IMG/VR virus record: IMGVR_UViG_3300047095_000811
Location: 32,001 to 96,000 of that record
Origin: a virus
Direction: 5' to 3' (one strand)
DNA length: 64,000 nucleotides
This document shows positions 1 to 64,000 of the stretch, piece by piece (within the stretch, counting starts at the first letter, position 1; every line of letters starts with the position of its first letter). The translations under genes were made by a program, and so were the position numbers. The notes beneath the pieces were generated by a model that worked only from the letters and a program-made list of their open reading frames with translations, had not been told where the DNA came from and searched no databases.

Positions 1-1427
1 TAGGGCACGACGAATACGTACGCGTCTGTGTTGTACATGTAAGGATCGGGAATCTCCCCGAGGCTCAGCAGCCGGTAGGACGAGGTTGCCCGATCGTAGA
101 TGACGACAGTTCCGGCCTTGATCGAGAAGTTCCGCTCGGAGATCTCTTGGAAGTCCAGCTTCAGATCGACCGTGTTCGTCGGAACCACGGTGCCGTCGGC
201 GAGGCGGAGGAGCAGGTACACCGAGTAGATTCGCCGGAAGAAATCGTCCCGGACCTTGATGACTTTGGTGTCGATGCTCTTCTTGATGCGCTCGCTCTTG
301 ATCAGATCGAACAAATTCTCCAAGTCCTTCTCGGTGATGTAAGAATCTCTCGTGCGCAGACGGTTGATCAGCGCGATCTTGGACTCCTTGAAGTTACCTT
401 GGTCCTGACCACCAGTGGGATCGGTCAGGCTGATCATGTTGTAACTTGCCTGATCCAGCCAAGAGTCCTTGGCGGTGATCGAGCCGGAGTAGGAGAAGTT
501 GCCCTCCGTGCCCTCGGTGGTCATCAGGCTAACCCGGAGACGAGAGTTGAACGCAGGGTTGAAGTCCCCAACCTTCGGAGAGAAGTACACGCGCAGGGTG
601 GAATCGCCAGTCATCGTGTAGTAGCCGAAGAAGTTGCTGTCAGACGAGATGACTTCCCCGAAGTACATCGGGACCTCCGTCCAGACGTCCTTATTGGCAA
701 AGCGGTCGTCCGGGGTCTGATAGAAGGTGTTGAACGACACCAGATTGGAGCCGAAGTTGATGTCGTAGATGGAACGTTCGAGGATGTCGTTGTTCATGAC
801 GTCGAACGTCATGGACTTCTTCGAGAACTGGTAGAGGTTGAAGAAAATCGTGAGCGTGTCGCCCTCGACCAATACCTTCAAGTGCTCGGTGGTGATCAGC
901 GGGTCGCGGTAGTTTGCGTCCTCGGTGCCGGTCTTGTAACGGGCGTAGGCCGAGACTGAGGTCGTCCCGGTGTACCAGACCTTGAGCTCGATCGTGTAAG
1001 GAAGCATGAACTTCTTGGTGCCGACGATGAACTCTTGGTCGCGGCTGATCTCGAACAGCTTCGTGCCGTCCTGAGTGTACGTGTTGAACGTAGACTGGGA
1101 GGGAAGCTTCATCAGCTTCGTGGTGTTCAGCTTCAGCGCCACTTGCAGCGATGCGGGTTTTGCGAACTCGATGTTGTAGTCGAGCAAGCGAGCCCAGTTG
1201 AAGATGGAGTTCTTCATCGTCGCGGTATTCAGGAAGAACTCTTTGTAGAGCATGTTCCGGTGGAAAGCCGCGTCCTTTGCGATGTGAGAAGCGATGCCAG
1301 TGACGTATCCGAACATGCCGGTCTTCGCAGTCGAGATGTCCTCGATCTTGAAGTAGTCTCTGGCCATTTCGAGGAACAGTTCGTCGTAATTGTAACTGAC
1401 CTCGGAGATGGATGGAGTAATTGCCAT
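1..1427 (-). CDS. Baseplate wedge protein (T4 gp6-like), partial, runs off the window start
   Basis: Absent from the ORF track. Manual translation from ATG at 1427 (SD AAGGA) gives MAITPSISEVSYNYDELFLEMARDYF...LYKEFFLNTATMKNSIFNWARLLDYNIEFAKPA, which matches the gp6-type E.FL.TA...S...A...Y pattern. Confidence 0.7.
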   Translation of the reverse strand, partial: MAITPSISEVSYNYDELFLEMARDYFKIEDISTAKTGMFGYVTGIASHIAKDAAFHRNMLYKEFFLNTATMKNSIFNWARLLDYNIEFAKPASLQVALKLNTTKLMKLPSQSTFNTYTQDGTKLFEISRDQEFIVGTKKFMLPYTIELKVWYTGTTSVSAYARYKTGTEDANYRDPLITTEHLKVLVEGDTLTIFFNLYQFSKKSMTFDVMNNDILERSIYDINFGSNLVSFNTFYQTPDDRFANKDVWTEVPMYFGEVISSDSNFFGYYTMTGDSTLRVYFSPKVGDFNPAFNSRLRVSLMTTEGTEGNFSYSGSITAKDSWLDQASYNMISLTDPTGGQDQGNFKESKIALINRLRTRDSYITEKDLENLFDLIKSERIKKSIDTKVIKVRDDFFRRIYSVYLLLRLADGTVVPTNTVDLKLDFQEISERNFSIKAGTVVIYDRATSSYRLLSLGEIPDPYMYNTDAYVFVVP

Positions 1428-1436
1428 GACCTATCC

Positions 1437-2507
1437 TTAAGATTGCTCCGGGTTCGGGAGCACCAATTTGAAAACCGGCATCCCGGTGTACAAGTCCTTG
1501 CCGCCATAGACGACGCCAGGGTATTTGCTGCTGGATGCTCCGCGAAGCGAGTCCACGGCGCTGCCGGTGTAGTAGCTCCCGGTAGGGTTGCTGAGTGCGT
1601 CGCCGGTAGAGAGAAGGTTGAAGTCCCGGAGGATGTAGAGATTCATGTCCTCCTTGTAGGAGAACTGGTACTCCACGGGGATCGTCTTCTTGATGTCGAT
1701 CCCACCGTCCTCGCTGGTGAGCTCACCCCAAGGCACCTTGGTCGGGAAGCACCCCGTATAGCGGCACCAGTGGGTGATGGTCTCACCGTCCGGCTGGACG
1801 GTGAACACGTAGATGCTGCACATGTAGTCGATCGTTCTCGACAGATGGCTCAGCATGTCCGCACCGGCGAGGTACCTGCCGGTCAGAGTGTCGCCCATGA
1901 AAGCTTTCTCGATGTACTCCAGCCAGAGCCGATGCAGCTTCATGATGGTCAGGTGGCCGTCTTCGAGGTAGTTGACGGTCATTTGGCCGCTGATCCGAGA
2001 GTCCTTTGCCGTGGTGCCTAGGACGATCTTGTAGCGGTTCCAGGTTTCGCTGTAGTCAACGGTAGCAAGAGCCTCGTCGGACGTCATGTACGAAGCGGCT
2101 CGGTTGGACAGGACCGGGATCATAGACATCGTGGAGCCGGATAGCGCCTCGATAATCTCTCTTGAGTAGATGCTGATCCTGCTGTCGCCTCCCTCAGAAG
2201 GAAGTCCGAGAACTCGCTGGTTGTTACTCAGGATCAGTTCGGTGTTGTTTCCGCCAGTCATCGAAGGGCTCTTGCTGTGGATGGGCAGCTCCGGGGCGGT
2301 GATGAATAGGTAGTTGTACCCGGTGACGAGAGGATCGTCCTTGACCTTCCGGTTCCTCCAGAAAGTCCAGTTCTCATCTCTTCCGGAGGGAGACTCGCTA
2401 GCGTAGTAATCTACGTCTTCGCGGTCCACCTTGGTTTTATCGAGGGACTGCTGGGGCAGACCGAGGATGTACGATTTGTATTCAGACGAAATTGAATCAT
2501 CAGGCAT
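1437..2507 (-). CDS. Tail-tube-like baseplate/tube initiator protein
   Basis: Visible paralogy to the tail tube at 38324-39106: DPLVTGYNY vs DPYVSGYAF, and TVQPD...YTGCFPTKV vs VTRPD...FTHVMPTKI. Late promoter upstream. Confidence 0.65.
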   Translation of the reverse strand: MPDDSISSEYKSYILGLPQQSLDKTKVDREDVDYYASESPSGRDENWTFWRNRKVKDDPLVTGYNYLFITAPELPIHSKSPSMTGGNNTELILSNNQRVLGLPSEGGDSRISIYSREIIEALSGSTMSMIPVLSNRAASYMTSDEALATVDYSETWNRYKIVLGTTAKDSRISGQMTVNYLEDGHLTIMKLHRLWLEYIEKAFMGDTLTGRYLAGADMLSHLSRTIDYMCSIYVFTVQPDGETITHWCRYTGCFPTKVPWGELTSEDGGIDIKKTIPVEYQFSYKEDMNLYILRDFNLLSTGDALSNPTGSYYTGSAVDSLRGASSSKYPGVVYGGKDLYTGMPVFKLVLPNPEQS

Positions 2508-2539
2508 GGTGATTCCTCGTGGAAAGCCGTTGGTTGATT

Positions 2540-2551
2540 TATTATGATGTT
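2540..2551 (-). promoter_or_regulatory. Late promoter AACA-N6-TA
   Basis: AACA-tcataa-TA, 33 nt upstream of the 2507 start. Confidence 0.7.
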
Positions 2552-2587
2552 TTCCATTATAAATATAGGGAAAGCATCGTCAATATG

Positions 2588-2599
2588 AACATCCTCTTA
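2588..2599 (+). promoter_or_regulatory. Late promoter AACA-N6-TA
   Basis: AACA-tcctct-TA upstream of 2652. Confidence 0.7.
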
Positions 2600-2651
2600 G
2601 AAAATCCTAGATGTCTAGGCTGATTTACTTCCAATCTAGAGGGCCAAAACT

Positions 2652-3767
2652 ATGCCTTTCTCAACTCTCATCGATCGGGCATCTGACAAGGTGCAGGATC
2701 TCGCCGCGAACCTGTTCAGCAAGACCAGATTCAAGAAGATCACCGATATCAACAAAGAATCCAAGAAGCTCTCTCTGGAGCTGTACGGCGTCTACTCCAC
2801 CAACATCTCCCCGCAGACCATGATGGCGGTGCAGAAGCTGATGGCAGCAAAGTACACCAGCTCGGTTGCATCCGTGCTGAAGCTTCTGGTTCACCAGATC
2901 AACGAGGCTCGCCAGAACGGTCAGAAGGTGGATACCGTCGGTACCGTTCATCGAGTTCTTGCCAACTCCGGTGAGACCAACAACAACGCAATTCAGTCCA
3001 TCGCTGACCGCGTCAACTTCGCCGAGAACGTCGTTTTCAACAAGAACACCCTCTCCTCCACCACCAAGGTTCTGAGCGAGGCTGGAAACAACAACGCCGG
3101 ACTGGGCGACGCCATCGCCGGGACAAGGATGGACTTCGACATCAACATCGACGTCCCGGTGCGCGACAAGTCCGGTAACATCGTCTGGGACGACAAGGGT
3201 TACGCCGAGACCAAGTCGGACAGCATCCGCTTCGACGTGCTGACCACTGTCAACATGGTTCCCATCGACGCTCCGAAGCTCGTCGAGACGGTTGGTACCA
3301 CGAAGGACCGTAGCATTCTCTTCAACTACATCAAGCTCCGTGCTGGCAACTCCTCGCCGCTGCAGGGGTTCTTGATGAACCTGAAGGAAATCGATAAGGA
3401 GGTCCAGCGCAACGTCTCCGACTCGATGGAGGACCGAATCCTCGCTTCCATGATGAAGAAGGGCGGCTTCCTGATTCCCGAGTACTTCTCCGAGCTGACC
3501 GAGTCCCGCCACTACGTCATGTGCATCGAGAAGTCTGATGCAGATATGCTCCGTTCGAACTACGGCTTCGACCTTAGAAAGCCGAACGCCCTGCGCACCC
3601 TGTTCGACCGCTACAAGATCCTCTCTCTGGTCATCGTTGACTCCGTCAGCAAGAACCTGATCATCCACGACAGCGACAACCCGCTGACCGGCGTGACGAT
3701 CAACTACGACAAGAGCATGGACAACAACGAAGCTCTCGACACCTTCATGAAGCTCGTTCGCAACTAA
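2652..3767 (+). CDS. Putative virion structural protein
   Basis: 371 aa ORF with phage codon bias and a late promoter; no catalytic motif recognised. Confidence 0.6.
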   Translation: MPFSTLIDRASDKVQDLAANLFSKTRFKKITDINKESKKLSLELYGVYSTNISPQTMMAVQKLMAAKYTSSVASVLKLLVHQINEARQNGQKVDTVGTVHRVLANSGETNNNAIQSIADRVNFAENVVFNKNTLSSTTKVLSEAGNNNAGLGDAIAGTRMDFDINIDVPVRDKSGNIVWDDKGYAETKSDSIRFDVLTTVNMVPIDAPKLVETVGTTKDRSILFNYIKLRAGNSSPLQGFLMNLKEIDKEVQRNVSDSMEDRILASMMKKGGFLIPEYFSELTESRHYVMCIEKSDADMLRSNYGFDLRKPNALRTLFDRYKILSLVIVDSVSKNLIIHDSDNPLTGVTINYDKSMDNNEALDTFMKLVRN

Positions 3768-3777
3768 GGAGCCAGAA

Positions 3778-4908
3778 ATGGAAAAAATGAAAACGTGCGA
3801 GGAGTTTCTCAACGAAACCGCGTACCAATTCTTCACCAATGAGGACGTGAACAAGTTCGCGTTCCACGCTCTGCCCAAGGCCGAGAAGCATCAAGTTGCG
3901 GCACACGCTTCCCTGATCGGCCTGAGCGAGTTCGTCAACAACCCGCTGACCGTCAAGGATGCTGTCAAGGTTGCTGACAACCACGACACCGCCAACGGCG
4001 AGAAGTATCAGGCTTCCACTTCCCTGAGCGCCGGGTACTTCAGCAAGATCGTGTCCTCCAACGGCGACGTTCGCAAGACTGCGAACTACGTCAGCAACCG
4101 CTCGCTGATCGCGTACGCCAAGTCCGTCTGCGGTTCCAACGGCGCTGGCAACACCGGTCACTTCATGAAGAAGCTTACCGAGCTGGAGCTGGCCCTGAAC
4201 AATCTGGAGAAGTACGCTCCCGAATTCGCCAAGGTGATGGACTACGAGGCCCGCACCTACAAAGAAGAGAGCAAGCGCGTGATGACTCAGTTCTACACGA
4301 ACGTAGTCGTCGCGGTGGACGTCGGCGTGGACGTGCTGTATTCCTACAGCATCAACGCGGACATCGACTACTCTCGTCGCCCTGCATTCGTGAAGACCGT
4401 TCACTTCGAGTGCCCGGCAGAGTTCATGGCGGAGCACTTCACCCTGATCCATTACTTCAACTCACTGGCGATCTCCGGCAAGCTCCGTAACGTGCTCGAC
4501 AAGGGCACTCTGGACTCGCTGCTGACCGCCCGTGACAAGGTACTGCGCGAAGAGAACGTTCTGGACGCCGTCTTCGCGATGGTGGCTTCGAACAAGTACA
4601 CCGATCTGCTGCTGCTTCCCCTGTACGTCATCCGCATGGTGGTGTACACTGTGAAGTACCTGTCGGCTTCCTACCAGAAGCTGACCTTCAGCATCGGCCA
4701 AAGCATTGCGATGGTCCGCAAGACCACCGTGACTGAGGACGAATTCAAGTCCTACAAGAAGGAAGCTAACTTCAAGGCTGCTCAATTTGATCAGGCCAGC
4801 AAGAAGGCTGCGATGGACACCTCCGCGACGGTCAAGGCCGACACCGAAGGAGTTGTTGACCTCGCGAAACAACGTTCTGACGGCGTTTCTAACTCGACGC
4901 TCATCTGA
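3778..4908 (+). CDS. Putative virion (head) protein
   Basis: 376 aa, SD AAGGAG, carries L-x-E motifs (FLNE, VLREE). Confidence 0.6.
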   Translation: MEKMKTCEEFLNETAYQFFTNEDVNKFAFHALPKAEKHQVAAHASLIGLSEFVNNPLTVKDAVKVADNHDTANGEKYQASTSLSAGYFSKIVSSNGDVRKTANYVSNRSLIAYAKSVCGSNGAGNTGHFMKKLTELELALNNLEKYAPEFAKVMDYEARTYKEESKRVMTQFYTNVVVAVDVGVDVLYSYSINADIDYSRRPAFVKTVHFECPAEFMAEHFTLIHYFNSLAISGKLRNVLDKGTLDSLLTARDKVLREENVLDAVFAMVASNKYTDLLLLPLYVIRMVVYTVKYLSASYQKLTFSIGQSIAMVRKTTVTEDEFKSYKKEANFKAAQFDQASKKAAMDTSATVKADTEGVVDLAKQRSDGVSNSTLI

Positions 4909-4911
4909 CAG

Positions 4912-4966
4912 AACATTAAAGTAGATCTGGCTCACGATTCTAAGACGCCGTAAGAACATTACGGTA
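4912..4966 (+). promoter_or_regulatory. Tandem late promoters AACA-N6-TA (4912-4923 and 4955-4966)
   Basis: AACA-ttaaag-TA and AACA-ttacgg-TA upstream of 5026. Confidence 0.7.
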
Positions 4967-5025
4967 GCTTAGCACACTGTGAGCCAAAACTCCCATTTGA
5001 CTTACCCTTACAAAGGATACAAAAC

Positions 5026-5874
5026 ATGGCACTGTTTCTCTCCGAATCCGTGGAAATCATCCGCGAAGTGAGCCTGCAAGAAGCGATGGAATCCATCGTC
5101 GAGATGGTTCAAGAAGACGCCAACCTGACCGAAGCGATGCTGAAGGCCGACTTCGCCATCCACGAGAAGACCCGCGTTCTGCGCGAGTCCGGCGACGAAG
5201 CTGGCGCTGGTTCCCAAGAGAAGGGCTTCCTGGCCCGCGTCTGGGACGCCATCGTTGCTTTCTGCAAGAAGGTCTATGACGTGATCGTGAAGGTCGCTGC
5301 ATGGGTCAAGGACCATCTGGTCAAGTTCTGGAACTGGGTCTCCGGCAAGTTCGGCGATGCCAAGGAATTCGTCATCGACAAGTACAAGTCCGTGACCGGC
5401 GAGAAGGAAGACCAGATCCGCGCCGAGCTGGCCGCTGAAGCCGACAAGGCCGAAGCTGCTTCCGCTGCCAAGGTCGCCGAACTGGAAAAGCAGCTGGCTG
5501 AAGTCTCTGCCCGCGCCGACAAGGCCGAGTCCGTGACCATCAACGCCGCTTCCCTGAAGAAGATGCAAGACGCTGCCGCCGCCGACCTGGCCAAGGCACA
5601 GAAGGCTCTGAAGAAGACCGAAGCTGCTGCCGAGAAGGCCAAGGGCGAAGTCTCCAAGCTGGAAGATGGCAAGAAGGCATTCAAGGCCAACCAGAAAGAA
5701 GCTGGCAAGATGGGCATCAAGGCTTCCTTCGATGAAGAAGGTCTGTCCGGCGCCAAGGAAAAGGCTGCCAATGCCAAGGCTGCTGTCAAGGCTGCTCAGG
5801 CTGTGGTGAAGTCCGCTCAGAAGCGCGTGGCTCAACTGACCACCGGCATCAAGGTCTCCGCACCGAAGAAGTAA
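5026..5874 (+). CDS. Abundant internal head protein, Ala/Lys-rich coiled coil
   Basis: 282 aa with very strong codon bias. N-terminal FLSE/IIRE/LQE/LTE/LRE motifs, an amphipathic W-rich helix and a basic C-terminus. Confidence 0.6.
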   Translation: MALFLSESVEIIREVSLQEAMESIVEMVQEDANLTEAMLKADFAIHEKTRVLRESGDEAGAGSQEKGFLARVWDAIVAFCKKVYDVIVKVAAWVKDHLVKFWNWVSGKFGDAKEFVIDKYKSVTGEKEDQIRAELAAEADKAEAASAAKVAELEKQLAEVSARADKAESVTINAASLKKMQDAAAADLAKAQKALKKTEAAAEKAKGEVSKLEDGKKAFKANQKEAGKMGIKASFDEEGLSGAKEKAANAKAAVKAAQAVVKSAQKRVAQLTTGIKVSAPKK

Positions 5875-5890
5875 TCCGTTTCCACGGATA

Positions 5891-5928
5891 AAGAATCCCC
5901 ATACCCGCGAGGGTATGGGGATTTCTTT
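5891..5928. terminator. Bidirectional intrinsic terminator (CCCCATACCC family)
   Basis: CCCCATACCC-GCGA-GGGTATGGGG between convergent genes, with A/T-rich flanks. Confidence 0.8.
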
Positions 5929-5931
5929 GCT

Positions 5932-8640
5932 CTAGTAGCCGCCTCTCAACTTGCTGGCCTTGGCGAATGCCAGCTGGCTTGGAGAGGTCAGAGAAGCTCG
6001 GTCGATCTTTGGATAGCTGGATGACATGCTGTTCATCGCCAGCCTGATCTCGCCTCGCTGCTGACCGTTGTAGTGCATGCCGATGTGAATCCAACGCCAC
6101 TCGGATCCGTTGCCCTCCAGAATTATCTGGTCGAAAGGGATGCCACTCTGGGTCGCCAGCCAGAAGAATGGTTCGCACAGCAGGTCGCCGGTGCCCGGAG
6201 ATGGAACGATGTCCGCAGCCATAGCCCAGATGTGCATCGAAGACTTGCTGCCCCCGGAAGGGATGTGGTAACGATAGAACGAGTTCATCCTCCCGCCTCC
6301 GCCGACGAACTTCCCGTACTTGGCGATGATCGGGTCAAGAGCAACCTTAGCGAACTTCTGAGCGAAACAGAACAGGTTGAAATCCTGACACAGCGCAGAT
6401 CCACGGTCCGGGTATGCCCCGTCCTTCGTGGTGTAGCAGTCCTCCAGTTTCAGGTTGGCCGACATCGGGTATGACGCCGGGATCTGCTGAGGTATGGAGC
6501 GACCGTTATAGTCGTTTTTCCCTGAGAACGAGCACGAGAACGGGCCAGTGTCGCCGGTCCTCCTGATGATTGGAGGGGTGCGGACGCTGCCGGTGCGGGC
6601 TGACCCGACGCCGAGAGACTGCTGGCGGAAGTAGGCGTACTCCTGCTTCATGCGCTTCACCTTGTCCACGTAGGACTCCCTCTGGATCACTGCGCCGTTG
6701 ACGGTGATCTTCGGGATGTTCGTAAAGTACATGTTGGCGTTCATCGGGACGCCGGTCTTGCCCTCCGACTGCGGGGAAGTGAAGTAGAACTTCACCGCCT
6801 TGAGACGGTACTCGCCGGAGTGGAGCTCGTCGTCCTTGTTGTAGAACTTCAGCACGTACTGCATGTTCTCCGTGAAGGCAAAGATGTCCACGTTGCACAG
6901 CTGGATGACCACGTTCAGCTGCTTCTCCCTGATGCTGTCCTGCAGCTGCGTCAGGTTGTACGGATTGTCGTTGCTCCCCCAGTAAGTCCTCTGGGTGGCC
7001 TCGTCGTCCATATTGATGTCGCACTCGGAGAAGACCGTGTCGTCCTGACTGGTCTGGATGATCCGCACGTTGTCTCCGTCGAGGATCTTCCCGGCGTTCT
7101 TCTTGTCGATCTGGTAGGGCTGCATGGTCCGGGCGATCAAGATATTCGACTTCTGGTCGATGTTCGAACCTTCCTCGAATTCCGGAATAGTCGTCTTCGA
7201 CACCTTGTCTAGGATCTCGATGAGCACCTGCTCCACCGTGTTCTTGCCGGGGGCGGTGCCGCCCTTGTCGGTGACCGTGACGAGAGTCTTGTTGCTGAAT
7301 CTGCCCGTTTCCTCGTCCTTCTCGGATACCACCGTGTCGAACATCACCCGGATGCCGGTGCGGTAGACGCCGTACTTCTCCTGAAGTTGCTTGATGTTCT
7401 GGGCGATCGTTCCGGGGTCAAGGATCACCTGCTCGTAGGTAGTGACGTTATCCGGAGGAGTGATCGCAAACTTCACGATGTCCTTCTCTGCGGAGTTGAT
7501 CTTCTTCTGGTCGTTGTACGCCTCGTTGAGGAGCGCGGTGATCACGTCCAACATGGTGACATTGTTGTAGACCTTGCTCTTCACCTTGCCGTTGATTTCT
7601 ACGTTCCGCTTGCTCACCAGATCCAGCTTGACCTTGTGGCGTGGGATGCCGGACGTTGGGTTCTCCTCCACCACCGAATCGGTCGGCAGCGACGGATTGA
7701 TCGGTATGAGGGGATGGTTGTCGAGGACTACGGTCTTCATGATGTAGTCCTCTTTGCCCTTGAGCTTGTTCCGCTCCCACTTCTTAACGTTGATGAAGAA
7801 GCGAAGCTGCTCGAAGTCGCTCTTGAAGTCCTTGAAGTTCAAGTCAGTCAGGGTCAGCAGTACAGAGAAGACCGGCATGACGAGCAGGTCGTACTCCATC
7901 GTGTAGATGAACTCGTTGATGAACGGGTCCAGCTTCACGACCTCGTTGTCCGGGCGGATGTAGTAGAGCTCGATGTCGTACACCCACTGGTCTAGGACTC
8001 TCTCCGGGATCTTTGGGTTCTTGTCCGGGTTCTCGGAGGAGTTCAGCCTTGTCGGCTTGTCCGACAGCTGCTCGGTCCTCGATTCCTCCAGGATTTTCTT
8101 CTTGATCTTCTCGACCTCGGCGACCAGAGGAGCGACGTCGTTGATGAACGAGACTAGCACCTGCTTCTGCTCGGAGACTAGATCGTCGGACTTGACTTTC
8201 TCCTCCAAATCCTTGATGCTGTACTCGGTTAGCTGCGCCGGGTCAAAAACTTTGTCCTTCAGCTTGTCTTGGAGCAGGTTGAAGTCGCTGAACGCCAAGC
8301 GCATCTTCGGAAACTTCTCGTGCGCCATGACTTCGTCGTCGGTCGGAGTCCCGGTAGCCGACGTGGCTTTCACCTCGTCGTATATGGTCTGCCCGATGTA
8401 GACTGCAGCGTTGTTGTAGTCCAGTTCGTACTTCTTGAGGATGTCTGAATACTTTAGCTTGATAGCATTCAGATCCATGAATTCTTTTTGGTACTTGCGG
8501 ACCTCGTCCTGTTTCTTGCCGCTGGTCGGCTTCAGGCGAGATTTTCTCGGGTCAAGGCGAACCGTGATGTCGTTCACGGCGCTCGATACCTTGTTTACCT
8601 CAGAGAAAGTCTTTGCGAGGTCGAAGAGGGTTCCGGCCAT
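5932..8640 (-). CDS. Tail/baseplate hub protein with C-terminal M15-family Zn peptidase
   Basis: The C-terminal SFYR...SSMHIWAMAAD...WIHIG fits the peptidase M15 H-x6-D...H pattern. The large N-terminal and middle part is hub-like (inference). Confidence 0.65.
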   Translation of the reverse strand: MAGTLFDLAKTFSEVNKVSSAVNDITVRLDPRKSRLKPTSGKKQDEVRKYQKEFMDLNAIKLKYSDILKKYELDYNNAAVYIGQTIYDEVKATSATGTPTDDEVMAHEKFPKMRLAFSDFNLLQDKLKDKVFDPAQLTEYSIKDLEEKVKSDDLVSEQKQVLVSFINDVAPLVAEVEKIKKKILEESRTEQLSDKPTRLNSSENPDKNPKIPERVLDQWVYDIELYYIRPDNEVVKLDPFINEFIYTMEYDLLVMPVFSVLLTLTDLNFKDFKSDFEQLRFFINVKKWERNKLKGKEDYIMKTVVLDNHPLIPINPSLPTDSVVEENPTSGIPRHKVKLDLVSKRNVEINGKVKSKVYNNVTMLDVITALLNEAYNDQKKINSAEKDIVKFAITPPDNVTTYEQVILDPGTIAQNIKQLQEKYGVYRTGIRVMFDTVVSEKDEETGRFSNKTLVTVTDKGGTAPGKNTVEQVLIEILDKVSKTTIPEFEEGSNIDQKSNILIARTMQPYQIDKKNAGKILDGDNVRIIQTSQDDTVFSECDINMDDEATQRTYWGSNDNPYNLTQLQDSIREKQLNVVIQLCNVDIFAFTENMQYVLKFYNKDDELHSGEYRLKAVKFYFTSPQSEGKTGVPMNANMYFTNIPKITVNGAVIQRESYVDKVKRMKQEYAYFRQQSLGVGSARTGSVRTPPIIRRTGDTGPFSCSFSGKNDYNGRSIPQQIPASYPMSANLKLEDCYTTKDGAYPDRGSALCQDFNLFCFAQKFAKVALDPIIAKYGKFVGGGGRMNSFYRYHIPSGGSKSSMHIWAMAADIVPSPGTGDLLCEPFFWLATQSGIPFDQIILEGNGSEWRWIHIGMHYNGQQRGEIRLAMNSMSSSYPKIDRASLTSPSQLAFAKASKLRGGY

Positions 8641-8725
8641 TTCCACTCCGAAAAAAAAAGATAGCTATGAAGAAGTTCCATACCGCCAAAGCATATTCTG
8701 CCGGAGCGGTATGGAACTCTTCTTG

Positions 8726-9793
8726 CTACACCATGAACAGGGTGGTCTCGTCTACCACATTGCCGAAGTACTCTCGGTTGTAGTACGAGAACTCGTCTCT
8801 TGAGGGTCGGTTCGAGTCGGAGTACTGGTTTACGATGTGCATGGAGTCTGCCTCCTTGATCATCGCCGCATGGATGTGTGGGTTGTAGCACACGTCTCGC
8901 GCCTTCAGCTCTTCGATCAAGTCATCCCGGCCCTTAAACTCCGGGTGCTCGGCGAGAGCGTCGTAGCCCATGAACTTGATGTCAGATTCTTTGAGTTTAT
9001 TGATGATCTTGACCGCTTTCTTGTTCTTGATGTCGGCGATGGGGCATCCGTCATCCCAGCCGGTCAAGTTCAGGAAGAGCCGGATGTAAGAGTCATCGAT
9101 CTTCATCTCGGAATCGTCGGAGATGACCCACTTGTTCTTCTCGTACAGGTGTCGGAAGTACCCGTTCTTCCCGACTGACTTCGAGTGGACGCCGTTCGGG
9201 CGAATGCTGAAGCAGTTGGGAAGAGTCGATGACAGCATCTGCAGCAGCGGATCGTCACTGAGGAAGATGTTGTACTTTGACTTGAGCGTGTCTGTCAGCA
9301 CGTACGGGATGCAGGTCAGCTCGTTAGTGTCAGAGTCCACCACCTTCATGCCCGGAAGACACGGCGCGATGCGCTGGATCTTCTTGCCGATGAACTGGAG
9401 GAAGGCTGGCTTCACAGTCTTCTCCATCTTTTTCGTGCCGTAAGCTGCGTTAGCCTCAAGCTTGATGGGGTCAACCTTCCCGTCGTCAAACATCAGCAGG
9501 AACGTCACTTTACAGTTGCGTTTCTCCACGAGGTAGCGCCGGTAGTGGACCACCAGATTCATGAACTCGGCGATCACCCTGTTCGAGTTGGGGATCAGCT
9601 CGTTCGTCACCGCCTGCTTGTAGTAGTCGATGCGCATGATGTCGAGCATGTACTTCATGTCAATGAAGAAGGTGACCGTGGTGTCGAGCATGCTCTCCGG
9701 CAACACCTCGTCAAGCACGGAGTACTTGACCTTCTTTCTTGTGAACGCGAATCCAACGATGTCGGACGTACTAGCTTCGTCTCTTTCTGTCAT
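8726..9793 (-). CDS. Divergent 5'-3' exonuclease / T4 RNase H-like (FEN fold) protein
   Basis: Motif order FIDM...FDDG...E...LSDD...TG.DD resembles the FEN/RNase H family. Start chosen at ATG 9793 (SD GAGG). Confidence 0.5.
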   Translation of the reverse strand: MTERDEASTSDIVGFAFTRKKVKYSVLDEVLPESMLDTTVTFFIDMKYMLDIMRIDYYKQAVTNELIPNSNRVIAEFMNLVVHYRRYLVEKRNCKVTFLLMFDDGKVDPIKLEANAAYGTKKMEKTVKPAFLQFIGKKIQRIAPCLPGMKVVDSDTNELTCIPYVLTDTLKSKYNIFLSDDPLLQMLSSTLPNCFSIRPNGVHSKSVGKNGYFRHLYEKNKWVISDDSEMKIDDSYIRLFLNLTGWDDGCPIADIKNKKAVKIINKLKESDIKFMGYDALAEHPEFKGRDDLIEELKARDVCYNPHIHAAMIKEADSMHIVNQYSDSNRPSRDEFSYYNREYFGNVVDETTLFMV

Positions 9794-10092
9794 AATTCTT
9801 CCTCTTCTATGTCCTTCATTGCTAGAGGTTTTCGGTTGGCGTACTTGAGAATGATATCTCCGTGACACGGGAGTGGTGCGCAGAAGCAGACGACGTCTCT
9901 GCCCGCTAGCTTCTCCCTCATCTCAGCTATGATCTCCGGGTGCCTCAGCAGCCAGAGCTCGTACTTTCGGATGACTTCTTCTCTGGTGCCGTCTCGGCCA
10001 ATGACGTATCTGTTCCCCCACTTGCTGGGGCGGCCCACGAACACTGCGCCTTGGGGAACGCGGTCTCTCTTTCGGTTGTACACTTTCGGCAC
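9790..10092 (-). CDS. DUF4326 domain protein
   Basis: VFVGRPSKWGN...REEVI..Y...LAGRDVVCFCAPLPCHGDII signature. Confidence 0.85.
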   Translation of the reverse strand: MPKVYNRKRDRVPQGAVFVGRPSKWGNRYVIGRDGTREEVIRKYELWLLRHPEIIAEMREKLAGRDVVCFCAPLPCHGDIILKYANRKPLAMKDIEEEEL

Positions 10093-10146
10093 GTTGATCT
10101 CCTTATTGTGGGCAAAGAGGATTAGACCCCTTTGCCCACCTAAAGA

Positions 10147-11631
10147 TCAGCCGAACTCGGGGATCTCGTGTTTCTTCTCGAAGAACATGTCATCCACGCT
10201 GTCACAGAACGGAACGATGGTTCCGCTCATGCCGGGGTCGCCAGCCGAAGATGCATTGAGCGACAGGTTCCCGATGAACGACGGATGGATGCTGCGGTAC
10301 TTCACCAGCACGTTGCCGCCGCCTGCGCCGAGAGACTGAGGGCCGCGAGCGGAAAACTTCAGAGCGACGCTGAACAGGTTCAACGCGTTCGTGATGTTGG
10401 AGTAGCGGAGCAGCTCGTTGGTGATGAGGCGCTTCACGAGGAACATCGCGCCGATGTTGGAGAACACCGTTTCGAGGCGCTTCATGTCCACGTTCCGGCT
10501 GTTCAGAATGCGAACGGCGATCTCGGACCACTTGATCAGCAGCGGGAAGATCAGGTACTCGTAGAGACGGATGCGGCGGGTGTAGAGGTCGAGACCGTCC
10601 ATCTTGTGGATCTCTTCGTAGTTCCACATCATGTGCTGCACCACGTCAAACGTGTTGCGTTTCTCGTCGTCATCGAGCTCACGCAAGTTCTTCTTGGTGC
10701 GCTCGTCGAGGATCCGCTCCAGAGACGCGATGGACTTGTCTGCCTTGTCGAGCTTGGCGGTGGGAGAAGTCAGGATGCGGCGCTTCCAGAAGTCCTTGTT
10801 CTCCAGATTCCCCAGCTTCTTGATGTTCTCCAGCGCGTTGTGGAGCGAGATGATGATGTTACGGAAGTCTTCGCTGCTCTCCAGCCACTCTTTGCTGACG
10901 AACATCTGGTTGCGGTGAATGTTGAACACCTCCCAGTCCTTCTCCGTGTCGAACGCGTCGAGGTCAAGCTCTTCGCCGGACGGGTTCTTTCCGCTGTCGT
11001 CGACAAGGTAGACCATCTCGTCGAGGCCCATCATCTGCATCGTCTCGGAGTAGCCGTACTTGATGAAGAAGTAGATGAATGCGTTCTTGAAGCTGTTGAT
11101 GCTGTTCGACTTGGTCTTGAAGAAGTCCAGCAGGAACACCTTGCCGCGATAGGTGGTGCCGGAGTTCAGGGACTCGATCGAAGCCGCCTTGTGGCGGATG
11201 CCGAGAGGCATCAGCAGTGTCTTTAGGTAGATACCGTTGCGGATGGCGTACCAGTTCTTGTCAGCAATCTGGAGGATGGCGTAGTAGCGGTTCCCGTTCA
11301 GCACGAAGAAGAAGTCATCGACCAGCTTCGGGATGAACAGGTGGAGCTTGACTTCTTTCTTCTCTCCTTCCCACTCGATCTTGAAGCGAGCTTCGATCAG
11401 GTCAAGACGGGACTCCTCGATGCTGATGTTCCGCTTGGTGATGTACGCAGCACACTCTTCCTCGTTGACTCGCTGCATGTCGAGGAACGTGATGCCGGGG
11501 ATGCTGTTCAGGGTGGTGAACAGATCTCGGAAGTACGAGTCTACGTCGTCTTTGTGACGAATGTAGATCAGGTCCTCATTGAATTTCTCCGGATTACCGT
11601 CTTGGTATTCCTTGTACATTGCAAGCTGCAT
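10147..11631 (-). CDS. RNA polymerase beta subunit, N-terminal fragment (probably non-virion RNAP)
   Basis: FFVLNGNRY near the N-terminus. The C-terminal RSIHPSFIGNL...SAGDPGMSGTI corresponds to RpoB RDVHPTHYGR...PEGPNIGL. Confidence 0.85.
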   Translation of the reverse strand: MQLAMYKEYQDGNPEKFNEDLIYIRHKDDVDSYFRDLFTTLNSIPGITFLDMQRVNEEECAAYITKRNISIEESRLDLIEARFKIEWEGEKKEVKLHLFIPKLVDDFFFVLNGNRYYAILQIADKNWYAIRNGIYLKTLLMPLGIRHKAASIESLNSGTTYRGKVFLLDFFKTKSNSINSFKNAFIYFFIKYGYSETMQMMGLDEMVYLVDDSGKNPSGEELDLDAFDTEKDWEVFNIHRNQMFVSKEWLESSEDFRNIIISLHNALENIKKLGNLENKDFWKRRILTSPTAKLDKADKSIASLERILDERTKKNLRELDDDEKRNTFDVVQHMMWNYEEIHKMDGLDLYTRRIRLYEYLIFPLLIKWSEIAVRILNSRNVDMKRLETVFSNIGAMFLVKRLITNELLRYSNITNALNLFSVALKFSARGPQSLGAGGGNVLVKYRSIHPSFIGNLSLNASSAGDPGMSGTIVPFCDSVDDMFFEKKHEIPEFG

Positions 11632-11719
11632 TGTTCTTTCTTCCTTTCAGCAGTTCATGATACGCGATCATCAGGAGTGATCGCAACTCCTTATTTTAAC
11701 CCGTTTTGGATATTCCGGG

Positions 11720-11731
11720 TAATCTTCTGTT
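11720..11731 (-). promoter_or_regulatory. Late-type promoter AACA-N6-TA
   Basis: AACA-gaagat-TA, 89 nt upstream of the RNAP beta-N start. Confidence 0.6.
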
Positions 11732-11777
11732 CGCCCTTTAGCCGACATGGCTTTACGGCGAATCGAGATTCTGTCGG

Positions 11778-12077
11778 CTAGCTGCGGAGCAGCACCAGTT
11801 TCTTCAAGATGTCTTCGTACTGCTCAGAGAGCTCGGAATACCAGAAGTTGAGCACCAGCTCTTCGCCTTGGATCGTCATGAACGTGACCTTGTTGTGGAT
11901 CTCGTCCAGGCTGTAGGCTCCGGGAACCCGATCGTGTTTGGCATATACCGGCTTGAATAACACCGGACCCTTGAGGTGGAAGTTGGCGATATTCATCAGG
12001 ATGACCGGCTTGCCCTCTCGCATGAATCGTTCGACATCCTCCAAAGTCATACTCTGAAAAGTCAGGTTCAGGTCCAT
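11778..12077 (-). CDS. Hypothetical protein
   Basis: 99 aa from ATG 12077 (SD AAGGAG), preceded by the early-type motif. Confidence 0.65.
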   Translation of the reverse strand: MDLNLTFQSMTLEDVERFMREGKPVILMNIANFHLKGPVLFKPVYAKHDRVPGAYSLDEIHNKVTFMTIQGEELVLNFWYSELSEQYEDILKKLVLLRS

Positions 12078-12094
12078 ATTTTCTCCTTTCACGA

Positions 12095-12105
12095 TCATTA
12101 TATAT
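12095..12105 (-). promoter_or_regulatory. Early-type promoter motif ATATATAATGA
   Basis: The same 11-mer occurs at 28932 and 46739, each upstream of a non-structural gene. Confidence 0.6.
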
Positions 12106-12145
12106 AAACAAAACGCCCTATGGAGGCTATCCATAGGGCGAATTA

Positions 12146-13711
12146 TCAGTCTTTTGTCAGCATGTACAGCGCTAGCCCACCTTCGCGGTGGATGCCACGG
12201 ATGAACCCGCCCTTGGCGTCAACGTAGTTGAGCGGGGAGTTCATCATCTTTGCGGCCTCCATGTTCGCCTCAGAGGAGAACAGGCCGATCACGCGCATCG
12301 TGTCACCGTCGAAGTCGCCGCCGAGACCCTTAAGGAAGGAAACGTTCGGGACGTAGGTGTCGATCCACTTGATCTTGTCATGGAGGATATTCCCCTTTCC
12401 GTCGGTCGGGAAGTAGGGGTAGTGGGTGAACCGCTTGTCGTTCATCCCGCCCTCTTCGGCAGGTCCGGTCATGTTGATCGTGTCTTCGGTGGTGAGCAGC
12501 TTGATCCGACACGCGATCACCGACTCAGGGCCGGTCACAGGGTAGCGAGTCGCGATGACGTGCTTGTTCTGAGTGACGTCCATGCACGCCTCGTAGAACA
12601 GGTCAGTCAGCGTGAACGGGCGATCTGGAAAGCGAACGTGCTTGAACTCTTTGACCAGCTTGGAATCGTTCCCGAGACCGTCGAGCCAGAAGTGCTGGCT
12701 TCGGATCATACGAGTCTTGTCCTTGATGTAGCCGTCAACCAACTTGGAGAGGCTAGTCGATGTCAGCTTACCGTAAGTGGTCTGCGGTAGGTCGTACCGC
12801 TTGTCGCCGTCAACGACGATGGAGGCAGCGTGTTCGTAGCCGTGGAAGAAGTCTTCCAGCCACTTGATCACGAACGGATAGAAGAGCGACAGCGCGAAGT
12901 GCAGCGGGACGCCGAATTCGTTGTACTTGACCTGCTGCAGGCCAGGATCGTCTGCCGAGAGCTTCGGGCAAGACAGAACGCCGATCGTGGAGTAGTCGAT
13001 GGATTTGCCCATAACCGCCTGACGGATGACGCCCTTCTTACCAGCAATCTTCTTGGTCAGCTCCGAGTAGATCTCAACTAGGATGCGCTGCACTGAGGAC
13101 TGCGTCAGGTACGAGTTGGTGAAGGTGATCGACTCGGACGTTGCAGCGTTGATCAGCTTGATGTAGTTGGCGTTGACGCCCTCGACCGAGATCTTCTTGG
13201 AGCCGGAGGCAGTGGAGAAGTTGATGTCCCGGTAGTACGCCGGGATGATCAGCCACTTGTCGATGAAGACCTCTTTCATGTCCAGCATGGAGAGTAGGTT
13301 CTCCTTCTTGGAGCGGGAGGCGTTCTCCTCGCCGATCTTGGTCCACTTGATCTTCTTCCAGTTCTTGATGAAGAACTCGATGCCGGTCTCTCCGTCTTCC
13401 GGCTTGTCTCCGGTGACGATCTTGCCGGAGACGTCTAGGCGGCAGAACTTCTCTCCGGAAATGACCTGCGGCAGGGCACGGAACATGCCGTACACGGTCA
13501 TGTAGACCAGCGGGTGGAAGAACTTACGACGGAGATCCACGAACCCGAAGTTGTACTTGCGAGCGTCGGAGCCGAACTTACCGAAGATCTTGGTCGAGAA
13601 GAGACCGTCATCGGAAGGGCCACCGTTGCTGTCCAGATAGAACCGGCTGGTCACTTGCTGACAGCCGTTCTTCTGGATGAATTGGTCGATGTCAAAAAGA
13701 TCGAGTTTCAT
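12146..13711 (-). CDS. RNA polymerase beta' subunit, N-terminal/catalytic fragment (probably virion RNAP)
   Basis: DGLFSTKIFG, GKKGVIRQAVMGKSIDYS, RYP and catalytic GGDFDGD motifs; late promoter upstream. Confidence 0.92.
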   Translation of the reverse strand: MKLDLFDIDQFIQKNGCQQVTSRFYLDSNGGPSDDGLFSTKIFGKFGSDARKYNFGFVDLRRKFFHPLVYMTVYGMFRALPQVISGEKFCRLDVSGKIVTGDKPEDGETGIEFFIKNWKKIKWTKIGEENASRSKKENLLSMLDMKEVFIDKWLIIPAYYRDINFSTASGSKKISVEGVNANYIKLINAATSESITFTNSYLTQSSVQRILVEIYSELTKKIAGKKGVIRQAVMGKSIDYSTIGVLSCPKLSADDPGLQQVKYNEFGVPLHFALSLFYPFVIKWLEDFFHGYEHAASIVVDGDKRYDLPQTTYGKLTSTSLSKLVDGYIKDKTRMIRSQHFWLDGLGNDSKLVKEFKHVRFPDRPFTLTDLFYEACMDVTQNKHVIATRYPVTGPESVIACRIKLLTTEDTINMTGPAEEGGMNDKRFTHYPYFPTDGKGNILHDKIKWIDTYVPNVSFLKGLGGDFDGDTMRVIGLFSSEANMEAAKMMNSPLNYVDAKGGFIRGIHREGGLALYMLTKD

Positions 13712-13737
13712 CTCTTATTCCTGAGAGGTATGCGAAT

Positions 13738-13749
13738 TATTAAGGTGTT
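13738..13749 (-). promoter_or_regulatory. Late promoter AACA-N6-TA
   Basis: AACA-ccttaa-TA upstream of 13711. Confidence 0.7.
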
Positions 13750-13802
13750 GCATAAAGCTTTTATCCGAGACTTTCCATTTTAGGTTGTCACAAATCGTGC
13801 CG

Positions 13803-13814
13803 AACAACAGGTTA
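13803..13814 (+). promoter_or_regulatory. Late promoter AACA-N6-TA
   Basis: AACA-acaggt-TA upstream of 13856. Confidence 0.7.
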
Positions 13815-13855
13815 GTCATGAATATTCTCTTCATTTTCCACAAGGAATTCTAGCA

Positions 13856-14326
13856 ATGGAACTCCAGATTGCAAAGATAGCGTTCGTCCTGCTGCAGTTT
13901 ACGAACATCGTGATCTCCAGCATGCTGATCATATCTGGCATCATTCTCTTCTCATACATCAAAAGAGTGATTCACCACGTCGATGTGTACATCCACACGA
14001 TGATCGTGCTTCACATTCTAGCGAGTGTCTTGATTCTGAGTTATTACGAGCTCAAGAGTCTCGACACTTTCAACATCTTGAACCAGTTTCTCATTCAGCT
14101 AACGATCTTGACGCTAGTCGTGATCAACGGCATGTTCCAGATCGGGATCTATCGGTTCTTCCACAATGCCACATGTAAGGTGTGCGTGATTAACGACTTC
14201 TTGAAGTTCTTGAGGAGTCTCCAAGTTGATGAGAGTGGTGCCGACACCACCGGATGCAACAGCTGCTCCGCTCAAGAGCGAGTAGCAGTCTTCAGAAGGA
14301 TGAATACAGATGCTGAACACGAATAG
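13856..14326 (+). CDS. Integral membrane protein (3 predicted TM segments), possible holin
   Basis: Three hydrophobic stretches and a C-terminal tail with two CxxC pairs; late promoter. Confidence 0.55.
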   Translation: MELQIAKIAFVLLQFTNIVISSMLIISGIILFSYIKRVIHHVDVYIHTMIVLHILASVLILSYYELKSLDTFNILNQFLIQLTILTLVVINGMFQIGIYRFFHNATCKVCVINDFLKFLRSLQVDESGADTTGCNSCSAQERVAVFRRMNTDAEHE

Positions 14327-14846
14327 AGGGTTCATCACCCCTGACGGAAGATACTACGAGGCTCCCTTCCCACTCTCTCCCGACCATCGAGAGGCAGTTG
14401 CAAGAAACACTCCAGAGCCTTCGTGTCCTCCGCACGGTGACGTTGCTCCCTCGCAACACTCCGAACAAAGGACCAGCCGAATGGACGGGAACCATCAATA
14501 CCCTCAGCCAGCGCCACAGCAACAGCCTCAACCGTACACGCCTCCTCCCCAGCAGATACCGGGGGTGAACGCGCCGTACACCATCAACCAAGACTCTCAG
14601 TTCAACTTCAAGCTCAAGGATGTCCTAATCATCGCTGGAGCAATTGCAAGTGCTGCAGTTTCCTGGAACAATGCTGACGGGCGTCTCTCTCGGCTTGAAG
14701 AACGAGTCTCCACCGACATCGTCAAGAAGATCGAATCGATCGAGCGCAAGCAGGATGAGAACATCAAAGCCCAAGCAGATTCGATCAAAGCGTTGTCTTC
14801 GCAGATCGCAGATCTCGAACGCGCCATTGCATCAGGTCGTAAATGA
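14310..14846 (+). CDS. Membrane-anchored coiled-coil protein, possible lysis accessory
   Basis: Pro/Gln-rich N-terminus, a single hydrophobic segment (VLIIAGAIASAAVSW) and a C-terminal heptad repeat. Confidence 0.55.
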   Translation: MLNTNRGFITPDGRYYEAPFPLSPDHREAVARNTPEPSCPPHGDVAPSQHSEQRTSRMDGNHQYPQPAPQQQPQPYTPPPQQIPGVNAPYTINQDSQFNFKLKDVLIIAGAIASAAVSWNNADGRLSRLEERVSTDIVKKIESIERKQDENIKAQADSIKALSSQIADLERAIASGRK

Positions 14847-14862
14847 CCAAGAAAAAAGAAAG

Positions 14863-14890
14863 AGCCATAGACCCGAGAGGGCCTATGGCT
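14863..14890. terminator. Bidirectional terminator
   Basis: AGCCATAG...CTATGGCT hairpin between convergent genes, with A and T tracts. Confidence 0.7.
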
Positions 14891-14895
14891 TCTTC

Positions 14896-15654
14896 TTAGT
14901 TCCAAGCCAGCTGGAACTTCTTGAATTCAGAGTGGTCGTAAAGCTTGTCGCAGAGCATGTTGGAGGCGGAATCGAGGATCATGTCGTTGTCAAACCAAAC
15001 GATGTTCGCGCCGTGTTTCTCGGTCAGCTCGGCGGCGTCTGGGAGCTCCACGTTGTAGCGGTATCGCGGGATCAGGAATTCCTTGTCCTTTGAGTCGGTG
15101 TTGACGATGACATCGCGGATGTTGGCGACGTGGTCGTCCACGAACGAGCTGTACTTGATTTCTCGCTCGTTGATGGCGTGGGACTTGGTCTCGCCGCTCT
15201 CGGTGAAGACGTAGTGGATCGGGACTTCCAGCTTCAGCTCGCCGAAGACGCGTTCGAGGAACCGGACCTTGCTTCCGGTCACGGGGTACTTGAGGTCGAT
15301 GCAGCTCGTGACGATCCAGATGCTGTCGATGACGCCCATGCGCACCATCTGCTTAAGCGCGATGGTGTACGCGCTCGGGTTGAGGTCGTCGTAGAACTTC
15401 GAGTCCATGAAGTACTTGTCCAGCATCTTCTTCTTCAGTCCGGCGTCGAGCCAGTCGCCCGACTTGAAGTGGGACGAGATGTCAAAGTCCTCCCGATTCA
15501 TGGGATGGGAGGAGATCGCATATCGCACTGATTCTTCCGGGATTTGCTTCAGCAAGGCGTCGTCGGAGAGGATGTGTTGGATCCACTTCCCTGCTGTGTT
15601 GACGAGCACGTCGTCGCAGTCGGTGGCGATGACAAATTTTGGGGCTTGGATCAT
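14896..15654 (-). CDS. HAD-superfamily 5'(3')-deoxyribonucleotidase-like protein
   Basis: Motif I IATDCDDVL, motif II IVTS, conserved Lys, motif IV FVDD...NI. Confidence 0.8.
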   Translation of the reverse strand: MIQAPKFVIATDCDDVLVNTAGKWIQHILSDDALLKQIPEESVRYAISSHPMNREDFDISSHFKSGDWLDAGLKKKMLDKYFMDSKFYDDLNPSAYTIALKQMVRMGVIDSIWIVTSCIDLKYPVTGSKVRFLERVFGELKLEVPIHYVFTESGETKSHAINEREIKYSSFVDDHVANIRDVIVNTDSKDKEFLIPRYRYNVELPDAAELTEKHGANIVWFDNDMILDSASNMLCDKLYDHSEFKKFQLAWN

Positions 15655-15726
15655 TTTGTGTCCTTTAAAGAAAAAAGAGAGACCGGTCATCCCGGTCTCT
15701 CTCATTATTCTGACTTCAGGTCAGGA

Positions 15727-16458
15727 TCAGTCAGCGAACTCGTCGTCCAGCTTGGCTTTCTTCTTCGGCGGAGTCTTCTTGCTACCGCTGTCGTCGTCGC
15801 CGGAATCGCTGTCGCTATCGCCGCCATCTTCTTCCTCGACGCTGCGACGGCTACCGCCGCGACGAGCACCGCCACCGGAAGCAGGGCTACCACCGGCGCG
15901 TTTCGCACCGTGGTAGGCGACGTTGAAGGAGTTGTTGATCAGCTGAGAGCAGAACTCCAGCAGCAGCAGCATGTCGATGTCGAGGGTCTCTGCGCTTTCC
16001 TCGTTGTCGGTGGTCTTGTAGTTCACGTCGCCGTGCTGCATGACGTGGTACATCTTTTCTTCCTCGTCGTCCTTCTTGGTGGTCAGACGCAGGATGTAGT
16101 TGTCGTAGTGCTTGCCGGACAGCTTCAGCGTGTTCGGCTTGAAGATGGCGATGGTGCGGGAGTTCTTACCGCCGCCGAAGGTGATGGTTGCCATCTTCAG
16201 TTCTTCGTTTTCCATCAGGTTGGTGATGGCGGAACGGAGCTGGATGGCACCTTGGGCGTCCATCGCGAAGTTCAGCTTCGAGTCATAGTCGAAGACGTTG
16301 TCCCCCTTCTTCGGCTCCTTGCCGACGAATTCGTCGAAGATCGGAGCCAGCGAGATCATGCCGCGACCTTCGACCCAGACGAAGCTCATCGCGGTGAAGT
16401 GACGCTCATAGGAGCTCAGGTCGGCATTGGTGAAGGTGGATTTGCGTTGCTCAGCCAT
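15727..16458 (-). CDS. Putative single-stranded DNA-binding protein
   Basis: Gly-rich linker and an acidic tail ending DDEFAD; strong codon bias. Function inferred from architecture only. Confidence 0.45.
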   Translation of the reverse strand: MAEQRKSTFTNADLSSYERHFTAMSFVWVEGRGMISLAPIFDEFVGKEPKKGDNVFDYDSKLNFAMDAQGAIQLRSAITNLMENEELKMATITFGGGKNSRTIAIFKPNTLKLSGKHYDNYILRLTTKKDDEEEKMYHVMQHGDVNYKTTDNEESAETLDIDMLLLLEFCSQLINNSFNVAYHGAKRAGGSPASGGGARRGGSRRSVEEEDGGDSDSDSGDDDSGSKKTPPKKKAKLDDEFAD

Positions 16459-16462
16459 GGTT

Positions 16463-17191
16463 TTAGCCTTTCTTGGTGGTGTACTTGTGGAGATCGAAGA
16501 GATGGAATTGATAGCAGACATCGTACTCTGCGTTTCCGTAGTGTACGTACAGCCGATTTCCTCCGCTGTGGAGCATAAGAAACTCGGTTGTGTCTTTCTT
16601 CTTCGTCTTGAGTTTGACGAAGTTGTTGAGGCAGATCAGAGTCTTATTCCGGAGACTCAACCCCAATTTGCTGTTGAAGAGATGCACCTCGTCGCCCTTG
16701 ATCTCAAGGAAGACGAACTCGTTCTGGACGAGCGACTTCTTGTGGTCGAGGATGTCGATGATGTCGCCGATCAGGATCTTCTCCTCCTTCAGCATTTCGC
16801 CTTCGTACCACAGCGACATGGTAGAGCAGTCGTGCTCCTCCAGCTGCGAGATCGGAACGTCGGTGAGTCTCTGAGGGGGGAAACTGTCGGTGTAAGACAC
16901 CGGAAAGCTATGGCCTGCAAGGGTGATGTCCTTGGAGGAAATCATGCTCTCCTTTTCTTCTTTGCCCTTCTTGTGCTCTGCAATGAATGCGTAGAGCTCC
17001 TTCCCGTTGGGGATCGACAAGAATCTCTTCCCGGAAGGATTATCGATTTTGAACCCTTTGGGTTCGATGTAGACGTCTGACTGCTCGTCCGCGCCAATGA
17101 AATGGCCGTCCTTGAAGTCATACCAGTACGGGTCGTTCTTGAGCCACTGATTTACGTCGTACAGCCTCTTGTAGTCTAATGGATGCGCCAT
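16463..17191 (-). CDS. Hypothetical protein
   Basis: ORF with probable start ATG 17191 (SD GAGG); early-type motif at 17247-17255. Confidence 0.6.
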   Translation of the reverse strand: MAHPLDYKRLYDVNQWLKNDPYWYDFKDGHFIGADEQSDVYIEPKGFKIDNPSGKRFLSIPNGKELYAFIAEHKKGKEEKESMISSKDITLAGHSFPVSYTDSFPPQRLTDVPISQLEEHDCSTMSLWYEGEMLKEEKILIGDIIDILDHKKSLVQNEFVFLEIKGDEVHLFNSKLGLSLRNKTLICLNNFVKLKTKKKDTTEFLMLHSGGNRLYVHYGNAEYDVCYQFHLFDLHKYTTKKG

Positions 17192-17275
17192 CGAATGGTC
17201 CCTCAACGCTAGTAAATTTGTGTTGTCACGTATCACTAGCACGGAAATGATATATCGATGAACCTGCCTTTGGGG

Positions 17276-17833
17276 TTAGTCGTCGTCCGATTCGTCAGAA
17301 GGCTCGACACCCATGAGCTCGGAGAAGATCTTCCTTGCGTCTTCTTTTGCCTTCTCGTGGACCAGACGTTCCAGCTCCCACTCAAGGTGGTTGCGGTAAG
17401 AGGAGACAATCTTGTCTTTCGACTTCTGAGTCAGCTTGAGATCCTGCATCCGGTCGGAGAAGTGCTCCAAGAAGAACTGTTTTGCCGTTGCCTCCATCTT
17501 GTCTTGGAAGAAGCGGTACATCGCAGTCTTGTTGAAGTCGTGGCTCTTGGGTTGGAGCCCGGAGTGCCAGCTGTCTTCGAACCCGATGAAGCCGAGGATC
17601 ATCGACTTCATGTGTTCTTCGAAGAAGTTCTCTACGTAAACCTTGACGCTGTTTTCATTGAAGAGTTTGTCAAACTCCTCCTTGGCAACAGGCTGAGCCT
17701 CCGCCAGACCTTTCTTAGCTGCCGCCGAGATTAGCCCTTTTCGTTGCATGGCTTCTCGCAGCTGGACTACTACATCAGGGGGAAGCATCCCGCCTGCGAT
17801 TTTCTTTAACTCGGTGTCGTTTTCGAGCGCCAT
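17276..17833 (-). CDS. Hypothetical protein
   Basis: 185 aa ORF, translationally coupled to the upstream gene. Confidence 0.65.
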   Translation of the reverse strand: MALENDTELKKIAGGMLPPDVVVQLREAMQRKGLISAAAKKGLAEAQPVAKEEFDKLFNENSVKVYVENFFEEHMKSMILGFIGFEDSWHSGLQPKSHDFNKTAMYRFFQDKMEATAKQFFLEHFSDRMQDLKLTQKSKDKIVSSYRNHLEWELERLVHEKAKEDARKIFSELMGVEPSDESDDD

Positions 17834-18147
17834 CAGTTACTCCACTTGACCCCTTCGGTCATTGCTTCTTTGATGAATTTCAGCATCAAAGCTTTGTCAG
17901 ACTCGCGGTGAATGAAGGGAACGTCGGAGATTCCGATACTCCCGTTCTTGGTTCCAGACTGGTAGCTCTTCACGACCCGGTATGGAACCCCGGAGGTCTT
18001 GTCGAACTCGAAGTAGGTGTCGAGTTCTATCGTTCCGTCCTGAAAGATTCGGAACTTGTAGAAGTGCTTCTCTTTGGCGTCTTCTTTCGGAGTGACGAGG
18101 ACAATTGCTGCGTCATACTTGTTCTTGGGGTTTTCAAAAGTGAACAT
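17833..18147 (-). CDS. Hypothetical protein
   Basis: 104 aa ORF with SD GGAG. Confidence 0.65.
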   Translation of the reverse strand: MFTFENPKNKYDAAIVLVTPKEDAKEKHFYKFRIFQDGTIELDTYFEFDKTSGVPYRVVKSYQSGTKNGSIGISDVPFIHRESDKALMLKFIKEAMTEGVKWSN

Positions 18148-18189
18148 TCGATTCTCCGGCTGAAGAGGGCGGGTTTCCCCACCCTGCTG

Positions 18190-19896
18190 TCAAGTTACAT
18201 AGTGCTCAAGGTCCGAGAGGATGTCGGAGACGTTGGGCAAGCCAAGAAGCTCTTTCCCGATCTTCACCGGGTCGGCTTCGGCCAGCATCGTCGGGATCTC
18301 GTCGTCCAGCTCCGGTCTCTCCTTGCACATGATCTTCCCGATCATGGTGTCTGCGTCGATGTTGAACGCCAAGATGATGGACGGATACAGGGACGCCAAG
18401 TCTTCGTCGATGACGTTCTCGTAAACTTTCGTGGATCTCTGCCCGTTGAGTTTGATCCCGACCGGGACCATCTTGCTCGGAAGGGCTACGAAAGCTCCAC
18501 GGAATTTCTTCTTTTCTCCGTGGTCCTTCTGCTTGTTGTGGTTGTTGGAGAGGATGTACCCTTCTTTCTCCAACAGCATGGCTGCGAAGTTCCGGATCGA
18601 CGTGGTCTTCGTCATCACCTTGGAGAAGCGAGTGGCGGTCATCAGCCCCATGTTGTACAGGAGGTCGATGTCCTTGTTCTTCTCCTCCAGCTGGTACAGG
18701 CGGAAGGAGTCGTAGAGCGAGTACTTCAGGAACCCCTCGAAGTCGATGTACATGGCATCTTGGATGTCTCCCTCGTACTCGAACTTGCTCTCGCCAATCT
18801 CCTCGAACAGGATCGCGTCAAGAGCATAGGACTCCCGCTTGCCCATCGTAGCCCGGATCGAGGCGAAGTTCTCCAGAAGACAGATGAATTGCGTGTACCC
18901 GGTGACGTCGAACACCGACTTGCGCTTCGACCAGTCCGTATTGAAGGTATCCGGGCGAATGTCCACCTGACGGTAAGGAAAGTCTTGATGACACATGATC
19001 CGAGTAACGTTCTCCTTTTCCTTCAGGAGACGGTTCATGAGCGTCGGCATATCGAACGAGGCGTTCCACGCACCGCAGAAGTCCGGCTTGTCTCGCTTCA
19101 CCAGCGCGAAGAACTTGGCGATCAGGGTCGCCTCGTCGTCGTAGATGTGGAAGCGGATGTCTTTCAGCTTCTTGTAGTTTGCTTTCCCGTTGTTCGTGTT
19201 GAACTCTTCGAGAAGTATCTGGACGTACTCTTCCTTGTGCTCTTCGAACGCTTCTAGGAACTCCGTCTGGCTATGGTTATTCGGGTTGCGGAGGATGAAC
19301 GAGTGCAGCGTCATCGTCGGCTCGTACATGTACGAGATCAGAGACACTGCGCATGGCGCAGCTTCTGGCTCCGGGAAGCCTTCGAATCCGTAGATGTCCA
19401 CCTCGATGTCAAAGAAAGCTTTGGCCAGAGGTATGTGCATCATCTGGCTTTTGTTCTTGTCTAGCCACTCCCGGATCTTGTAGTCTGCGAGGTGGATGTC
19501 TGTCAGATGAAGGTCGATGTCCTTCTCAAGCGTCCAGAGTTCTCTGTACTTGCCGTTCGAGACGCAGTCCTTGAAGAACTTCATCTGGTTGGAGACTTCA
19601 GCCATCTTGCGGTAGATGTCCTCGTAACGGACCGTGTACGCCTTGCAATCCTCCTTCTTGACGTAGTTGACCTCGCTACGGTCTTTCTTCTCTTGAGGCG
19701 TCTCACCTTGATGGAGGTGGTGAGTGCTGTAGAAGGTGTACTCCGGGTTTTCCTCGACAACAACCTCCTTGCGAATCGTGCCGTCGTCCATCGCGTGATT
19801 CTCGACGTACATGATCTTCGGAATGCTACGGTAGCCCCGGTCGTTCTCCGCCCGTAGGTAGATCACGTTGGACAGTGCTTTTCCTATTGTCTTCAT
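18190..19896 (-). CDS. Split family-B DNA polymerase, subunit 1 (3'-5' exonuclease plus motif A)
   Basis: ExoI FFDIEV, ExoII AWNASFD, ExoIII YSLYD and motif A DLASLYPSII; the protein ends before motif B. Confidence 0.92.
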   Translation of the reverse strand: MKTIGKALSNVIYLRAENDRGYRSIPKIMYVENHAMDDGTIRKEVVVEENPEYTFYSTHHLHQGETPQEKKDRSEVNYVKKEDCKAYTVRYEDIYRKMAEVSNQMKFFKDCVSNGKYRELWTLEKDIDLHLTDIHLADYKIREWLDKNKSQMMHIPLAKAFFDIEVDIYGFEGFPEPEAAPCAVSLISYMYEPTMTLHSFILRNPNNHSQTEFLEAFEEHKEEYVQILLEEFNTNNGKANYKKLKDIRFHIYDDEATLIAKFFALVKRDKPDFCGAWNASFDMPTLMNRLLKEKENVTRIMCHQDFPYRQVDIRPDTFNTDWSKRKSVFDVTGYTQFICLLENFASIRATMGKRESYALDAILFEEIGESKFEYEGDIQDAMYIDFEGFLKYSLYDSFRLYQLEEKNKDIDLLYNMGLMTATRFSKVMTKTTSIRNFAAMLLEKEGYILSNNHNKQKDHGEKKKFRGAFVALPSKMVPVGIKLNGQRSTKVYENVIDEDLASLYPSIILAFNIDADTMIGKIMCKERPELDDEIPTMLAEADPVKIGKELLGLPNVSDILSDLEHYVT

Positions 19897-19902
19897 TTTT
19901 CC

Positions 19903-20586
19903 TCACTTAAACATCATGGAGTATTTCTCCAGTTGGTCTTTCATCTCGGCTTCCTGATCTGGCTTCAGATCGCAAGAGCCGCTCGGGGCGACGATCTTGT
20001 TCACTCTCGAATCTGCCGAGAAGCCTATTGTTTGCTGTATCTTTACCCCACTTCCGATCATCTTCTCAGCAATGGCACCGGTTTTCCCGGCGAAGTTGAC
20101 TGGCACGAGAACTCGCATCTTCGGGTTAGTGACCGGCCTCTCGATTGAGATGTGATCGGTGACAATGCGCTCCAGAACTCCTTTTCGTATCACAGGAAAA
20201 GCAAGGAGCATTATCCAGCATCCGTAGTAGACGAGCTTGTAGTGCTTCTCGTCCACTCGGTACAGAATCGTAGTCTCTTCTTCTTCGCACCTGGCTTCGT
20301 GGAAGGATACGGTCAGGTTCGCGTTTTCGACAAAGAAGGACGGGTCCACAACGAGCTCGTCTTTGTACTCGTCGAGCTCGTTCATTCTGACAAACTTCCC
20401 ATTTCTCGAAATCCCCAACGTGCCGTCTTCCATGACGACCATCGTGTTGTCTGGGAGAGAGTCCTGAGACAGTTTCCCTCGAATGACGCTACTGGAGCAA
20501 GATGCGTCTATGGACATCAGGTTCGCGTTGGAGAGACCGACGCTGAGAGACTGGTTTGAGAGGATTGGCGGTGTTAGAGTACTCAT
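19903..20586 (-). CDS. Hypothetical protein
   Basis: 227 aa ORF with weaker codon bias than core genes. Confidence 0.6.
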   Translation of the reverse strand: MSTLTPPILSNQSLSVGLSNANLMSIDASCSSSVIRGKLSQDSLPDNTMVVMEDGTLGISRNGKFVRMNELDEYKDELVVDPSFFVENANLTVSFHEARCEEEETTILYRVDEKHYKLVYYGCWIMLLAFPVIRKGVLERIVTDHISIERPVTNPKMRVLVPVNFAGKTGAIAEKMIGSGVKIQQTIGFSADSRVNKIVAPSGSCDLKPDQEAEMKDQLEKYSMMFK

Positions 20587-21395
20587 AAGAGAAGAATCAT
20601 CTTTCGCTTTTCATCATCGCTGACGAACTTGTTGTTGGAGTAAGCTTGCTTGAGCTTCTCGATGGCCTCCTGTGCGACGTTGCCAGTTTTTGACCTGTGA
20701 TACATGAACCTACGGCTTGCTGGCTGAGTCGAAGTCTTGACACTGACGAAGTGCTCGTAGATCCCGAAGAATTCTTCTGCGTCGAGGATCATGTACTGCA
20801 TGCACTTCAGGAGGGCATCGCTAGAGCTAAGTTGGCACTTCTCCAGAAGGTTCATCTCCAGAATCTTCTCGAAGACCTCGGTGTTCCGCTTTGCCTCTTT
20901 CCGGTCGGCGGTCTTGAACGCCAGAAAGAATCCCCGAATCGGGTTGGAGTCGAATGACCCTTCGTTCGGCTCCGGGTATTTGAACACGAGCTCTATTAAC
21001 CCTGCGTCGTAGATGAGCGCCGGACTGCCGATGGCGTCAACGATTCCACGTACAAAGCATCGTCTGTGGCTCATGTTTGGTAGCGTTTCTGACACTTCAT
21101 CGAACTCGCTCGTGTCAGATTCCGATATCAGCTTTGGGATCAGCACGTCTCGAACCTCTTTCAACGCAGCAGCTCTTGCGCTTGAGAAGTGGAACCCCTC
21201 TTTATTCTTACTCCAATCATAAATGCCAAGTCGCTTGGTTTCGCGATCAGCATACGACAGTGTGGTTTCTCTCACCTTCGGGGCCTTCTTGGTGCGCCCA
21301 GCGTGGTACTTCTCCAAAGACGTCATCTCGTTGGCAAAAGTGTGTCGATCGACGAGACGCTCAATGGTCTCCTTGGTTCTTGCGGATAGGCTCAT
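20583..21395 (-). CDS. Hypothetical protein
   Basis: Probable start ATG 21395 (SD GAGG); early-type ATATATTAT at 21424-21432. Confidence 0.6.
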   Translation of the reverse strand: MSLSARTKETIERLVDRHTFANEMTSLEKYHAGRTKKAPKVRETTLSYADRETKRLGIYDWSKNKEGFHFSSARAAALKEVRDVLIPKLISESDTSEFDEVSETLPNMSHRRCFVRGIVDAIGSPALIYDAGLIELVFKYPEPNEGSFDSNPIRGFFLAFKTADRKEAKRNTEVFEKILEMNLLEKCQLSSSDALLKCMQYMILDAEEFFGIYEHFVSVKTSTQPASRRFMYHRSKTGNVAQEAIEKLKQAYSNNKFVSDDEKRKMILLL

Positions 21396-21414
21396 TTGCG
21401 TTTCCTCTGGTTTC

Positions 21415-21426
21415 AACAGACCAATA
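21415..21426 (+). promoter_or_regulatory. Late promoter AACA-N6-TA
   Basis: AACA-gaccaa-TA upstream of 21467, overlapping a divergent early-type motif. Confidence 0.65.
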
Positions 21427-21466
21427 ATATATTTTCAAAATCCGTTATAGGATTGAAAGGGCTCAC

Positions 21467-22264
21467 ATGAGTAGCACGGACGTAGTTAGATCCGACGAGC
21501 CAGTAAACGATCCGACCGAAATCACCCTGCGCGACATCCTCCAGCGAAACCAATTCAAGGAGAACGACGGCCTTCTCGACAGTGAAATCACTGAGCTTGA
21601 GAGTCTGTACTCGATGTCGAAGCAGATCCTCATGGACGAGGCTAACGGCGGCGCAAGCAGCAGTGCGCCAAAGAGGCTCGGCACGATCGACGCTGGTAAG
21701 AAGAAGAACTTCATGTTCATCGCAAACCAGACCGCTAACCTCATCAGCATCCGTAAGCTGAAGATGGAGCTGGTCCGGCAGAAGGCTGACCTGAAGCGAG
21801 ACGAGTTGGACCGCTCCATAAAGGCGCTAGTTCAGATCGCCAAAGAGGCGAAGTCTGGAGACGACGAGGGAAATCCGAAGCGCGTTCTCGACTTCCTCAT
21901 CAACAACCTCAACATCAACATTCCGATCGGACCTTCTCCAGTGCTCCGCAACGAGGCGGATGTGGATGCTCTTCTGGAGAGAGCCTTGGAGGACGCCGGT
22001 TTCGGATCCCCCAAAGAGAAGGTGGTCGATGCCGAGATCTTGGAGACGATCGAGACCGCCGGGGGAGACTCTCAGTACGTGCGGGAGTACAACGGCACCG
22101 ACGACATTCTGGTGTACAACCCGGATGGCGAGAAGGTGTACGTCGTCACCAAGGACTACGAGATCGTCCGAGAGCTGGCCGAAGACGAGTACGACGCCGA
22201 GATCCTCGACGACGGCACATTCGTAGACACTTTGACCAACACCATCATCGAAATACTGGAGTAA
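21467..22264 (+). CDS. Late hypothetical protein (helical N-terminal half)
   Basis: 265 aa ORF with a late promoter and a coiled-coil segment. Confidence 0.6.
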   Translation: MSSTDVVRSDEPVNDPTEITLRDILQRNQFKENDGLLDSEITELESLYSMSKQILMDEANGGASSSAPKRLGTIDAGKKKNFMFIANQTANLISIRKLKMELVRQKADLKRDELDRSIKALVQIAKEAKSGDDEGNPKRVLDFLINNLNINIPIGPSPVLRNEADVDALLERALEDAGFGSPKEKVVDAEILETIETAGGDSQYVREYNGTDDILVYNPDGEKVYVVTKDYEIVRELAEDEYDAEILDDGTFVDTLTNTIIEILE

Positions 22265-22267
22265 AAG

Positions 22268-22777
22268 ATGGCAAACGAAGAAATGAGAACTGGCGTTGGC
22301 GGCAAGTCCGTCATCACGCACTACGAACAAGGGCCGGAAGGCGGCTTTGCCAAGAAGCGGTACTACTGCTCCTCCGGCAAGCCGACCATCGGCTGGGGTC
22401 ACGTCATCCTCCCGGAAGAGAAAGCAGAGCTCTGGGACGCCACGATCGACGCAGCCAAGGCAGACTCGATCCTCGCCAAGGACCTCGTCAAATACGAGTC
22501 CTCGGTCAAGAAGCTGGTGAAGGTCAAGCTGACTCAGAACCAGTTCGACGCGCTGGTGAGCTTCTGCCTGAACGCAGGCGAAGGTTCTCTCGCTGCATCG
22601 ACCCTACTGAAGAAGGTTAACGCCGGTCTGCATGCGGAAGTCCCTGCTGAATTCCTCAAGTGGAAGTACGGCACCGACCCGAAGACCAAGCAGAAGATTG
22701 AGCTCAAGGGTCTCCTGTACCGCCGCCAGACCGAAGCCCTTCTGTACGACAAGGGTGAAGTGAAATTCTTCAACTAA
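22268..22777 (+). CDS. GH24 phage lysozyme (endolysin)
   Basis: Catalytic-region E...Y.C..G.PTIGWGH, plus LTQNQFDALVSF and GL..RR..E motifs. Confidence 0.93.
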   Translation: MANEEMRTGVGGKSVITHYEQGPEGGFAKKRYYCSSGKPTIGWGHVILPEEKAELWDATIDAAKADSILAKDLVKYESSVKKLVKVKLTQNQFDALVSFCLNAGEGSLAASTLLKKVNAGLHAEVPAEFLKWKYGTDPKTKQKIELKGLLYRRQTEALLYDKGEVKFFN

Positions 22778-22786
22778 GGACACGGC

Positions 22787-23434
22787 ATGGCAAACCCTCT
22801 CTTTCTAGACGAGTCTGCCCTGTACCAGTTCTTCCTCAGTGAAGACGCGGTATTGATGGAAGCAGACGACGAAGACACCGAGGATCCGCAGGGATCCGAC
22901 AAAGAAAAAGACGCTCCGGACGCCGGAGCAGACGGTAAAGACACCGAGGCAGACGCGAGCGATGCTTCTGAGACCGACGATGCTCCCGCTGAGAGCGACG
23001 ACGAGTCCGAAGAATCTAGCGACGACTCCTCTGACGACGAGAGCGAACCCCCGGCTCCTAAGAAGAAGCCCTCTCGGTTTGCAATCAAGGTAGACGATAC
23101 GCCGCAGAATAGAGCGTTCATGTTCGAGAAGTTTGAAGCTCTCAACACGATGCACCAGAATCTGCGCCAGTTCATCGAGAACATCAGAGATCGGGCGAAC
23201 CTCTCTCCGGCGCAAGAAAAGATCTTCAGCCAGCTGGAGGTCAAGATCGGCTCGAACATCGACCTCCTGAAGGAAATGGTCGATGGTGAGATGCTTCTTG
23301 AGATGGAAATGTCCGACATCTTCGGCCTGTATAAAATTTACTTCAACGACGCTAGCAGCGTCAACAAAGTGATCAGGTCAATCATGAACACTGGACAAAA
23401 GGACGGTAAGAAGCGCCAGCCCAAACGTGGCTGA
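22787..23434 (+). CDS. Putative prohead/scaffold protein
   Basis: Directly upstream of the capsid gene; N-terminal FLDE/FLSE/LME motifs followed by a long acidic linker. Confidence 0.55.
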   Translation: MANPLFLDESALYQFFLSEDAVLMEADDEDTEDPQGSDKEKDAPDAGADGKDTEADASDASETDDAPAESDDESEESSDDSSDDESEPPAPKKKPSRFAIKVDDTPQNRAFMFEKFEALNTMHQNLRQFIENIRDRANLSPAQEKIFSQLEVKIGSNIDLLKEMVDGEMLLEMEMSDIFGLYKIYFNDASSVNKVIRSIMNTGQKDGKKRQPKRG

Positions 23435-23452
23435 AACCTACTGTCATGAAGT

Positions 23453-23464
23453 AACATCCGATTA
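23453..23464 (+). promoter_or_regulatory. Late promoter AACA-N6-TA of the major capsid gene
   Basis: AACA-tccgat-TA followed directly by a leader hairpin (23468-23488). Confidence 0.75.
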
Positions 23465-23527
23465 GAGAGCTCCCTTCGGAGGGGAGCTAAAGTCAATCAT
23501 TCGACTCTTTTCAAAGGAACCATAACT

Positions 23528-25111
23528 ATGGCTATCTCCTACGATACCATTCATCAGAGCTCGGTCGGCGTTCGCATTTCCGGCGCTCTGGAAGGTCTGC
23601 AGTCCATCAACGAGGCTTTCCAACAAGAAGGCATCAATGTTCTGAACGAAGGCTTCAGCGAAGTCGCCACCAACTCTCACTTCTTCTCCGACTACGTCGC
23701 GAAGCTGTCCGAGGGCATGGATCCCGAAATCGCTGGTCAGTTCCAGGCCATCGCCAACAACACCCGCACCCAGATCCTGCAAGAAAGCTCGATCTCCGGC
23801 ATCAACCCGATCACCGCTCTGTCCCTGCCGATGCTGCGCGTGGCGTTCCCGAAGACCGCCATCCGTGAAGGCTTCCCGACCGAGCCGGTTCTGCAGCCGA
23901 AGTTCAAGGTGACTTGGCTGAAGCCGTACGTGATCGACTCCGCCAACAACCAGAAGGTCTACATGCCCCTCGGCATCAAGACCAAGAAGTCCCTGTTCAA
24001 GCTGAAGTCCCTGTCCGAGTCCGCAATCGCCGTTGGCGCTTCCGGCGCTGCTGGCGTTGACCTGCTGACCCCGGCTGGCGGCAACTCCGCTCTGGGCGAC
24101 GAGATCGACCCGAACTTCCGCATCGTGGCTGTGACCTTCAAGGCTCTGGACGCTGCTGGTGCCAACGCCGAGAACGTGACTGTCGAGTGCGACCTGCCGC
24201 TGGACACCAACATCGACGTCGTCGAAGGCTCCGTCAAAGGCGCTCACAGCGACAATACCGTCAACACCGTCCGCGTGTTCGCCAAGCTGAACCGCCGCGA
24301 AGGCGAGATGGACGTCGTTGGCCTGGGCCGCGAAGTGGTTTCCATCAAGATCCAGGGCTACATCAGCTCTGAATCCAACAACCGCTCCACCCAAGTCGGC
24401 TTCGACATCACCAGCGACGAGACCGTCATCGGTACCGGCGCTCCGATCGAGTCCCCGATCAACATCCAGCAGATGACCGACACGATGGCGATGTACAACA
24501 TCGACTCCACCGTTCGCACTCTGGAGATCATGTCCACCGCTCTGGCTCAATCCACTGACCTCGAAGGCATCGACTTCTTGGCCAAGAAGTGGTCCCTCGG
24601 CCTGAAGCTGGAGACCTCGTTCGACGTCAACCCGCCGTCCAACTTCACCCTCGGCAACACCGCATGGCGTGAAGAGATGAAGATCAAGATCGACAATCTG
24701 GTGACCCGTCTGATGCAGTCGACGAACATCACCGCTGGTCAGGCCGTGATCTTCGGCAACCCGCTCGACACCCAAGTGCTGCACAACGTTCGTTGGATGT
24801 ACTCCGGCGAAGAGCAGGTGAACGGCGTGAACGTGGAATACCGCGTCGGCTCCTACACCTCCGGTGTGACCACCTACAAGGTGCTGTCCAGCTTCAACTT
24901 CGACCAAGGCGACATGTACGTGTGCTTCCTGCCGTCCGCTCCGGATCAGGCAACCCTGAAGTACTACCCGTACAGCTTCAACGTCGTTCGTGGTACCGCT
25001 TCCCCGAACCATCCCTACACTCCGGCTGTCATGATGCTCAAGCGTCATGTCTTCAAGGAGTACAGCCCGATGATCGGCAAGCTGAAGATCCTGAACAACA
25101 ACGGCCAGTAA
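23528..25111 (+). CDS. Major capsid protein
   Basis: 527 aa with extreme codon bias, a propeptide with L-x-E sites, a gp23-like C-terminus (YYPY...P...MMLKRH), its own promoter and a terminator. Confidence 0.85.
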   Translation: MAISYDTIHQSSVGVRISGALEGLQSINEAFQQEGINVLNEGFSEVATNSHFFSDYVAKLSEGMDPEIAGQFQAIANNTRTQILQESSISGINPITALSLPMLRVAFPKTAIREGFPTEPVLQPKFKVTWLKPYVIDSANNQKVYMPLGIKTKKSLFKLKSLSESAIAVGASGAAGVDLLTPAGGNSALGDEIDPNFRIVAVTFKALDAAGANAENVTVECDLPLDTNIDVVEGSVKGAHSDNTVNTVRVFAKLNRREGEMDVVGLGREVVSIKIQGYISSESNNRSTQVGFDITSDETVIGTGAPIESPINIQQMTDTMAMYNIDSTVRTLEIMSTALAQSTDLEGIDFLAKKWSLGLKLETSFDVNPPSNFTLGNTAWREEMKIKIDNLVTRLMQSTNITAGQAVIFGNPLDTQVLHNVRWMYSGEEQVNGVNVEYRVGSYTSGVTTYKVLSSFNFDQGDMYVCFLPSAPDQATLKYYPYSFNVVRGTASPNHPYTPAVMMLKRHVFKEYSPMIGKLKILNNNGQ

Positions 25112-25122
25112 GACGTTGTGAG

Positions 25123-25160
25123 AACTCCCCATACCTGCAAGGGTATGGGGGTTTTCTTTG
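25123..25160 (+). terminator. Intrinsic terminator (CCCCATACC family)
   Basis: CCCCATACCT-GCAA-GGGTATGGGG followed by a T tract. Confidence 0.85.
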
Positions 25161-25164
25161 TTCC

Positions 25165-25210
25165 GAGAAGAAAAATAGAGCGCCACTAGGGAATTCCCTA
25201 GTGGCGTCTT
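25165..25210 (-). terminator. Minus-strand intrinsic terminator
   Basis: Perfect inverted repeat CGCCACTAGGG-AATT-CCCTAGTGGCG; T tract on the minus strand. Confidence 0.75.
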
Positions 25211-25413
25211 TGGCGATTCAGTTTGCATATTGGTGCGATCTACTGGAGGAGACCGTTTCCTTGCCCCGGAGGTACGAGAGCAAGGCGAAAGGAGACACGA
25301 TTAAACTTCCCGACCCTGATATGCAAGCATAAGGTCTCGGTCTTGCTCGCGGAAACTATCAAACGCGAGCAACACATCGGCATATGAACCCACACAAGCT
25401 TCCCAGCCGTGCT
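25165..25413 (-). ncRNA. Candidate structured late non-coding RNA (about 250 nt)
   Basis: Own AACA-N6-TA promoter (25413-25424), own terminator, several long helices and a possible pseudoknot; no convincing ORF. Confidence 0.55.
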
Positions 25414-25840
25414 ACTCAGTTGTTCGCAGCAGCTCTGCTCTTGCCTTCATCCGCTTCATGAACTCTCTAGCAAACTTGTCCGATTTTGCCGGAGCCGAAC
25501 AACCGACCGCCTCGGAGAAGAGTGGTAGAGATCGGTTGATTTTTTGGGTTTTAGCCTCGGCCACGTCTCTCCCGTAGACTTTGGCCTTACCAGCGAAATG
25601 GTACCCATATGCCAGCCGATTTCTGCCGAGCTTGACCGAGCTGAACTCCCCGTCGGTGAGAAACCGGCTCATGTACTCGTTGAAGGTCATCGGATTGTAA
25701 TTCGGCTCGATGTCGTCTCGGACAGCGTAGAAGATTTCTCTCAGGTCGTCCACGGTGAAAAACACCCCCATGTTGTGACCTAGGAATTTCTTGATCTCTC
25801 TGGTCAAGACAAAGAACCCAGACAATCGATCATTGCTCAT
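25412..25840 (-). CDS. Hypothetical protein
   Basis: 142 aa ORF with SD GGAG. Confidence 0.65.
   Translation of the reverse strand: MSNDRLSGFFVLTREIKKFLGHNMGVFFTVDDLREIFYAVRDDIEPNYNPMTFNEYMSRFLTDGEFSSVKLGRNRLAYGYHFAGKAKVYGRDVAEAKTQKINRSLPLFSEAVGCSAPAKSDKFAREFMKRMKARAELLRTTE
25413..25424 (-). promoter_or_regulatory. Late promoter AACA-N6-TA with no clear downstream CDS
   Basis: AACA-actgag-TA overlapping the stop codon of the 25412 gene. Confidence 0.6.
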
Positions 25841-25902
25841 GTGCTTCTCCCATAAAAAAAGATCGGAGGGCTAACGCTCTCCGATCTTGTCATGCAGCTT
25901 CT

Positions 25903-28236
25903 TTACACCTTGACGATTTCCTCGCCGAGGTTGAAGGTGGCGAGAACATCCTCGCCGTCAGCTTGGATGGTCACGGTGTTCTCATCCAGAGAAGAGAACT
26001 CCTTGAACCATGTCTGACCGACGACGATGGTGTACGACACGCGGGCCATCAGACCCTGCAGTGCGCGGACGCCGTTGATGAACTCCTTGCGCTTCGCATC
26101 CAGCCACTCGCGCAGCTTCGCCTCGTCCTTGGCTTCTTCCGTCGCCATGAACTCGGTGTACTCCTTGTAAGGAGCTACGAAGCCCTTCTCGCGACCAGTC
26201 AGAGCCTTACCGGCGTCGATCTTGGCGATCACGTCGGCGGTCTTCGGCAGGGACTTCAGACCCTTCAGCTCGACCGACAGCTCCTTGGTGGTGTACTGGT
26301 CGGTGGACGGAGACACGGCACGCTTCGGATTGAACCCGGCGTCGGTCACGCCCATCTCGATCAGGTAAGCCACCTGCTCGGCGCTGTACTTCTCGACCAG
26401 ACCGGCAGACTTCGCACGGGCGAACTTCTGATCGTAGAAGTAGTTGAACACGGCCTGACCGCACTTCTTCAGGTACAGGTCGTACTGCGAGCGAGCGGTG
26501 TCCACGGCGGAGACTTCGCCGACCATCTTGCGGTTGATCAGCGGGATATCCATCAGGTTCAGCTCGAAGACCTTACCGGCTTCCCAGTCGATGGACTCGT
26601 CCAGAATCTTCTCGGCTACCAGCTTGTCGAAGGTTGCCTTGGAGAAGGACACCGGCAGAGTCTTGGTGTTGATGATCCCGTCCCGGATAATGTTGTAGTT
26701 GCGATAGACTTTGGACTCGACTTCGGTCAGGCCCAGGTCGTTCTTCGGCAGCTTCACGGTACCCTTGCGCTCGACCCGGATCGACACGTTGGGACGGGTC
26801 GAGTTCAGCACGATCGCGTGGAACGGAACGTCACCGGCATCGCCTTCGACGAACTTGGCAGCTTGCTTGGTCTCCAGCAGTCCATCGATGTAGTCGTTCA
26901 CTGCCTTGATGTCTTTCGCATTGCGAGCCTTGGCGCTGCGGGCAGCGACTTCGGCCTTCTCTTCTTCGCTCAGAAGCTCCATCGCGTCTTCCGTTGCGCG
27001 GGAGATGCGGCTGTAGTTCTCGAAGAACTTCTCGCTGAGGATCAGCTTGGCATCTTCGTCCTTGATCAGGTCGTCGAGCAGCTGCACCACAGTGTAGGCA
27101 TCTTCCGCCGGGACCATCGTCGGATCATAGCCTTCCTTCATGCGCTCGGAGTTGTTGAAGACGCACTTCAGCACTTCGGCTTGGAAGGAGGTGTAGTGCT
27201 GCTTGCCGAAGCAGTTCGCGAACATCTTGATCAGACGGACGTCGCCAATGGCGCGGAGGAAGCCGTAGCCCTCGTTGCTCATCATGCGCTGCGCCAGCAC
27301 GAACATGCCAGCGTACAGACCGGGGATCACTGCGCTGGTAGTGCGCTTGCCTTCTTCGAACTTCTTGGCGAAGATGTCTGCTGCAGACTCCTTCTTGCGA
27401 CCGCTTTGGACGGTGGAGAGGAACCAGACGGTCTTCGTGGTGGAGGGAACCGCCACCTTGCCGTCAACCACAGCGTACGCCACGACTGCGTCGTCGGTGA
27501 TGGTATAAGCCACCTTACCGATGCTCTCGGTCGGGATTTCCACCTCGATGCGCTTTGCCATAGCGGCGCTTGGCTGGTTGGTGAACTCGGCCTCGATGAT
27601 CGGGACGTAGTCCTGGAACTTCTCGGCGAAGATCAAGTTACCGCCAGCGGCTTCGGCCATCTTGGTGAGGAGCGGACGGTTGCAGTACCAGCCGTACTCG
27701 ACGATGGTGAAGGTTGCCATCTTCATTGCGGCTTCTTCAGTTGCTTTCAGGATCTGGTCGACGGCCCATTCGTTGTCGCCACCGTCAGTCATGAAGCTCA
27801 GAGAGAAGACGTTGTCGGAGCCGAGCGTGGAGATGATGCGGTCCACGAGACGGCTGGCTTCTTCCATCGGCTCCTTGAAGCCGGTCAGACCGACGGTCGT
27901 CAGGTAGCGATCGATGGCAGCGTTGACCTGCTGGAGGCTGGTCGCGCTCTTCATCGAGTACGCTTCGACGACGGTGCCGAACTGGCCGCGACCGCTGAAC
28001 CAGATGATCGACAGAGTGTCGTTCTCGGCGATGGAGGTAGCGATCTTGTTCTTCAGCTCTTGACGCAGGCGGTCCAGACTGCCGTACATGGAGCCGGAGC
28101 AGTCGATGGCGAAGATGTGGTTGACCTTGGGAGGAGCGACCACTACCGGCTCCTTACCTTCCTTCTCCTTGGGGATGGTGACGGAGATCAGGTTCAGTTC
28201 TTCGGAGACGGGGTAGGAAACAACAGTGTTTGCCAT
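25903..28236 (-). CDS. von Willebrand factor A (vWA) domain protein
   Basis: MIDAS motif DCSGSM...T...MTDG; 777 aa; strong codon bias. Confidence 0.85.
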   Translation of the reverse strand: MANTVVSYPVSEELNLISVTIPKEKEGKEPVVVAPPKVNHIFAIDCSGSMYGSLDRLRQELKNKIATSIAENDTLSIIWFSGRGQFGTVVEAYSMKSATSLQQVNAAIDRYLTTVGLTGFKEPMEEASRLVDRIISTLGSDNVFSLSFMTDGGDNEWAVDQILKATEEAAMKMATFTIVEYGWYCNRPLLTKMAEAAGGNLIFAEKFQDYVPIIEAEFTNQPSAAMAKRIEVEIPTESIGKVAYTITDDAVVAYAVVDGKVAVPSTTKTVWFLSTVQSGRKKESAADIFAKKFEEGKRTTSAVIPGLYAGMFVLAQRMMSNEGYGFLRAIGDVRLIKMFANCFGKQHYTSFQAEVLKCVFNNSERMKEGYDPTMVPAEDAYTVVQLLDDLIKDEDAKLILSEKFFENYSRISRATEDAMELLSEEEKAEVAARSAKARNAKDIKAVNDYIDGLLETKQAAKFVEGDAGDVPFHAIVLNSTRPNVSIRVERKGTVKLPKNDLGLTEVESKVYRNYNIIRDGIINTKTLPVSFSKATFDKLVAEKILDESIDWEAGKVFELNLMDIPLINRKMVGEVSAVDTARSQYDLYLKKCGQAVFNYFYDQKFARAKSAGLVEKYSAEQVAYLIEMGVTDAGFNPKRAVSPSTDQYTTKELSVELKGLKSLPKTADVIAKIDAGKALTGREKGFVAPYKEYTEFMATEEAKDEAKLREWLDAKRKEFINGVRALQGLMARVSYTIVVGQTWFKEFSSLDENTVTIQADGEDVLATFNLGEEIVKV

Positions 28237-28287
28237 GAGTATTCTTCCTTTACGGTGAGTTACGGTTCTTCCACTAGAACCACTCGA

Positions 28288-28296
28288 ATTATATAT
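28288..28296 (-). promoter_or_regulatory. Early-type promoter motif ATATATAAT
   Basis: Upstream of the vWA gene. Confidence 0.55.
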
Positions 28297-28395
28297 CAGC
28301 CATGGCTACTTTGCAGTTGGAGCATAGAAAACCCTCCATCCCTTTTGAGGATGGAGGGTCAATGCCGTAGGAACGGCGGTCCCTAAGGTAGGGGA

Positions 28396-28788
28396 TTACT
28401 TCTTCGGCGCGGCACCGATGCCAGCCATGAGCTGACGAGCGCGAGCGATGGCCTTGGAGCCATACTTGCGGTAGATCACCTCGCGGATTTGCAGGCGGAT
28501 GCCGTTGAACTTCGCGTACTTGGTGTACAGCGGGTCCAGCTTGGCCTTTGCCAGCAGCAGGGCTTGGCGGTGAGCCAGATTGTTGGTCTTGGCCTGACGG
28601 TTCAGACGAACGATGTTCTGCTGCTCTTGCAGGACTTCTTCGGAAGCTTCCGGATCCAGAGCGTTCATGGCAGCAGCCATGCGACGCATCGCCAGCTCTT
28701 CGTCGAGCTGGAGAGCCTCGCTCTCGGAACCGACTTCGGCTTCATGGGATTCCTGCTCTTCGCCCAACAGTTGATTGATGAGAGACAT
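28396..28788 (-). CDS. Small virion head protein
   Basis: Acidic N-terminal part with LLGE/LDE/VLQE motifs, basic C-terminal part, late promoter. Confidence 0.6.
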   Translation of the reverse strand: MSLINQLLGEEQESHEAEVGSESEALQLDEELAMRRMAAAMNALDPEASEEVLQEQQNIVRLNRQAKTNNLAHRQALLLAKAKLDPLYTKYAKFNGIRLQIREVIYRKYGSKAIARARQLMAGIGAAPKK

Positions 28789-28867
28789 GATGGTTTCCTT
28801 TAACAGAATGATTGGTGGCTCGTGTCGAGCTCCGAAAAACTCGATACGATTGAGCGTAAAGCTCTTC

Positions 28868-28879
28868 TAATCAGTTGTT
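28868..28879 (-). promoter_or_regulatory. Late promoter AACA-N6-TA
   Basis: AACA-actgat-TA. Confidence 0.7.
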
Positions 28880-28931
28880 ACGGTGGATAAAATATAAATA
28901 GACGAATGGACCCTCAAAGAATTTGTCAATG

Positions 28932-28942
28932 ATATATAATGA
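28932..28942 (+). promoter_or_regulatory. Early-type promoter motif ATATATAATGA
   Basis: Upstream of 28988 and the DNA polymerase gene cluster. Confidence 0.6.
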
Positions 28943-28987
28943 TAGTGTAGTAGAAACTACATTCTCTCTTACCACCAAGGAAGAACC

Positions 28988-29749
28988 ATGCAGAAAAAGG
29001 TACTGAGCATCAACGATCTTCTGGCGGCTAAGCGCCTCAAGACCCAGCAGCAACAACAGCAAAAGGAAGCTCAGGAAAAGCAGACTTCCGAAGCACCCAA
29101 GCCGCGAATCCGCCGCCTCGTCGAAGCTCTCGACGAGAGCGAAGCGAACACGCCGAAGTTCGACGTGACCAACGTGAAGCACTTCCGCTTCCGAGAGCAC
29201 AATGAGAACGGGTCTGCGATCAGCAACCGTTTCGCAATCACGGTCTCCTACACCAACCCTCAAATCGACATCATCGAAGGGACTACCTACGTCGATGTCG
29301 GGGTAGCAATTTGCTTCGGCGACAATTTCGACCGCCGCGTCGGTGCCGCGATCGCCAACGAACGTGCGCTGAACCGCTGCAGCCCCGAACTCCGGACTCG
29401 CATCTATCTCCGGGAGGTTGACCCCGAGAGTCAGTATGCGAACTACACCTTACTCAACTGGCGCGAGCTCCTGCTGGATCCGGACGGTCGCCGCCGCATC
29501 AACGTCGCCATCCGGGAAATTCTCTGGAAATACGTTGAAAAGAGGTTCCTGTCTGAAAGCATGCGCGACATGATCGACCAAGGATTCCTCGAACTGATCG
29601 GCGACAACCCTTCGGAAGCGAAGGCTGCGCGAAACGATAGCGAAAGCGAGCAATCTCCCCGCCAGCCGAAAGTCCGTGTACACCGCATCAACTCGCTGGA
29701 GGACTTCGCGAAGTTCATGACCTCCGTGATTGGCCGCGAGATCAAGTAA
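28988..29749 (+). CDS. Hypothetical phage protein
   Basis: Contains a C..DNFD...G..IA..RA motif common in phage proteins, and a poly-Gln N-terminus. Confidence 0.65.
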   Translation: MQKKVLSINDLLAAKRLKTQQQQQQKEAQEKQTSEAPKPRIRRLVEALDESEANTPKFDVTNVKHFRFREHNENGSAISNRFAITVSYTNPQIDIIEGTTYVDVGVAICFGDNFDRRVGAAIANERALNRCSPELRTRIYLREVDPESQYANYTLLNWRELLLDPDGRRRINVAIREILWKYVEKRFLSESMRDMIDQGFLELIGDNPSEAKAARNDSESEQSPRQPKVRVHRINSLEDFAKFMTSVIGREIK

Positions 29750-29800
29750 AACGTGTGGGTTGCATCCGTGCAACCCACCTTTCTTTTTTCAGGAGACGAT

Positions 29801-31756
29801 ATGTCATACTCACAGCTCGGCGAATTCTACGTTCGATACTTCACGGCGCTCTTCAGCCGCCTCGGAAAGATCGTGGACCTCGACGAAGATGCAATGCAGA
29901 AGATCGTCGAGAAGGTCATGGCGAAAGTCAAACCGATCGACCTGCGCATCGAGAATAACTACAAGAACAGCGAGATCGACGTAGACTCCGAGAAGCTTCT
30001 TAACCTGTACTACTCCAAGAAGCCGTCGATCTCCGGGTACGGCGTCCTCTTCAAGCAGAACGCAGTCAACGCGCCGGGTAAAATTCTTGAGTACTTGATC
30101 AAACAGCGGAAAGTTGTGAAGAAGGAGATGTTTGCTCACGAGAAAGATGCAGACCGATCCGTCTACAACCAGCTTGACGTCGAGCAGAAGGTGATCAAGG
30201 TTCTAGCAAACGCATTCTACGGCGCGTTCGGCCAGAGCAGCTTCCACTTCTACAACCCGGTGCTTGGCCCCTCGGTGACGTATTCCGGTCAGAATATCAC
30301 ATTGAGTGCGATCCTCGGATTCGAAGCCTTCATGACCGGCAATTTCGAGCTGTTCAGCTTCGACGAGCTAATGATCTACATCGAGAATATCGAGAGCGAG
30401 GAGTTGCATGAGATCTCGATCATGGACTCCCCGGTGCAGACCACCACCGTGTTCCAGTGGCTCAAGGAACACTGCAAGTTCGACTTCACCGAGGAACACG
30501 AGATGTACCTCGAACAGATCCTCGAACGGATGAACGAGTACCAGCTCGAAAGGCTGTACCTGAAGAACAACCTCGAACAGCTCCTAGCGACCTCGACGAT
30601 CACAGAGATCTTCGGACAGTGCTTTGACCAGGACTTCCTCGACTCAGCCCACCCGACCGATCGCAACAAGGAAGCTATCGAGACTCTCGATGAGTACTTC
30701 CGCTATTTCTTGTCTTACCCCTACCAGTGGAACGACAAGTTCGAACGCATCGACAACATGCAGCGCAGGTGCGTCATCATTTCCGACACCGACTCGACGT
30801 TCCTCAACATCAATCCTGTGGTGGAATGGTACGAAGACAAGATCAACGGAGGTGAGCGCCTCGACAAGATCGGTCGCATGGTGATCTGCAACGTCATGGT
30901 CTACTCCATCACCAAGTACATCGAGCAGGTGTTCTGGGAGCTGACGAAGAACATGAACGTTCCGGAAGAGCGCCGGAAGCTGATCAACATGAAGTCAGAG
31001 TTCAACTACTCCCGGATCATCCTGACGAAGAACAAGAAGCAGTACGCTGGCATAATCGTTCTTCAAGAGGGCAACCTGCTGGAGAAGCCGAAGTTCGATA
31101 TCAAGGGCCTCGACATCAAGAAGGTAAAGACCCCGAAGATCGCCCGGAAGTACTTCGGAGACGTTCTGGAGAAGGACATGCTGCTGTGCCCGGAGATCGA
31201 TCCGATGAAGGTGTTCATGCGCTTCATGGACTTCGAGCGTCAAATTCACGACTCCCTGATGAACGGAGAGACGAACTTCGCCAAACCCGGAAAGTTCTCC
31301 AACGCAGCCGGTTACAAGAATCCGGGAACGATCCAAGCTTACCGTGGTGTCAAGCTCTGGAACGTGATGTACCCGAAGAAGACTATCCCTGACTTCTCCA
31401 ACGTGAACCTGCTGAAGCTCCGCAAGATCACCAGAGAGAACTACAAGGAGATCTTCTCCGAGGAATGGCACGAGAAGATCGAAGAGTACTTCGACATGCC
31501 GATCGAGATCAGCGACAAGGAAGCCAAGAAGAAGGCCGAAGCCGCTGGCAAGACGACGTTCGGAGACTACGGCATCGACGTGGTCGCTGTTCCGAAGGGA
31601 GAAGAGTCGATCCCCGAAATCTTCCGGGAGCTGATCGACGTCACAAGCATTACTGACGCCAACATGAAGAACGGCAACATTCTCCTTGAGAGCATCGGCT
31701 TCAAGGTGATCAAGTCGCTCAGTCAGAACACAATCACCAACATAGTGGAGATATAG
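29801..31756 (+). CDS. Split family-B DNA polymerase, subunit 2 (motifs B and C, thumb)
   Basis: Motif B KVLANAFYG, motif C SDTDS, KKQYAG and KGLD; start ATG 29801 (SD AGGAG). Confidence 0.92.
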   Translation: MSYSQLGEFYVRYFTALFSRLGKIVDLDEDAMQKIVEKVMAKVKPIDLRIENNYKNSEIDVDSEKLLNLYYSKKPSISGYGVLFKQNAVNAPGKILEYLIKQRKVVKKEMFAHEKDADRSVYNQLDVEQKVIKVLANAFYGAFGQSSFHFYNPVLGPSVTYSGQNITLSAILGFEAFMTGNFELFSFDELMIYIENIESEELHEISIMDSPVQTTTVFQWLKEHCKFDFTEEHEMYLEQILERMNEYQLERLYLKNNLEQLLATSTITEIFGQCFDQDFLDSAHPTDRNKEAIETLDEYFRYFLSYPYQWNDKFERIDNMQRRCVIISDTDSTFLNINPVVEWYEDKINGGERLDKIGRMVICNVMVYSITKYIEQVFWELTKNMNVPEERRKLINMKSEFNYSRIILTKNKKQYAGIIVLQEGNLLEKPKFDIKGLDIKKVKTPKIARKYFGDVLEKDMLLCPEIDPMKVFMRFMDFERQIHDSLMNGETNFAKPGKFSNAAGYKNPGTIQAYRGVKLWNVMYPKKTIPDFSNVNLLKLRKITRENYKEIFSEEWHEKIEEYFDMPIEISDKEAKKKAEAAGKTTFGDYGIDVVAVPKGEESIPEIFRELIDVTSITDANMKNGNILLESIGFKVIKSLSQNTITNIVEI

Positions 31757-31759
31757 CCT

Positions 31760-32146
31760 ATGGCGTATTTTGCAGTACTGGCGGTGACCGACAATAGCCG
31801 GGAGAACAACGTCGTCACTGACGTTGTCTTCAACTCCGTCGGTTCCTACAAGAGTGCGCTGGACTTCCACGCACAGCTCTACGAGAAGATGAACGGGATG
31901 TCCAGTAACCCGTTTTCCAAGAAGCATCTTGACATGATTCGAAGGGGCGGAGTCGACATCCACGCCCTTCTCATCGACCCCGACATCTTCCACATCTGCC
32001 GGGAGCTGAAGGAGAAGGGCCACGATGGCGAAGACCTGCTCCAGCGCAAGGTCTTGGCCAAGTTCGACGTCACGGACTACGTCGCAGCAGTGATCGACGA
32101 GAAGTGGCCCGAGGTTGAAGAAAAACCGGCAAAGAAAAAGAAATGA
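31760..32146 (+). CDS. Hypothetical protein
   Basis: 128 aa ORF directly downstream of the polymerase. Confidence 0.65.
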   Translation: MAYFAVLAVTDNSRENNVVTDVVFNSVGSYKSALDFHAQLYEKMNGMSSNPFSKKHLDMIRRGGVDIHALLIDPDIFHICRELKEKGHDGEDLLQRKVLAKFDVTDYVAAVIDEKWPEVEEKPAKKKK

Positions 32147-32505
32147 TAGCGATTCGCGGGGCCGACGACGTTGATATGATCGCAGATGTCGATGTAGAGC
32201 ATCACGCCATCATCAAGGACCACTTCGAGGCTTCGTTTCTGCGAGGCCGTGGACACTGGAACCCCGATATAGAGGGTCACGCCGCTTACTTCGAGGAAGC
32301 GGATGCCCTTCGGATGTATCCAGTCCACAGCGACGAGTACGAGTGGCTAGACCCTACCATCTGGGAGAACGTCGAGCTGCTTTATGGAGAGGTCTACGCC
32401 GTGTACGTGGTGTTGAACAACTCCAACTGCTCTGTCGCGTACGTTCCCAAAAGATCTTGGGTTCCATCGGTGATCGGCGACATGCTGGTCGCCTTCACGA
32501 ACTGA
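32143..32505 (+). CDS. Hypothetical protein
   Basis: 120 aa ORF with ATGA overlap. Confidence 0.6.
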   Translation: MIAIRGADDVDMIADVDVEHHAIIKDHFEASFLRGRGHWNPDIEGHAAYFEEADALRMYPVHSDEYEWLDPTIWENVELLYGEVYAVYVVLNNSNCSVAYVPKRSWVPSVIGDMLVAFTN

Positions 32506-32509
32506 CATA

Positions 32510-32538
32510 GGGCGGTCCAACCGCCCTTTTTTTTTTTA
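32510..32538 (+). terminator. Intrinsic terminator
   Basis: GGGCGGT-CCA-ACCGCCC followed by a long T run. Confidence 0.8.
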
Positions 32539-32540
32539 TC

Positions 32541-32951
32541 ATGCTCAAGCTCACCACACCAGTCGAAGAACTGCGAGGCGTAAGCGAGGCGACGCATAGT
32601 CTGATCTCGACCTACGTGAGAGACCTACTGAGCGAGGATCACAGCGTCCTGCTCGAAGAGATTGGCGGGACCGAATTCTGTCCGTTGTTTCCGGAGAGTG
32701 CGGATGAAATCCTCAGCCTCACCGACCCGGAAGACAACGACAACATTGTCAACCGGGCCTTCAATATTATCAGCGACCCACTGAACACAGTATTCTTTGT
32801 GTTCACGGAACCGGATCGCAACAAAGTAATCAATGTCTACATCTTGAAGGCGAAGCACTGCCCGCAGGTCTTCTTGCGCTTCATCGACTACATCCACGAC
32901 GACGTGGACGACGAGGAAGACAACTACGTTCCTCCCTACGAGGTATCGTGA
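32541..32951 (+). CDS. Hypothetical protein
   Basis: 136 aa acidic ORF. Confidence 0.55.
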   Translation: MLKLTTPVEELRGVSEATHSLISTYVRDLLSEDHSVLLEEIGGTEFCPLFPESADEILSLTDPEDNDNIVNRAFNIISDPLNTVFFVFTEPDRNKVINVYILKAKHCPQVFLRFIDYIHDDVDDEEDNYVPPYEVS

Positions 32952-33004
32952 CTACCCCATACAGGCCGAATTGAATTGCAGTATGAGCGAAATGCTCATA
33001 CTGC

Positions 33005-33016
33005 AACAAGGCTTTA
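33005..33016 (+). promoter_or_regulatory. Late promoter AACA-N6-TA of the portal gene cluster
   Basis: AACA-aggctt-TA; supports a start at 33037 rather than 32971. Confidence 0.7.
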
Positions 33017-33036
33017 GTCATATCATTGGAGCTGTC

Positions 33037-33546
33037 ATGATTAACGTCTCCGAACTAAAACAGAAGTTCGACCTTCTGCCGGTAGACAAGAACAACTGGG
33101 ATCTCTACCAGAGCCTTCTTGACTTGGACATGTCCGTCTTCAAACCACTGATGGAAGAAATCCTTGAGGGTCGAATGGACATCGAGGACACCCGACCGAT
33201 CTTCTCCAAGTACATGCCGAAGGTGGTAAGCGCGGTCAGAAACGAGGTCGAGAATAAGCGTCGGTTGATCAACACCGAGGAAGAATTCCGGAAGAACCTC
33301 GTCCGGCGAGCTCTCACTCCGGACGAAGCGATCAAGGAAGTCCGAGTCACGAACCCGGCATACGAGGACATCAAAGGGGTGATGATCGACAAGTACGAAG
33401 AGGCCACCGGCGACAAGCTGACCGAGAGCCAGCGCAGAGCGATGCTCATTGCAATGGAGCAGACTCAGTACTTCGATATCGATCTGTATGGGAACAAAGA
33501 GAAGCAAGTCCGTCTCTCGGACATGCTTTCCGGTAGCCCTAGCTAA
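33037..33546 (+). CDS. Late hypothetical protein
   Basis: ATG 33037 with SD GGAG. Confidence 0.65.
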   Translation: MINVSELKQKFDLLPVDKNNWDLYQSLLDLDMSVFKPLMEEILEGRMDIEDTRPIFSKYMPKVVSAVRNEVENKRRLINTEEEFRKNLVRRALTPDEAIKEVRVTNPAYEDIKGVMIDKYEEATGDKLTESQRRAMLIAMEQTQYFDIDLYGNKEKQVRLSDMLSGSPS

Positions 33547-33557
33547 AGGAAAACAAA

Positions 33558-34589
33558 ATGGCAGAATTGCTACTCACGCAGAACGAGCTGGACGCGTACC
33601 TCTCATCGGTCGATCTCTCCGACCCGGCGATCAACAGCGTCTTCAACTCGATTCAGTTGCTCACTACGAACAACTACAACGACATTCTCTACTACCTCGT
33701 CAATGGGCGGCTGACCATCCAGCAGCTGATTCAGACTCCGATCAACAACGCCACTGCTCGGAACCTCATTGCAGCCGCCGAGCAGGGCGGGAGTACAATC
33801 CTTGCGAGGAAAAAGTTCTACCAGAATTTCCTGTCTAAGCTGCCCAGCTTCATAGCCTTCGGGAACGACATGAAGAGCGTGCTGAGCACGTACATGTACT
33901 TTCTCGCATACCCGAGTTCGAATTTCGTCAAGACCGTCGAGATCGACTCCACCGGGCTCAGCACGACGAAATTCAACGGGATTGCTCCTATCAAGGAGAA
34001 GCACAATCAGATCCTTGCGTACTGTAAGGCACAGCCACAGTGGTCTGCGCTCACGGCGTACTGCAGCCGCTACAACTTGAACTCTCTGCTCGCAATCTTC
34101 GACAAAGAACTCAACACGTACGAGATGATCTCCACTGCGGATCGCAAGTATCTGTCGCTGAGAGCGTCTGCCAAGGACAGCATCTGCGGATACGCAATCC
34201 GTGGACTGTACGGATTTTCTTACCGGGTCTACTACGCCGAGTATCTGGACTACATCGTCAGCCAGATGGCAGCGAAGTACGATCAGGACGCCGCAAAGAA
34301 CGGCGCGGTCGGTCTGAGGTACGCCCAGACGCTCAATAATTGGGACGTACTCCCTCGGAGCTCAACCGCGTCGGAGCTCATCAAGAACCTCGGTCAGCTC
34401 TACATGGTGTTCTACAAGTTCCCGTCGATCTACGGTTCTTCGTACTTCACTCAAGCCGAAATAAACAGCGCACGAGCAATGCTCTCCATCTACATCGGAG
34501 ACGACGCGCTCAATCCGGGTTTCTTCGGGTACGTGAGGGCTTTCTTGGAGCTCTTCAACTCCCAGCTCGAAGCGCAGCTAGTTCCGTGA
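33558..34589 (+). CDS. Putative virion structural protein
   Basis: 343 aa, in the late cluster with the portal gene. Confidence 0.6.
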   Translation: MAELLLTQNELDAYLSSVDLSDPAINSVFNSIQLLTTNNYNDILYYLVNGRLTIQQLIQTPINNATARNLIAAAEQGGSTILARKKFYQNFLSKLPSFIAFGNDMKSVLSTYMYFLAYPSSNFVKTVEIDSTGLSTTKFNGIAPIKEKHNQILAYCKAQPQWSALTAYCSRYNLNSLLAIFDKELNTYEMISTADRKYLSLRASAKDSICGYAIRGLYGFSYRVYYAEYLDYIVSQMAAKYDQDAAKNGAVGLRYAQTLNNWDVLPRSSTASELIKNLGQLYMVFYKFPSIYGSSYFTQAEINSARAMLSIYIGDDALNPGFFGYVRAFLELFNSQLEAQLVP

Positions 34590-34596
34590 GGAGATT

Positions 34597-35646
34597 ATGC
34601 CGAAACTTTCAATGTATGACCTTCGAAAATTCACTTCGAAGGTGGATCAGACAAATTTCCTGATCTTTGCAAAACTGCTGAACCTGACAGACCAAGACCT
34701 GTTCAACCTCGTCATAGAACTGCTGAATGACAACCGGATCAATCTGTTCATGCTCAGCGGTCTCCCCATGATCAGCGACCACACGGTCAAGAACTTCGTA
34801 GAAAGCTACCTCATCCACGTCGATCCTCAAGTCTTGCACACCTCGAATGTGTCGGACTTCAGCGTGTCGGACTACATGGAGGGGCTGAAGGACGGGGCGA
34901 ACGTCACCACCCTGATCGATCTGCTGAGAGCGTACAACGCTCAAGAGAACCTGAACTACGGTAAGCCCGGAAGGAAACTGATCGGAGACATCAAGCTCAC
35001 GCTCGACCGCTCAAGCTACTTCGGGTACAACAGTCTGCAGGACATCAAGACCGTCTTCGACCAGCACGTCAACTCCGACATCTGCAACGAGTTCCAGACG
35101 ATCGACATCCAGTACGTGTTCCCAACACCGCAGTCCCTCCCGACCCCGAATTCGGACCGGGCGACAGCAGTGCGGACGTGGTACTCCGACGTCTTTTCTC
35201 CGTTTCTGGGAGTCTTGAACAACCAGAGCCTACACGGCCTCCTGTACAGCGTCGACGAGACGATGGCAAAGTCGCAGGAGTACGTGGTCGAGTTCCACGA
35301 GATCTACAACTTCAAGCTCTACGGCGACAACATCCCGAAGCTGCACAACCAGACTGCGTTTGAGCTGGCTGCTCTCGGACGACCCTACAACGATGCCGAG
35401 ATCGCCGCCATCGAGGAGTCGATCTACAGCACATCGATCGTGCCGACGAGCCTGAGTGAGAGTATCTCCCTGAAGCTCTACAAGGCCCACATCGTTGCAC
35501 TCCACAAGGGTTACGCCGGAGATGCAGCCTACGCTAGTAAGATTATCGACGACCTCGAAGTGATCATCGAGATGATCGAACACTTCAAGAAAGTAGTCAA
35601 TATGATCTTGAACCAAACTCACGAGAATTTTAAAGTAGTGACATGA
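34597..35646 (+). CDS. Putative virion structural protein
   Basis: 349 aa, SD GAGGAG, in the late cluster. Confidence 0.6.
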   Translation: MPKLSMYDLRKFTSKVDQTNFLIFAKLLNLTDQDLFNLVIELLNDNRINLFMLSGLPMISDHTVKNFVESYLIHVDPQVLHTSNVSDFSVSDYMEGLKDGANVTTLIDLLRAYNAQENLNYGKPGRKLIGDIKLTLDRSSYFGYNSLQDIKTVFDQHVNSDICNEFQTIDIQYVFPTPQSLPTPNSDRATAVRTWYSDVFSPFLGVLNNQSLHGLLYSVDETMAKSQEYVVEFHEIYNFKLYGDNIPKLHNQTAFELAALGRPYNDAEIAAIEESIYSTSIVPTSLSESISLKLYKAHIVALHKGYAGDAAYASKIIDDLEVIIEMIEHFKKVVNMILNQTHENFKVVT

Positions 35647-35656
35647 AGGATTCTAC

Positions 35657-38095
35657 ATGGCAAAGAAAGATGAAACAAGGCTCCCGCTGAAGGTGAGCCA
35701 GTCCGCCCTCAAGGCTCTTGACCGCATGAAGAAGAGCACCGATACGATCGTGTCCGTGCAATCCGGAGTGACTAAAGAGCTGATGAAGGCGGGTAGCGCA
35801 CTGGACGAGCTCAACCAGAGCATCAACCGGAGCGTCCTCAAGACTTACAACAACTTCGTCGGTCTAGGTCAAGATTTCAATGCGCAGGAAGTCAATCAGA
35901 TCCTCGCGCTGACCCAGAAGAACGCGACTCAGAAGAAGACCGACATGAAGAAGGTCGTCGCCGACTTCAAGAAATCGGTCCAGAGCAACGAGCAGACTCA
36001 AGAGCTGCTCAAGTCTCGCAAGGAGTACAAGGCGAGCCTCTACAGTTCGTACGACCTGATCGTCAGCATCATCCCGAAGATGAGACTGGCGCTGAACACG
36101 ATCACGAACAGCATCATTTCTCCGGATGACTTCTCGAAGCGTTCGATGTCGATCTACTTCGACGACAAGAATCTCGCTCCGCAAGATGCCGAAGAAATTC
36201 GTCGCCGCATGCAGCGCCTGATGGAGAAGTACGGCATCGAGAAGGACCTCAAGGAGGACGTCGTCGATACGCTGGTGAAGGGAGAGAAGTTCTGGGCGAT
36301 TCTGTCCATGAACGAGGAAATCAAATCTCTCCTCAAGGAAAGCGCGACCGAGAAGAACGGAGGGTATCACACCCTTGAAGGGACTTGCTCCTCGATGCTG
36401 AACGAGCACGTCGCCACGGTAGAAGAGACCTGTCTCCTCGACGAGGGCGTCTACCTCTTCTCGGAAGACAAGAGCAAGGCCGACCGCAGTAAGTTCGCCA
36501 GAGATCTCGACGATTTCATCGCCGATAACCTCGTCATCGGGTCTTCCACTCAGTTCCTCGCCGAGCACCAGTCTCTGACGGAAGAGCTTGAGAACTCCGC
36601 AGTCCTCAAGAGCACCCACGAGATGAGAGCTTCCGACCAGACGAAGCGCGAAGGAGACGTGCCGGACACCGCGATCGACGGCCTCCGTTTGGCCTCAGAC
36701 AACGCCATCCTGAAGAAGCTGAAGGCAGACCACGTCGTCAAGCTCGAATACGATGACCGAGTTTATGGTTATGTCTACGTCGATGCCATTGCCATCGACG
36801 AGAAGGATAAGACCGGAAAAGTCAAGAACTCGCCAGCAGAACAAGCCGGGAGCGATCAGAATCTGGTCACTGCCGGGGTGCAGGGCGTACTGTACTCGTC
36901 CTCCGACATCGACAAGGGCGTCACCGGCGAGAAGCGGGCGGTCATCAACGATCCGAAGCTGAAGTACATCGCAGACGTGTTCGTCAACCGTCTGTCGAAG
37001 AAGGAGAACATCCGCCTGCTCAAGAAGTCTGAGCAGCTGAAGCATGCGATCTACCACTCCTTGATCACCAAGCGGATCACGAAGGACGAGAAGATCCGCG
37101 TCGTGTTCTTCACTCCGGACGAGGTTGTCCACATCGACCGCAAGGAATCGATCTTCGACAACGTACTCTTCTTCGCCAAGTTGTACATCGCTACCCTGAT
37201 CACGATCCTGATGCAGAACATCGTTCGTGGCGCGGACAAGCGGGCGTACTACATCGATATCGGTCTGGAGAACGATGCAGCTAACGCCATCAACGGCGTC
37301 ATCCGAGACATCAAGTCCAAGGACCTGACGAACGTTCACAACATGGACATGACGTCCATGCTGAACATCCTCGGCGACTTCAACGACTACTACATCCCCT
37401 CCATCGACGGCGAGAAGCCGATCGAGATCAGCACCGTGGACGGGCTGCAGAATATCTCCCTCGACAACGAGTTCCTGAACTGGTTGTCCAACAACATCTT
37501 CTCTGGGATCGGCCTGCCTGCCGCGTACCTGACCGAAGTCGACAACGTGGACTTCGCCAAGGCGCTCTCCATGCAGAACGCTCGCTTCATCCGCGACATC
37601 GTCTCCGAACAGAACACGTTCGGTTACGGTTACTCGGAGCTCCTGAAGAAACTGTACATGAAGGAGTTCGCAGCAGAGCTCTCCAGCAAGGGCAATGATG
37701 ATGACTCCAACGGCAAAGAGAAGACCACGACTCGTCTCTTCGACGTAGACTCGATCGAGGCGAGGTTCCCCTCCCCGGTGAGCCTGAACATGACCAACCT
37801 CAACGACCAGATCGGCAACCTCACGACGCTGATCGATGCGCTGTCGGAGGTCATTGACGTCAAGTCCGAAGACAAGGACGCTGCGACACCCATCTTCAAG
37901 CGCGAGATGTTCCGCAAGTATCTGCCCAACGTCAACTGGGAGGATGTGGACGGAATCGTCGCGAAGGTGAAGAAGGAGATCCTCACGTCCAAGATCAAGG
38001 CAAAACAGCCCGAAGGCGACGGTTCGGAAGAACCCGACGCTCCTGACGCCACCAGTGCGCCTAGTACCGACGTCAGCATGGACGACATGGAGTAA
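35657..38095 (+). CDS. Portal protein (T4 gp20-like)
   Basis: RGADKRAYYIDIG, DYYIP, IEISTVDG and GLPAAYL parallel gp20 RAPERRIFYIDVG, DYWLP, TEITTLPG and VP.SRL. Confidence 0.85.
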   Translation: MAKKDETRLPLKVSQSALKALDRMKKSTDTIVSVQSGVTKELMKAGSALDELNQSINRSVLKTYNNFVGLGQDFNAQEVNQILALTQKNATQKKTDMKKVVADFKKSVQSNEQTQELLKSRKEYKASLYSSYDLIVSIIPKMRLALNTITNSIISPDDFSKRSMSIYFDDKNLAPQDAEEIRRRMQRLMEKYGIEKDLKEDVVDTLVKGEKFWAILSMNEEIKSLLKESATEKNGGYHTLEGTCSSMLNEHVATVEETCLLDEGVYLFSEDKSKADRSKFARDLDDFIADNLVIGSSTQFLAEHQSLTEELENSAVLKSTHEMRASDQTKREGDVPDTAIDGLRLASDNAILKKLKADHVVKLEYDDRVYGYVYVDAIAIDEKDKTGKVKNSPAEQAGSDQNLVTAGVQGVLYSSSDIDKGVTGEKRAVINDPKLKYIADVFVNRLSKKENIRLLKKSEQLKHAIYHSLITKRITKDEKIRVVFFTPDEVVHIDRKESIFDNVLFFAKLYIATLITILMQNIVRGADKRAYYIDIGLENDAANAINGVIRDIKSKDLTNVHNMDMTSMLNILGDFNDYYIPSIDGEKPIEISTVDGLQNISLDNEFLNWLSNNIFSGIGLPAAYLTEVDNVDFAKALSMQNARFIRDIVSEQNTFGYGYSELLKKLYMKEFAAELSSKGNDDDSNGKEKTTTRLFDVDSIEARFPSPVSLNMTNLNDQIGNLTTLIDALSEVIDVKSEDKDAATPIFKREMFRKYLPNVNWEDVDGIVAKVKKEILTSKIKAKQPEGDGSEEPDAPDATSAPSTDVSMDDME

Positions 38096-38097
38096 AA

Positions 38098-38231
38098 GTG
38101 AAGCCCCCTTACGGATTGACCGTAAGGGGGATTTTCACAGAGATTCTTGGCAGGATTGGCAGATCGGAAGTGACGGAAAGGTAGTCGTCTATGAATTTGG
38201 CCGACAACGCCAATTTCTGCTTCGTATCTCT
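38098..38231 (-). ncRNA. Candidate small late non-coding RNA (about 130 nt)
   Basis: Late promoter at 38231-38242. The predicted +1 AGAGAU pairs with AUCUCU just before the terminator, and internal hairpins are present. Confidence 0.5.
38102..38136. terminator. Bidirectional terminator
   Basis: CCCCCTTACGG-ATTGA-CCGTAAGGGGG. Confidence 0.8.
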
Positions 38232-38242
38232 ATCAGGATGTT
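38231..38242 (-). promoter_or_regulatory. Late promoter AACA-N6-TA with no clear downstream CDS
   Basis: AACA-tcctga-TA downstream of the tail-tube terminator. Confidence 0.6.
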
Positions 38243-38268
38243 CGAATATCCCAACCGACCGTAGTGAC

Positions 38269-38312
38269 AAAAAAGAACCTCAATGGCCCCGAAGGACCAT
38301 TGAGGGTTCTTT
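38269..38312 (-). terminator. Terminator of the sheath-tube operon
   Basis: CCTCAATGG...CCATTGAGG hairpin with a minus-strand T tract. Confidence 0.8.
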
Positions 38313-38323
38313 CCGCGCCTCGA

Positions 38324-39106
38324 TTAGGCCGAAGGAACGCTGGAAGCGTATTCGGACAGGTTGAGGAAGTCGTTCTCGTTGTAGAACTTGTACACCTTGG
38401 AGGTGCTCATCTGGGCGGCTGCGAATGCTTCCACAGCTTGACCGAAGTTCATGTAACCCTTGAACTCCTGCTCGTTCTCAGCGAATTCGTGCGAGCCGGA
38501 TTCGTAGTTGAAGTGTTGCAGGAAGATCTTGGTCGGCATGACGTGGGTGAACAGACAAGCGAACTCGATGTTCGACTTGTCAGCGCCGACGCCGAAGTTG
38601 TCGGCGTCAGGACGGGTCACCACGTAGAGCAGGATGCCGGTGTGGTTGTTGGAGTGGTAAGGCACGTTGTGCTTCTTCGGGTACGTCGCGATGCCGGTCT
38701 TCGGATCGCGGATACCAGAGGTCCACTCGTTGTAGTACTTGGTGATCGGAGCGCCAGACTGCTCTTGGTACTTCAGGGTGAAGCCCTCGGCCTTCTGCAT
38801 GGTGCCCTTCGCGAACGACAGTTCGTTGTTCGTGAAGCCAGCGGTGATCGCGCCGGTATCCAGTTGGATGTCGGACAGACCGCTGAAAGCCTTGAAGTTG
38901 CGCTCGGTCAGCTGCTTGAATTCGGCACCGTTGTCGGCACCGATCCAGTCAGGGACTTTGATCCACTTGATGAAAGCGTAACCGGAAACGTACGGGTCCT
39001 TCATGTTGGCCCCGTGATGAACGTGACCGTTGAAGAACGACTCCTGAGACGGAGTCACGGTGTGGTTCGTCAGGTTCGGTTCGCGGATGAGGTTGGTGTT
39101 TGCCAT
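38324..39106 (-). CDS. Tail tube protein
   Basis: Directly downstream of the sheath; W....DP.TG..Y...Y...PD...F..VMP tube pattern; strong codon bias. Confidence 0.8.
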   Translation of the reverse strand: MANTNLIREPNLTNHTVTPSQESFFNGHVHHGANMKDPYVSGYAFIKWIKVPDWIGADNGAEFKQLTERNFKAFSGLSDIQLDTGAITAGFTNNELSFAKGTMQKAEGFTLKYQEQSGAPITKYYNEWTSGIRDPKTGIATYPKKHNVPYHSNNHTGILLYVVTRPDADNFGVGADKSNIEFACLFTHVMPTKIFLQHFNYESGSHEFAENEQEFKGYMNFGQAVEAFAAAQMSTSKVYKFYNENDFLNLSEYASSVPSA

Positions 39107-39132
39107 AGCTTATTCCTTATCTCTCGACCAGA

Positions 39133-41169
39133 TTAGCGGTTCACGACGAAGTCGATGAAGATACGCTCGATCAGACCGGTGAAGATCATGTCCACGCGAA
39201 CGCGGGCAATCTTCTGTTGACGGTCGTAGTCGGAGGCGTAGACAGCACCGGAGATGGTCTTGCAGGTCCTGTTGGAAACCCACTTCTGCAGGTAGCTGTT
39301 CAGGTTGTAAGACATCGACTCGTGGGTGATCGCGTCGTTGAACTCGTCGCGGTACTCGTCCATCATCGCTTCGACGTCACGCTTGATGCGCATCAGCGCA
39401 CGGACGTTGTTGATGTTGGACAGAGCAGAGTTGACGGTCTGCGCAGTCAGCTGCGTACCGAAGTTGATGCGCTTCGGATCCTTCTCGACGTAGTTGACCT
39501 GCGCCTTGTAGAGGGATTCCTTCCACATCTCGTTCGGGAAGAAGTTGATCTGGTCGAAGCCGGAGATCGTGCCACGGCGGGGGCCGGTGAAGGACCACTG
39601 GACGCCAAACTGCTCGTCGTTTGCCGGAATCTTCTTGGCCAGGAAGTAGGTCATGGTGACCTTGATGTTCTGGCCGGTGTACTCGTCGTAAACCACCGCG
39701 TCTTGGCCGAAAATGGCAGTGCGGAAGTTGGACATGGAGATGGAACCGTGGCGGAAGTCGATCGTCTGCTGGGCGGTCGCTTGGAAGCCGCAGTCGAGGA
39801 TTGCCACGCAGTCTTCGCGCATCACGTCTGCGAACTCGGACATCGCGTTCTTCACGGAAGCCGGGTTGTTGCCGTCGAGCAGCACGTCGAAGAGGTACTG
39901 TTTCTTGTCGAGGATCACGCTGTCGATCTCGGCTTTGTAAGCCTTGTTCAGCAGGGACTCTTCGCTGAAGTCAGCGATCTGAACCCACAGAGCCGGGTTG
40001 GCACCAGTCGGATCGGCAGACTTGTCGTACACCGGACCCCAAGTGCCGTCGTGGCCACCCATCAGGTAGCAGACGTCGGACAGATCGGGAGCGAAAGACA
40101 GAGTCTTCCAGTTGTCCTGATAGTCTTCCGGGTTCGGCACGTCGACGTTGTTGACCTTGGGAGTCGCGAACTTGACGCCTTGGTTGTGGTGGATGGCGGC
40201 AGCGGTGAAGGACGGGGAGGCAGTGCCTTGGCCGGACGCATACACTTGAACGCCAGAACGCTCCTTGCCGAAGAAGACGTCCAGATGCAGCGGGTTGACG
40301 CCGCTGATGTCGGGATCGTGACCGGCAGTGCCATCAACGCCCATGTCGAAGTCGATGATGAAGGAACGAACTTCCTCCATGCGGTCTTCGTACTCGTCGG
40401 CGATGGCGACCTTCAGGAACTTGGAGTACTTGTTCAGCACGTTTGCGAAGAACAGGGACTCGCGGCTGCGATCCTTGGCGGTCTTCTCGAAGGAGACCGT
40501 GTAGGGACCGTCGACAACCACGTCAGCGCCGGTGATGTCCTTGGCGGTGATTTCCAGACCGTAGGTACGGAAGTCGTACGTATTGTCCAGACCGTCCTTC
40601 ACGGACAGGCGGATGCCCATCTTGTTGTACGCCTTGCCACGACCGTACGGGTAGAACACGGCCAGCGGGTACACCTTGGTGGTGGAGGGAACGGGATGGC
40701 CGGTGCCGAGCACGTCGGTCATGGCGGAGGTGTTCGCCATATCCGGTGCGGTGTTGACCAGAGTCTCCATCGCTTCCAGACTAGCGGCGGAAGTGCCGAC
40801 AGTGTTCTTGGAACCGACGTTGGAGATCAGAGGAACAACGGTTTTGGAACCGTTCACGTTGTCCAGACCGAGGGACAGGACGATGTTGGAGTACTCTGCA
40901 TCACCCGGCAGAACACGGATGAAGTAAGCCTCACCGCCTGCGCCCAGCCAGTTGTACACGTTGTACATGGACTGGCCGGTGATCGGCATGTTGGGTTCGC
41001 CGAAGATGAACTTGGCTTCATCCTTGGTGGTGAGTCTTGTCAGAATGTTGTCAGGGCCTTTCACGGCCTTGCCGCATGCGAAAAGAACCGTCGTACCCGC
41101 CGCAGTCTGGAAGACGAACGAGTTGTCGATGATTCTCGAATGCACTGACGGATGCAAATATTCAGGCAT
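39133..41169 (-). CDS. Tail sheath protein
   Basis: YLHPSV N-terminus, KGPDN...FGEP, WSFTGPRRG, LYKAQVNY and INNVRAL...EFND sheath motifs. Confidence 0.92.
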   Translation of the reverse strand: MPEYLHPSVHSRIIDNSFVFQTAAGTTVLFACGKAVKGPDNILTRLTTKDEAKFIFGEPNMPITGQSMYNVYNWLGAGGEAYFIRVLPGDAEYSNIVLSLGLDNVNGSKTVVPLISNVGSKNTVGTSAASLEAMETLVNTAPDMANTSAMTDVLGTGHPVPSTTKVYPLAVFYPYGRGKAYNKMGIRLSVKDGLDNTYDFRTYGLEITAKDITGADVVVDGPYTVSFEKTAKDRSRESLFFANVLNKYSKFLKVAIADEYEDRMEEVRSFIIDFDMGVDGTAGHDPDISGVNPLHLDVFFGKERSGVQVYASGQGTASPSFTAAAIHHNQGVKFATPKVNNVDVPNPEDYQDNWKTLSFAPDLSDVCYLMGGHDGTWGPVYDKSADPTGANPALWVQIADFSEESLLNKAYKAEIDSVILDKKQYLFDVLLDGNNPASVKNAMSEFADVMREDCVAILDCGFQATAQQTIDFRHGSISMSNFRTAIFGQDAVVYDEYTGQNIKVTMTYFLAKKIPANDEQFGVQWSFTGPRRGTISGFDQINFFPNEMWKESLYKAQVNYVEKDPKRINFGTQLTAQTVNSALSNINNVRALMRIKRDVEAMMDEYRDEFNDAITHESMSYNLNSYLQKWVSNRTCKTISGAVYASDYDRQQKIARVRVDMIFTGLIERIFIDFVVNR

Positions 41170-41247
41170 AGTTTCTTTCCTTAAGTGAGAAAGTGTGCAT
41201 AGCTTCCGAAGCCCTTGCACAATGTCAAAGGTTTTGGGATAGCCTTC

Positions 41248-41259
41248 TAAGTAGTTGTT
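41248..41259 (-). promoter_or_regulatory. Late promoter AACA-N6-TA
   Basis: AACA-actact-TA upstream of the sheath gene. Confidence 0.7.
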
Positions 41260-41272
41260 TGGGAGGACCCTG

Positions 41273-41971
41273 TCAATATTTGAGGATCTTCTCTACCGGC
41301 GAGATGATCTGGTCCTTTTCGCCGCGAGACATGATGACTGCGGACTGCAACGACTTATTGATGTCTTCGAAGGAGATTGCGTTGAAGACGGAGGTGACGC
41401 GGGAGATCTCCTTGATCGAGATGAGCTTGAAATCCTTCGGCGAAACGCTCTTGTCCTTCAAGGCGAGGCGGAGAGGCTTCGTCTCATCCTTGTCCCAGCG
41501 GACCAACTCGGACGTGATAGCTTCGATGACGACCGGCTGAGACGCTACACGGGTGTCGTTCATCTGAGCGTTCTTGGAGAACAGGCCGATCAGCTCTTCC
41601 GGAGAATTCACGTTGATCTTTGCGGCGATCAAGTAGTTTAGGAACTTATTGACCGAATCGACCCGCTTGAAGTACGTGGTCGACTCGATGATTACGTCTT
41701 CCGGTTCGAACGTCACGTACTTCCCTTCGGAGTCGTCGGTGGCATTGAACGCGTTGATTTTGATGACAACAGGAAGGTTGACCTGATAGTCTTTGTACTT
41801 GGCGAAAGAGGCGTCGTCCGAGACCCTCATCACGAAGAAGCCGAGAGTCTGGATGTCGGTGTCGATCACCTCTGCCAGTTCATCCTCGAACATCTGCTTC
41901 GAGATGATCACTCGGATGTACTTCTTCGCGATCACCTTGTTGTCTTTCTGCTCTATGAAGGGAAACTTCAT
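41273..41971 (-). CDS. RNA polymerase beta' extreme C-terminal fragment (probably virion RNAP)
   Basis: SIKEISRVTSVFNAISFEDINKSL...SPVEKI corresponds to RpoC GITKASL..SFISAASFQETTRVL...GLKENV; late promoter. Confidence 0.75.
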   Translation of the reverse strand: MKFPFIEQKDNKVIAKKYIRVIISKQMFEDELAEVIDTDIQTLGFFVMRVSDDASFAKYKDYQVNLPVVIKINAFNATDDSEGKYVTFEPEDVIIESTTYFKRVDSVNKFLNYLIAAKINVNSPEELIGLFSKNAQMNDTRVASQPVVIEAITSELVRWDKDETKPLRLALKDKSVSPKDFKLISIKEISRVTSVFNAISFEDINKSLQSAVIMSRGEKDQIISPVEKILKY

Positions 41972-41992
41972 CTTGAATTCCTTACAGTGATC

Positions 41993-42004
41993 TAGGTAGA
42001 TGTT
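41993..42004 (-). promoter_or_regulatory. Late promoter AACA-N6-TA
   Basis: AACA-tctacc-TA; supports the start at 41971. Confidence 0.7.
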
Positions 42005-42035
42005 CCCGTATGGCGTTAACCATACGGGAGACACA

Positions 42036-42635
42036 TCACACTTTCTTGAAGATCTCGTAAGCCTTACCGCCGAGTACCGGAATCAGGCCGAGGCGGGAGT
42101 TGGTGCGCATGATCATGAAGGCGAACTTCACGAAGACGGCGTACTCCTTCGGGTTAGCGCAGTTCTTGGCGAACAGGTTCACCGTGTTGAACATGCAGAT
42201 CATCTTCTCGCGGAACTCGGCGTCCTTGATAGAGTCGATGGTCTGCATCACCTTCTGGTAGTGGAGGCCGACGATCCGGTTGCGGCGGTACAGGGAGCGC
42301 ATTTCGCGTTCGTCCGTCAGGCGCAGGGAATTTAGGCGCTTCACCCCGGAGATGTCCACCATCTCCAGAATCTTCTCGGAGTTATTGATCAGATCGGCGT
42401 TCATCAAGACGTTCTTGGCTGCGGCAATCTGGTGGGGCTGGCTCTCGGGGTCGGCGATGTCGGCTTCTGCCTTCTTCGTCATCCCCTCAAGGTACATGTT
42501 CATCACATCGACGTAGCCCTTGCGGATGTCTTCCACGTCTTGCTTCAGCGCGGCCAGCTTGCCAGCCACGTCCTCTTGGAGGTCGAATTCTTCGCCCAAC
42601 TCTTCAAGAGTCACTTCGTCCTTTTGTTCTTGCAT
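42036..42635 (-). CDS. Hypothetical protein
   Basis: 199 aa ORF downstream of the terminase. Confidence 0.65.
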   Translation of the reverse strand: MQEQKDEVTLEELGEEFDLQEDVAGKLAALKQDVEDIRKGYVDVMNMYLEGMTKKAEADIADPESQPHQIAAAKNVLMNADLINNSEKILEMVDISGVKRLNSLRLTDEREMRSLYRRNRIVGLHYQKVMQTIDSIKDAEFREKMICMFNTVNLFAKNCANPKEYAVFVKFAFMIMRTNSRLGLIPVLGGKAYEIFKKV

Positions 42636-43381
42636 CAGTTCAGTCCTTTTAGTTTTTCGACGAGTTCGTCGCGGAACTCGGTTGTGATGTGAGGGAAGTC
42701 GTCGTGCTCGGGGAAGTCGCAGACGTAGCGATGGAAAGCCTCGCAGACGTCCATCCCGTCAAAGATCTTGTGGATCGTGGAGACTTGGTCGTAGTTCAGC
42801 ACCAGTCCGTTGATTTCCTCGGTGAGGTCAGCTCCGCTGGAGATGTACTCTGCGGCAATTTCTTGATAGAACGCGACGAGGCTGATGTATGTCGGAGAGA
42901 TCTCCGGGACTTCTTCCTTCAGGCGTGGGAGCATGAAGTCTTTCTTCGTCTCTTTCTTGAACCGCTGGGCGAGATCTTTGCGCTGGGAGATTGCGGATGC
43001 AACCATCATGTCCAGAACGTTGCGGCGGCGGTTGAAGTAGAAGAAGTAGTAGACGAAGCGCATGTCGGACTGCGAGTCTACAGAGACTGCGGAGGGTTCG
43101 ATTACTCCTTCGTAGTCCTTGGTGAACTGTTCGTAGATCAGAGTCCACACGGTCTTCTTGAGCTCTTCGAGAGACTCGCGGTGGTCGTTTTCTTGGGCCA
43201 CCACGATGGACATGTTGATCTTCTCCAGAATCGCTTCTAGGTAGTCGGTGCTCTGGGTCTCAAGCTGGAGGCTTTTATTGGCGAGGAACTCCTGAAGCCC
43301 CTCGTGCAGAAGGGCGTAGGACTCCTCCATGTAAGCCTCGGGCTCGATGGCGCTAGGGCTCAGGGAGTCGAGATTGCTCAT
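42635..43381 (-). CDS. Hypothetical protein
   Basis: 248 aa acidic ORF downstream of the terminase. Confidence 0.65.
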   Translation of the reverse strand: MSNLDSLSPSAIEPEAYMEESYALLHEGLQEFLANKSLQLETQSTDYLEAILEKINMSIVVAQENDHRESLEELKKTVWTLIYEQFTKDYEGVIEPSAVSVDSQSDMRFVYYFFYFNRRRNVLDMMVASAISQRKDLAQRFKKETKKDFMLPRLKEEVPEISPTYISLVAFYQEIAAEYISSGADLTEEINGLVLNYDQVSTIHKIFDGMDVCEAFHRYVCDFPEHDDFPHITTEFRDELVEKLKGLN

Positions 43382-43383
43382 TT

Positions 43384-45444
43384 TTATTTCCGTAGAATGC
43401 TGAGAGTTGATGTATTAATCACCAGTTCGCGTTTACCGTTCTTGGGTGAGAACTTGTCCTTGGCGTACTTCAATATGTCGATACCACGGTCGTGGAGGTC
43501 AATCATTTCTTGAAGAGAGAGACCGGACACGATCTCGGGTGCCTTCTGGACGCGGTTCAGGTCGGCGATCGAGCGCGGGACGCTCTTCCCTGAAGACACG
43601 ACCTGCGCGTTTGCCGAAATCGACGAGCTGGTGCGAAGGAAGTGCGAGATCGAGTTACCGTAGGCGACTGCGTAGCGGACGAAGAGGTATGCGAAGAGAA
43701 CGTCATCATGGCATCCCCGCTCGTGCTCCACCTTGCCCTTGGAGTCGTACACCAAGGTCTTGACCTCGTCGTACAGATCCTTGACGCCAAGCAGGTTCGG
43801 GTCCTCGTCGACGACCTGAACCAGCAGGTCGATCATCGCATCGCGGGACTGCTGCGTGGTGTTCACGCCGTACGTGATGTTGTCCTTCTTCGTCCGGTAG
43901 AGCTTATCCTTGTCCTTGTCCTTGATAGGGTAATCGTAGAAAAGGTTGTTAGGGATTCTCCGCACCAGATGGTCGACGAGCGACTTACCGTAGCTGTTCC
44001 GTTCGATCACTAGGACGGAGTCGGTCAGCAGGTTCTTTACCACCCACTCAAGCAGGGACGAGTAGTACGCGAGGTTGATCTTGTTGTTTCTGAAGATCGC
44101 ACAGGGGTACATGTCGATCGGATCGACCACGACGAAGGCAGACGAGTCGTTGCCCGTGCCGCCAGAAGTATCGACGCCGATCAGGTAGCGTTTGCTCTTC
44201 TCAAGCGGGCGGTACACCTTGAGCGGGTACTTCTCAAACACCTTCCCGGTCACCACGTCCGGGTCGTCGGTGACGGACATGAAGACCGTCTCGATCGGCT
44301 CCTCGACGAGGTGAGAGTAGATGACGTCCAGCTGCTCTTCAGAGAAGACCGAGTTATCGGAAGCCTTCGTCCATTCAAGGTCGATCTCTCGGCGGATGAC
44401 CAGCTGGTCGTTGGTCAGGGCGCGACATTCTTTGTTGTACCAAGCGTCGTCCAACCCAAGCTGCTGCCAAGTGAACTTGATGTACAAGAAGTCGTTGCTG
44501 GAGTTCGCGGTGATGTACGCTCTCGCATCCTCCTGATTCATGTCGTACAGCTCCTCGGTGAACTCGCAGGCCCCCATGATCATGGAGTGGCAGTATTCGC
44601 CCTCTGCGGAGTCGAGGTTGTTTGGCGTAGTCGTGATAATCTTGGAGAAGGGCTTGCCGTTATCCTTAGCGATCTCGGCGACCTTAGACTGCGCGGGGGC
44701 AGCAGATTTGTACACGACGCCGTTGTGGCGGAGGAAGGCAAACTCGTCCAGCCAGAGGATCGGGGTGGTCATACCGCGTCCCTGCTTGTCAGCAGCTTCG
44801 TGCGAATTCGGAGAGCCGGAGCACTTGATCGAGTTGTTGCGCTTGGCGTTGATGATGGACTCGATGTTGTTCGTGTCCTCGTCATTGAAGATTGCTTCCT
44901 GCACGTAGTCTGGCAGCAGGCCGCGAATATCCTTCAGGCGCTTGAGGTTGTTGTTCGCGTCAGCCACGCTCTTGTTGGAGAACAGCATCTGCGAGTTGGT
45001 GGTGCCGAAGTCGTAGATCCAAGCGAGGATCGCAGCCACCGACATGGTCTTGCCCTTCTGCCGTGGCAGCAGAAGGATCGGATTGAAATTGTTCAGCACA
45101 GCCCAGACCACGGCAAGGTTGCCGCGATGGAGCTCAAACCGAAGGGCCTTACCCGGAGCCGGGATGCGGGCCACCTCTCTCAGGAAGTACCAAGGATTGC
45201 GGACGATCTCAGTGATGACCCTTGCTTTCTCGTCCCTGGTGATGCGCTTGTTGTGCGGATCGACATTCATCAGGCTCTTGTCGTACAGGCGCAGGAAGAA
45301 CTTGTTGTTCGATACCCCCTGTTCCTTCAGGTGCTTAAAGAGCTTGACAAACGATATGTTCTTCGTTGTCGTATGAATGGTGTAGTCGTCGTACACCACT
45401 TTGCCGAAGTAAGGATCAACCTCACTCCGCTTTTTGGCCGTCAT
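43384..45444 (-). CDS. Terminase large subunit
   Basis: Walker A PRQKGKT, Walker B LWLDEFAF, coupling motif TTP and nuclease GVDTSGG...DSS...HDD. Confidence 0.95.
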   Translation of the reverse strand: MTAKKRSEVDPYFGKVVYDDYTIHTTTKNISFVKLFKHLKEQGVSNNKFFLRLYDKSLMNVDPHNKRITRDEKARVITEIVRNPWYFLREVARIPAPGKALRFELHRGNLAVVWAVLNNFNPILLLPRQKGKTMSVAAILAWIYDFGTTNSQMLFSNKSVADANNNLKRLKDIRGLLPDYVQEAIFNDEDTNNIESIINAKRNNSIKCSGSPNSHEAADKQGRGMTTPILWLDEFAFLRHNGVVYKSAAPAQSKVAEIAKDNGKPFSKIITTTPNNLDSAEGEYCHSMIMGACEFTEELYDMNQEDARAYITANSSNDFLYIKFTWQQLGLDDAWYNKECRALTNDQLVIRREIDLEWTKASDNSVFSEEQLDVIYSHLVEEPIETVFMSVTDDPDVVTGKVFEKYPLKVYRPLEKSKRYLIGVDTSGGTGNDSSAFVVVDPIDMYPCAIFRNNKINLAYYSSLLEWVVKNLLTDSVLVIERNSYGKSLVDHLVRRIPNNLFYDYPIKDKDKDKLYRTKKDNITYGVNTTQQSRDAMIDLLVQVVDEDPNLLGVKDLYDEVKTLVYDSKGKVEHERGCHDDVLFAYLFVRYAVAYGNSISHFLRTSSSISANAQVVSSGKSVPRSIADLNRVQKAPEIVSGLSLQEMIDLHDRGIDILKYAKDKFSPKNGKRELVINTSTLSILRK

Positions 45445-45500
45445 GGTTACTCCGAAAAAAAAAGAGGACACTATCTAAGTGTCCTCTTTCTCGCAGAGGT

Positions 45501-45746
45501 TTACGCCTCTACGTGGAACATCCCGTCGCCTTGTGGGCAAAGGTCATCCAGTTCGTCGAGCTGAGAATCGAAGAATTCCTTGAAGGCTTTTTCGGCCTTC
45601 TGGACCATGCGCTTCACACCCGACATCGAGTCACGGCGCTTCTTCTTCGGCGCTTCAGTCTTGATACCCCAGTACTCCGGCATCTCCTGAAGCATCTCTT
45701 GCTGTTCGATCTCGTAAGTCGCCTTGGCTACCATCGATGCGTCCAT
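45501..45746 (-). CDS. Small hypothetical protein
   Basis: 81 aa with SD AAGGAG. Confidence 0.65.
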   Translation of the reverse strand: MDASMVAKATYEIEQQEMLQEMPEYWGIKTEAPKKKRRDSMSGVKRMVQKAEKAFKEFFDSQLDELDDLCPQGDGMFHVEA

Positions 45747-45760
45747 CTCTGGTCTCCTTC

Positions 45761-45955
45761 TCAGTGGCGAGTTTGATTCAGTTCGACTTCCAGATAGCTC
45801 TGGACGTCAGACATCTTCTCTTCGCCGTCGAAGACGAACTGTTGCCCCGCGATCTCAACGATCACGCTGCTGCTTTCCGCCGGGAAAGTCATGGTGCCTT
45901 TGAGTGCCCCGATTTTGATCTTGGTGACCAAGTCTTTTTGTTGTACTGTTGCCAT
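45761..45955 (-). CDS. Small hypothetical protein
   Basis: 64 aa ORF. Confidence 0.6.
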   Translation of the reverse strand: MATVQQKDLVTKIKIGALKGTMTFPAESSSVIVEIAGQQFVFDGEEKMSDVQSYLEVELNQTRH

Positions 45956-46087
45956 TTCAAGGATTCCTTTGCAAAGAAAGGTATCGATAACGCACCGATA
46001 CCACGATAATAATATCTCCGAATCTGACGGGCAGTTACGGTAAAAGAAAAAAAGAACAGCGGATGCCGCAATGGCATCCGCTTCTTG

Positions 46088-46708
46088 TTACACCGTCTCG
46101 GTGTGCTCTTGGTGGTAGTGATCGCGGATCACAGAAATCTTGGCAAGGTAGTCGACAATCGTTCTCGGATTGACGTACTTACCGTTCCCGTTCCGCCAGA
46201 TCGCGTTAGCCATCTGGAGCACTTGGCGCTCCTTGGTGATGAAGTCGTCGTCGCGACCGATCCGAGCCATGCGGTCTTCCACGCTCAGCTCTTCGTAGTT
46301 GACGTCGAGGCCGATCGTCACGATGTTGTAACCAGAGGCAATGTGGTTGTTGCGCTGGTTCTTTTCCAGCAGATCCTGCAGACCCTCTTCGGCGAGGATG
46401 ATGGTGGCAATCTTGCCGTCCACGAAGTCGGGGAGTGAACCGTACAGGTCCTTGAAGATGGATCCGGGATTGGTGCCGAGTACCCCGATCAGGTCGTCCT
46501 GCAGGTACCCGAAGGTTTGGCGCTGGATGAAGATGTAGGGGTCGCCTTGGCGCTCACCGGGGCGCATGGCGCGGGTGGAGAACTGCTGCAGCTTGTAGAA
46601 CAGCTCCGGATAGTCAGAGATGAGGTTCTTTTCGAGGGTGCTCTTGCCAGAGCCGGAGACGCCGACGATCGCGAGGATGGTGGGCTTGAGAATCGAGAAG
46701 TGTTCCAT
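46088..46708 (-). CDS. Guanylate-kinase-like nucleoside monophosphate kinase
   Basis: P-loop GVSGSGKS and the Gmk signature STR.MRPGE.QG..Y.F. Confidence 0.85.
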   Translation of the reverse strand: MEHFSILKPTILAIVGVSGSGKSTLEKNLISDYPELFYKLQQFSTRAMRPGERQGDPYIFIQRQTFGYLQDDLIGVLGTNPGSIFKDLYGSLPDFVDGKIATIILAEEGLQDLLEKNQRNNHIASGYNIVTIGLDVNYEELSVEDRMARIGRDDDFITKERQVLQMANAIWRNGNGKYVNPRTIVDYLAKISVIRDHYHQEHTETV

Positions 46709-46738
46709 CTGGGTTTCCTTTCACATTAGAGGACACAT

Positions 46739-46749
46739 TCATTATATAT
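46739..46749 (-). promoter_or_regulatory. Early-type promoter motif ATATATAATGA
   Basis: Upstream of the kinase gene. Confidence 0.6.
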
Positions 46750-46837
46750 CCTAAAACGCTGTTTAGCTTTATGACGAATCTGCAAATGCGTCCCTCATAT
46801 ATGATGCTTATGAGATTAAACCTATATGGGGTGTACA

Positions 46838-47101
46838 ATGAACAACTCGCAAATCGTTTCGTTCGAAGTAACAGAAGGTGAACTTCTGGAGATCATGACG
46901 CGCTCGGCTTCTCAAGAGACTCTTAAGAGACTGAACCGTGTGCGCAGCCAGATGGCCGATCTAGCCAGACAGGAAGCAGAACTTCTTGAGAGCCTTCAGA
47001 GAGACCGCCTCCGCTTGGATCAATTAGAGCGCCGCAACCAGCTGAATCGCGACATCACCAGGACAATTACGTATGATGCAATGGCACGTCGCCGCTTCTG
47101 A
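46838..47101 (+). CDS. Small coiled-coil hypothetical protein
   Basis: 87 aa heptad-rich ORF. Confidence 0.6.
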   Translation: MNNSQIVSFEVTEGELLEIMTRSASQETLKRLNRVRSQMADLARQEAELLESLQRDRLRLDQLERRNQLNRDITRTITYDAMARRRF

Positions 47102-47159
47102 TGTAAGAAAAATCACCGGACATTACTATAGTACGGTGATTTTTTTTTGAGAGGTTATC

Positions 47160-47492
47160 ATGGGTACGCTAAGAGAACTTGGGTCGAAGCTCGACCATTC
47201 CATCAGAGAGGTGAACAGCCCTCACTGGTCTTTGACTAAGCTGGGCATGCTGTTCTTCCTTTTTCCGTCCATCACCGGCGTCTTCATCTACGACGCCATC
47301 ATCAATAAGCGCATGGACTGGATGAACACCGCCATCTTCATCACTGGCATCGTGACTCCCCGTCTCATCAGCCAGATCCTTGCAGCTCGCTTCGGCTATC
47401 AAGGGAAAAACGGCGAGAAGCTGGACGGAGACAACTCCATTGACGCCAGCCCTAAAGATGAAGGCGTCGTCGAACAAGCTGAGAAGAAGTAA
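47160..47492 (+). CDS. Two-TM membrane protein, putative holin
   Basis: Two hydrophobic helices and a charged C-terminal tail; preceded by a GACA-N6-TA variant. Confidence 0.5.
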   Translation: MGTLRELGSKLDHSIREVNSPHWSLTKLGMLFFLFPSITGVFIYDAIINKRMDWMNTAIFITGIVTPRLISQILAARFGYQGKNGEKLDGDNSIDASPKDEGVVEQAEKK

Positions 47493-47494
47493 TT

Positions 47495-47528
47495 AAAACC
47501 CCCATACCCGCGAAGGGTATGGGGATCT
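47495..47528. terminator. Bidirectional terminator (CCCCATACCC family)
   Basis: CCCCATACCC-GCGAA-GGGTATGGGG. Confidence 0.8.
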
Positions 47529-47552
47529 AACGCTGAAGGTCACCAGAGGCGA

Positions 47553-47963
47553 TTACTTCTTGGCGACGGGCTTCTTGGTCGGCAGCTTCGGAGCGACCTT
47601 CTTGACCGGAGCAGCTTCAGCCTTGGCGGCGGGCTTGGCAGCAGCCTTGGCCGGAGCCTTCTTGGCCTTCTTCTCGGAGTCCAGAACGCGGACGGCCTTG
47701 GCGACCTTGAACTTCAGGGTGCTGTAGGCTTCGACGGCGACGGTCTCGCCGGTACGGGGGTTGATGCGATCGCGAGCCGGGTTGTGAGCCCAACGGAAGG
47801 TGCCCAGCTTGGTGCGGACGCTTTCCTTCTCTTGGCAGACAGCCAGCAGGCCGGACAGGGTGGCTTCCACGTACTGTTCGGTTTCCTTCTTGTTGGCGGT
47901 CACACCGGCCTTGGCCAGCTCGGCTTGAACGGAGGCGATCAGATCGTCTTTGATGGCAGACAT
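47553..47963 (-). CDS. HU/IHF-family DNA-binding protein with Lys/Ala/Pro-rich tail
   Basis: LGTF...AR.RINPRTGE...LKFK HU signature followed by a histone-H1-like tail. Confidence 0.9.
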   Translation of the reverse strand: MSAIKDDLIASVQAELAKAGVTANKKETEQYVEATLSGLLAVCQEKESVRTKLGTFRWAHNPARDRINPRTGETVAVEAYSTLKFKVAKAVRVLDSEKKAKKAPAKAAAKPAAKAEAAPVKKVAPKLPTKKPVAKK

Positions 47964-48049
47964 GCTTTTATCCTTTTTGGAAATTGATGAAACGGGTGAG
48001 TTGTGAAGTGGTGCCCGTTGCCCTTACGGTCTATTGGGCGACCACAGGC

Positions 48050-48061
48050 TACTATTATGTT
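48050..48061 (-). promoter_or_regulatory. Late promoter AACA-N6-TA
   Basis: AACA-taatag-TA upstream of the HU gene. Confidence 0.7.
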
Positions 48062-48204
48062 AGGCTTGCGCGGCATCGAAAAAGTCCGAACTAAGTACCG
48101 AAACTAGTTATGACCAATGAGATTGCGTGGCGCAAATCTGGTCTCATCAAGAAAAATGACGGAATGGCCGAAAATGGCCATTCCGCAGTTCACAAACATT
48201 CTTT

Positions 48205-48852
48205 TCAGTCCGCGAGCAGATGAGTCTCGATGATTTCCAGCAGGGTCTTCTTGCTGATGTTGCGTTCCGTCTCGATCTGCTTGACGATCTCGTCCGGCAG
48301 CGAGGCGGTCAGCGCCTTCAGGAACTTCAGCAGTTCTGCCTTGGTGTAGACGGCATACTGATCTGCAGTTAGAAGGTGGAGGCTGATGGAGTCGTCAGAG
48401 GTCTCGATGGTGTCCAGCAGACTTTCGGGGAGCTTGACTTCCTCTTCAGCCTGCTCTTCGGGAGCAGATTCCTCTTCAGAGGATTCCTCTTCGGAAGGAG
48501 CATCCTCTTCGGATTTTTCTTCCTCGGAAGGTTGCTCTTCCTCGGTCGATTCTTGCTGCTCCGGCTGCTCTACCACTTCGGTCTGAGACGCTGCTTCTTC
48601 AACAACGGTCTCTTCGACCTTTTCTTCGAACACTTCAGGAGCCTTTACTGCCTCGGTGTGATCGATGTTCTCGATGCCACCATCGGCGTAAACTACCTGC
48701 TTCACGATGACCTCGAAACCGTTCTCGGTCAGGAAGCGGTACTCACTCTTGGGAATGGTGACGTTGTGCAGAGGTCCAGTACGGCGGAAATACCCAACGA
48801 ATTTGTTGTCAAGGATGTCCACCTTCAGGAATGTGATTTTCGAAAGATCCAT
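48205..48852 (-). CDS. Acidic hypothetical protein
   Basis: 215 aa with a Glu-rich linker between two small domains. Confidence 0.65.
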   Translation of the reverse strand: MDLSKITFLKVDILDNKFVGYFRRTGPLHNVTIPKSEYRFLTENGFEVIVKQVVYADGGIENIDHTEAVKAPEVFEEKVEETVVEEAASQTEVVEQPEQQESTEEEQPSEEEKSEEDAPSEEESSEEESAPEEQAEEEVKLPESLLDTIETSDDSISLHLLTADQYAVYTKAELLKFLKALTASLPDEIVKQIETERNISKKTLLEIIETHLLAD

Positions 48853-48925
48853 TTGTTTTCCTTTGGGTTAGAAACGATCTTACTGTGCGATGACAGTAAG
48901 ATCGTTCCGTGAATCAAACCGTTGA

Positions 48926-49837
48926 TCAGTCTTCGCTGTCGTCGCCGGTGGAGTCGTCGCTTGCCAACTCGTCGATGCTGGACAGGAAGTCGTCCTCATC
49001 GAAGTTGTCGGGCAGGTCGCCGCCTTCGTCATCGTCACAACCTTCGTCGTCGATGTCATCGTCATCTTCGACGCCGTCATCATCGGTGGGCAGGTCGTTG
49101 TTGTCGGTGATCGCGTTGTCCGCAGATTCGCCGAGCAGGTAGCTCAGATAAGCGGGACCATTCAGGGTCTCGCCGAGGTTGTCGGCGGTCTTCAGGGTGT
49201 CGTTCTGATGGGTACCGACGGGGTGATCGACGGTTGTCTCGATGCTGTTCTCTTCAGCACTGCCTTCTTTATCGTTGACTTCGTCAGCAACGTTGGATGC
49301 AGTGATCTTGCCAGCAATCAGGTCATCCAGTTCGATCGGAACGCCAGCAGCTTCAGCATGTTTGGTGGAAACGCTGCGGCGAAGAGTGTTGCCGCCAGTC
49401 AGAATCTCATCGAAGCTCGTCGGCATGTCATTGAACTGCACGGAGAGATCGGAGTTGATGGAATCGGCGCTATTACGAACCACAAAATCGTGGTTCAGCT
49501 GACCGGGGCCACCGGGAATCATCGCTTCGTTCAGGTCCTTGTCACCTTCGGAAGCATGGCCACCGTGGTTGTCCGGATCATACAGATCGGCGAGGTCGTC
49601 GTTGGTGATGCCAGCGATCTGGTCTTGGTTGAAGAATTGGTACTTGTCGAAGTCACCGACGCCGCCGAGTTCCTTGACGGAGTTCGGGTTAACCGGCAGG
49701 TCAGCGGTTTCGACGAGGAAGGCCATGTCGGAAACGTCGCAGATCGCTTCTTCCACGGAGAGGGTCTCTCTCAGGGACAGTTCGGCGAGTTCAGCTTCGC
49801 TGAGGACATCGATCTTCTCTTTCAAAAGTGTGCTCAT
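48926..49837 (-). CDS. Highly acidic scaffold/internal head protein
   Basis: LLKE, VLSE, LRE, LVE, LNE and LLGE motifs, an Asp-rich tail and a late promoter. Confidence 0.55.
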   Translation of the reverse strand: MSTLLKEKIDVLSEAELAELSLRETLSVEEAICDVSDMAFLVETADLPVNPNSVKELGGVGDFDKYQFFNQDQIAGITNDDLADLYDPDNHGGHASEGDKDLNEAMIPGGPGQLNHDFVVRNSADSINSDLSVQFNDMPTSFDEILTGGNTLRRSVSTKHAEAAGVPIELDDLIAGKITASNVADEVNDKEGSAEENSIETTVDHPVGTHQNDTLKTADNLGETLNGPAYLSYLLGESADNAITDNNDLPTDDDGVEDDDDIDDEGCDDDEGGDLPDNFDEDDFLSSIDELASDDSTGDDSED

Positions 49838-49883
49838 GTTTGATTTCCTTGTGAACTTAAGGCGGGAGCCAATAGAGAAATTC

Positions 49884-49895
49884 TAAATTTCTGTT
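49884..49895 (-). promoter_or_regulatory. Late promoter AACA-N6-TA
   Basis: AACA-gaaatt-TA. Confidence 0.7.
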
Positions 49896-49904
49896 TGGCG
49901 AAAT

Positions 49905-51143
49905 TCAGTTTACGTTGGGTCTGCCAATGATCTCCTTGCGATAGTGTTTGATCGCATAGAGAACCAGCGGTACGACCCGGTAATCATCGACTGACTCCTC
50001 AGTGTCGTCGAGATCTTGGAGCAACTCGGAGAAGTTCTCCTTGTTGTAGTAGGCGTTGAGGTAGCGCACGACAAACGTCTGAAGCTTTCCGAGGTCCGTT
50101 GTGTCGTTTGCTTTGATTTTCGATATGAGCTCCGGAGAGAATGGAGAGATGACGATGTCCTCGGGTCTCTCGACCGCGCCGCTCTCCAGAGGCGTGGCTA
50201 AATAATGGTTCGTCTTCGAGAACCAATCTTGAGAGTACCTGGATGCACCGCACCCGACAACTACATACCGCGTCTCGGTGTTTGTAGAGTCGATATCGAC
50301 TCCACTGGAAGGGGCCTTCTCGGCAAAGGAGTACAGAGACTTCTTGTAGCGAGAGGGCTTCACCTTCTTCAAGATGTCAAGGTCGAGGTACTTGAACCGT
50401 CTGTAGATCTTGAAGCTTTCCTCCAGCTTGTTATGGAGCACGAAGTAGTTCAGCATGACGTCGATGATCGGACGACCGAGCGGATCCGACTCACTGTCAA
50501 CGTAGCAGCTGGTCTCCTTCGAGTAGTAGGTGTCGTCGTAACGCTCCAAGAGCGAGTCGTACACACCCTCCATCGCAAGGTAGAGATCGAAGTCGGTGCG
50601 CTTGATGATCGGGTTCGAGGTCTTGCCGATCAAGTTGTAGTCCACCGTGTATTCTTCGGCCACCTGTTCCTCGACGTCCTCGATGTTGAAGGACGAGAGT
50701 TTGAAGGTGATCTTGAAGTACTTCGAGTTGTTGTAATTGTCTTGTTCGACGTCTGTGACGATGAAGACCTTCCGCTCGTTCTGGTATTCGATCTCGAATA
50801 CGTCGTCGGAGCTAGGGACGATTGTGTCCGGAAGGATGATCGCGGAGGACGACACGTTGCCCACGACGCCGAAGTCGGTGATCTCGGTGCCGAACGAGGC
50901 GTTCTCCACCTTGTAAATCGGCAGGTTGTCGATCTGGTCGAACTCGACTGGAGAGTCGGCTCCGATCACTTCGTTGATGTTCTCCAGCCCTCTGTCGTAC
51001 GTGCTCTTGAGATGGTTCTTCGAGAAGTACGTGCAGAACGTCGGAGCGGAGTTCAGGAAGGTCGAGTAGTCCTTCGTCGCTTGCTCGATGTAGTGCCGGA
51101 CGTTGGCGTTCGTGACCCTCGTGTTGGGTAGAATTCTTCCCAT
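49905..51143 (-). CDS. Putative virion structural protein (neck/head closure-like)
   Basis: 412 aa with a late promoter; the beta-rich N-terminal half is reminiscent of neck proteins (weak inference). Confidence 0.5.
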   Translation of the reverse strand: MGRILPNTRVTNANVRHYIEQATKDYSTFLNSAPTFCTYFSKNHLKSTYDRGLENINEVIGADSPVEFDQIDNLPIYKVENASFGTEITDFGVVGNVSSSAIILPDTIVPSSDDVFEIEYQNERKVFIVTDVEQDNYNNSKYFKITFKLSSFNIEDVEEQVAEEYTVDYNLIGKTSNPIIKRTDFDLYLAMEGVYDSLLERYDDTYYSKETSCYVDSESDPLGRPIIDVMLNYFVLHNKLEESFKIYRRFKYLDLDILKKVKPSRYKKSLYSFAEKAPSSGVDIDSTNTETRYVVVGCGASRYSQDWFSKTNHYLATPLESGAVERPEDIVISPFSPELISKIKANDTTDLGKLQTFVVRYLNAYYNKENFSELLQDLDDTEESVDDYRVVPLVLYAIKHYRKEIIGRPNVN

Positions 51144-51164
51144 GCAGGATCTCCTGATGATAGC

Positions 51165-51176
51165 TATTTTCTTGTT
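51165..51176 (-). promoter_or_regulatory. Late promoter AACA-N6-TA
   Basis: AACA-agaaaa-TA. Confidence 0.7.
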
Positions 51177-51235
51177 GAACGAACGAAGAAAAAGAAGCTC
51201 CCCATAGGCGCACGATGACGCCTATGGGTAAGCCT

Positions 51236-51382
51236 TCAGCCGTTCAGAATGAAGCGTTGGTCTTCACTCTTCTTCTCTTCATTCTCCTGCAAGAGGCCGT
51301 CCGCTTGTTCGTTCAGACCGTTTTTCTTCTCGGTCTGCATCAGGCCCTCGTTGAAGGGCATCTCCGGAACTTCGTTGCTCAT
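51236..51382 (-). CDS. 48 aa peptide missed by the ORF track
   Basis: ATGA overlap with the upstream stop; MSNEVPEMPFNEGLMQTEKKNGLNEQADGLLQENEEKKSEDQRFILNG; typical codon use; ends just before a terminator. Confidence 0.65.
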   Translation of the reverse strand: MSNEVPEMPFNEGLMQTEKKNGLNEQADGLLQENEEKKSEDQRFILNG

Positions 51383-51867
51383 GATTTTTCCTTGATGTTC
51401 AGTATTTCTTCGCAGCGGTCAGAAAGCTTCCCAATCCTCACCAGCAGCACAGATATGTCGTCGTACAGATCGACTCCGTGTCGGTAGAACGACTGGAACT
51501 CCTCGTAGATGAACTCGTTGGAGTTGTGGACGATGCTCTTTGCCTGCTGACTCTTGCTCTTGAAGGAGCTAAGCCATCCAGTGTAAGCTCCGGCCCACTT
51601 GTCGACGAAGAGGTTGATCTCGATGATGAGGTCGAGCACCTCTCTGATGACGGTTGCTTCCTCCTTGGAGAACGCTCTGGACGCGTCTACCCCGTGGAGC
51701 GACTTTCTCAGAGCTTCCACGTACGGGAAGCAGTTATTGATAAATTCGAGGAAGTTGATTGACCCCCTCGGATTCATGCCGCCGAAGCGGGTGGTCGAGT
51801 CCAAATAGATCGACCAAAGGAGAGACCTCGTTCGAGACCTCCCCTTCAACCAGTTCCAAAATTTCAT
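51379..51867 (-). CDS. Hypothetical protein
   Basis: 162 aa ORF, translationally coupled. Confidence 0.6.
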   Translation of the reverse strand: MKFWNWLKGRSRTRSLLWSIYLDSTTRFGGMNPRGSINFLEFINNCFPYVEALRKSLHGVDASRAFSKEEATVIREVLDLIIEINLFVDKWAGAYTGWLSSFKSKSQQAKSIVHNSNEFIYEEFQSFYRHGVDLYDDISVLLVRIGKLSDRCEEILNIKEKS

Positions 51868-52523
51868 TACTCTTCCTCAGTTACCTTTCTGGATGACGAT
51901 GAACCCTTCCTCCTGCGTCCGGGCAGTGCTGCGGTGAGCATCATCAGGCTGTCGAAGTCCAGCTTCCGAAGCTTGTATTCGACGGCTCTGATGATTCTCA
52001 GCGGCAAGAAGACGAGTTCCTCTTTAGACCCGATGAAGATGTTGACGCCCTGTTGGACCTCTCCGGTCTTTGGGTCCTCGCTGACGGCAAAGGAGATCAT
52101 GATCGCCTTGCCTTCTTCATTGGACACCTTCTCTTTGATCGACTTGAACTCTTCGTTCACGAAGCACTCGTATCCGTGATCGCTGTCTTCGACTTCGCCG
52201 AAGACTTCGTTGTCTCGCATCACGATCATGAAGTTCTTGAATGCTTCGCATAGGTCGACGATGGTCGTGCAAGAGAAAGCTATTTCGCTGCCCTTGACTT
52301 GTCTCTTCTTTTCCGGGTCGTAAGACTCGTATCCGAAGATCAAGTAAGAGCTGTAGTTGTATGTGTCGTACACGTTCCCGTTGTCGGAAGCGAACGAGTA
52401 TGACGGCCCGAAGTCGGACGAGTCAGACTTGACTACAAACTTGAGCCGCAGGTTGGAGTACCGGAATAGTGGTACTGTTTTGGAGTGCCATGTCTTGTTT
52501 GATGCCATCGTAGTCCTTCCCAT
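51867..52523 (-). CDS. Hypothetical protein
   Basis: About 213-218 aa; start position uncertain. Confidence 0.65.
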   Translation of the reverse strand: MGRTTMASNKTWHSKTVPLFRYSNLRLKFVVKSDSSDFGPSYSFASDNGNVYDTYNYSSYLIFGYESYDPEKKRQVKGSEIAFSCTTIVDLCEAFKNFMIVMRDNEVFGEVEDSDHGYECFVNEEFKSIKEKVSNEEGKAIMISFAVSEDPKTGEVQQGVNIFIGSKEELVFLPLRIIRAVEYKLRKLDFDSLMMLTAALPGRRRKGSSSSRKVTEEE

Positions 52524-52725
52524 TATTGCATTTGCCCGTAGCCAGATCCCAAGTCAGATTGGGAGCCGGGTCGTCTCCGGACACGTTGTAGCGATCGATG
52601 AAGCCGGTCAGCGTGTTGCCGACCGGATCATACGAAAGCGGGAAGATCTGCTCGCCTTCCTCTGTCTGGAAGGCGTACATCTCACGAGGAAGCCGGGGCT
52701 TACCGTCGCTATTCGTCATCTTCAT
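52423..52725 (-). CDS. Small hypothetical protein
   Basis: Fills the gap after the helicase but overlaps the next gene by about 100 nt. Confidence 0.45.
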   Translation of the reverse strand: MKMTNSDGKPRLPREMYAFQTEEGEQIFPLSYDPVGNTLTGFIDRYNVSGDDPAPNLTWDLATGKCNNGKDYDGIKQDMALQNSTTIPVLQPAAQVCSQV

Positions 52726-54229
52726 CTACCTTTCTGGTCGGCTTGCCTACCACGAATTTGGTGTACGAAACGGATACCGGGTCCATCACCTTGCGCTCCC
52801 GGTACATCATGTTGCGGCACTTCTTGAAGGTGAAGTCCGCTAGCTGGATGAACATGCGCTTCTTGTCACCTTCCTTGCGCAGACGACCTGCGATCTGCAG
52901 GAGGTGCGCTTCGGAGGTGATAGGAGTAACGTTGATGATCATCTCAAGACATGATATATTTATGATTCCCGAGAAGGACTTGTCCGTCGTTATGATGAGA
53001 TTCTTGTCGGTTTCTTTCATCCGCTCGTCCATGTCCTTGATGTCGCTGTTGAAGAAGCCGACTGTCAGGTCAGGGTACTGCTGGATGAGGTACTCGCCGA
53101 TCGCCCTGCCAGCCTCGTTCGTCTTCACGATGACCGCGATCTTGTTCGTCTCGGCAGTGCGGTGTTTCAGCGCGTAGTTCACGGTGCGACGCAGCACTTC
53201 CTTGCAGAAGAAATCGAAGTATGGTAGGTCGGGGTGGGTGAGCATCTTCAGGTACACCAGAGCATCGAAACCGTTCGGCTTGTTGATGCCTTTTTGGTGT
53301 TCTTTGGCGGCGTTCGAGTAGTACTGGACCTCCACGAAGTCGAACTTCTCCACCTTGTCTTGGCGGTAAACGCACTCGTCTCCGGGCGTCATGTTCTGGA
53401 GGATGATCTGCTCGCCATAGATGCGGCGGGAGTCTGTCGCCGTCAGATACAGCGTCTTGTAGGACACGACGTGCATCTCAAGGTTGAAGATCGTTTGGAG
53501 CTTCAGATGCATCTCGTCGATGATCTTGACCGAGATCTTGAGCTCCTCGAAGAGCTTGGTCACCAGCTCCGCATCCCCGTTCTTGAAGATGCTGCTCAGG
53601 GTCGGAGCAGAGCAGATCATGAGCTTGTACTGGCTCTTGTTCTCGATGATCTTCTTGATCGAAGCCGACCCCTTGACGATGGCAACCTCGCTGGCGATGT
53701 CGATGTCTGAGAACTTGTCGAACTCCTCCAGCCAAGTAGTGATGGCTCTGTCGTCGGGACAGATGATGCCTGCCATCTGCTTCGAAGCGCAGATGTACGA
53801 GATGGTGACGAAAGTTTTTCCTTCGCCAGTGTCAACAAACATCGCTCTTCTGGGTTTGTCCTTGATGTCGGAGAAGTCGTTCTTTCCGTGAAGGAAATCC
53901 GAGAGGGTCAGCTGCAACTCGGATCTGGCGGAGACTCCCGGCTTGAGCGCGATGTTGCACTTACCCCTAGGGATAAAGTACTCTGGTTCCTTGATGATTT
54001 CTTTCTCGTCTTCCTCAAGGTACTTCATCAGGTACTTGGGAGGGAAGTTGCGGGGAATCGCGTAGTACGACTCTCCATTGTAGTTTACCTGTGCGAGGGC
54101 GGTCCAAAGCTCCTCGTACCCGAACGTGATCTTCTTTGCGAAGACCGTGTTCTTTTTTACGAATTCGTCGAAGCTGTCTTCCTTGAACCCACGCACGAGA
54201 ATCCTGTTACGGTGCAGCACTATCGCCAT
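52709..54229 (-). CDS. SF2 DExH helicase (UvsW/Rad25-like)
   Basis: TGEGKT, IIDEMH, LTAT and QIAGRLR motifs. Confidence 0.9.
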   Translation of the reverse strand: MAIVLHRNRILVRGFKEDSFDEFVKKNTVFAKKITFGYEELWTALAQVNYNGESYYAIPRNFPPKYLMKYLEEDEKEIIKEPEYFIPRGKCNIALKPGVSARSELQLTLSDFLHGKNDFSDIKDKPRRAMFVDTGEGKTFVTISYICASKQMAGIICPDDRAITTWLEEFDKFSDIDIASEVAIVKGSASIKKIIENKSQYKLMICSAPTLSSIFKNGDAELVTKLFEELKISVKIIDEMHLKLQTIFNLEMHVVSYKTLYLTATDSRRIYGEQIILQNMTPGDECVYRQDKVEKFDFVEVQYYSNAAKEHQKGINKPNGFDALVYLKMLTHPDLPYFDFFCKEVLRRTVNYALKHRTAETNKIAVIVKTNEAGRAIGEYLIQQYPDLTVGFFNSDIKDMDERMKETDKNLIITTDKSFSGIINISCLEMIINVTPITSEAHLLQIAGRLRKEGDKKRMFIQLADFTFKKCRNMMYRERKVMDPVSVSYTKFVVGKPTRKVDEDDE

Positions 54230-54344
54230 GATAGATACTCCTCTCGATGTGTTCACACTAAATTATTATTCGAGAGATGGCGATTTTGCAAAAAAGAACC
54301 CATGCCGCCTTGCGGGCAGCATGGGTTTAATGGGTTTTTCGCAA

Positions 54345-54902
54345 CTACTCTGTCATGCTGTCGAAGTGGTCTTCAAGATCCTCTTGGTCGATGATTTTCT
54401 GATCAGCTTCTTCGGAGACTCCGACTACCTGGATCAGGTCGATCCCGTGGTCGAGAAGCATGTCGTGGGACATACCGTTCTTAAACTCTTCGATGTAGTA
54501 GATGCGCTTCACCTTCGCCCTGATGAGCCTTGCGGCGCATCGGGTGCAGGGCGAATGGGTGATGTAGAGGGTGGCTCCCTCCAGCGACCTTCCGATCTCT
54601 GCGGCTCTCTGAAGCACTTCGTCTTCTGCGTGGAGCGTGGAGTCTTTGGTCTTCCCGTTGAGGTCAACCGTGTAGGGGTCTCTGGAGTCCACGTTGTGGT
54701 TGAAGCCATACCCGAGAACGTTACCGTTCCGGTCCACTGCCACGGCTCCGACTTGCTTGTCAGGAGCCGGAGAGCGGGACGCGATCTGCATCGCAACGTT
54801 CAGCCACACGCGCAGTGCGCTCGAAGGCTTTCTGTACCGGACGATCGGAGGGGCTTCCTGCAGATCTTCGTTTTCTTCAATTACGTGGTAGTCGTTTTCC
54901 AC
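54345..54902 (-). CDS. dCMP deaminase (ComEB-like)
   Basis: QVGAV...GYGFN...LHAE...THSPCTRCA. Confidence 0.9.
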   Translation of the reverse strand: MENDYHVIEENEDLQEAPPIVRYRKPSSALRVWLNVAMQIASRSPAPDKQVGAVAVDRNGNVLGYGFNHNVDSRDPYTVDLNGKTKDSTLHAEDEVLQRAAEIGRSLEGATLYITHSPCTRCAARLIRAKVKRIYYIEEFKNGMSHDMLLDHGIDLIQVVGVSEEADQKIIDQEDLEDHFDSMTE

Positions 54903-54925
54903 TGTGGCTCCTCTTCTCTTGGCCG

Positions 54926-56833
54926 TCAGTACAGGCCGTCGATGATGCTTTCTTCATCCTTGCTGAACATGTTGTTCTCCACAACGTAGTTCAGACGCTC
55001 GAAGGCGAGGGTGATCGCCGCCGATGGATGATTGACGAGCGCGTTGGTGAGTTTGAGGAACTTCAACTTCTCGGGGTTGTCAAAGTTCTTCGGGCGGTGT
55101 TGAATGTCGTCCACATCCCTGAGCAACTCGCGGAGGATCAGCTCGATGGTGAGGCTGCTGGCGCGGATGTTCGAACGTTCGAGAAGGCCGAGGAACTCAG
55201 GAAGGATGAGGTGATAATTGCCGGGGTCGGAAATCTTCACCTTCTTCTTGGGCTCCTCTTCAATCACTTCTTCGATGTTGAGACGGGCCTCGCTCTCCAG
55301 AAGGTGGATGATGTTCTTCAGGGGGGTGGAGAGCTCGCTGTTCTCGACGTTGATCCGGAAGAGGTTCTCCTGACCGTCGTTCGAAACTTCGATGATGTTG
55401 TCTGCCTTGTACTTGGAAACCATGTCGGGGTTCTCAAGCACCACCAGCTCTTCTCCGTCGGCGAACTCGAACTCGACCTGACGGTCTCCGTCGAGCACCA
55501 CCATGCGCTTGATGACCGTCTCCTCCTCATCGTTGACGATGATCTCGGTTACGTTCACCTTGAAGTGCTTCTTGCCGATCAGGTTGGAGCCGTCGATCTC
55601 GAAGTACTCGTACATCTTCTGAGGGAGCTTCACCTTCTCCGGGTTGATCTGGAGCAGGTGCTTCGAGGACAGCAGCATCTGGGTCAGCTGCTCGGTGAGG
55701 CTGAGCACGCTGCTGATGCCGATATGGAACGGGTTCACCTTCACCAGATCGCCGTAGCAGGTGTGGCATATGCCGTCTTCGGCGCAGCAGGTGATCGGAG
55801 TGCGGAGCCGGATCTTCTTGCCGACCATACTCTGGTCCCGACCGTCGATCTTGACCAGCTTGCCCTTGACAGAGCGGTAGCGACCGTTGAGCCGCTTGAG
55901 CGCCGACTTGGACTCGATGACCATTTCGAGGTAGTTGTCGGACCCGCAGTCCTTGGTCTCAGACAGCTTCTGATTCAGCACCAGGAGCAGGAGCTTCCGC
56001 GACATGTAACCAGCGCGGCGCACTTGCAGCGAGTTGGTGATCAGCGCCTTGCGGGCACCCATCGCCGAGACGAAGTAGTCCATCTCGTTGCGGAACCCGT
56101 AGAAGAGGTTCGTGTCCACGCAGTGCGGGAAGATCGCAGATGAGGTCACCTCGGGCTTGTAGCCGACGTTGCAGAACACCTGCTGGAACTGTCCGATTGA
56201 CACAGCCGACAGGAGGTTCTTGTAACAGTTGTACTCGTCATCCTTGATGATAGCTTCGAGCAGCTGGCGGTTTGCGTTCTTGACCTTCTCGTTGCCTTCG
56301 AAGTAGTCGACCTTGGAGCCGGTCTCCTCCCGCACCTTGGTCTTCAGCAGAGCTGCTACTTCCGGATTTCGCTGCATCATCTGCAGCATGTCGTAGATGT
56401 TGATGCTGTTGCCAGCGGACTGGTTGACCTCGAATGCCATGTCTGCCAGCTCTTCGAGGCAGCGGGCGATGATCGCCTTGAGACCAGTGAGGTCAGCGTC
56501 CTCGTCGGTCGCCATGCGGATGGTGTCCGTGAAGTACGAGGACACCATCTTCGCCGCATTGTCTTCTGCGGAACACAGAAGAAGATCGCCCTCGTCGAGA
56601 TCCCGTTCCAGCACGTAGCGGGCCTTGATCGCGACGAGGGCGAGGACCAAGGCACCGAACCGCTGGCTCAGTACCTTGCCCATGAACTTGAACTTCGTTT
56701 CCCGACGACGAATCGAGAAGTCGGCCTTCAGGAGAGCGATACACTCGTCCGTGAAGTTAATCGTCGCTTCCAGATCTTTCTGCTCGACGAAGTTCAGATT
56801 TAGAACTTTTTCCTTTTCGTTTTTTGCCACCAT
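54926..56833 (-). CDS. RNA polymerase beta' C-terminal fragment (probably non-virion RNAP)
   Basis: Bridge helix GARKAL...AGYMSRKL, Zn site RTPITC...ICHTCYG and trigger loop EQLTQMLLSSKH. Confidence 0.92.
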   Translation of the reverse strand: MVAKNEKEKVLNLNFVEQKDLEATINFTDECIALLKADFSIRRRETKFKFMGKVLSQRFGALVLALVAIKARYVLERDLDEGDLLLCSAEDNAAKMVSSYFTDTIRMATDEDADLTGLKAIIARCLEELADMAFEVNQSAGNSINIYDMLQMMQRNPEVAALLKTKVREETGSKVDYFEGNEKVKNANRQLLEAIIKDDEYNCYKNLLSAVSIGQFQQVFCNVGYKPEVTSSAIFPHCVDTNLFYGFRNEMDYFVSAMGARKALITNSLQVRRAGYMSRKLLLLVLNQKLSETKDCGSDNYLEMVIESKSALKRLNGRYRSVKGKLVKIDGRDQSMVGKKIRLRTPITCCAEDGICHTCYGDLVKVNPFHIGISSVLSLTEQLTQMLLSSKHLLQINPEKVKLPQKMYEYFEIDGSNLIGKKHFKVNVTEIIVNDEEETVIKRMVVLDGDRQVEFEFADGEELVVLENPDMVSKYKADNIIEVSNDGQENLFRINVENSELSTPLKNIIHLLESEARLNIEEVIEEEPKKKVKISDPGNYHLILPEFLGLLERSNIRASSLTIELILRELLRDVDDIQHRPKNFDNPEKLKFLKLTNALVNHPSAAITLAFERLNYVVENNMFSKDEESIIDGLY

Positions 56834-56960
56834 TTTTCCCCTTCTCGAACGACAAATTGAACTTGAAACTGTGATGCTTGAGACTCAGGTTTAGTCTCTT
56901 GTCCGCCGCGTCGCCGAAGAGCGCGTTGGTAACGCCTGTGATTACTTCGCCTATGATCAT
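56757..56960 (-). CDS. Possible small upstream ORF overlapping the RNAP start
   Basis: 67 aa with an SD inside a hairpin; only the first half looks coding. Confidence 0.3.
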   Translation of the reverse strand: MIIGEVITGVTNALFGDAADKRLNLSLKHHSFKFNLSFEKGKNGGKKRKGKSSKSELRRAERSGSDD

Positions 56961-57100
56961 TCCTAGCCTCTCTTTGGGAGGTTAGGAAGCGCCGGAGAGT
57001 CCTGCAGCGGAGGCGTCACCAGCTCTGAACTGGATCTAGTCCCGCCCGGATTTTGCACCTCCTGTACGCACTACCTTCATTCCTCAATAAAAATGATGGA

Positions 57101-57137
57101 AACATCCGCTACACCCTCGTGAGGTGTAGCGGATGAA
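57101..57137 (-). terminator. Terminator hairpin
   Basis: CATCCGCTACACC...GGTGTAGCGGATG. Confidence 0.75.
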
Positions 57138-57151
57138 CGCATCAGAAGATG

Positions 57152-58198
57152 TTACTTCTTCTTCTTGGCCGGAGTGAAGGTCTCATTGCCTTCGTCGTCG
57201 GTGCCCCACTTGCCGTTGACGAAGTTGCCCTTGGCGTCGAACTGACCTTCGACGAACTCGCCGTCATCGGTAGTCGTGCCCTTGGTCATGGTCTTGCCGT
57301 AGTACAGGTTCAGGCTGACCTTGGTGTGCGGGCTGACGAGGGTGTGGTACGGAGTAGCGACTTGCGCCAGCTCGGTGTTCGGGGCGTACACGCGAGCTTC
57401 CATTTCGCGGCGCTTGAACTTCGCCACGAACTTCACATCGTACTCGGCCAGAGTCTCTTCGAGGAAGGTCTCGAAAGCCTTGACGACTTGGATGGTGACG
57501 CTCTTGGTCGGAGGAGCGATGCCCAGCTCGACCAGCTTGTCGTGGAAGCGGCTGAACAGTTCGTCCTGCGGCATCCAGGAACCCGGCTTCAATTCCTTGC
57601 GCTCTTTCTCCTTCTTGGCGCCCCAAGCGGAGTTCTTGCCGGTCTTGGTCTGCTTGCCGGTCGGGACTTCGTCGTCGCCTTCGTCGTCAGCGGCGGGCTT
57701 CGCAGCCTTCTTGGCGGGAGCAGCGGCCTTGACCGGGGCCTTGGCGGCAGCCTTCACGGGAGCCTTGGCAGGGGCCTTCTTCGGAGCCGGAGCTTCTTCT
57801 TCGGCTTCTTCCTCTTCGCCGTCTTCTTCCGAGGATTCTTCTTCCTCTTCTTCTTCCGGCTCAGGGGCCTTCGGAGCGGCCTTCTTGGCAGGGGCCTTGG
57901 CGGCGGGCTTCACGACCTTCTTCGGAGCCGGAGCTTCTTCTTCGGCTTCTTCCTCTTCGCCGTCCTCGTCGCCTTCTTCCTCTTCTTCTTCCGGCTCAAC
58001 GGCCTTCGGAGCGGCCTTCTTGGCCAGGACTTTCTTCACCGGCTTGGCCGGAGCTTCTTCTTCCTCGCCTTCGCCTTCACCGCCCTCGACTTGGGAGTCT
58101 TCCTCTTCGTCGTCGGCGGGCTTGCTCACCTTCTTGGAGGCGGTAGCGGGGGAAGCGCCGTTCTTCTTCTTGGCCAGCAGGTCTTTGATCGATGCCAT
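57152..58198 (-). CDS. Low-complexity Glu/Lys-block protein with C-terminal divergent HU-like domain
   Basis: About 190 aa of alternating poly-E and PAKKA blocks, then a helix-helix-beta arm region (QDELF...TK...VVKAF...KFK.R..EAR...PN) resembling HU. Confidence 0.65.
   Translation of the reverse strand: MASIKDLLAKKKNGASPATASKKVSKPADDEEEDSQVEGGEGEGEEEEAPAKPVKKVLAKKAAPKAVEPEEEEEEGDEDGEEEEAEEEAPAPKKVVKPAAKAPAKKAAPKAPEPEEEEEEESSEEDGEEEEAEEEAPAPKKAPAKAPVKAAAKAPVKAAAPAKKAAKPAADDEGDDEVPTGKQTKTGKNSAWGAKKEKERKELKPGSWMPQDELFSRFHDKLVELGIAPPTKSVTIQVVKAFETFLEETLAEYDVKFVAKFKRREMEARVYAPNTELAQVATPYHTLVSPHTKVSLNLYYGKTMTKGTTTDDGEFVEGQFDAKGNFVNGKWGTDDEGNETFTPAKKKK
57775..58065. repeat. Intragenic tandem repeat, period about 141 nt
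   Basis: ccttcttcggagccggagcttcttcttcggcttcttcctcttcgccgtc at 57775 and 57916, with a partial third copy near 58047. Confidence 0.85.
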
Positions 58199-58349
58199 TT
58201 TTCAGTCCTTTCTAGTGACTTGGTACACAGGTAAATTTCCAATCGATTGGAGGCTCTTGTCAGGCTGACCCTTTTGAGTTAGTATCAGCCTGGAACCACG
58301 TAGATTATATCTACGCGATTTCAGGTTTGACGTTTACCGCAGGGTAGTC

Positions 58350-58361
58350 TAGCCAGATGTT
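58350..58361 (-). promoter_or_regulatory. Late promoter AACA-N6-TA
   Basis: AACA-tctggc-TA about 150 nt upstream of 58198. Confidence 0.6.
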
Positions 58362-58463
58362 GGATACGCTGAAACCACATGAATGCACCTTTCTCAATTA
58401 GTTACATCCAGAATCGGGTTCCAGCGCTTTCTTTCAAATACGTTCTAAGACGTTTTTGGTTCT

Positions 58464-59405
58464 CTATGCCAGCTTGATGAGCAGGTCAATGATGGCCCGC
58501 GTCATAGCGATGGAACGGTGATTCCACTTGAGTCTCTCCGAGATCGACACGTCGCTTAGGGAGCAGAACTGCTCCTCGTCTTTAGACTTGCCGTTGACGA
58601 AGAAGATCGAATTATAGCCGAAATCTCGATGCAGCGCACGGAGACTTTCGCGGTCGTTGAGGGAAAAGCCATTCGGAACAACGACCTCTCCAAAGAGGGT
58701 TCCGATGCCTGACGCCGCGATCTTGCCGGACGGCTCGGCGATGGTCGCCACAGTCTGGAAGTACGCCGGAACCTCACCGTGCTTCCCGACCACGCTCATG
58801 ACGCGAGTCAGCAGCATGACCTTGTTCAGGAAGTCCTTCGCGTCCTTGGTTTTCACCGACTCGGGCTTCCCTTCTTCCGAAAGGATCTCGTGGTAGATGA
58901 TACCGGCATCCACGAAGCTCTCGGGGTTGTAACGACCGATGTTTCGGTCGAAGTACCGAGCGGAGTAGACACCCGGCTCGTCTCCAAGCAGCGGAACACA
59001 GATACCGGAGTCCTCTGCCATGACGTAGGACGACAAGTGTGCTGCGGTCTGGGTGCTCTTCAGGACGGAGTTCGCGTAGAGGGTGCTCCCCGTCTCGTCC
59101 ACTTCCGGTAGCGGAACCTTCGGCACGTCGAACTCCAGCAGCCCGTCCAGCAGCTCCTTCAGATGACCGCTGTTCTCGATGAATCCCTTGAATTCGAGCA
59201 CCTTCCCGTAGTTGCCGGTGGCGAACCAGATTCGAGGATCGCGCTTCAGGGTGATTGGCAGGTAGTCGAGGATGCGTCCCTTGATCGGCAGCAGGTATGC
59301 CATCACGCTCTCGATCTCACTCCGGAAGGAGCTGTAGTTTTCTTGCTGGCGCAGAACCGTCGTGCGGTGCCCGTCCAGATCGATGAGGTCAATCACTTCT
59401 TCCAT
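58464..59405 (-). CDS. HAM1/RdgB-family NTP pyrophosphatase (divergent)
   Basis: FATGN.GKV.E, ETG.T...N...K, AEDSG, PGVYSARY, FGYNSIF and NHR motifs. Confidence 0.88.
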   Translation of the reverse strand: MEEVIDLIDLDGHRTTVLRQQENYSSFRSEIESVMAYLLPIKGRILDYLPITLKRDPRIWFATGNYGKVLEFKGFIENSGHLKELLDGLLEFDVPKVPLPEVDETGSTLYANSVLKSTQTAAHLSSYVMAEDSGICVPLLGDEPGVYSARYFDRNIGRYNPESFVDAGIIYHEILSEEGKPESVKTKDAKDFLNKVMLLTRVMSVVGKHGEVPAYFQTVATIAEPSGKIAASGIGTLFGEVVVPNGFSLNDRESLRALHRDFGYNSIFFVNGKSKDEEQFCSLSDVSISERLKWNHRSIAMTRAIIDLLIKLA

Positions 59406-59689
59406 GCTTCTTCCTTTTGCTTCATTTGCCGTAGTGGCTAAATCGTACCATCGATACGTTCCTTTCAGTTTTCCTCTCAGTCGCAGTTGTATTCGGGAAT
59501 ATCTCTTTAGCACATCCCGAGGGGGACTTTAGGGGGTGATAGAGTACGAGATCATCTTTAAATAAATAATGATACCGTAACCCAGATCATCCTCTAGGAG
59601 CACTGATATGATATATGAGTAATAGTGGATTTGCTTTGTAACTACTCATTAATCATGAAACACTTTCATTTTTCTAGGGGATAACCACC

Positions 59690-62600
59690 ATGATGGTTTC
59701 AATGGAAAAGATCATCCCGAACAAGATCTACTTCTCGTCTTCTCTCCAGATCAATGTGGAAAAGGAAGGGAAGTACATCCTTACTTCGACGGATCCAGAG
59801 GATCCACAAAGACTGAAGTCCTTGACGGACTCCATGAAATTCGTGCCTCAAGGGAAGATGTACCTGTACTTCCCAGAGATGCTGCTGAACCCGGCGACTC
59901 TCGCTTCGATCAGCTCCACCAAGGAACGCAACGACTTCTTCAAGGACATCGCAGAGATCAACCTCGGCCATCAGGCCACCAAGGTCATGAAGCTCTCCGA
60001 TCTCTCTCAGGAGCAGAAGAGTGACAACCATCCGCTGGTCGTCAACGTCGGCGGGTACTTCTCCAAGCTGGACTCGTACATCTCGGTCCACAAGAAGACC
60101 CCTCAGCAGAAGTACGCTTACCTCAAGCTCGTACTGAAGAAGATCCTGGCAGACACCGCGAGGGACATCCCGGAAGGCAAGAAGACGCTGGTCGTGGACA
60201 TCCAAGGTAACAGCCCGAGAATCGACCCGGTGCTGTTCACCATCGTATACGGCCTGAAGAAGGACTTCGAGGGGTGCTCCGGTATCTTCTCCGGAGTGGA
60301 CGTGATCTTGGTCGATCCCGACCACAACCTCTTCGTCAAACTGAATCTGACCGACCGCAAGAAAGCCATCCAGTCGGTGAACCTGTCTGCGAAGATGGCT
60401 GCTCTCAGCAAGTCGTTCGATCCCAAGAAGGTCATCACCGACAAGGACGTCCAAGTCGGCGACACTGTGGTATCAGACGACGCCGAAGTGATCGGATCCA
60501 CCGAAGAGACCCCGATCGACAAGACCGGAGAGGTCACCAATCAGGAAGCTGCCAAGGCTTCCGAACAGACCAAGGAAGAAGCAGACCACACTGACGTGGA
60601 CGGCGTATCCCGAGTCGAAGACCTCGATCTCAGCGAGATCATGGCGACCGACACCTCTGCCGAGTTCGACCGGCTCGAAAAGGAGAACGCCGAGTTTGTG
60701 GCAAAGTTCAAGCCGCAGCAGGACAAAGCCTTCGGCGACGTCCAGAAGAGGGAAGAAGACTTCGTTCTCCATGTGGAATCGGCAAAGGACGACGCGGTAC
60801 TCAACCCGAGCATCAAGACCGCCAAGACGGTGGCCCTGACCAACTCCTACCACAAGAACCTCTTCAGGAAGGATGTTGCCTCCCTCCTCCAGTCCCTCAA
60901 TAACGACTCAGAATTCCCTGCCGTCGTGATCTCGCACGAGATGAAGGACTCTTCGGACCCGCTGAACCTGAAGGACGAGCTTTCCGTCGTCTTCATGGAC
61001 AAGCAGGGTAAGAAGCACAACTTCACTGTTGACGTTCCCAAACTGTCCTCCGACGGCTTCCTGTACATCAACGGCAATAAAAAGTTCATCGCCAAGCAGA
61101 CGACGCTTTTGCCGCTCATCAAGGAAGCTCCCGACCGAGTCCAGATCACCACGTCGTACTCGAAGACCTTCTTGTACCGCAAGGGCGACAAGACTAACCC
61201 GATGATCGACAGGATCTTTAAGACTCTCATCGGTAAGTCGTACACCGGGGTGAAGCCCATGTACGGCAATTCCTTCGCGTCCAACATCAAGTACGGCGTC
61301 AGTATCCCCTACAACTACCTCTCGAAGCGTCTCTTCACGCTCAGCTTCGATCTGGGAGCGAAGGCTTCTCTGGACTTCCACTTCAGCCAGAAGCGGATCC
61401 GTTCGGTGATGGAGGATGCCGGGATGTCGATCCCGGAAGGGAAGCTGCCGGTTGCACTGCGGATGATGAACGGCAAGATTGATGCGGTCTACTTCGAGGA
61501 TGCGTCCACCAGAAAGGTGGAGCAGGTCAGCGGCAAGACGGTCATGAAGACCTATCAGAACCTGCAGGACCTGCTCGTCGAGACGATCAGGAACTACAAG
61601 AACACCGACGTCCTGAAGGCTTTCGAGGCCACCAATGCAGGCAAGGCGTACAGCTACACCGACATCAAGCTCGCCGGGACCAGCGTCCCTCTGGGCATCC
61701 TCGTCAGCTTCTACCAAGGTCTGCTTCCAGCTCTCGACGGGTACGGCATCAAGTACACCGTCTCCGCTGAGAAGCGCCGTGCTGCAGAGAACGAGACTCT
61801 CATCCAGTTCAAGGACATGAATGTGTACCTGAATCTGGAAGGGGATACTGCTAAGGAGCTCTTTGCCAACGGTCTGTACTTCCTGAATACCAAGGAGTTC
61901 TCCTACCGGGACGCTGAGCGTCGTGGGTCTGTGTTCATCGAGTACTTCGGAGAGGCAATCGGATCCCGCAACATCGCCAAGGCATACATCAACTTCGAGA
62001 CCTCGATGATCGACCCGATCACGAAGGAGATCCTCATCGATCTGAAACTGCCAACGGAGTTCGTCCCTCTGCTTTACAAGGCGAACGACATGCTGGCGGG
62101 GTACTCCCACAAGCGCAAGAACGACATGACGAACTTCCGGGTCAGAGACTCTGAGGTGCTGTCCGTGGCGATCTACGACGTACTCATGAAGTCCTTCAAC
62201 GAGTACAAGCGCACCGTGAAGACCGGCGTGGTGACTCCGATCTCTGCGCCGAAGGACGCCGTGGTCAAGAAGGTGCAGGCTCTCCCGAACGTGGAGGACT
62301 ATTCGGTTCTGTCTCCGTTCCTCGAAATGGAGCTGAAGTCCAAGACGACATTCAAAGGTCCGTCCGGCCTCAACAGCTCCGACGCCTACACCGCCGAGAT
62401 TCGTTCTTACGATCCGTCGATGATCGGCCTGTTCGGCATCTTCTCCCCGGTCTCCGGGGAGATCGGCGTCAACCGCTCTCTGGTGCTGAACCCGAAGATC
62501 CGAAACAACCGTGGGTACCTCGACCATCCGGACGTGGACTCGATGAACATGGACAACCTGTTCGCCTCCGGCGAGCTGCTGAACCTGTTCTCCGCGAACC

Positions 62601-63805
62601 ACTCCGACCCGATGCGTACCGGCATGGCTACCACTCAGGGCAAGCACATCGTCTCGACGAAGGTGCAGCACAACTACCTGATCGGTACCGGTCTCGACAA
62701 GACCATCTCCCAGCTCATCGGGCAAGATTTTGCCTGGAAGGCGGCGGAGGACGGCGAGATCGTCAAGATCGACCAGCGGAACAAGCTCGTCTTCGTGAAG
62801 TACAAGACCGGGCAGACTACCGCGATCGACGTCAGCGACAAGCCCGCCAAGAACTCTTCTTCCGGCTTCTGGATCAAGAACAAGCTCGAACTCATCGATG
62901 GCCTGAAGGTCGGCTCCAAGTTCAAAAAGGGTCAGACCCTAGCTACTAACCGCAGCTTCTTCCGGCAGGACATGGACGGATCCCACGGATTTGCCCCCGG
63001 AAGGCTCACGAAAGTGGCGATGATGTGCCTCCCAACCACTTACGAAGACTCCGCCCCTGTCATCGAAAAAGTGGCAAAGGAGATGGCTTCCGACATCATC
63101 ACCGAGAAGCAGGTGGCGCTGAAAGAGAACTCCAAGATCATCAAGATCGCCAGCGAAGGCCAGAAGCTCAACGTCAACGACCCCCTCATCATCTTCGAGG
63201 AGATCGGCGACAGCGAGAAGGATGCCCTGAGCGCGATCGAGAAGGCGGCTAAAGCTGCCGAGGGAGACGAGGACTTGGAGCACCTCGGAAGAAACATCAT
63301 CAAGTCGAAGTACTCCGGTACGATCACCAACGTCAAAGTCTACTACAACTGCGACTTGGAGTCCGACGCGATCCACCCGACTCTGAAGGAGTACGTCAAG
63401 GGGTACATCTCCAAGGTGAAGTCCCGCTCCGACGCTCTGAAGGGTAACAAGGAGGACGACCTGATCGAGATGCCGTCCATCGAGCGCATCGACTCTGACA
63501 AGATCCTCGGCAACGAGATGTCTGGCGTCCTGATCGTGTTCTACATCGCACACGAGGAGAAGATGGACGTTGGCAACAAGCTGGCATTCTTCTCAGCCTG
63601 TAAAGGGATCGTCTCGGAAGTCATTCCTGACGACTTGGCTCCTCTGACGGAGTACCGAGAGGAAGAGCCTATCGAGGCGGTCGTCTCTCCGATGTCTTTG
63701 ATCTCTCGTAACACTCCTGACCTTCCGCTCATGGGGTTCTCCAACAAGGTGATCCTTGAGCTGAAGAAGCAGTGTATCGAAGAGCTCTTCGGCGACAAGA
63801 AGTAA
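59690..63805 (+). CDS. RNA polymerase beta subunit, large fragment with N-terminal extension (probably virion RNAP)
   Basis: LYINGNKK, RSYDPSMIG, H.DP.R..M...Q, TYEDS, VGNKL...KGIVS and SPMSLISR motifs; lacks the final beta C-terminal region. Confidence 0.92.
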   Translation: MMVSMEKIIPNKIYFSSSLQINVEKEGKYILTSTDPEDPQRLKSLTDSMKFVPQGKMYLYFPEMLLNPATLASISSTKERNDFFKDIAEINLGHQATKVMKLSDLSQEQKSDNHPLVVNVGGYFSKLDSYISVHKKTPQQKYAYLKLVLKKILADTARDIPEGKKTLVVDIQGNSPRIDPVLFTIVYGLKKDFEGCSGIFSGVDVILVDPDHNLFVKLNLTDRKKAIQSVNLSAKMAALSKSFDPKKVITDKDVQVGDTVVSDDAEVIGSTEETPIDKTGEVTNQEAAKASEQTKEEADHTDVDGVSRVEDLDLSEIMATDTSAEFDRLEKENAEFVAKFKPQQDKAFGDVQKREEDFVLHVESAKDDAVLNPSIKTAKTVALTNSYHKNLFRKDVASLLQSLNNDSEFPAVVISHEMKDSSDPLNLKDELSVVFMDKQGKKHNFTVDVPKLSSDGFLYINGNKKFIAKQTTLLPLIKEAPDRVQITTSYSKTFLYRKGDKTNPMIDRIFKTLIGKSYTGVKPMYGNSFASNIKYGVSIPYNYLSKRLFTLSFDLGAKASLDFHFSQKRIRSVMEDAGMSIPEGKLPVALRMMNGKIDAVYFEDASTRKVEQVSGKTVMKTYQNLQDLLVETIRNYKNTDVLKAFEATNAGKAYSYTDIKLAGTSVPLGILVSFYQGLLPALDGYGIKYTVSAEKRRAAENETLIQFKDMNVYLNLEGDTAKELFANGLYFLNTKEFSYRDAERRGSVFIEYFGEAIGSRNIAKAYINFETSMIDPITKEILIDLKLPTEFVPLLYKANDMLAGYSHKRKNDMTNFRVRDSEVLSVAIYDVLMKSFNEYKRTVKTGVVTPISAPKDAVVKKVQALPNVEDYSVLSPFLEMELKSKTTFKGPSGLNSSDAYTAEIRSYDPSMIGLFGIFSPVSGEIGVNRSLVLNPKIRNNRGYLDHPDVDSMNMDNLFASGELLNLFSANHSDPMRTGMATTQGKHIVSTKVQHNYLIGTGLDKTISQLIGQDFAWKAAEDGEIVKIDQRNKLVFVKYKTGQTTAIDVSDKPAKNSSSGFWIKNKLELIDGLKVGSKFKKGQTLATNRSFFRQDMDGSHGFAPGRLTKVAMMCLPTTYEDSAPVIEKVAKEMASDIITEKQVALKENSKIIKIASEGQKLNVNDPLIIFEEIGDSEKDALSAIEKAAKAAEGDEDLEHLGRNIIKSKYSGTITNVKVYYNCDLESDAIHPTLKEYVKGYISKVKSRSDALKGNKEDDLIEMPSIERIDSDKILGNEMSGVLIVFYIAHEEKMDVGNKLAFFSACKGIVSEVIPDDLAPLTEYREEEPIEAVVSPMSLISRNTPDLPLMGFSNKVILELKKQCIEELFGDKK

Positions 63806-63810
63806 CGAGG

Positions 63811-63860
63811 TGTGGGTAATGGTCGAAATGACCATTACCCACATCACATTTTTCATTTTT
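63811..63860 (+). terminator. Intrinsic terminator
   Basis: TGTGGGTAATGGTC...GACCATTACCCACA followed by T tracts. Confidence 0.8.
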
Positions 63861-63904
63861 AGTACTCCTGACTGCCACAACTCAGTGATAGAAAGGAGTC
63901 CACG

Positions 63905-64000
63905 ATGAACAGAAACAACATGCTCAAGGCGATGATGCTGACCGCGCTAGTGGTCAGAAGAAACCAAGCAGAGGACGATCTCTGCCAAGCAGTCGCCGGT
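63905..64000 (+). CDS. Hypothetical protein, partial
   Basis: SD AAGGAG then MNRNNMLKAMMLTALVV...; open to the window end; AACT-N6-TA variant at 63879. Confidence 0.55.
   Translation, partial: MNRNNMLKAMMLTALVVRRNQAEDDLCQAVAG

Follow-up and report, generated by a model that had tools for sequence, protein, structure and literature searches.

The 64,000-nt window analysed here (positions 32,001 to 96,000 of the IMG/VR virus record IMGVR_UViG_3300047095_000811), from an uncultured freshwater giant phage, includes beside the capsid gene an ORF-poor interval of about 200 nt between a promoter-like motif and a terminator, and the locus raises the question whether this interval is a gene in its own right and what its product might do. 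An earlier note, made from the sequence and without database searches, had proposed that it encodes a structured RNA with its own late promoter and terminator. The analysis indicates that the locus is probably an independent non-coding late RNA gene. A separate, late-type and protein-less unit on the minus strand was borne out by validation of the promoter motif, by a second copy of the unit, by the lack of conservation of its ORFs and by contigs from RNA libraries, but the description of the RNA as structured was not supported.

The promoter, AACAACTGAGTAG (25412-25424, minus strand), is an exact AACA-N6-TAG motif with the A at 25413 as predicted start. The AACA-N6-TA word claimed for this position was found as AACAACTGAGTA (25424-25413, minus strand), and with the following G it reaches 25412. 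In the window, AACA-N6-TA occurs 21 times (9.5 expected) and AACA-N6-TAG 16 times (2.8 expected), numbers that none of 100 shuffles reached in either case. Across the 136.8-kb contig, 23 of the 29 copies of AACA-N6-TAG precede an ORF of at least 60 aa that has a Shine-Dalgarno (SD) sequence and ATG and starts 5-200 nt downstream, as against 387 of 2000 random positions used as control. The capsid gene and most virion genes of this phage are preceded by the motif, which, being enriched and positioned before genes, is genuine in this genome. One copy lies 10 nt upstream of tRNA-Arg, so that RNA genes too are driven by promoters of this class. The roughly 2.8 AACA-N6-TAG matches expected per window by chance weigh against the individual site of the unit.

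The motif corresponds to the late promoter described for the Bacillus giant phage AR9, AACA-(6N)-TA/G, which is read by the non-virion RNA polymerase and has the last base of its consensus as start site (PMC5312081, PMC5449584); the AR9 late class is described as including one tRNA gene (PMC5312081). Here the word and its spacing are the same, and the class again includes a tRNA gene. The present phage differs in its G+C content of 55%, in being a distant relative, with a capsid that matches that of Yersinia phage phiR1-37 only weakly, and in the G that nearly always follows TA. The enzyme initiating on the minus strand at 25413, the final A of AACA-N6-TA, would be the phage's own AR9-type RNA polymerase, for which Pfam matches stayed below threshold (beta subunit, 19.9 bits with a cut-off of 23.4; beta' subunit, 14.1 bits with a cut-off of 25.3) in a contig that is about 52% complete.

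A hairpin and U-tract near 25170 would end transcription, and the resulting RNA (25170-25413, minus strand) would be about 240 nt long and encode no conserved protein. We infer its exact ends from the positions of promoter and terminator, and likewise infer the strand of the RNA seen in libraries and the late timing. Two terminators were called separately by the scan, in line with the earlier claim that the unit has its own T-tailed terminator distinct from that of the capsid gene. The intrinsic terminator of the unit (25165-25210, minus strand) consists of a stem-loop (25206-25181) of 11 pairs, 8 of them G-C, with a loop of 4, followed by CUCUAUUUUUCUUCUC (tail CTCTATTTTT in the scan), while the capsid gene terminator (25126-25151, plus strand) converges on the unit and lies outside it. 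Terminator-like sites are not in excess in the region 24000-27000 (2 against 2.4 in shuffles).

Contigs from two of four metatranscriptomic runs (river, two studies) cover 25216-25395 (run X3) and 25216-25389 (run X7), bearing in mind that such contigs give neither strand nor ends and that RNA libraries can contain DNA; runs X4 and X5 had no contig on the element. Both contigs end at 25216 without a loose end, which the tool rates as a weak hint, and on the other side they fall 18-24 nt short of the predicted start at 25413. The capsid contig of run X3 starts 20 nt inside the predicted start of the capsid transcript (23464). No RNA-library contig joins the unit to the capsid gene, and the four runs gave none on 25396-25897 (the neighbouring 142-aa gene) or 25122-25215, which is not evidence either way.

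A related contig, L004, whose capsid is 88% identical, was found to retain the unit at the equivalent position beside the capsid gene. Its promoter, AACAATTTCATAG (6905-6917, minus strand), includes the word AACAATTTCATA(G), an exact AACA-N6-TA match in the same orientation as the unit, and is followed by about 220 nt and then by a 13-bp hairpin with UUUU, which the scan did not score as a terminator. This unit is located directly 3' of the upstream gene's own terminator (6976-6945) and is flanked by a terminator on either side, and the 142-aa and 777-aa genes are missing from the L004 locus. Collinear blocks common to both copies are GTTCATA, CGATGTG, GCTTGCATATC and CACCAATATGCA. On the predicted RNA (minus strand throughout), the conserved blocks are GUUCAUA (25383-25389), with an identical, collinear counterpart at 6870-6876 of L004; CGAUGUG (25373-25379), identical at 6856-6862 and containing the AUG that opens non-conserved ORFs; GCUUGCAUAUC (25318-25328), an 11-nt exact match to 6805-6815 that forms the 5' arm of a long-range helix; and CACCAAUAUGCA (25224-25235), a 12-nt exact match to 6694-6705 that forms its 3' arm.

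When the window element was compared with the whole L004 contig (90,750 nt, both strands), four exact words of at least 11 nt were in common, and two of these (11 and 12 nt) fall collinear within the syntenic unit. Shuffles had a mean collinear-match score of 20.5 and reached the observed 45 in 2 of 2000 cases; the best of 822 unrelated tiles scored 41. In an anchored alignment of the two copies, 155 of 292 columns are identical, which is below the 68.7% found at capsid third codon positions, and most of the unit is thus under no sequence constraint. MAFFT misplaced the promoters and conserved blocks of the two elements and gave a sensible alignment only for the part enclosed by the two long blocks. 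BLAST of the element against four related records gave no match (0 of 4), and a local search with word size 7 likewise failed to link the copies. A covariance model built from a single sequence, the window core with three of the helices of the earlier note, scored 9.6 bits (E 0.28) on the L004 copy, ranking second of 16 behind an unrelated match, and bypassed the inner helices as local ends. Synteny and the short blocks nevertheless suggest that the two copies are homologous.

Further searches covered several collections. Among viral contigs, the block pattern returned 30 loci, comprising 29 chance matches in AT-rich coding genes and the L004 contig, the promoter combined with two blocks returned the L004 contig and one AT-rich chance match, and the capsid profile recovered only the two relatives already found. 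In metagenome contigs the capsid profile gave 10 loci, none with a usable stretch beyond the capsid gene, and genome contigs gave no match by capsid profile or DNA pattern. When the blocks were looked for in fuzzy form in the four related records, only G000 and G004 matched. The relative G001, complete at 263 kb and with a capsid of 76% identity, yielded no unit. The word GCTTGCATAT in G001 was rejected as a trace of the unit as it lies inside a 144-aa gene, and an orphan-looking promoter was rejected as it is within coding sequence upstream of the capsid gene. The element is single-copy by local BLAST, and the other orphan units of this genome have no notable words in common with it.

All pairings listed in the earlier note could be located in the sequence. 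The 9-bp hairpin UUGCUCGCG...CGCGAGCAA (25343-25372, minus strand) has its arms at 25372-25364 and 25351-25343, and a weaker hairpin of different sequence occupies its position in L004. The helix GCUUGCAUAU/AUAUGCAAAC includes one mismatch, C.A, and the helix GGUUCA/UGAAUC is also present. The hairpin CCUUGCUCU...GGGGCAAGG (25259-25285, minus strand) contains two G.U pairs and carries ACCUCC (25268-25273) in its loop with a mean P(unpaired) of 0.73; in L004, a hairpin CGGCAG...CUGUCG has CACCUC in its loop (P(unpaired) 0.75). The crossing pair GAGACC (25338-25333)/GGUCUC is part of a possible pseudoknot, read from the sequence, between GACCGAGACC (25333-25342, minus strand) on the 5' side and CGGUCUC (25249-25255, minus strand) on the 3' side. 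The latter is kept in L004 (6766-6772) together with GACCG (6822-6826), and pairing is possible there as GACCGC/GCGGUC. The two longest conserved blocks are mutually complementary, the CACCAAUAUGCA block pairing with the GCUUGCAUAU block in both copies through 7 invariant pairs. As this helix is identical in both copies, it supplies no covariation; 2 of 13 predicted pairs differ on both sides between the copies, in a comparison of two sequences only.

Full-length folds had z-scores of -2.97 (window) and -2.29 (L004 homologue), values to which the terminator contributes most. The core (25220-25389) had a z-score of -1.30, with 32 of 300 shuffles at least equally stable, and the homologous core of L004 one of -0.17, with 125 of 300. 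In the strict sense the term structured is thus not supported, the core folds being no more stable than shuffles and the shared helix being invariant between only two copies. As the earlier note had stated, no known RNA family is recognisable: an Rfam scan of 24500-26500 in the window gave a best match of 23.8 bits against a threshold of 93, so that no family reached its gathering score, and the best match in L004 6400-7200, of 35.2 bits against a threshold of 80, was on the capsid terminator.

The TAG of the promoter is also the stop codon of a 142-aa ORF (25412-25840, minus strand), a point absent from the earlier note, and the motif overlaps the last four codons and the stop. The interval might accordingly be the long 3' tail of the mRNA of this gene, with a promoter match of the kind expected by chance. 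The ORF is probably a real gene, given its GGAG ribosome-binding site and a homologue at 92% identity, the single one in a protein collection that includes capsid relatives at 99, 90 and 85% identity. A 3' tail is nonetheless distinctly unlikely: the L004 unit follows a terminator and has a matching promoter without a 142-aa gene upstream, the 142-aa protein had no match in the four related records, and its gene and the unit are never bridged by an RNA-library contig. The 30- and 47-codon ORFs, about which the earlier note had cautioned, do exist within the unit, and a small protein of 45-47 aa (69 aa in L004) could start at the AUG of CGAUGUG, this AUG being conserved together with its sequence context and followed by an ORF in both copies. 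The products are dissimilar, however, as the 47-aa and 69-aa ORFs gave no BLASTP alignment at E<=100, the best tblastx match between the copies was 12 aa long (E 0.09), and the 11-nt conserved block falls in different frames of the two ORFs. In the window the AUG lacks an SD; in L004 it is preceded by AAGG at a distance of only 2 nt, whereas genuine genes of this phage have AAGGA 5-9 nt upstream of the start. Pfam gave no match for the ORFs of the unit, and tblastn detected no trace of neighbouring genes or of a decayed gene in the interval. No open reading frame is conserved between the two copies, and a small protein is considered highly improbable.

The stronger reading of the earlier note, in which the RNA is highly structured and serves as a catalyst, as a decoy for RNA polymerase or in capsid assembly/packaging, draws on the position of the unit next to the capsid gene, its late-type promoter, and the conserved long-range helix and possible conserved pseudoknot (GACCG/CGGUC) in both copies. 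The model behind the packaging idea is the pRNA of phi29, a phage-encoded non-coding packaging RNA similar in size to the RNA predicted here, which is an early transcript of a small podovirus and is represented among the Rfam families. In contrast, the present unit matches no Rfam family, ribozymes included, at threshold in either copy, and nothing ties it to portal or terminase. Its interior helices cannot be aligned from one copy to the other, the ordinary core fold speaks against this reading too, and an essential assembly part would not be expected to be missing from the complete relative G001. No result favours a packaging, RNA-polymerase-decoy or ribozyme role, and this reading is regarded as the least probable of all. 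A small but appreciable probability is given to the RNA having no function, as the by-product of a leftover, emptied promoter-to-terminator cassette or of a DNA-level element; the inverted repeat TTGCATAT...ATATGCAA, for example, would be a protein-binding site, or the interval would buffer convergent transcription units from one another. Conservation over most of the interval is lower than at synonymous sites of the capsid gene, the fold is unremarkable relative to shuffles, the unit is absent from G001 and phiR1-37, and the conserved complementary blocks are equally readable as a DNA inverted repeat. Opposed to this are the retention of promoter, blocks and 3' hairpin in two phages despite differing flanking genes, the single-copy state of the element together with the missing trace of a decayed gene, and the contigs of the unit in two of the four RNA runs.

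If the locus is a non-coding RNA gene, as preferred here, its product may be a regulatory RNA that acts in trans, with the conserved long-range helix GCUUGCAUAU/AUAUGCA keeping it together and the GACCG/CGGUC pseudoknot perhaps adding to this. Exposed pyrimidine-rich CUCC/ACCUC(C) stretches, similar to the anti-Shine-Dalgarno end of 16S rRNA, could mask the ribosome-binding sites of host or phage mRNAs. Each copy has 6 occurrences of CUCC/CCUC where shuffles have 1.7-1.9, and in each case 28 of 2000 shuffles reach 6, by a count test picked post hoc after the sequences had been inspected. Trans action through such an anti-Shine-Dalgarno-like display is put forward tentatively as the mode of action, and within the non-coding gene explanation the remaining weight is given to an RNA that binds a protein or serves as a scaffold. 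A target search by duplex energy, run on 313 and 77 candidate start regions, yielded nothing beyond implausible duplexes that span the whole length and lie on spurious ORFs, and the complement of GUUCAUA...CGAUGUG had no conserved site in the phages. In a more specific and unlikely version, the late RNA would be a decoy made together with the capsid mRNA and displaying anti-Shine-Dalgarno copies (ACCUCC, CACCUC, UCUCCUCC) on a scaffold closed by the helix and the pseudoknot; it would then cover the ribosome-binding sites of host or early-phage mRNAs and shift translation to late genes, most of which have AAGGA-type sites in this phage.

Orphan promoter-to-terminator RNA units are already known from giant phages, and the capsid-side unit is probably another. 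For the Pseudomonas giant phage 201phi2-1, 11 sRNAs are described, of which three are intergenic; the defining feature is a start site with a terminator a short distance behind it (PMC11512511). The present unit resembles these sRNAs as a short promoter-to-terminator unit without coding sequence that is partly conserved among relatives (PMC11512511), and differs in that the ends were mapped there and are predicted from the sequence here. The phages of that group use other promoters, a TATG-type promoter being cited for phiKZ (PMC5312081). In Yersinia phage phiR1-37, the nearest cultured relative by capsid, with no further similarity in the phage collection, misc_4 is described as the sole intergenic small RNA; it is located between g099 and g100 in a gap without ORF, is about 300 nt long and is thought to pair with host mRNAs (PMC4848604). 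The likeness is that of an RNA of about 300 nt from an ORF-less gap, and in the nearest cultured relative; misc_4, however, is far from the phiR1-37 capsid gene g135, behind which a gene of the same orientation follows and no convergent unit is present, whereas the unit here adjoins the capsid gene.

Many orphan promoter-to-terminator units are coming to light in giant phages that have their own RNA polymerases. To these the present locus adds a syntenic homologue showing that the unit outlasts rearrangement of its neighbours, internal ORFs shown to be unconserved, and environmental RNA-library contigs matching the predicted unit. If such RNAs regulate late translation or assembly, they would represent an unexplored layer of giant-phage biology.

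The interval that converges on the major capsid gene is delimited by signals of its own. The promoter, AACAACTGAGTAG (25424-25412, minus strand), is an exact match to the motif upstream of a minus-strand terminator, and the terminator was recognised by the scan as a strong stem of 11 pairs (25206-25181, minus) with the tail CTCTATTTTT. The separate promoter and terminator proposed in the earlier note were therefore both located, apart from the capsid gene terminator found by the same type of scan (25126-25151, plus strand). The unit is probably an independent late non-coding RNA gene, whose predicted transcript would run on the minus strand from 25413 to about 25170. A feature absent from that note is that the TAG of the promoter motif is the stop codon of the 142-aa ORF (25412..25840, minus), so that the promoter sits within the last codons of this ORF. 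The ORF has a GGAG ribosome-binding site, immediately preceded by the 777-aa gene's terminator; its product belongs to no Pfam or PHROG family, has a single homologue (92% identical) in a collection of 5.8 billion proteins, and gave no match in any of four related phage records. The 777-aa protein (25903-28236, minus) was assigned to phrog_2426, a family of unknown function, and its N-terminus matched a von Willebrand A domain weakly, below threshold; its gene is not at the corresponding position in the related locus L004.

The capsid gene (ORF 23528..25111, plus strand) encodes a major head protein (phrog_20655, E 3e-163); two genes upstream of it is an endolysin-like gene (22268-22777, plus; phrog_7, E 1e-39). 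The window, with a G+C content of about 55%, spans bases 32001-96000 of an IMG/VR record that comprises 136,853 bases and is estimated to be 52% complete. Among cultured phages, similar DNA was confined to 140 bases of the head gene of Yersinia phage phiR1-37. The contig also gave Pfam matches, below threshold, to the beta and beta' domains of RNA polymerase, and the runs in which the stretch occurs came from lakes, rivers and wastewater. The virus is thus an uncultured giant phage of fresh water and a distant relative of phiR1-37. Capsid relatives 71-77% identical occur on several short metagenome contigs (L060-L063, L067), which end about 20-130 nt past the capsid gene and look like assembled capsid transcripts.

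According to PMC5312081 and PMC5449584, late promoters of Bacillus phage AR9 have the consensus AACA-N6-TA/G, read by the non-virion polymerase from a start site at the last A or G. The window contains 21 AACA-N6-TA (9.5 expected) and 16 AACA-N6-TAG (2.8 expected), counts reached in none of 100 shuffles. Across the whole contig (G000), 23 of the 29 AACA-N6-TAG sites precede, by 5-200 nt, an ATG that has a Shine-Dalgarno word and opens an ORF of 60 aa or more, as do only 387 of 2000 random positions. The capsid gene is among these 23 (site at 23453), and the site of the unit is one of the six with no gene behind. A tRNA-Arg(TCT) gene (G000:C1:29146-29232, minus), some 2.8 kb ahead of the window, begins 10 nt past the predicted start of an AACAGGAGAGTAG site, hence the genes driven by the late-type promoter in this phage include one for an RNA; likewise, the late class of AR9 contains a tRNA gene (PMC5312081). 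Further sites without such a gene are at 38231-38242 (minus) and at G000 22962 and 24001 (minus), and no shared words of note were found between the unit and four other orphan promoter units of the same genome.

Searching IMG/VR with the capsid brought up four related loci. One of them, L004 (capsid 88% identical in protein, 83.3% in DNA and 68.7% at third codon positions), carries a second copy of the unit. Its promoter AACAATTTCATAG (6917-6905, minus) follows the terminator (6976-6945, minus) of the upstream gene, a homologue of the 130-aa virion protein gene of the window (28396..28788), and is succeeded by a body of about 220 nt, then a 13-bp hairpin and UUUU (minus). The 142-aa and 777-aa genes are missing after the capsid gene in L004, thus the unit was retained while its neighbours differ. 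That the interval is the 3' tail of the 142-aa gene is rather improbable, since the L004 unit, behind another gene's terminator and with the 142-aa gene absent, is no gene's 3' tail. In the complete 263-kb relative G001, the post-capsid place is occupied not by the RNA unit but by a 296-aa ORF (L005 6686-7576, plus) that runs in the direction of the capsid gene and belongs to no Pfam family; no relation was found that would make the interval a decayed form of this gene or of the 142-aa gene.

The window and L004 copies are alike only in collinear blocks, in the order GTTCATA, CGATGTG, GACCG, GCTTGCATATC, GTTTA(A/G)TCGT, CGGTCTC and CACCAATATGCA, and BLAST, MAFFT and a covariance model gave no statistical link between them. 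Four exact words of at least 11 nt are common to the window element and the L004 contig (90,750 nt, both strands), two of which (11 and 12 nt) lie in order within the syntenic unit. Scored for collinear matches, the two units reached 45, as did 2 of 2000 shuffles; the best of 822 unrelated tiles scored 41. On position plus blocks, we regard the homology of the two copies as established, but with 155 of 292 columns identical in an anchored alignment, most of the interval is freer to change than capsid synonymous sites.

All the elements described earlier can be found in the sequence, from the helices and the crossing pair GAGACC/GGUCUC to the two ORFs of 30 and 47 codons. Of the structured RNA then proposed, four features are common to both copies, namely a small 5' hairpin, another that follows CGAUGUG (9 bp in the window, weaker in L004), a long-range helix in which the two longest conserved blocks pair, and a further hairpin with ACCUC(C) in its loop. 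However, the full-length fold z-scores (-2.97 in the window, -2.29 in L004) are strong because of the terminator, those of the core are only -1.30 and -0.17, and the case for a structured RNA is weak. When the inner domain is aligned, its consensus fold retains only the invariant 7-bp helix UGCAUAU/AUAUGCA and two 3-bp stems; the heptamer ATATGCA/TGCATAT occurs just twice in the 136.8-kb contig, both times in the element (25224-25328), as the arms of the long-range helix. The conserved GACCG and CGGUCUC can pair across this helix in both copies, so the suggested pseudoknot stands as a possible pairing, in a slightly shifted register. Better pairing on the plus strand was confirmed for the long helix, whose C.A mismatch becomes G.U, but the two G.U pairs of the CCUUGCUCU/GGGGCAAGG hairpin break there. 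The strongest point in favour of a functional fold is the mutual complementarity of the most conserved blocks, although a DNA inverted repeat would account for it just as well. That the interval is a DNA-level element or a functionless leftover is considered unlikely.

As for a small protein gene, the AUG in the conserved CGAUGUG opens an ORF in both copies (45-47 aa in the window, 69 aa in L004). The two products gave no BLASTP alignment at E<=100, the best tblastx match between the copies was only 12 aa (E 0.09), and the conserved 11-nt block is read in different frames, which makes this explanation very unlikely and speaks against conservation of a small ORF in place of an RNA. Neither ORF is preceded by a well-spaced AAGGA-type Shine-Dalgarno word, as real genes here are, and no ORF of the unit matched Pfam. 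ARAGORN detected no tRNA or tmRNA in the unit, and the Rfam scan for a known RNA family brought none to threshold in either copy. The catalytic, decoy or packaging RNA of the earlier note is the least probable of the readings.

Among the matches listed, 24 runs contain the stretch, 10 of them on record as RNA. Four river metatranscriptomes were compared as Logan contigs. X3 has a 180-nt contig over 25216-25395 and X7 a 174-nt contig over 25216-25389; X4 and X5 have none on the unit, and in none of the four is the unit joined by a contig to either of its neighbours, the capsid gene and the 142-aa gene. The unit contigs end 18 and 24 nt from the predicted start at 25413, and the X3 capsid contig starts 20 nt past the predicted capsid transcript start (23464). 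Capsid contigs end at 25103-25121, and they and the unit contigs alike stop before their terminator hairpins; the common end of the X3 and X7 contigs at 25216, without loose ends and from two studies, is a weak hint. These extents fit a transcript from 25413 to about 25170, with the reservation that such contigs carry no strand or end information and that DNA can be present in RNA libraries.

Orphan promoter-to-terminator RNA units are of a kind already known in giant phages. PMC11512511 describes 11 sRNAs in 201phi2-1, of which three are intergenic; their definition is a start site with a terminator close behind it. PMC4848604 describes one intergenic small RNA in phiR1-37, misc_4, distant from the capsid gene. 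phiR1-37 differs from the present phage in having no convergent unit behind its capsid gene.

For the favoured non-coding RNA, action as a trans-acting regulator is suggested very tentatively. A search of the phage genomes gave no base-pairing target of the RNA. Two words that lie in loops, ACCUCC and CACCUC, match the 3' end of 16S rRNA, and RNAs bearing them could cover ribosome-binding sites. In a test chosen post hoc, CUCC/CCUC words numbered 6 in either copy and 1.7-1.9 in shuffles, of which 28 of 2000 reached 6.

What the first reader, a model, noticed from the sequence alone, without database searches (positions are those of the whole stretch)
38098..38242. Second orphan late promoter: ~130-nt multibranch RNA converging on the portal gene
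Seen: an exact AACA-N6-TA site at 38231-38242 (minus strand) lies after the tail-tube terminator, with no ATG-started ORF before the 38102-38130 hairpin. The first six predicted nucleotides (AGAGAU) pair with AUCUCU (38139-38144). Inside are GCAGA/UCUGC, UUGGC/GCCAA and GACG/CGUC helices, three GCCAA copies, and C/U-rich loops (ACCUUUCC, CUUCC) that resemble anti-Shine-Dalgarno sequence. Inference: a small regulatory or structural RNA. With the 25.2 kb element, this places one late RNA beside the capsid gene and one beside the portal gene. That recalls phi29 pRNA by analogy only; no homology is claimed.
Basis: partly seen in the sequence, partly recalled or inferred. Interest (0 to 1): 0.75.

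Follow-up and report, generated by a model that had tools for sequence, protein, structure and literature searches.

The report
Conserved late small-RNA gene, jumbo phage
Between the tail-tube and portal genes of an uncultivated giant phage related to Bacillus phage AR9 lies what looks like a small stand-alone gene for a folded, protein-less RNA of about 135 bases, kept in its closest relatives but with no transcript seen and no known function.

Summary
AACATCCTGATA(G) at 38231-38242(-) fits this phage's own late-promoter consensus, AACA-N6-TAG. That consensus occurs 29 times in the 136.9-kb contig against 6.0 expected, and 20 of the 29 sites lie within 110 nt upstream of an SD-preceded ORF. 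No ATG lies before the 38104-38130 hairpin.

Three diverged lineages (window, L002, L003=L004) share one layout: tube terminator, AACA-N6-TAG, an 88-124 nt protein-less rod hairpin whose 5' end is paired, then a two-way hairpin beside the portal stop. All seven fixed promoter letters are kept although four-fold sites are only 46-53% identical. Seven more distant relatives, AR9 included, have a single shared hairpin there and no insert.

The fold is a rod plus terminator, not multibranch. The fold signal is moderate (z -2.8, -4.2, -0.5).

Best reading: a clade-specific late small non-coding RNA gene. An exposed CCUUUCC loop hints at ribosome-binding-site pairing, but a target test was no better than shuffles. 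No transcript was seen, no Rfam family matches, and nothing supports the phi29 pRNA analogy.

This scan has noted the same kind of unit in other AR9-like phages. It is a new member of a known kind.

The parts
38324..39106 (-). Tail-tube gene (260 aa), the upstream neighbour
   Evidence: phrog_21257, E 9e-83. 48.6% identical to phiR1-37 g150 and 45.5% to the AR9 virion protein. RNA contigs of three riverine metatranscriptomes cover it.
38268..38305 (-). T1, the tube gene's own intrinsic terminator (12-bp stem, tail TTCTTTTTTG)
   Evidence: Terminator scan. L002 and L004 have an equivalent hairpin at the same place.
38230..38242 (-). Late promoter AACATCCTGATAG; predicted +1 is A at 38231
   Evidence: Searches show the motif is enriched and lies upstream of genes. 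AACATAAATATAG in L002 and AACATACCTATAG in L003/L004 sit at the same place. The AR9 rule AACA-(6N)-TA/G, with the last base as TSS, is from passages of PMC5312081 and PMC5449584.
38139..38231 (-). Rod-like imperfect hairpin, RNA nt 1-93. Helices are AGAGAU/AUCUCU, GCAG/CUGC, AUUGGCG/UGCCAAU, GUCGG/CCGAU and GACG/CGUC
   Evidence: Folds. L002 has the same helix order with different sequences in four of five helices. L004 is a longer rod whose 5' end is also paired.
38175..38185 (-). Apical loop ACUACCUUUCC(G) carrying the exposed pyrimidine tract CCUUUCC
   Evidence: P(unpaired) 0.97 for CCUUU. It aligns with CCTTTTTC of L002, whose UCCUU lies in its apical loop (P(unpaired) 0.85).
38096..38130 (.). 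T2, an 11-bp hairpin CCCCCTTACGG/CCGTAAGGGGG 8 nt after the portal stop. It probably acts as a two-way terminator, ending both the portal mRNA and the small RNA
   Evidence: The scan calls it a terminator on the minus strand (tail CTTCACTTTT). The plus-strand tail is ATTTTCAC. Distant relatives have a single hairpin shared by tube and portal. Window and L002 differ by 4 compensatory pairs.
35657..38095 (+). Portal gene (812 aa), the converging neighbour
   Evidence: phrog_3004 E 9e-56 and phrog_213 (portal) E 9e-16. The AR9 counterpart g128 is annotated 'portal vertex protein'.

Best explanation
This is a stand-alone late gene for a small non-coding RNA of about 135 nt.

Proposed working, step by step:
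- The phage's non-virion multisubunit RNA polymerase starts at A38231 from an AR9-type late promoter (AACA-N6-TAG). Inferred from motif and conservation; not shown.
- It transcribes 93 nt that fold into a long imperfect rod whose first six bases are locked in the closing helix. Predicted fold.
- It stops at the hairpin that also ends the converging portal mRNA. Inferred.
- The unit was inserted, together with a separate tube terminator, between the tube gene and an ancestral shared two-way terminator, in the lineage leading to the window phage, L002 and L004. Shown by comparison.
- The paired 5' end and the 3' hairpin should make the RNA stable.
- The exposed pyrimidine loop at the tip (CCUUUCC; UUCCUU in L002; CUCCUUA in L004) is the most likely working part. 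It would pair with purine-rich ribosome-binding regions (GAAAGG/AAGGA type) of phage or host messages late in infection. This last step is the weakest: I put it at about one in four.
For: Promoter:
- The site fits the contig's own consensus: 29 AACA-N6-TAG sites against 6.0 +/- 2.3 expected. Of the 29, 20 lie within 110 nt upstream of an SD-preceded ORF of at least 40 aa, and 5 more lie at 125-280 nt.
- The same motif precedes the homologous virion-protein and sheath genes in L002 and L004.
- The phage encodes jumbo-phage RNA polymerase beta-like proteins: phrog_14872 E 0 and phrog_2986 E 7e-99.
- AR9 late promoters are AACA-(6N)-TA/G with the last base as TSS. This was confirmed in vitro with purified nvRNAP (passages of PMC5312081 and PMC5449584).

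Conservation:
- All 3 of 3 close lineages (window; L002; L003 = L004, with 0 differences in the spacer) have T1, AACA-N6-TAG, a rod and T2 in the same order.
- Four-fold sites of the adjacent tube gene are only 46-53% identical.

Absence in distant relatives:
- 7 of 7 more distant relatives in which tube and portal converge (L014, L015, L017, L009, L179, L181, AR9) have one hairpin and no motif. The unit is therefore an added module, not spacer.

Structure:
- z -2.8 for the window and -4.2 for L002.
- The 5' end pairs with the segment just before T2 in all three.
- Between window and L002, helix 3 is identical and helices 1, 2, 4 and 5 are paired with different sequences.
- Among 28 late transcripts of the contig, this is the only one with all six first bases paired to a partner beyond nt 50. 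Its z ranks fourth.

Coding and known families:
- There is no conserved peptide in six frames, no ATG and no SD.
- No Rfam family or tRNA matches.
Against: - No transcript has been seen. Logan contigs of three riverine RNA runs cover the tube gene but not the spacer, which says nothing either way.
- Only three lineages were available, so covariation cannot be tested statistically.
- The L004 rod is no more stable than shuffles: z -0.5, with 83 of 300 shuffles as good.
- Folding does not favour the sense strand in the window (-26.8 sense against -30.4 antisense) or in L004.
- T2 has a broken U-tract on the minus strand (CUUCACUUUU), so termination may be partial.
- The target test failed. Duplex energies of the apical 34 nt with 233 putative translation starts had mean -15.24, against -14.68 +/- 0.91 for shuffled cores, and best -30.0 against -29.2 +/- 3.2.
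- No complementarity longer than 11 nt exists in the 137-kb contig. That contig is only about half the genome (CheckV 52%).
Confidence: 0.6

Rival explanations
1. Antisense or 3'-overlap control of the portal gene. The promoter's purpose is to send polymerase into the portal terminator from the wrong side. Read-through would give RNA antisense to the portal 3' end. Alternatively, the small RNA and the portal mRNA overlap over the shared hairpin and are cut or stabilised together.
For: - T2 has a poor U-tract on the minus strand (CUUCACUUUU).
- A second terminator-like hairpin lies about 100 nt further on, inside the portal antisense, at 38009-38028.
- In AR9, seven late promoters drive antisense transcription (passage of PMC5312081).
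Against: - In L002 the same hairpin has a good U-tract on the small-RNA strand (AUUUCUUUUAC).
- A conserved rod with a paired 5' end is not needed for plain antisense transcription.
- Distant relatives manage the same converging junction with one hairpin and no promoter.
Confidence: 0.15
2. Leftover or accidental promoter without a function of its own. It would be the remains of a lost small gene, or a neutral spacer that happens to keep the motif.
For: - About 6 of the 29 consensus sites in the contig are expected by chance.
- The body of the unit diverges at about the neutral rate.
- The L004 rod is not significantly stable.
Against: - All seven fixed promoter letters are kept in three lineages whose four-fold sites are 46-53% identical. 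At about 0.5 per pair, that is roughly 6e-5 by chance.
- The chance of one oriented site in a 228-nt spacer is about 0.005.
- A spacer of about 200 nt is retained in three lineages, while relatives have about 50 nt.
- The conserved blocks ATTGGCGTTG and GCCAATC pair with each other.
Confidence: 0.12
3. A tiny protein gene. It would be a TTG-started peptide of 30-34 aa read from the frame the first reader noted (MALSAKFIDDYLSV... in the window), ending inside T2.
For: - One frame is open from the promoter to T2 in all three lineages.
- Window and L002 both begin TTG GCG TTG, and their lengths between the conserved blocks differ by 9 nt, a multiple of three.
Against: - There is no ATG and no Shine-Dalgarno, in a phage where the genes behind late promoters carry AAGGA-type sites.
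- The three peptides share nothing beyond what the conserved nucleotides dictate.
- At least one open frame of about 33 codons in three is expected about half the time by chance (my estimate).
- PHROGs gives no hit for the 53-aa ORF.
Confidence: 0.05
4. A structural or packaging RNA working with the portal, analogous to phi29 pRNA.
For: Only position (beside the portal gene) and late timing. A second orphan unit lies beside the capsid gene.
Against: - No Rfam family matched at E up to 10.
- The unit is missing from 7 of 7 more distant relatives that have homologous portals.
- G001 also lacks the capsid-side unit.
- These phages carry an ordinary large terminase (AR9 and phiR1-37 annotation).
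- An essential packaging part would not be clade-specific.
Confidence: 0.03

Closest known systems
Late (non-virion RNAP) promoters and orphan/antisense late transcripts of Bacillus phage AR9 (Lavysh et al. 2017, PMC5312081; Sokolova et al. 2017, PMC5449584; passages read)
   Same: - The promoter core AACA-N6-T(A/G) is the same, with the last base as the start.
- The phage group is the same: tube, sheath, portal and RNAP beta-like proteins are homologous.
- AR9 also has late starts that serve no gene (seven antisense).
   Different: - Here the consensus is extended by G at +2 (26 of the 48 gene-proximal AACA-N6-T[A/G] sites; every one of the 29 TAG sites by definition).
- The genome is about 54% GC, against AR9's 28% (AU 72.25% in PMC5449584).
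- AR9 has no unit at this junction; its spacer is 51 nt.
- No transcript data exist for this phage.
Intergenic promoter-to-terminator sRNAs of phiKZ-like jumbo phages found by ONT-cappable-seq (201phi2-1: 11 sRNAs, 3 of them intergenic; PMC11512511, passages read)
   Same: - A short unit (under 250 nt) with its own start and a terminator, and no CDS.
- Conserved by position next to a virion gene among related giant phages.
- Function unknown.
   Different: - A different phage group and promoter type.
- Those RNAs were seen experimentally; this one is predicted only.
- No sequence relationship has been tested or claimed.
C/U-rich-loop base-pairing sRNAs that mask Shine-Dalgarno sites (RsaE/RoxS type of Firmicutes; recalled from general knowledge, not from a call)
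   Same: An exposed pyrimidine tract in a hairpin loop, complementary to GGA-rich ribosome-binding sites.
   Different: - No Rfam match.
- No target better than chance.
- The element is phage-encoded, and the loop motif is CCUUUCC rather than a CCCC run.
phi29 pRNA
   Same: A small phage RNA; gene position near head and portal genes.
   Different: - No Rfam family matched.
- The unit is not conserved across the phage group.
- No feature of pRNA was found.

Membership tests
AR9-type late (nvRNAP) promoter | AACA at -11 to -8, T at -1 and A or G at +1 | tested here: met
   AACATCCTGATA at 38242-38231(-). The rule is from PMC5312081 and PMC5449584.
AR9-type late (nvRNAP) promoter | The motif is enriched and sits upstream of late/virion genes in the same genome | tested here: met
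   29 sites against 6.0 expected. 20 of 29 lie within 110 nt upstream of an SD-preceded ORF. It precedes the sheath and virion-protein genes in the window, L002 and L004.
AR9-type late (nvRNAP) promoter | The phage encodes split multisubunit RNAP beta/beta'-like subunits | tested here: met
   phrog_14872 (E 0) and phrog_2986 (E 7e-99), both labelled 'RNA polymerase beta subunit'. Weak Pfam Rpb2_6 and Rpb1_2 matches lie below cut-off. Which of the two polymerases these belong to was not resolved.
AR9-type late (nvRNAP) promoter | Transcription actually starts there late in infection; template-strand deoxyuridine is required | not testable with these tools
   The phage is uncultivated. The RNA contigs do not cover the spacer.
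Stand-alone small non-coding RNA gene (promoter-to-terminator unit) | Own promoter and own terminator less than 250 nt apart, with no credible ORF | tested here: met
   Promoter at 38231-38242. T2 is called a minus-strand terminator. No ATG or SD, and no conserved peptide.
Stand-alone small non-coding RNA gene (promoter-to-terminator unit) | Conserved in relatives, with structure kept by compensatory change | tested here: inconclusive
   The layout is kept in 3 of 3 close lineages. Helices 1, 2, 4 and 5 differ in sequence but pair in both window and L002. Three sequences are too few for a covariation test, and L004 has z -0.5.
Stand-alone small non-coding RNA gene (promoter-to-terminator unit) | A discrete transcript is detected | not testable with these tools
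   Only assembled contigs of RNA runs were available, and none covers the spacer.
SD-masking C/U-rich-loop sRNA | Exposed pyrimidine tract complementary to ribosome-binding sites | tested here: met
   CCUUU P(unpaired) 0.97 in the window, UCCUU 0.85 in L002, and only 0.28-0.45 in L004.
SD-masking C/U-rich-loop sRNA | Pairing with translation-start regions better than chance, or a conserved target | tested here: not met
   Mean duplex energy -15.24 against -14.68 +/- 0.91 for shuffled cores over 233 putative starts. No complementarity longer than 11 nt.
phi29 pRNA | Match to the curated RNA family model | tested here: not met
   No Rfam family reached E 1 in 37500-39000; the best four hits had E 3.7-5.6 and none was pRNA. 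None reached gathering score in the window, L002 or L004.
phi29 pRNA | Essential packaging part, hence present throughout the phage group | tested here: not met
   Absent from 7 of 7 more distant relatives with the same junction.

The most novel reading that the evidence does not exclude
AR9-like jumbo phages may carry a so far undescribed class of late, nvRNAP-driven small RNAs.

- They would be stable rods or hairpins with a paired 5' end that display a copy of the ribosome's anti-Shine-Dalgarno tail (CCUUUC).
- They would act together late in infection to mask or titrate ribosome-binding sites of early phage or host messages.
- This unit would be one of at least four or five such genes in this phage: G000 22961(-), 57412(-), 70230(-), 99975(+) and perhaps 96261(-).
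- CCTTTC occurs in 4 of these 5 units, against 0.24 expected. The word was chosen post hoc.
- AI notes of this scan describe like units in at least seven other AR9-like genomes (unchecked here).
Probability: 0.15. Interest if true: 0.75.

Novelty: new member of a known kind. Interest (0 to 1): 0.45.

Why it matters
- Small RNAs of lytic phages are barely explored. In jumbo phages they have so far been catalogued only by transcript mapping in phiKZ-like phages, and no function has been assigned.
- This unit gives a clean, comparative case in the AR9-like group: a promoter kept under clear selection that serves no protein gene.
- It appears as a discrete insertion into an otherwise conserved tube-portal junction.
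- If the RNA is made, it offers a simple handle for asking what late phage sRNAs do: delete about 110 nt, or express it in trans.
- Together with the sibling units in the same genome, it makes the idea of RNA-level control of translation late in infection testable.
- If it is not made, it is still a useful warning that consensus promoters can be conserved for reasons other than driving genes.

Tried and rejected
1. Expression evidence. The look-up of sequencing runs listed 20 runs. I laid X5, X7 and X9 (riverine RNA) and X3 on 37400-39200. The RNA contigs cover 38331-39085 (the tube gene) and the start of the sheath gene at depth 2-4. Nothing covers 38096-38323. All were assembled contigs, so a gap proves nothing, and this is not used as evidence either way.

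2. More relatives.
- The metagenome scan gave four close contigs (L005-L008), all ending within 40 nt or less after the tube gene, so without the spacer.
- Two genome-contig scans found nothing.
- Four further IMG/VR protein scans added no close lineage.

3. DNA pattern ATTGGCGTTG-N30-60-GCCAATC in IMG/VR. 0 of 119 had AACA-N6-TA within 45 nt upstream, so these are chance matches.

4. RNAalifold on the MAFFT alignment of window and L002. It recovered only helix 3 and the terminator, because MAFFT misaligns the diverged helices. I compared helices from single folds instead. No covariance model was built.

5. Target search. Duplex energies with 233 putative starts were no better than shuffles. 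In a blastn-short search of the contig, the best hit was 18 of 20 nt at E 0.83. It has the same sense as the 5' coding region of a minus-strand gene at G000 96883-97548, so it is not a target and is at chance level.

6. Strand preference of the fold: none in the window or L004.

7. Plus-strand ORF 38191-38364 (57 aa, behind a GGAAAGG). It is not conserved in L002 or L004 and is rejected.

8. Rfam and ARAGORN: nothing.

9. Literature. Three searches listed no paper on anti-SD small RNAs of AR9-like phages. I claim nothing wider than that. Supplementary tables S2 and S3 of PMC5312081, which list all AR9 late starts, were not open to me. They may show whether AR9 has comparable orphan units elsewhere.
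Full report
WHAT THE WINDOW IS

The window is part of a 136,853-bp virus contig (G000; window = 32001-96000). CheckV puts the contig at about 52% complete, and its GC is about 54%. The proteins place it among the AR9/PBS1/phiR1-37-like jumbo phages:
- The 260-aa protein at 38324-39106(-) is 48.6% identical to phiR1-37 g150 and 45.5% to the AR9 virion protein next to the sheath (phrog_21257).
- 39133-41220(-) is the tail sheath, and 35657-38095(+) is the portal (phrog_3004 and phrog_213).
- 23528-25111(+) is the major head protein. Two ORFs are jumbo-phage RNA polymerase beta-like subunits.
- No cultured close relative exists in the phage collection: megablast found nothing, and the best protein identity was below 50%.

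Tube and portal converge. The finding lies in the 228-nt spacer between them (38096-38323).

THE OBSERVATION

- AACATCCTGATA, followed by G, is at 38242-38231 on the minus strand, after a strong tube terminator (stem 38278-38305, tail TTCTTTTTTG).
- No ATG occurs on that strand before the 11-bp hairpin at 38104-38130.
- From A38231 the RNA folds so that nt 1-6 (AGAGAU) pair with nt 88-93 (AUCUCU, 38139-38144).
- The inner helices are GCAG/CUGC, AUUGGCG/UGCCAAU, GUCGG/CCGAU and GACG/CGUC, and the apical loop is ACUACCUUUCC.
- The fold is one long imperfect rod followed by the terminator hairpin, not a multibranch structure.
- The rod alone has -26.8 kcal/mol, z -2.65 (6 of 200 shuffles as good) and z -2.80 (3 of 300).

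IS THE PROMOTER REAL?

The AR9 papers give the late consensus as A(-11)ACA-(6N)-U-A/G(+1), with the last base as the start. It was mapped in vivo and confirmed with purified non-virion RNAP (passages of PMC5312081 and PMC5449584). In this contig the motif is sharper.
- AACA-N6-TAG occurs 29 times, against 6.0 +/- 2.3 (maximum 12) in 200 dinucleotide shuffles.
- 20 of the 29 sites lie within 110 nt upstream of an ORF of at least 40 aa that has an AGGA-type Shine-Dalgarno. Five more lie at 125-280 nt, and four have none. One of those four is at the contig end and one is this site.
- The same motif precedes the homologous virion-protein and sheath genes in the relatives L002 and L004.
- The chance rate of 2.2e-5 per position per strand gives about 0.005 for one oriented site in this spacer.

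RELATIVES

Scans of IMG/VR, JGI metagenomes and GTDB genomes gave only two further close lineages that include the spacer.
- L002: tube 81% and portal 69% identical.
- L003 = L004: tube 76% and portal 57% identical, with 0 differences between them in the spacer.
- Four close metagenome contigs (L005-L008) stop within 40 nt after the tube gene.

In both lineages the order is the same as in the window: tube stop, its own terminator, AACA-N6-TAG (AACATAAATATAG in L002, AACATACCTATAG in L004), 88-124 nt without a gene, then a strong hairpin directly beside the portal stop.

Four-fold degenerate sites of the adjacent tube gene are only 46-53% identical between the three, so neutral positions are close to saturation. 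All seven fixed promoter letters are nevertheless kept in all three, which points to selection on the promoter.

In every more distant relative where tube and portal converge, the two genes share one hairpin in a short spacer with no promoter motif. This holds for L014, L015, L017 and L009, L179 and L181, and AR9 itself with a 51-nt spacer: 7 of 7. The unit is therefore a module added in one clade, consisting of a new tube terminator, a promoter and a rod. It was placed in front of the ancestral two-way terminator, which now also closes the new unit.

STRUCTURE ACROSS LINEAGES

- The L002 rod (88 nt) folds at -30.2 kcal/mol, z -4.1 to -4.2, with 0 of 200 and 0 of 300 shuffles as good.
- The L004 rod (124 nt) folds at -37.7 kcal/mol, z -0.4 to -0.5, which is not significant.
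- In all three, the bases at or next to the predicted start (nt 1-6, 2-5 and 2-5) pair with the segment just before the terminator.
- Window and L002 have five helices in the same order. Helix 3 (AUUGGC/GCCAAU) is identical. Helices 1, 2, 4 and 5 have different sequences but are paired in both.
- Their alignable conserved blocks are ATTGGCGTTG, CCTTT..TCA, GCCAATC and TGT.AAAATC. The first and third of these pair with each other, and the second is the apical loop.
- Among the first 100 nt of 28 late transcripts of the contig, this one has the fourth lowest z. It is the only one with all six first bases paired to a distant partner.

Limits:
- Three sequences do not allow a covariation statistic.
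- RNAalifold on the MAFFT alignment recovers only helix 3 and the terminator.
- The antisense strand folds about as well in the window and L004, so the strand is assigned by the promoter and not by the fold.

NOT A PROTEIN, NOT A KNOWN RNA

- Six-frame translation of the three spacers shows no shared peptide.
- One frame is open from promoter to hairpin in each lineage, and window and L002 both have TTG GCG TTG. However, there is no ATG and no Shine-Dalgarno, in a phage whose genes carry AAGGA-type sites.
- The three 30-34-aa products are unrelated. An open frame of that length in one of three frames is expected about half the time.
- PHROGs has nothing for the 53-aa ORF.
- Rfam gives nothing at gathering score in the window, L002 or L004, and only E 3.7-5.6 noise in 37500-39000. 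ARAGORN finds no tRNA.

HOW IT MOST LIKELY WORKS

Shown:
- A consensus late promoter under selection.
- A protein-free, foldable body.
- A terminator-type hairpin on the right strand.
- Clade-specific insertion.

Inferred:
- The non-virion RNAP starts at A38231 and ends near 38096, giving an RNA of about 135 nt.
- The paired 5' end and 3' hairpin make that RNA stable.

The best candidate for the active part is the apical pyrimidine loop.
- CCUUU has P(unpaired) 0.97 in the window. UCCUU is 0.85 in L002 but only 0.28-0.45 in L004.
- It is complementary to the GAAAGG/AAGGA ribosome-binding sites common in this phage.
- The hexamer CCTTTC occurs in 4 of 5 orphan late units of the contig, against 0.24 expected. 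I chose the word after seeing it, so this is a hint only.

Against a specific role: pairing of the apical 34 nt with 233 putative start regions is no better than for shuffled cores, and no complementarity longer than 11 nt exists in the half genome at hand. I therefore commit to 'late small non-coding RNA gene' at about 0.6, and to 'acts by pairing its loop with ribosome-binding regions' at about a quarter of that.

RIVALS

- Antisense or 3'-overlap control of the portal is possible because T2 has a broken U-tract on this strand. L002 has a good one, however, and the conserved rod is not explained (0.15).
- A functionless leftover is hard to square with the promoter's conservation at near-saturated divergence, and with the retention of about 200 nt where relatives have about 50 (0.12).
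- A micro-protein (0.05) and a pRNA-like packaging RNA (0.03) have little or nothing in their favour.

CONTEXT AND NOVELTY

- AR9 itself has late starts that serve no gene: seven antisense (PMC5312081).
- ONT-cappable-seq found 11 short sRNAs in the phiKZ-like phage 201phi2-1, three of them intergenic and one conserved by position next to a tail gene (PMC11512511).
- First-stage and follow-up notes of this scan describe the same kind of orphan late promoter-to-terminator unit, several with anti-SD tracts, in at least seven other AR9-like genomes. They also list this very site among three candidates in this genome. These are AI notes. I checked only the ones in this contig.
- The unit is thus a new member of a kind that is known in outline but not understood.

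No expression data could be obtained. RNA contigs of three riverine metatranscriptomes cover the tube gene but not the spacer, which is uninformative.

Noticed in passing
window 25168-25424 (-): This is the '25.2 kb element'. AACAACTGAGTAG at 25412-25424 has a TAG that is the stop codon of the 142-aa ORF 25412-25840(-). About 245 nt without a credible ORF follow, then the unit's own terminator (about 25180-25208 plus a T-run), then a second hairpin beside the stop of the converging major head gene (23528-25111+). The whole layout, including a shared CACCAATATGCA block, is kept in L050 (the record of L002). It is absent from L051 (the record of L004), where a gene starts there instead.
   Followed up: partly
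G000:C1:22684-22973 (-), i.e. 9 kb before the window: An AACA-N6-TAG site followed by an RNA of about 285 nt. Its first 15 bases pair with the last 15 before a U-tract. MFE is -127.8 kcal/mol. It lies outside the window and was not screened against Rfam.
   Followed up: partly
G000:C1:99975-100070 (+) and G000:C1:96110-96272 (-), beyond the window end: Two more late-promoter-to-terminator units. The first is 84 nt, with two hairpins, an exposed UCCUUUCUUUUCC tract and a terminator; it stands in front of an SD+ATG of a 472-aa gene, so it may be a leader or attenuator. The second is about 150 nt and GGA-rich, behind a TAC-variant promoter.
   Followed up: partly
whole contig G000: The late consensus here is AACA-N6-TAG, with G at +2. 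This is sharper than AR9's AACA-N6-TA/G. The TG variants lie mostly inside coding sequence. The genome is about 54% GC, unlike AT-rich AR9. Whether its DNA carries uracil cannot be told from sequence.
   Followed up: partly
L005-L008 (JGI metagenome contigs): Four independent short contigs of close relatives (tube 70-74% identical) all end within 40 nt or less after the tube stop codon. Assemblies may tend to break at this hairpin-rich spacer.
   Followed up: no
L002:5010-5090 (antisense of the portal 3' end): The portal gene of L002 ends with three tandem copies of a unit of about 27 nt (GCTAGAATCTCCTCCGCTATCTCCTAC). This is a repeat expansion in the C-terminal tail that the window's portal lacks.
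   Followed up: no
window 38331-39200: Contigs from three riverine metatranscriptome runs of different studies match the tube gene and the start of the sheath gene at 95-100% identity, but not the portal part of the stretch laid. This is consistent with the phage, or a very close strain, being active in rivers as well as in lake water. DNA carry-over cannot be excluded.
   Followed up: no
window 38009-38028 (-): A second minus-strand terminator-like hairpin (TCCGAACCGTCGCCTTCGGG plus CTGTTTTG) lies inside the antisense of the portal 3' end, about 100 nt beyond T2. It could catch read-through from the orphan promoter, or it could be chance.
   Followed up: no
AR9 (L024) g125-g128: The AR9 paper says antisense RNAs are most abundant for g125 and g126. 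By the original numbering these are the virion protein and the tail sheath, just upstream of the tube (g127) and the converging portal (g128). This is the same neighbourhood as the present unit, but on the other side and in the other direction.
   Followed up: partly
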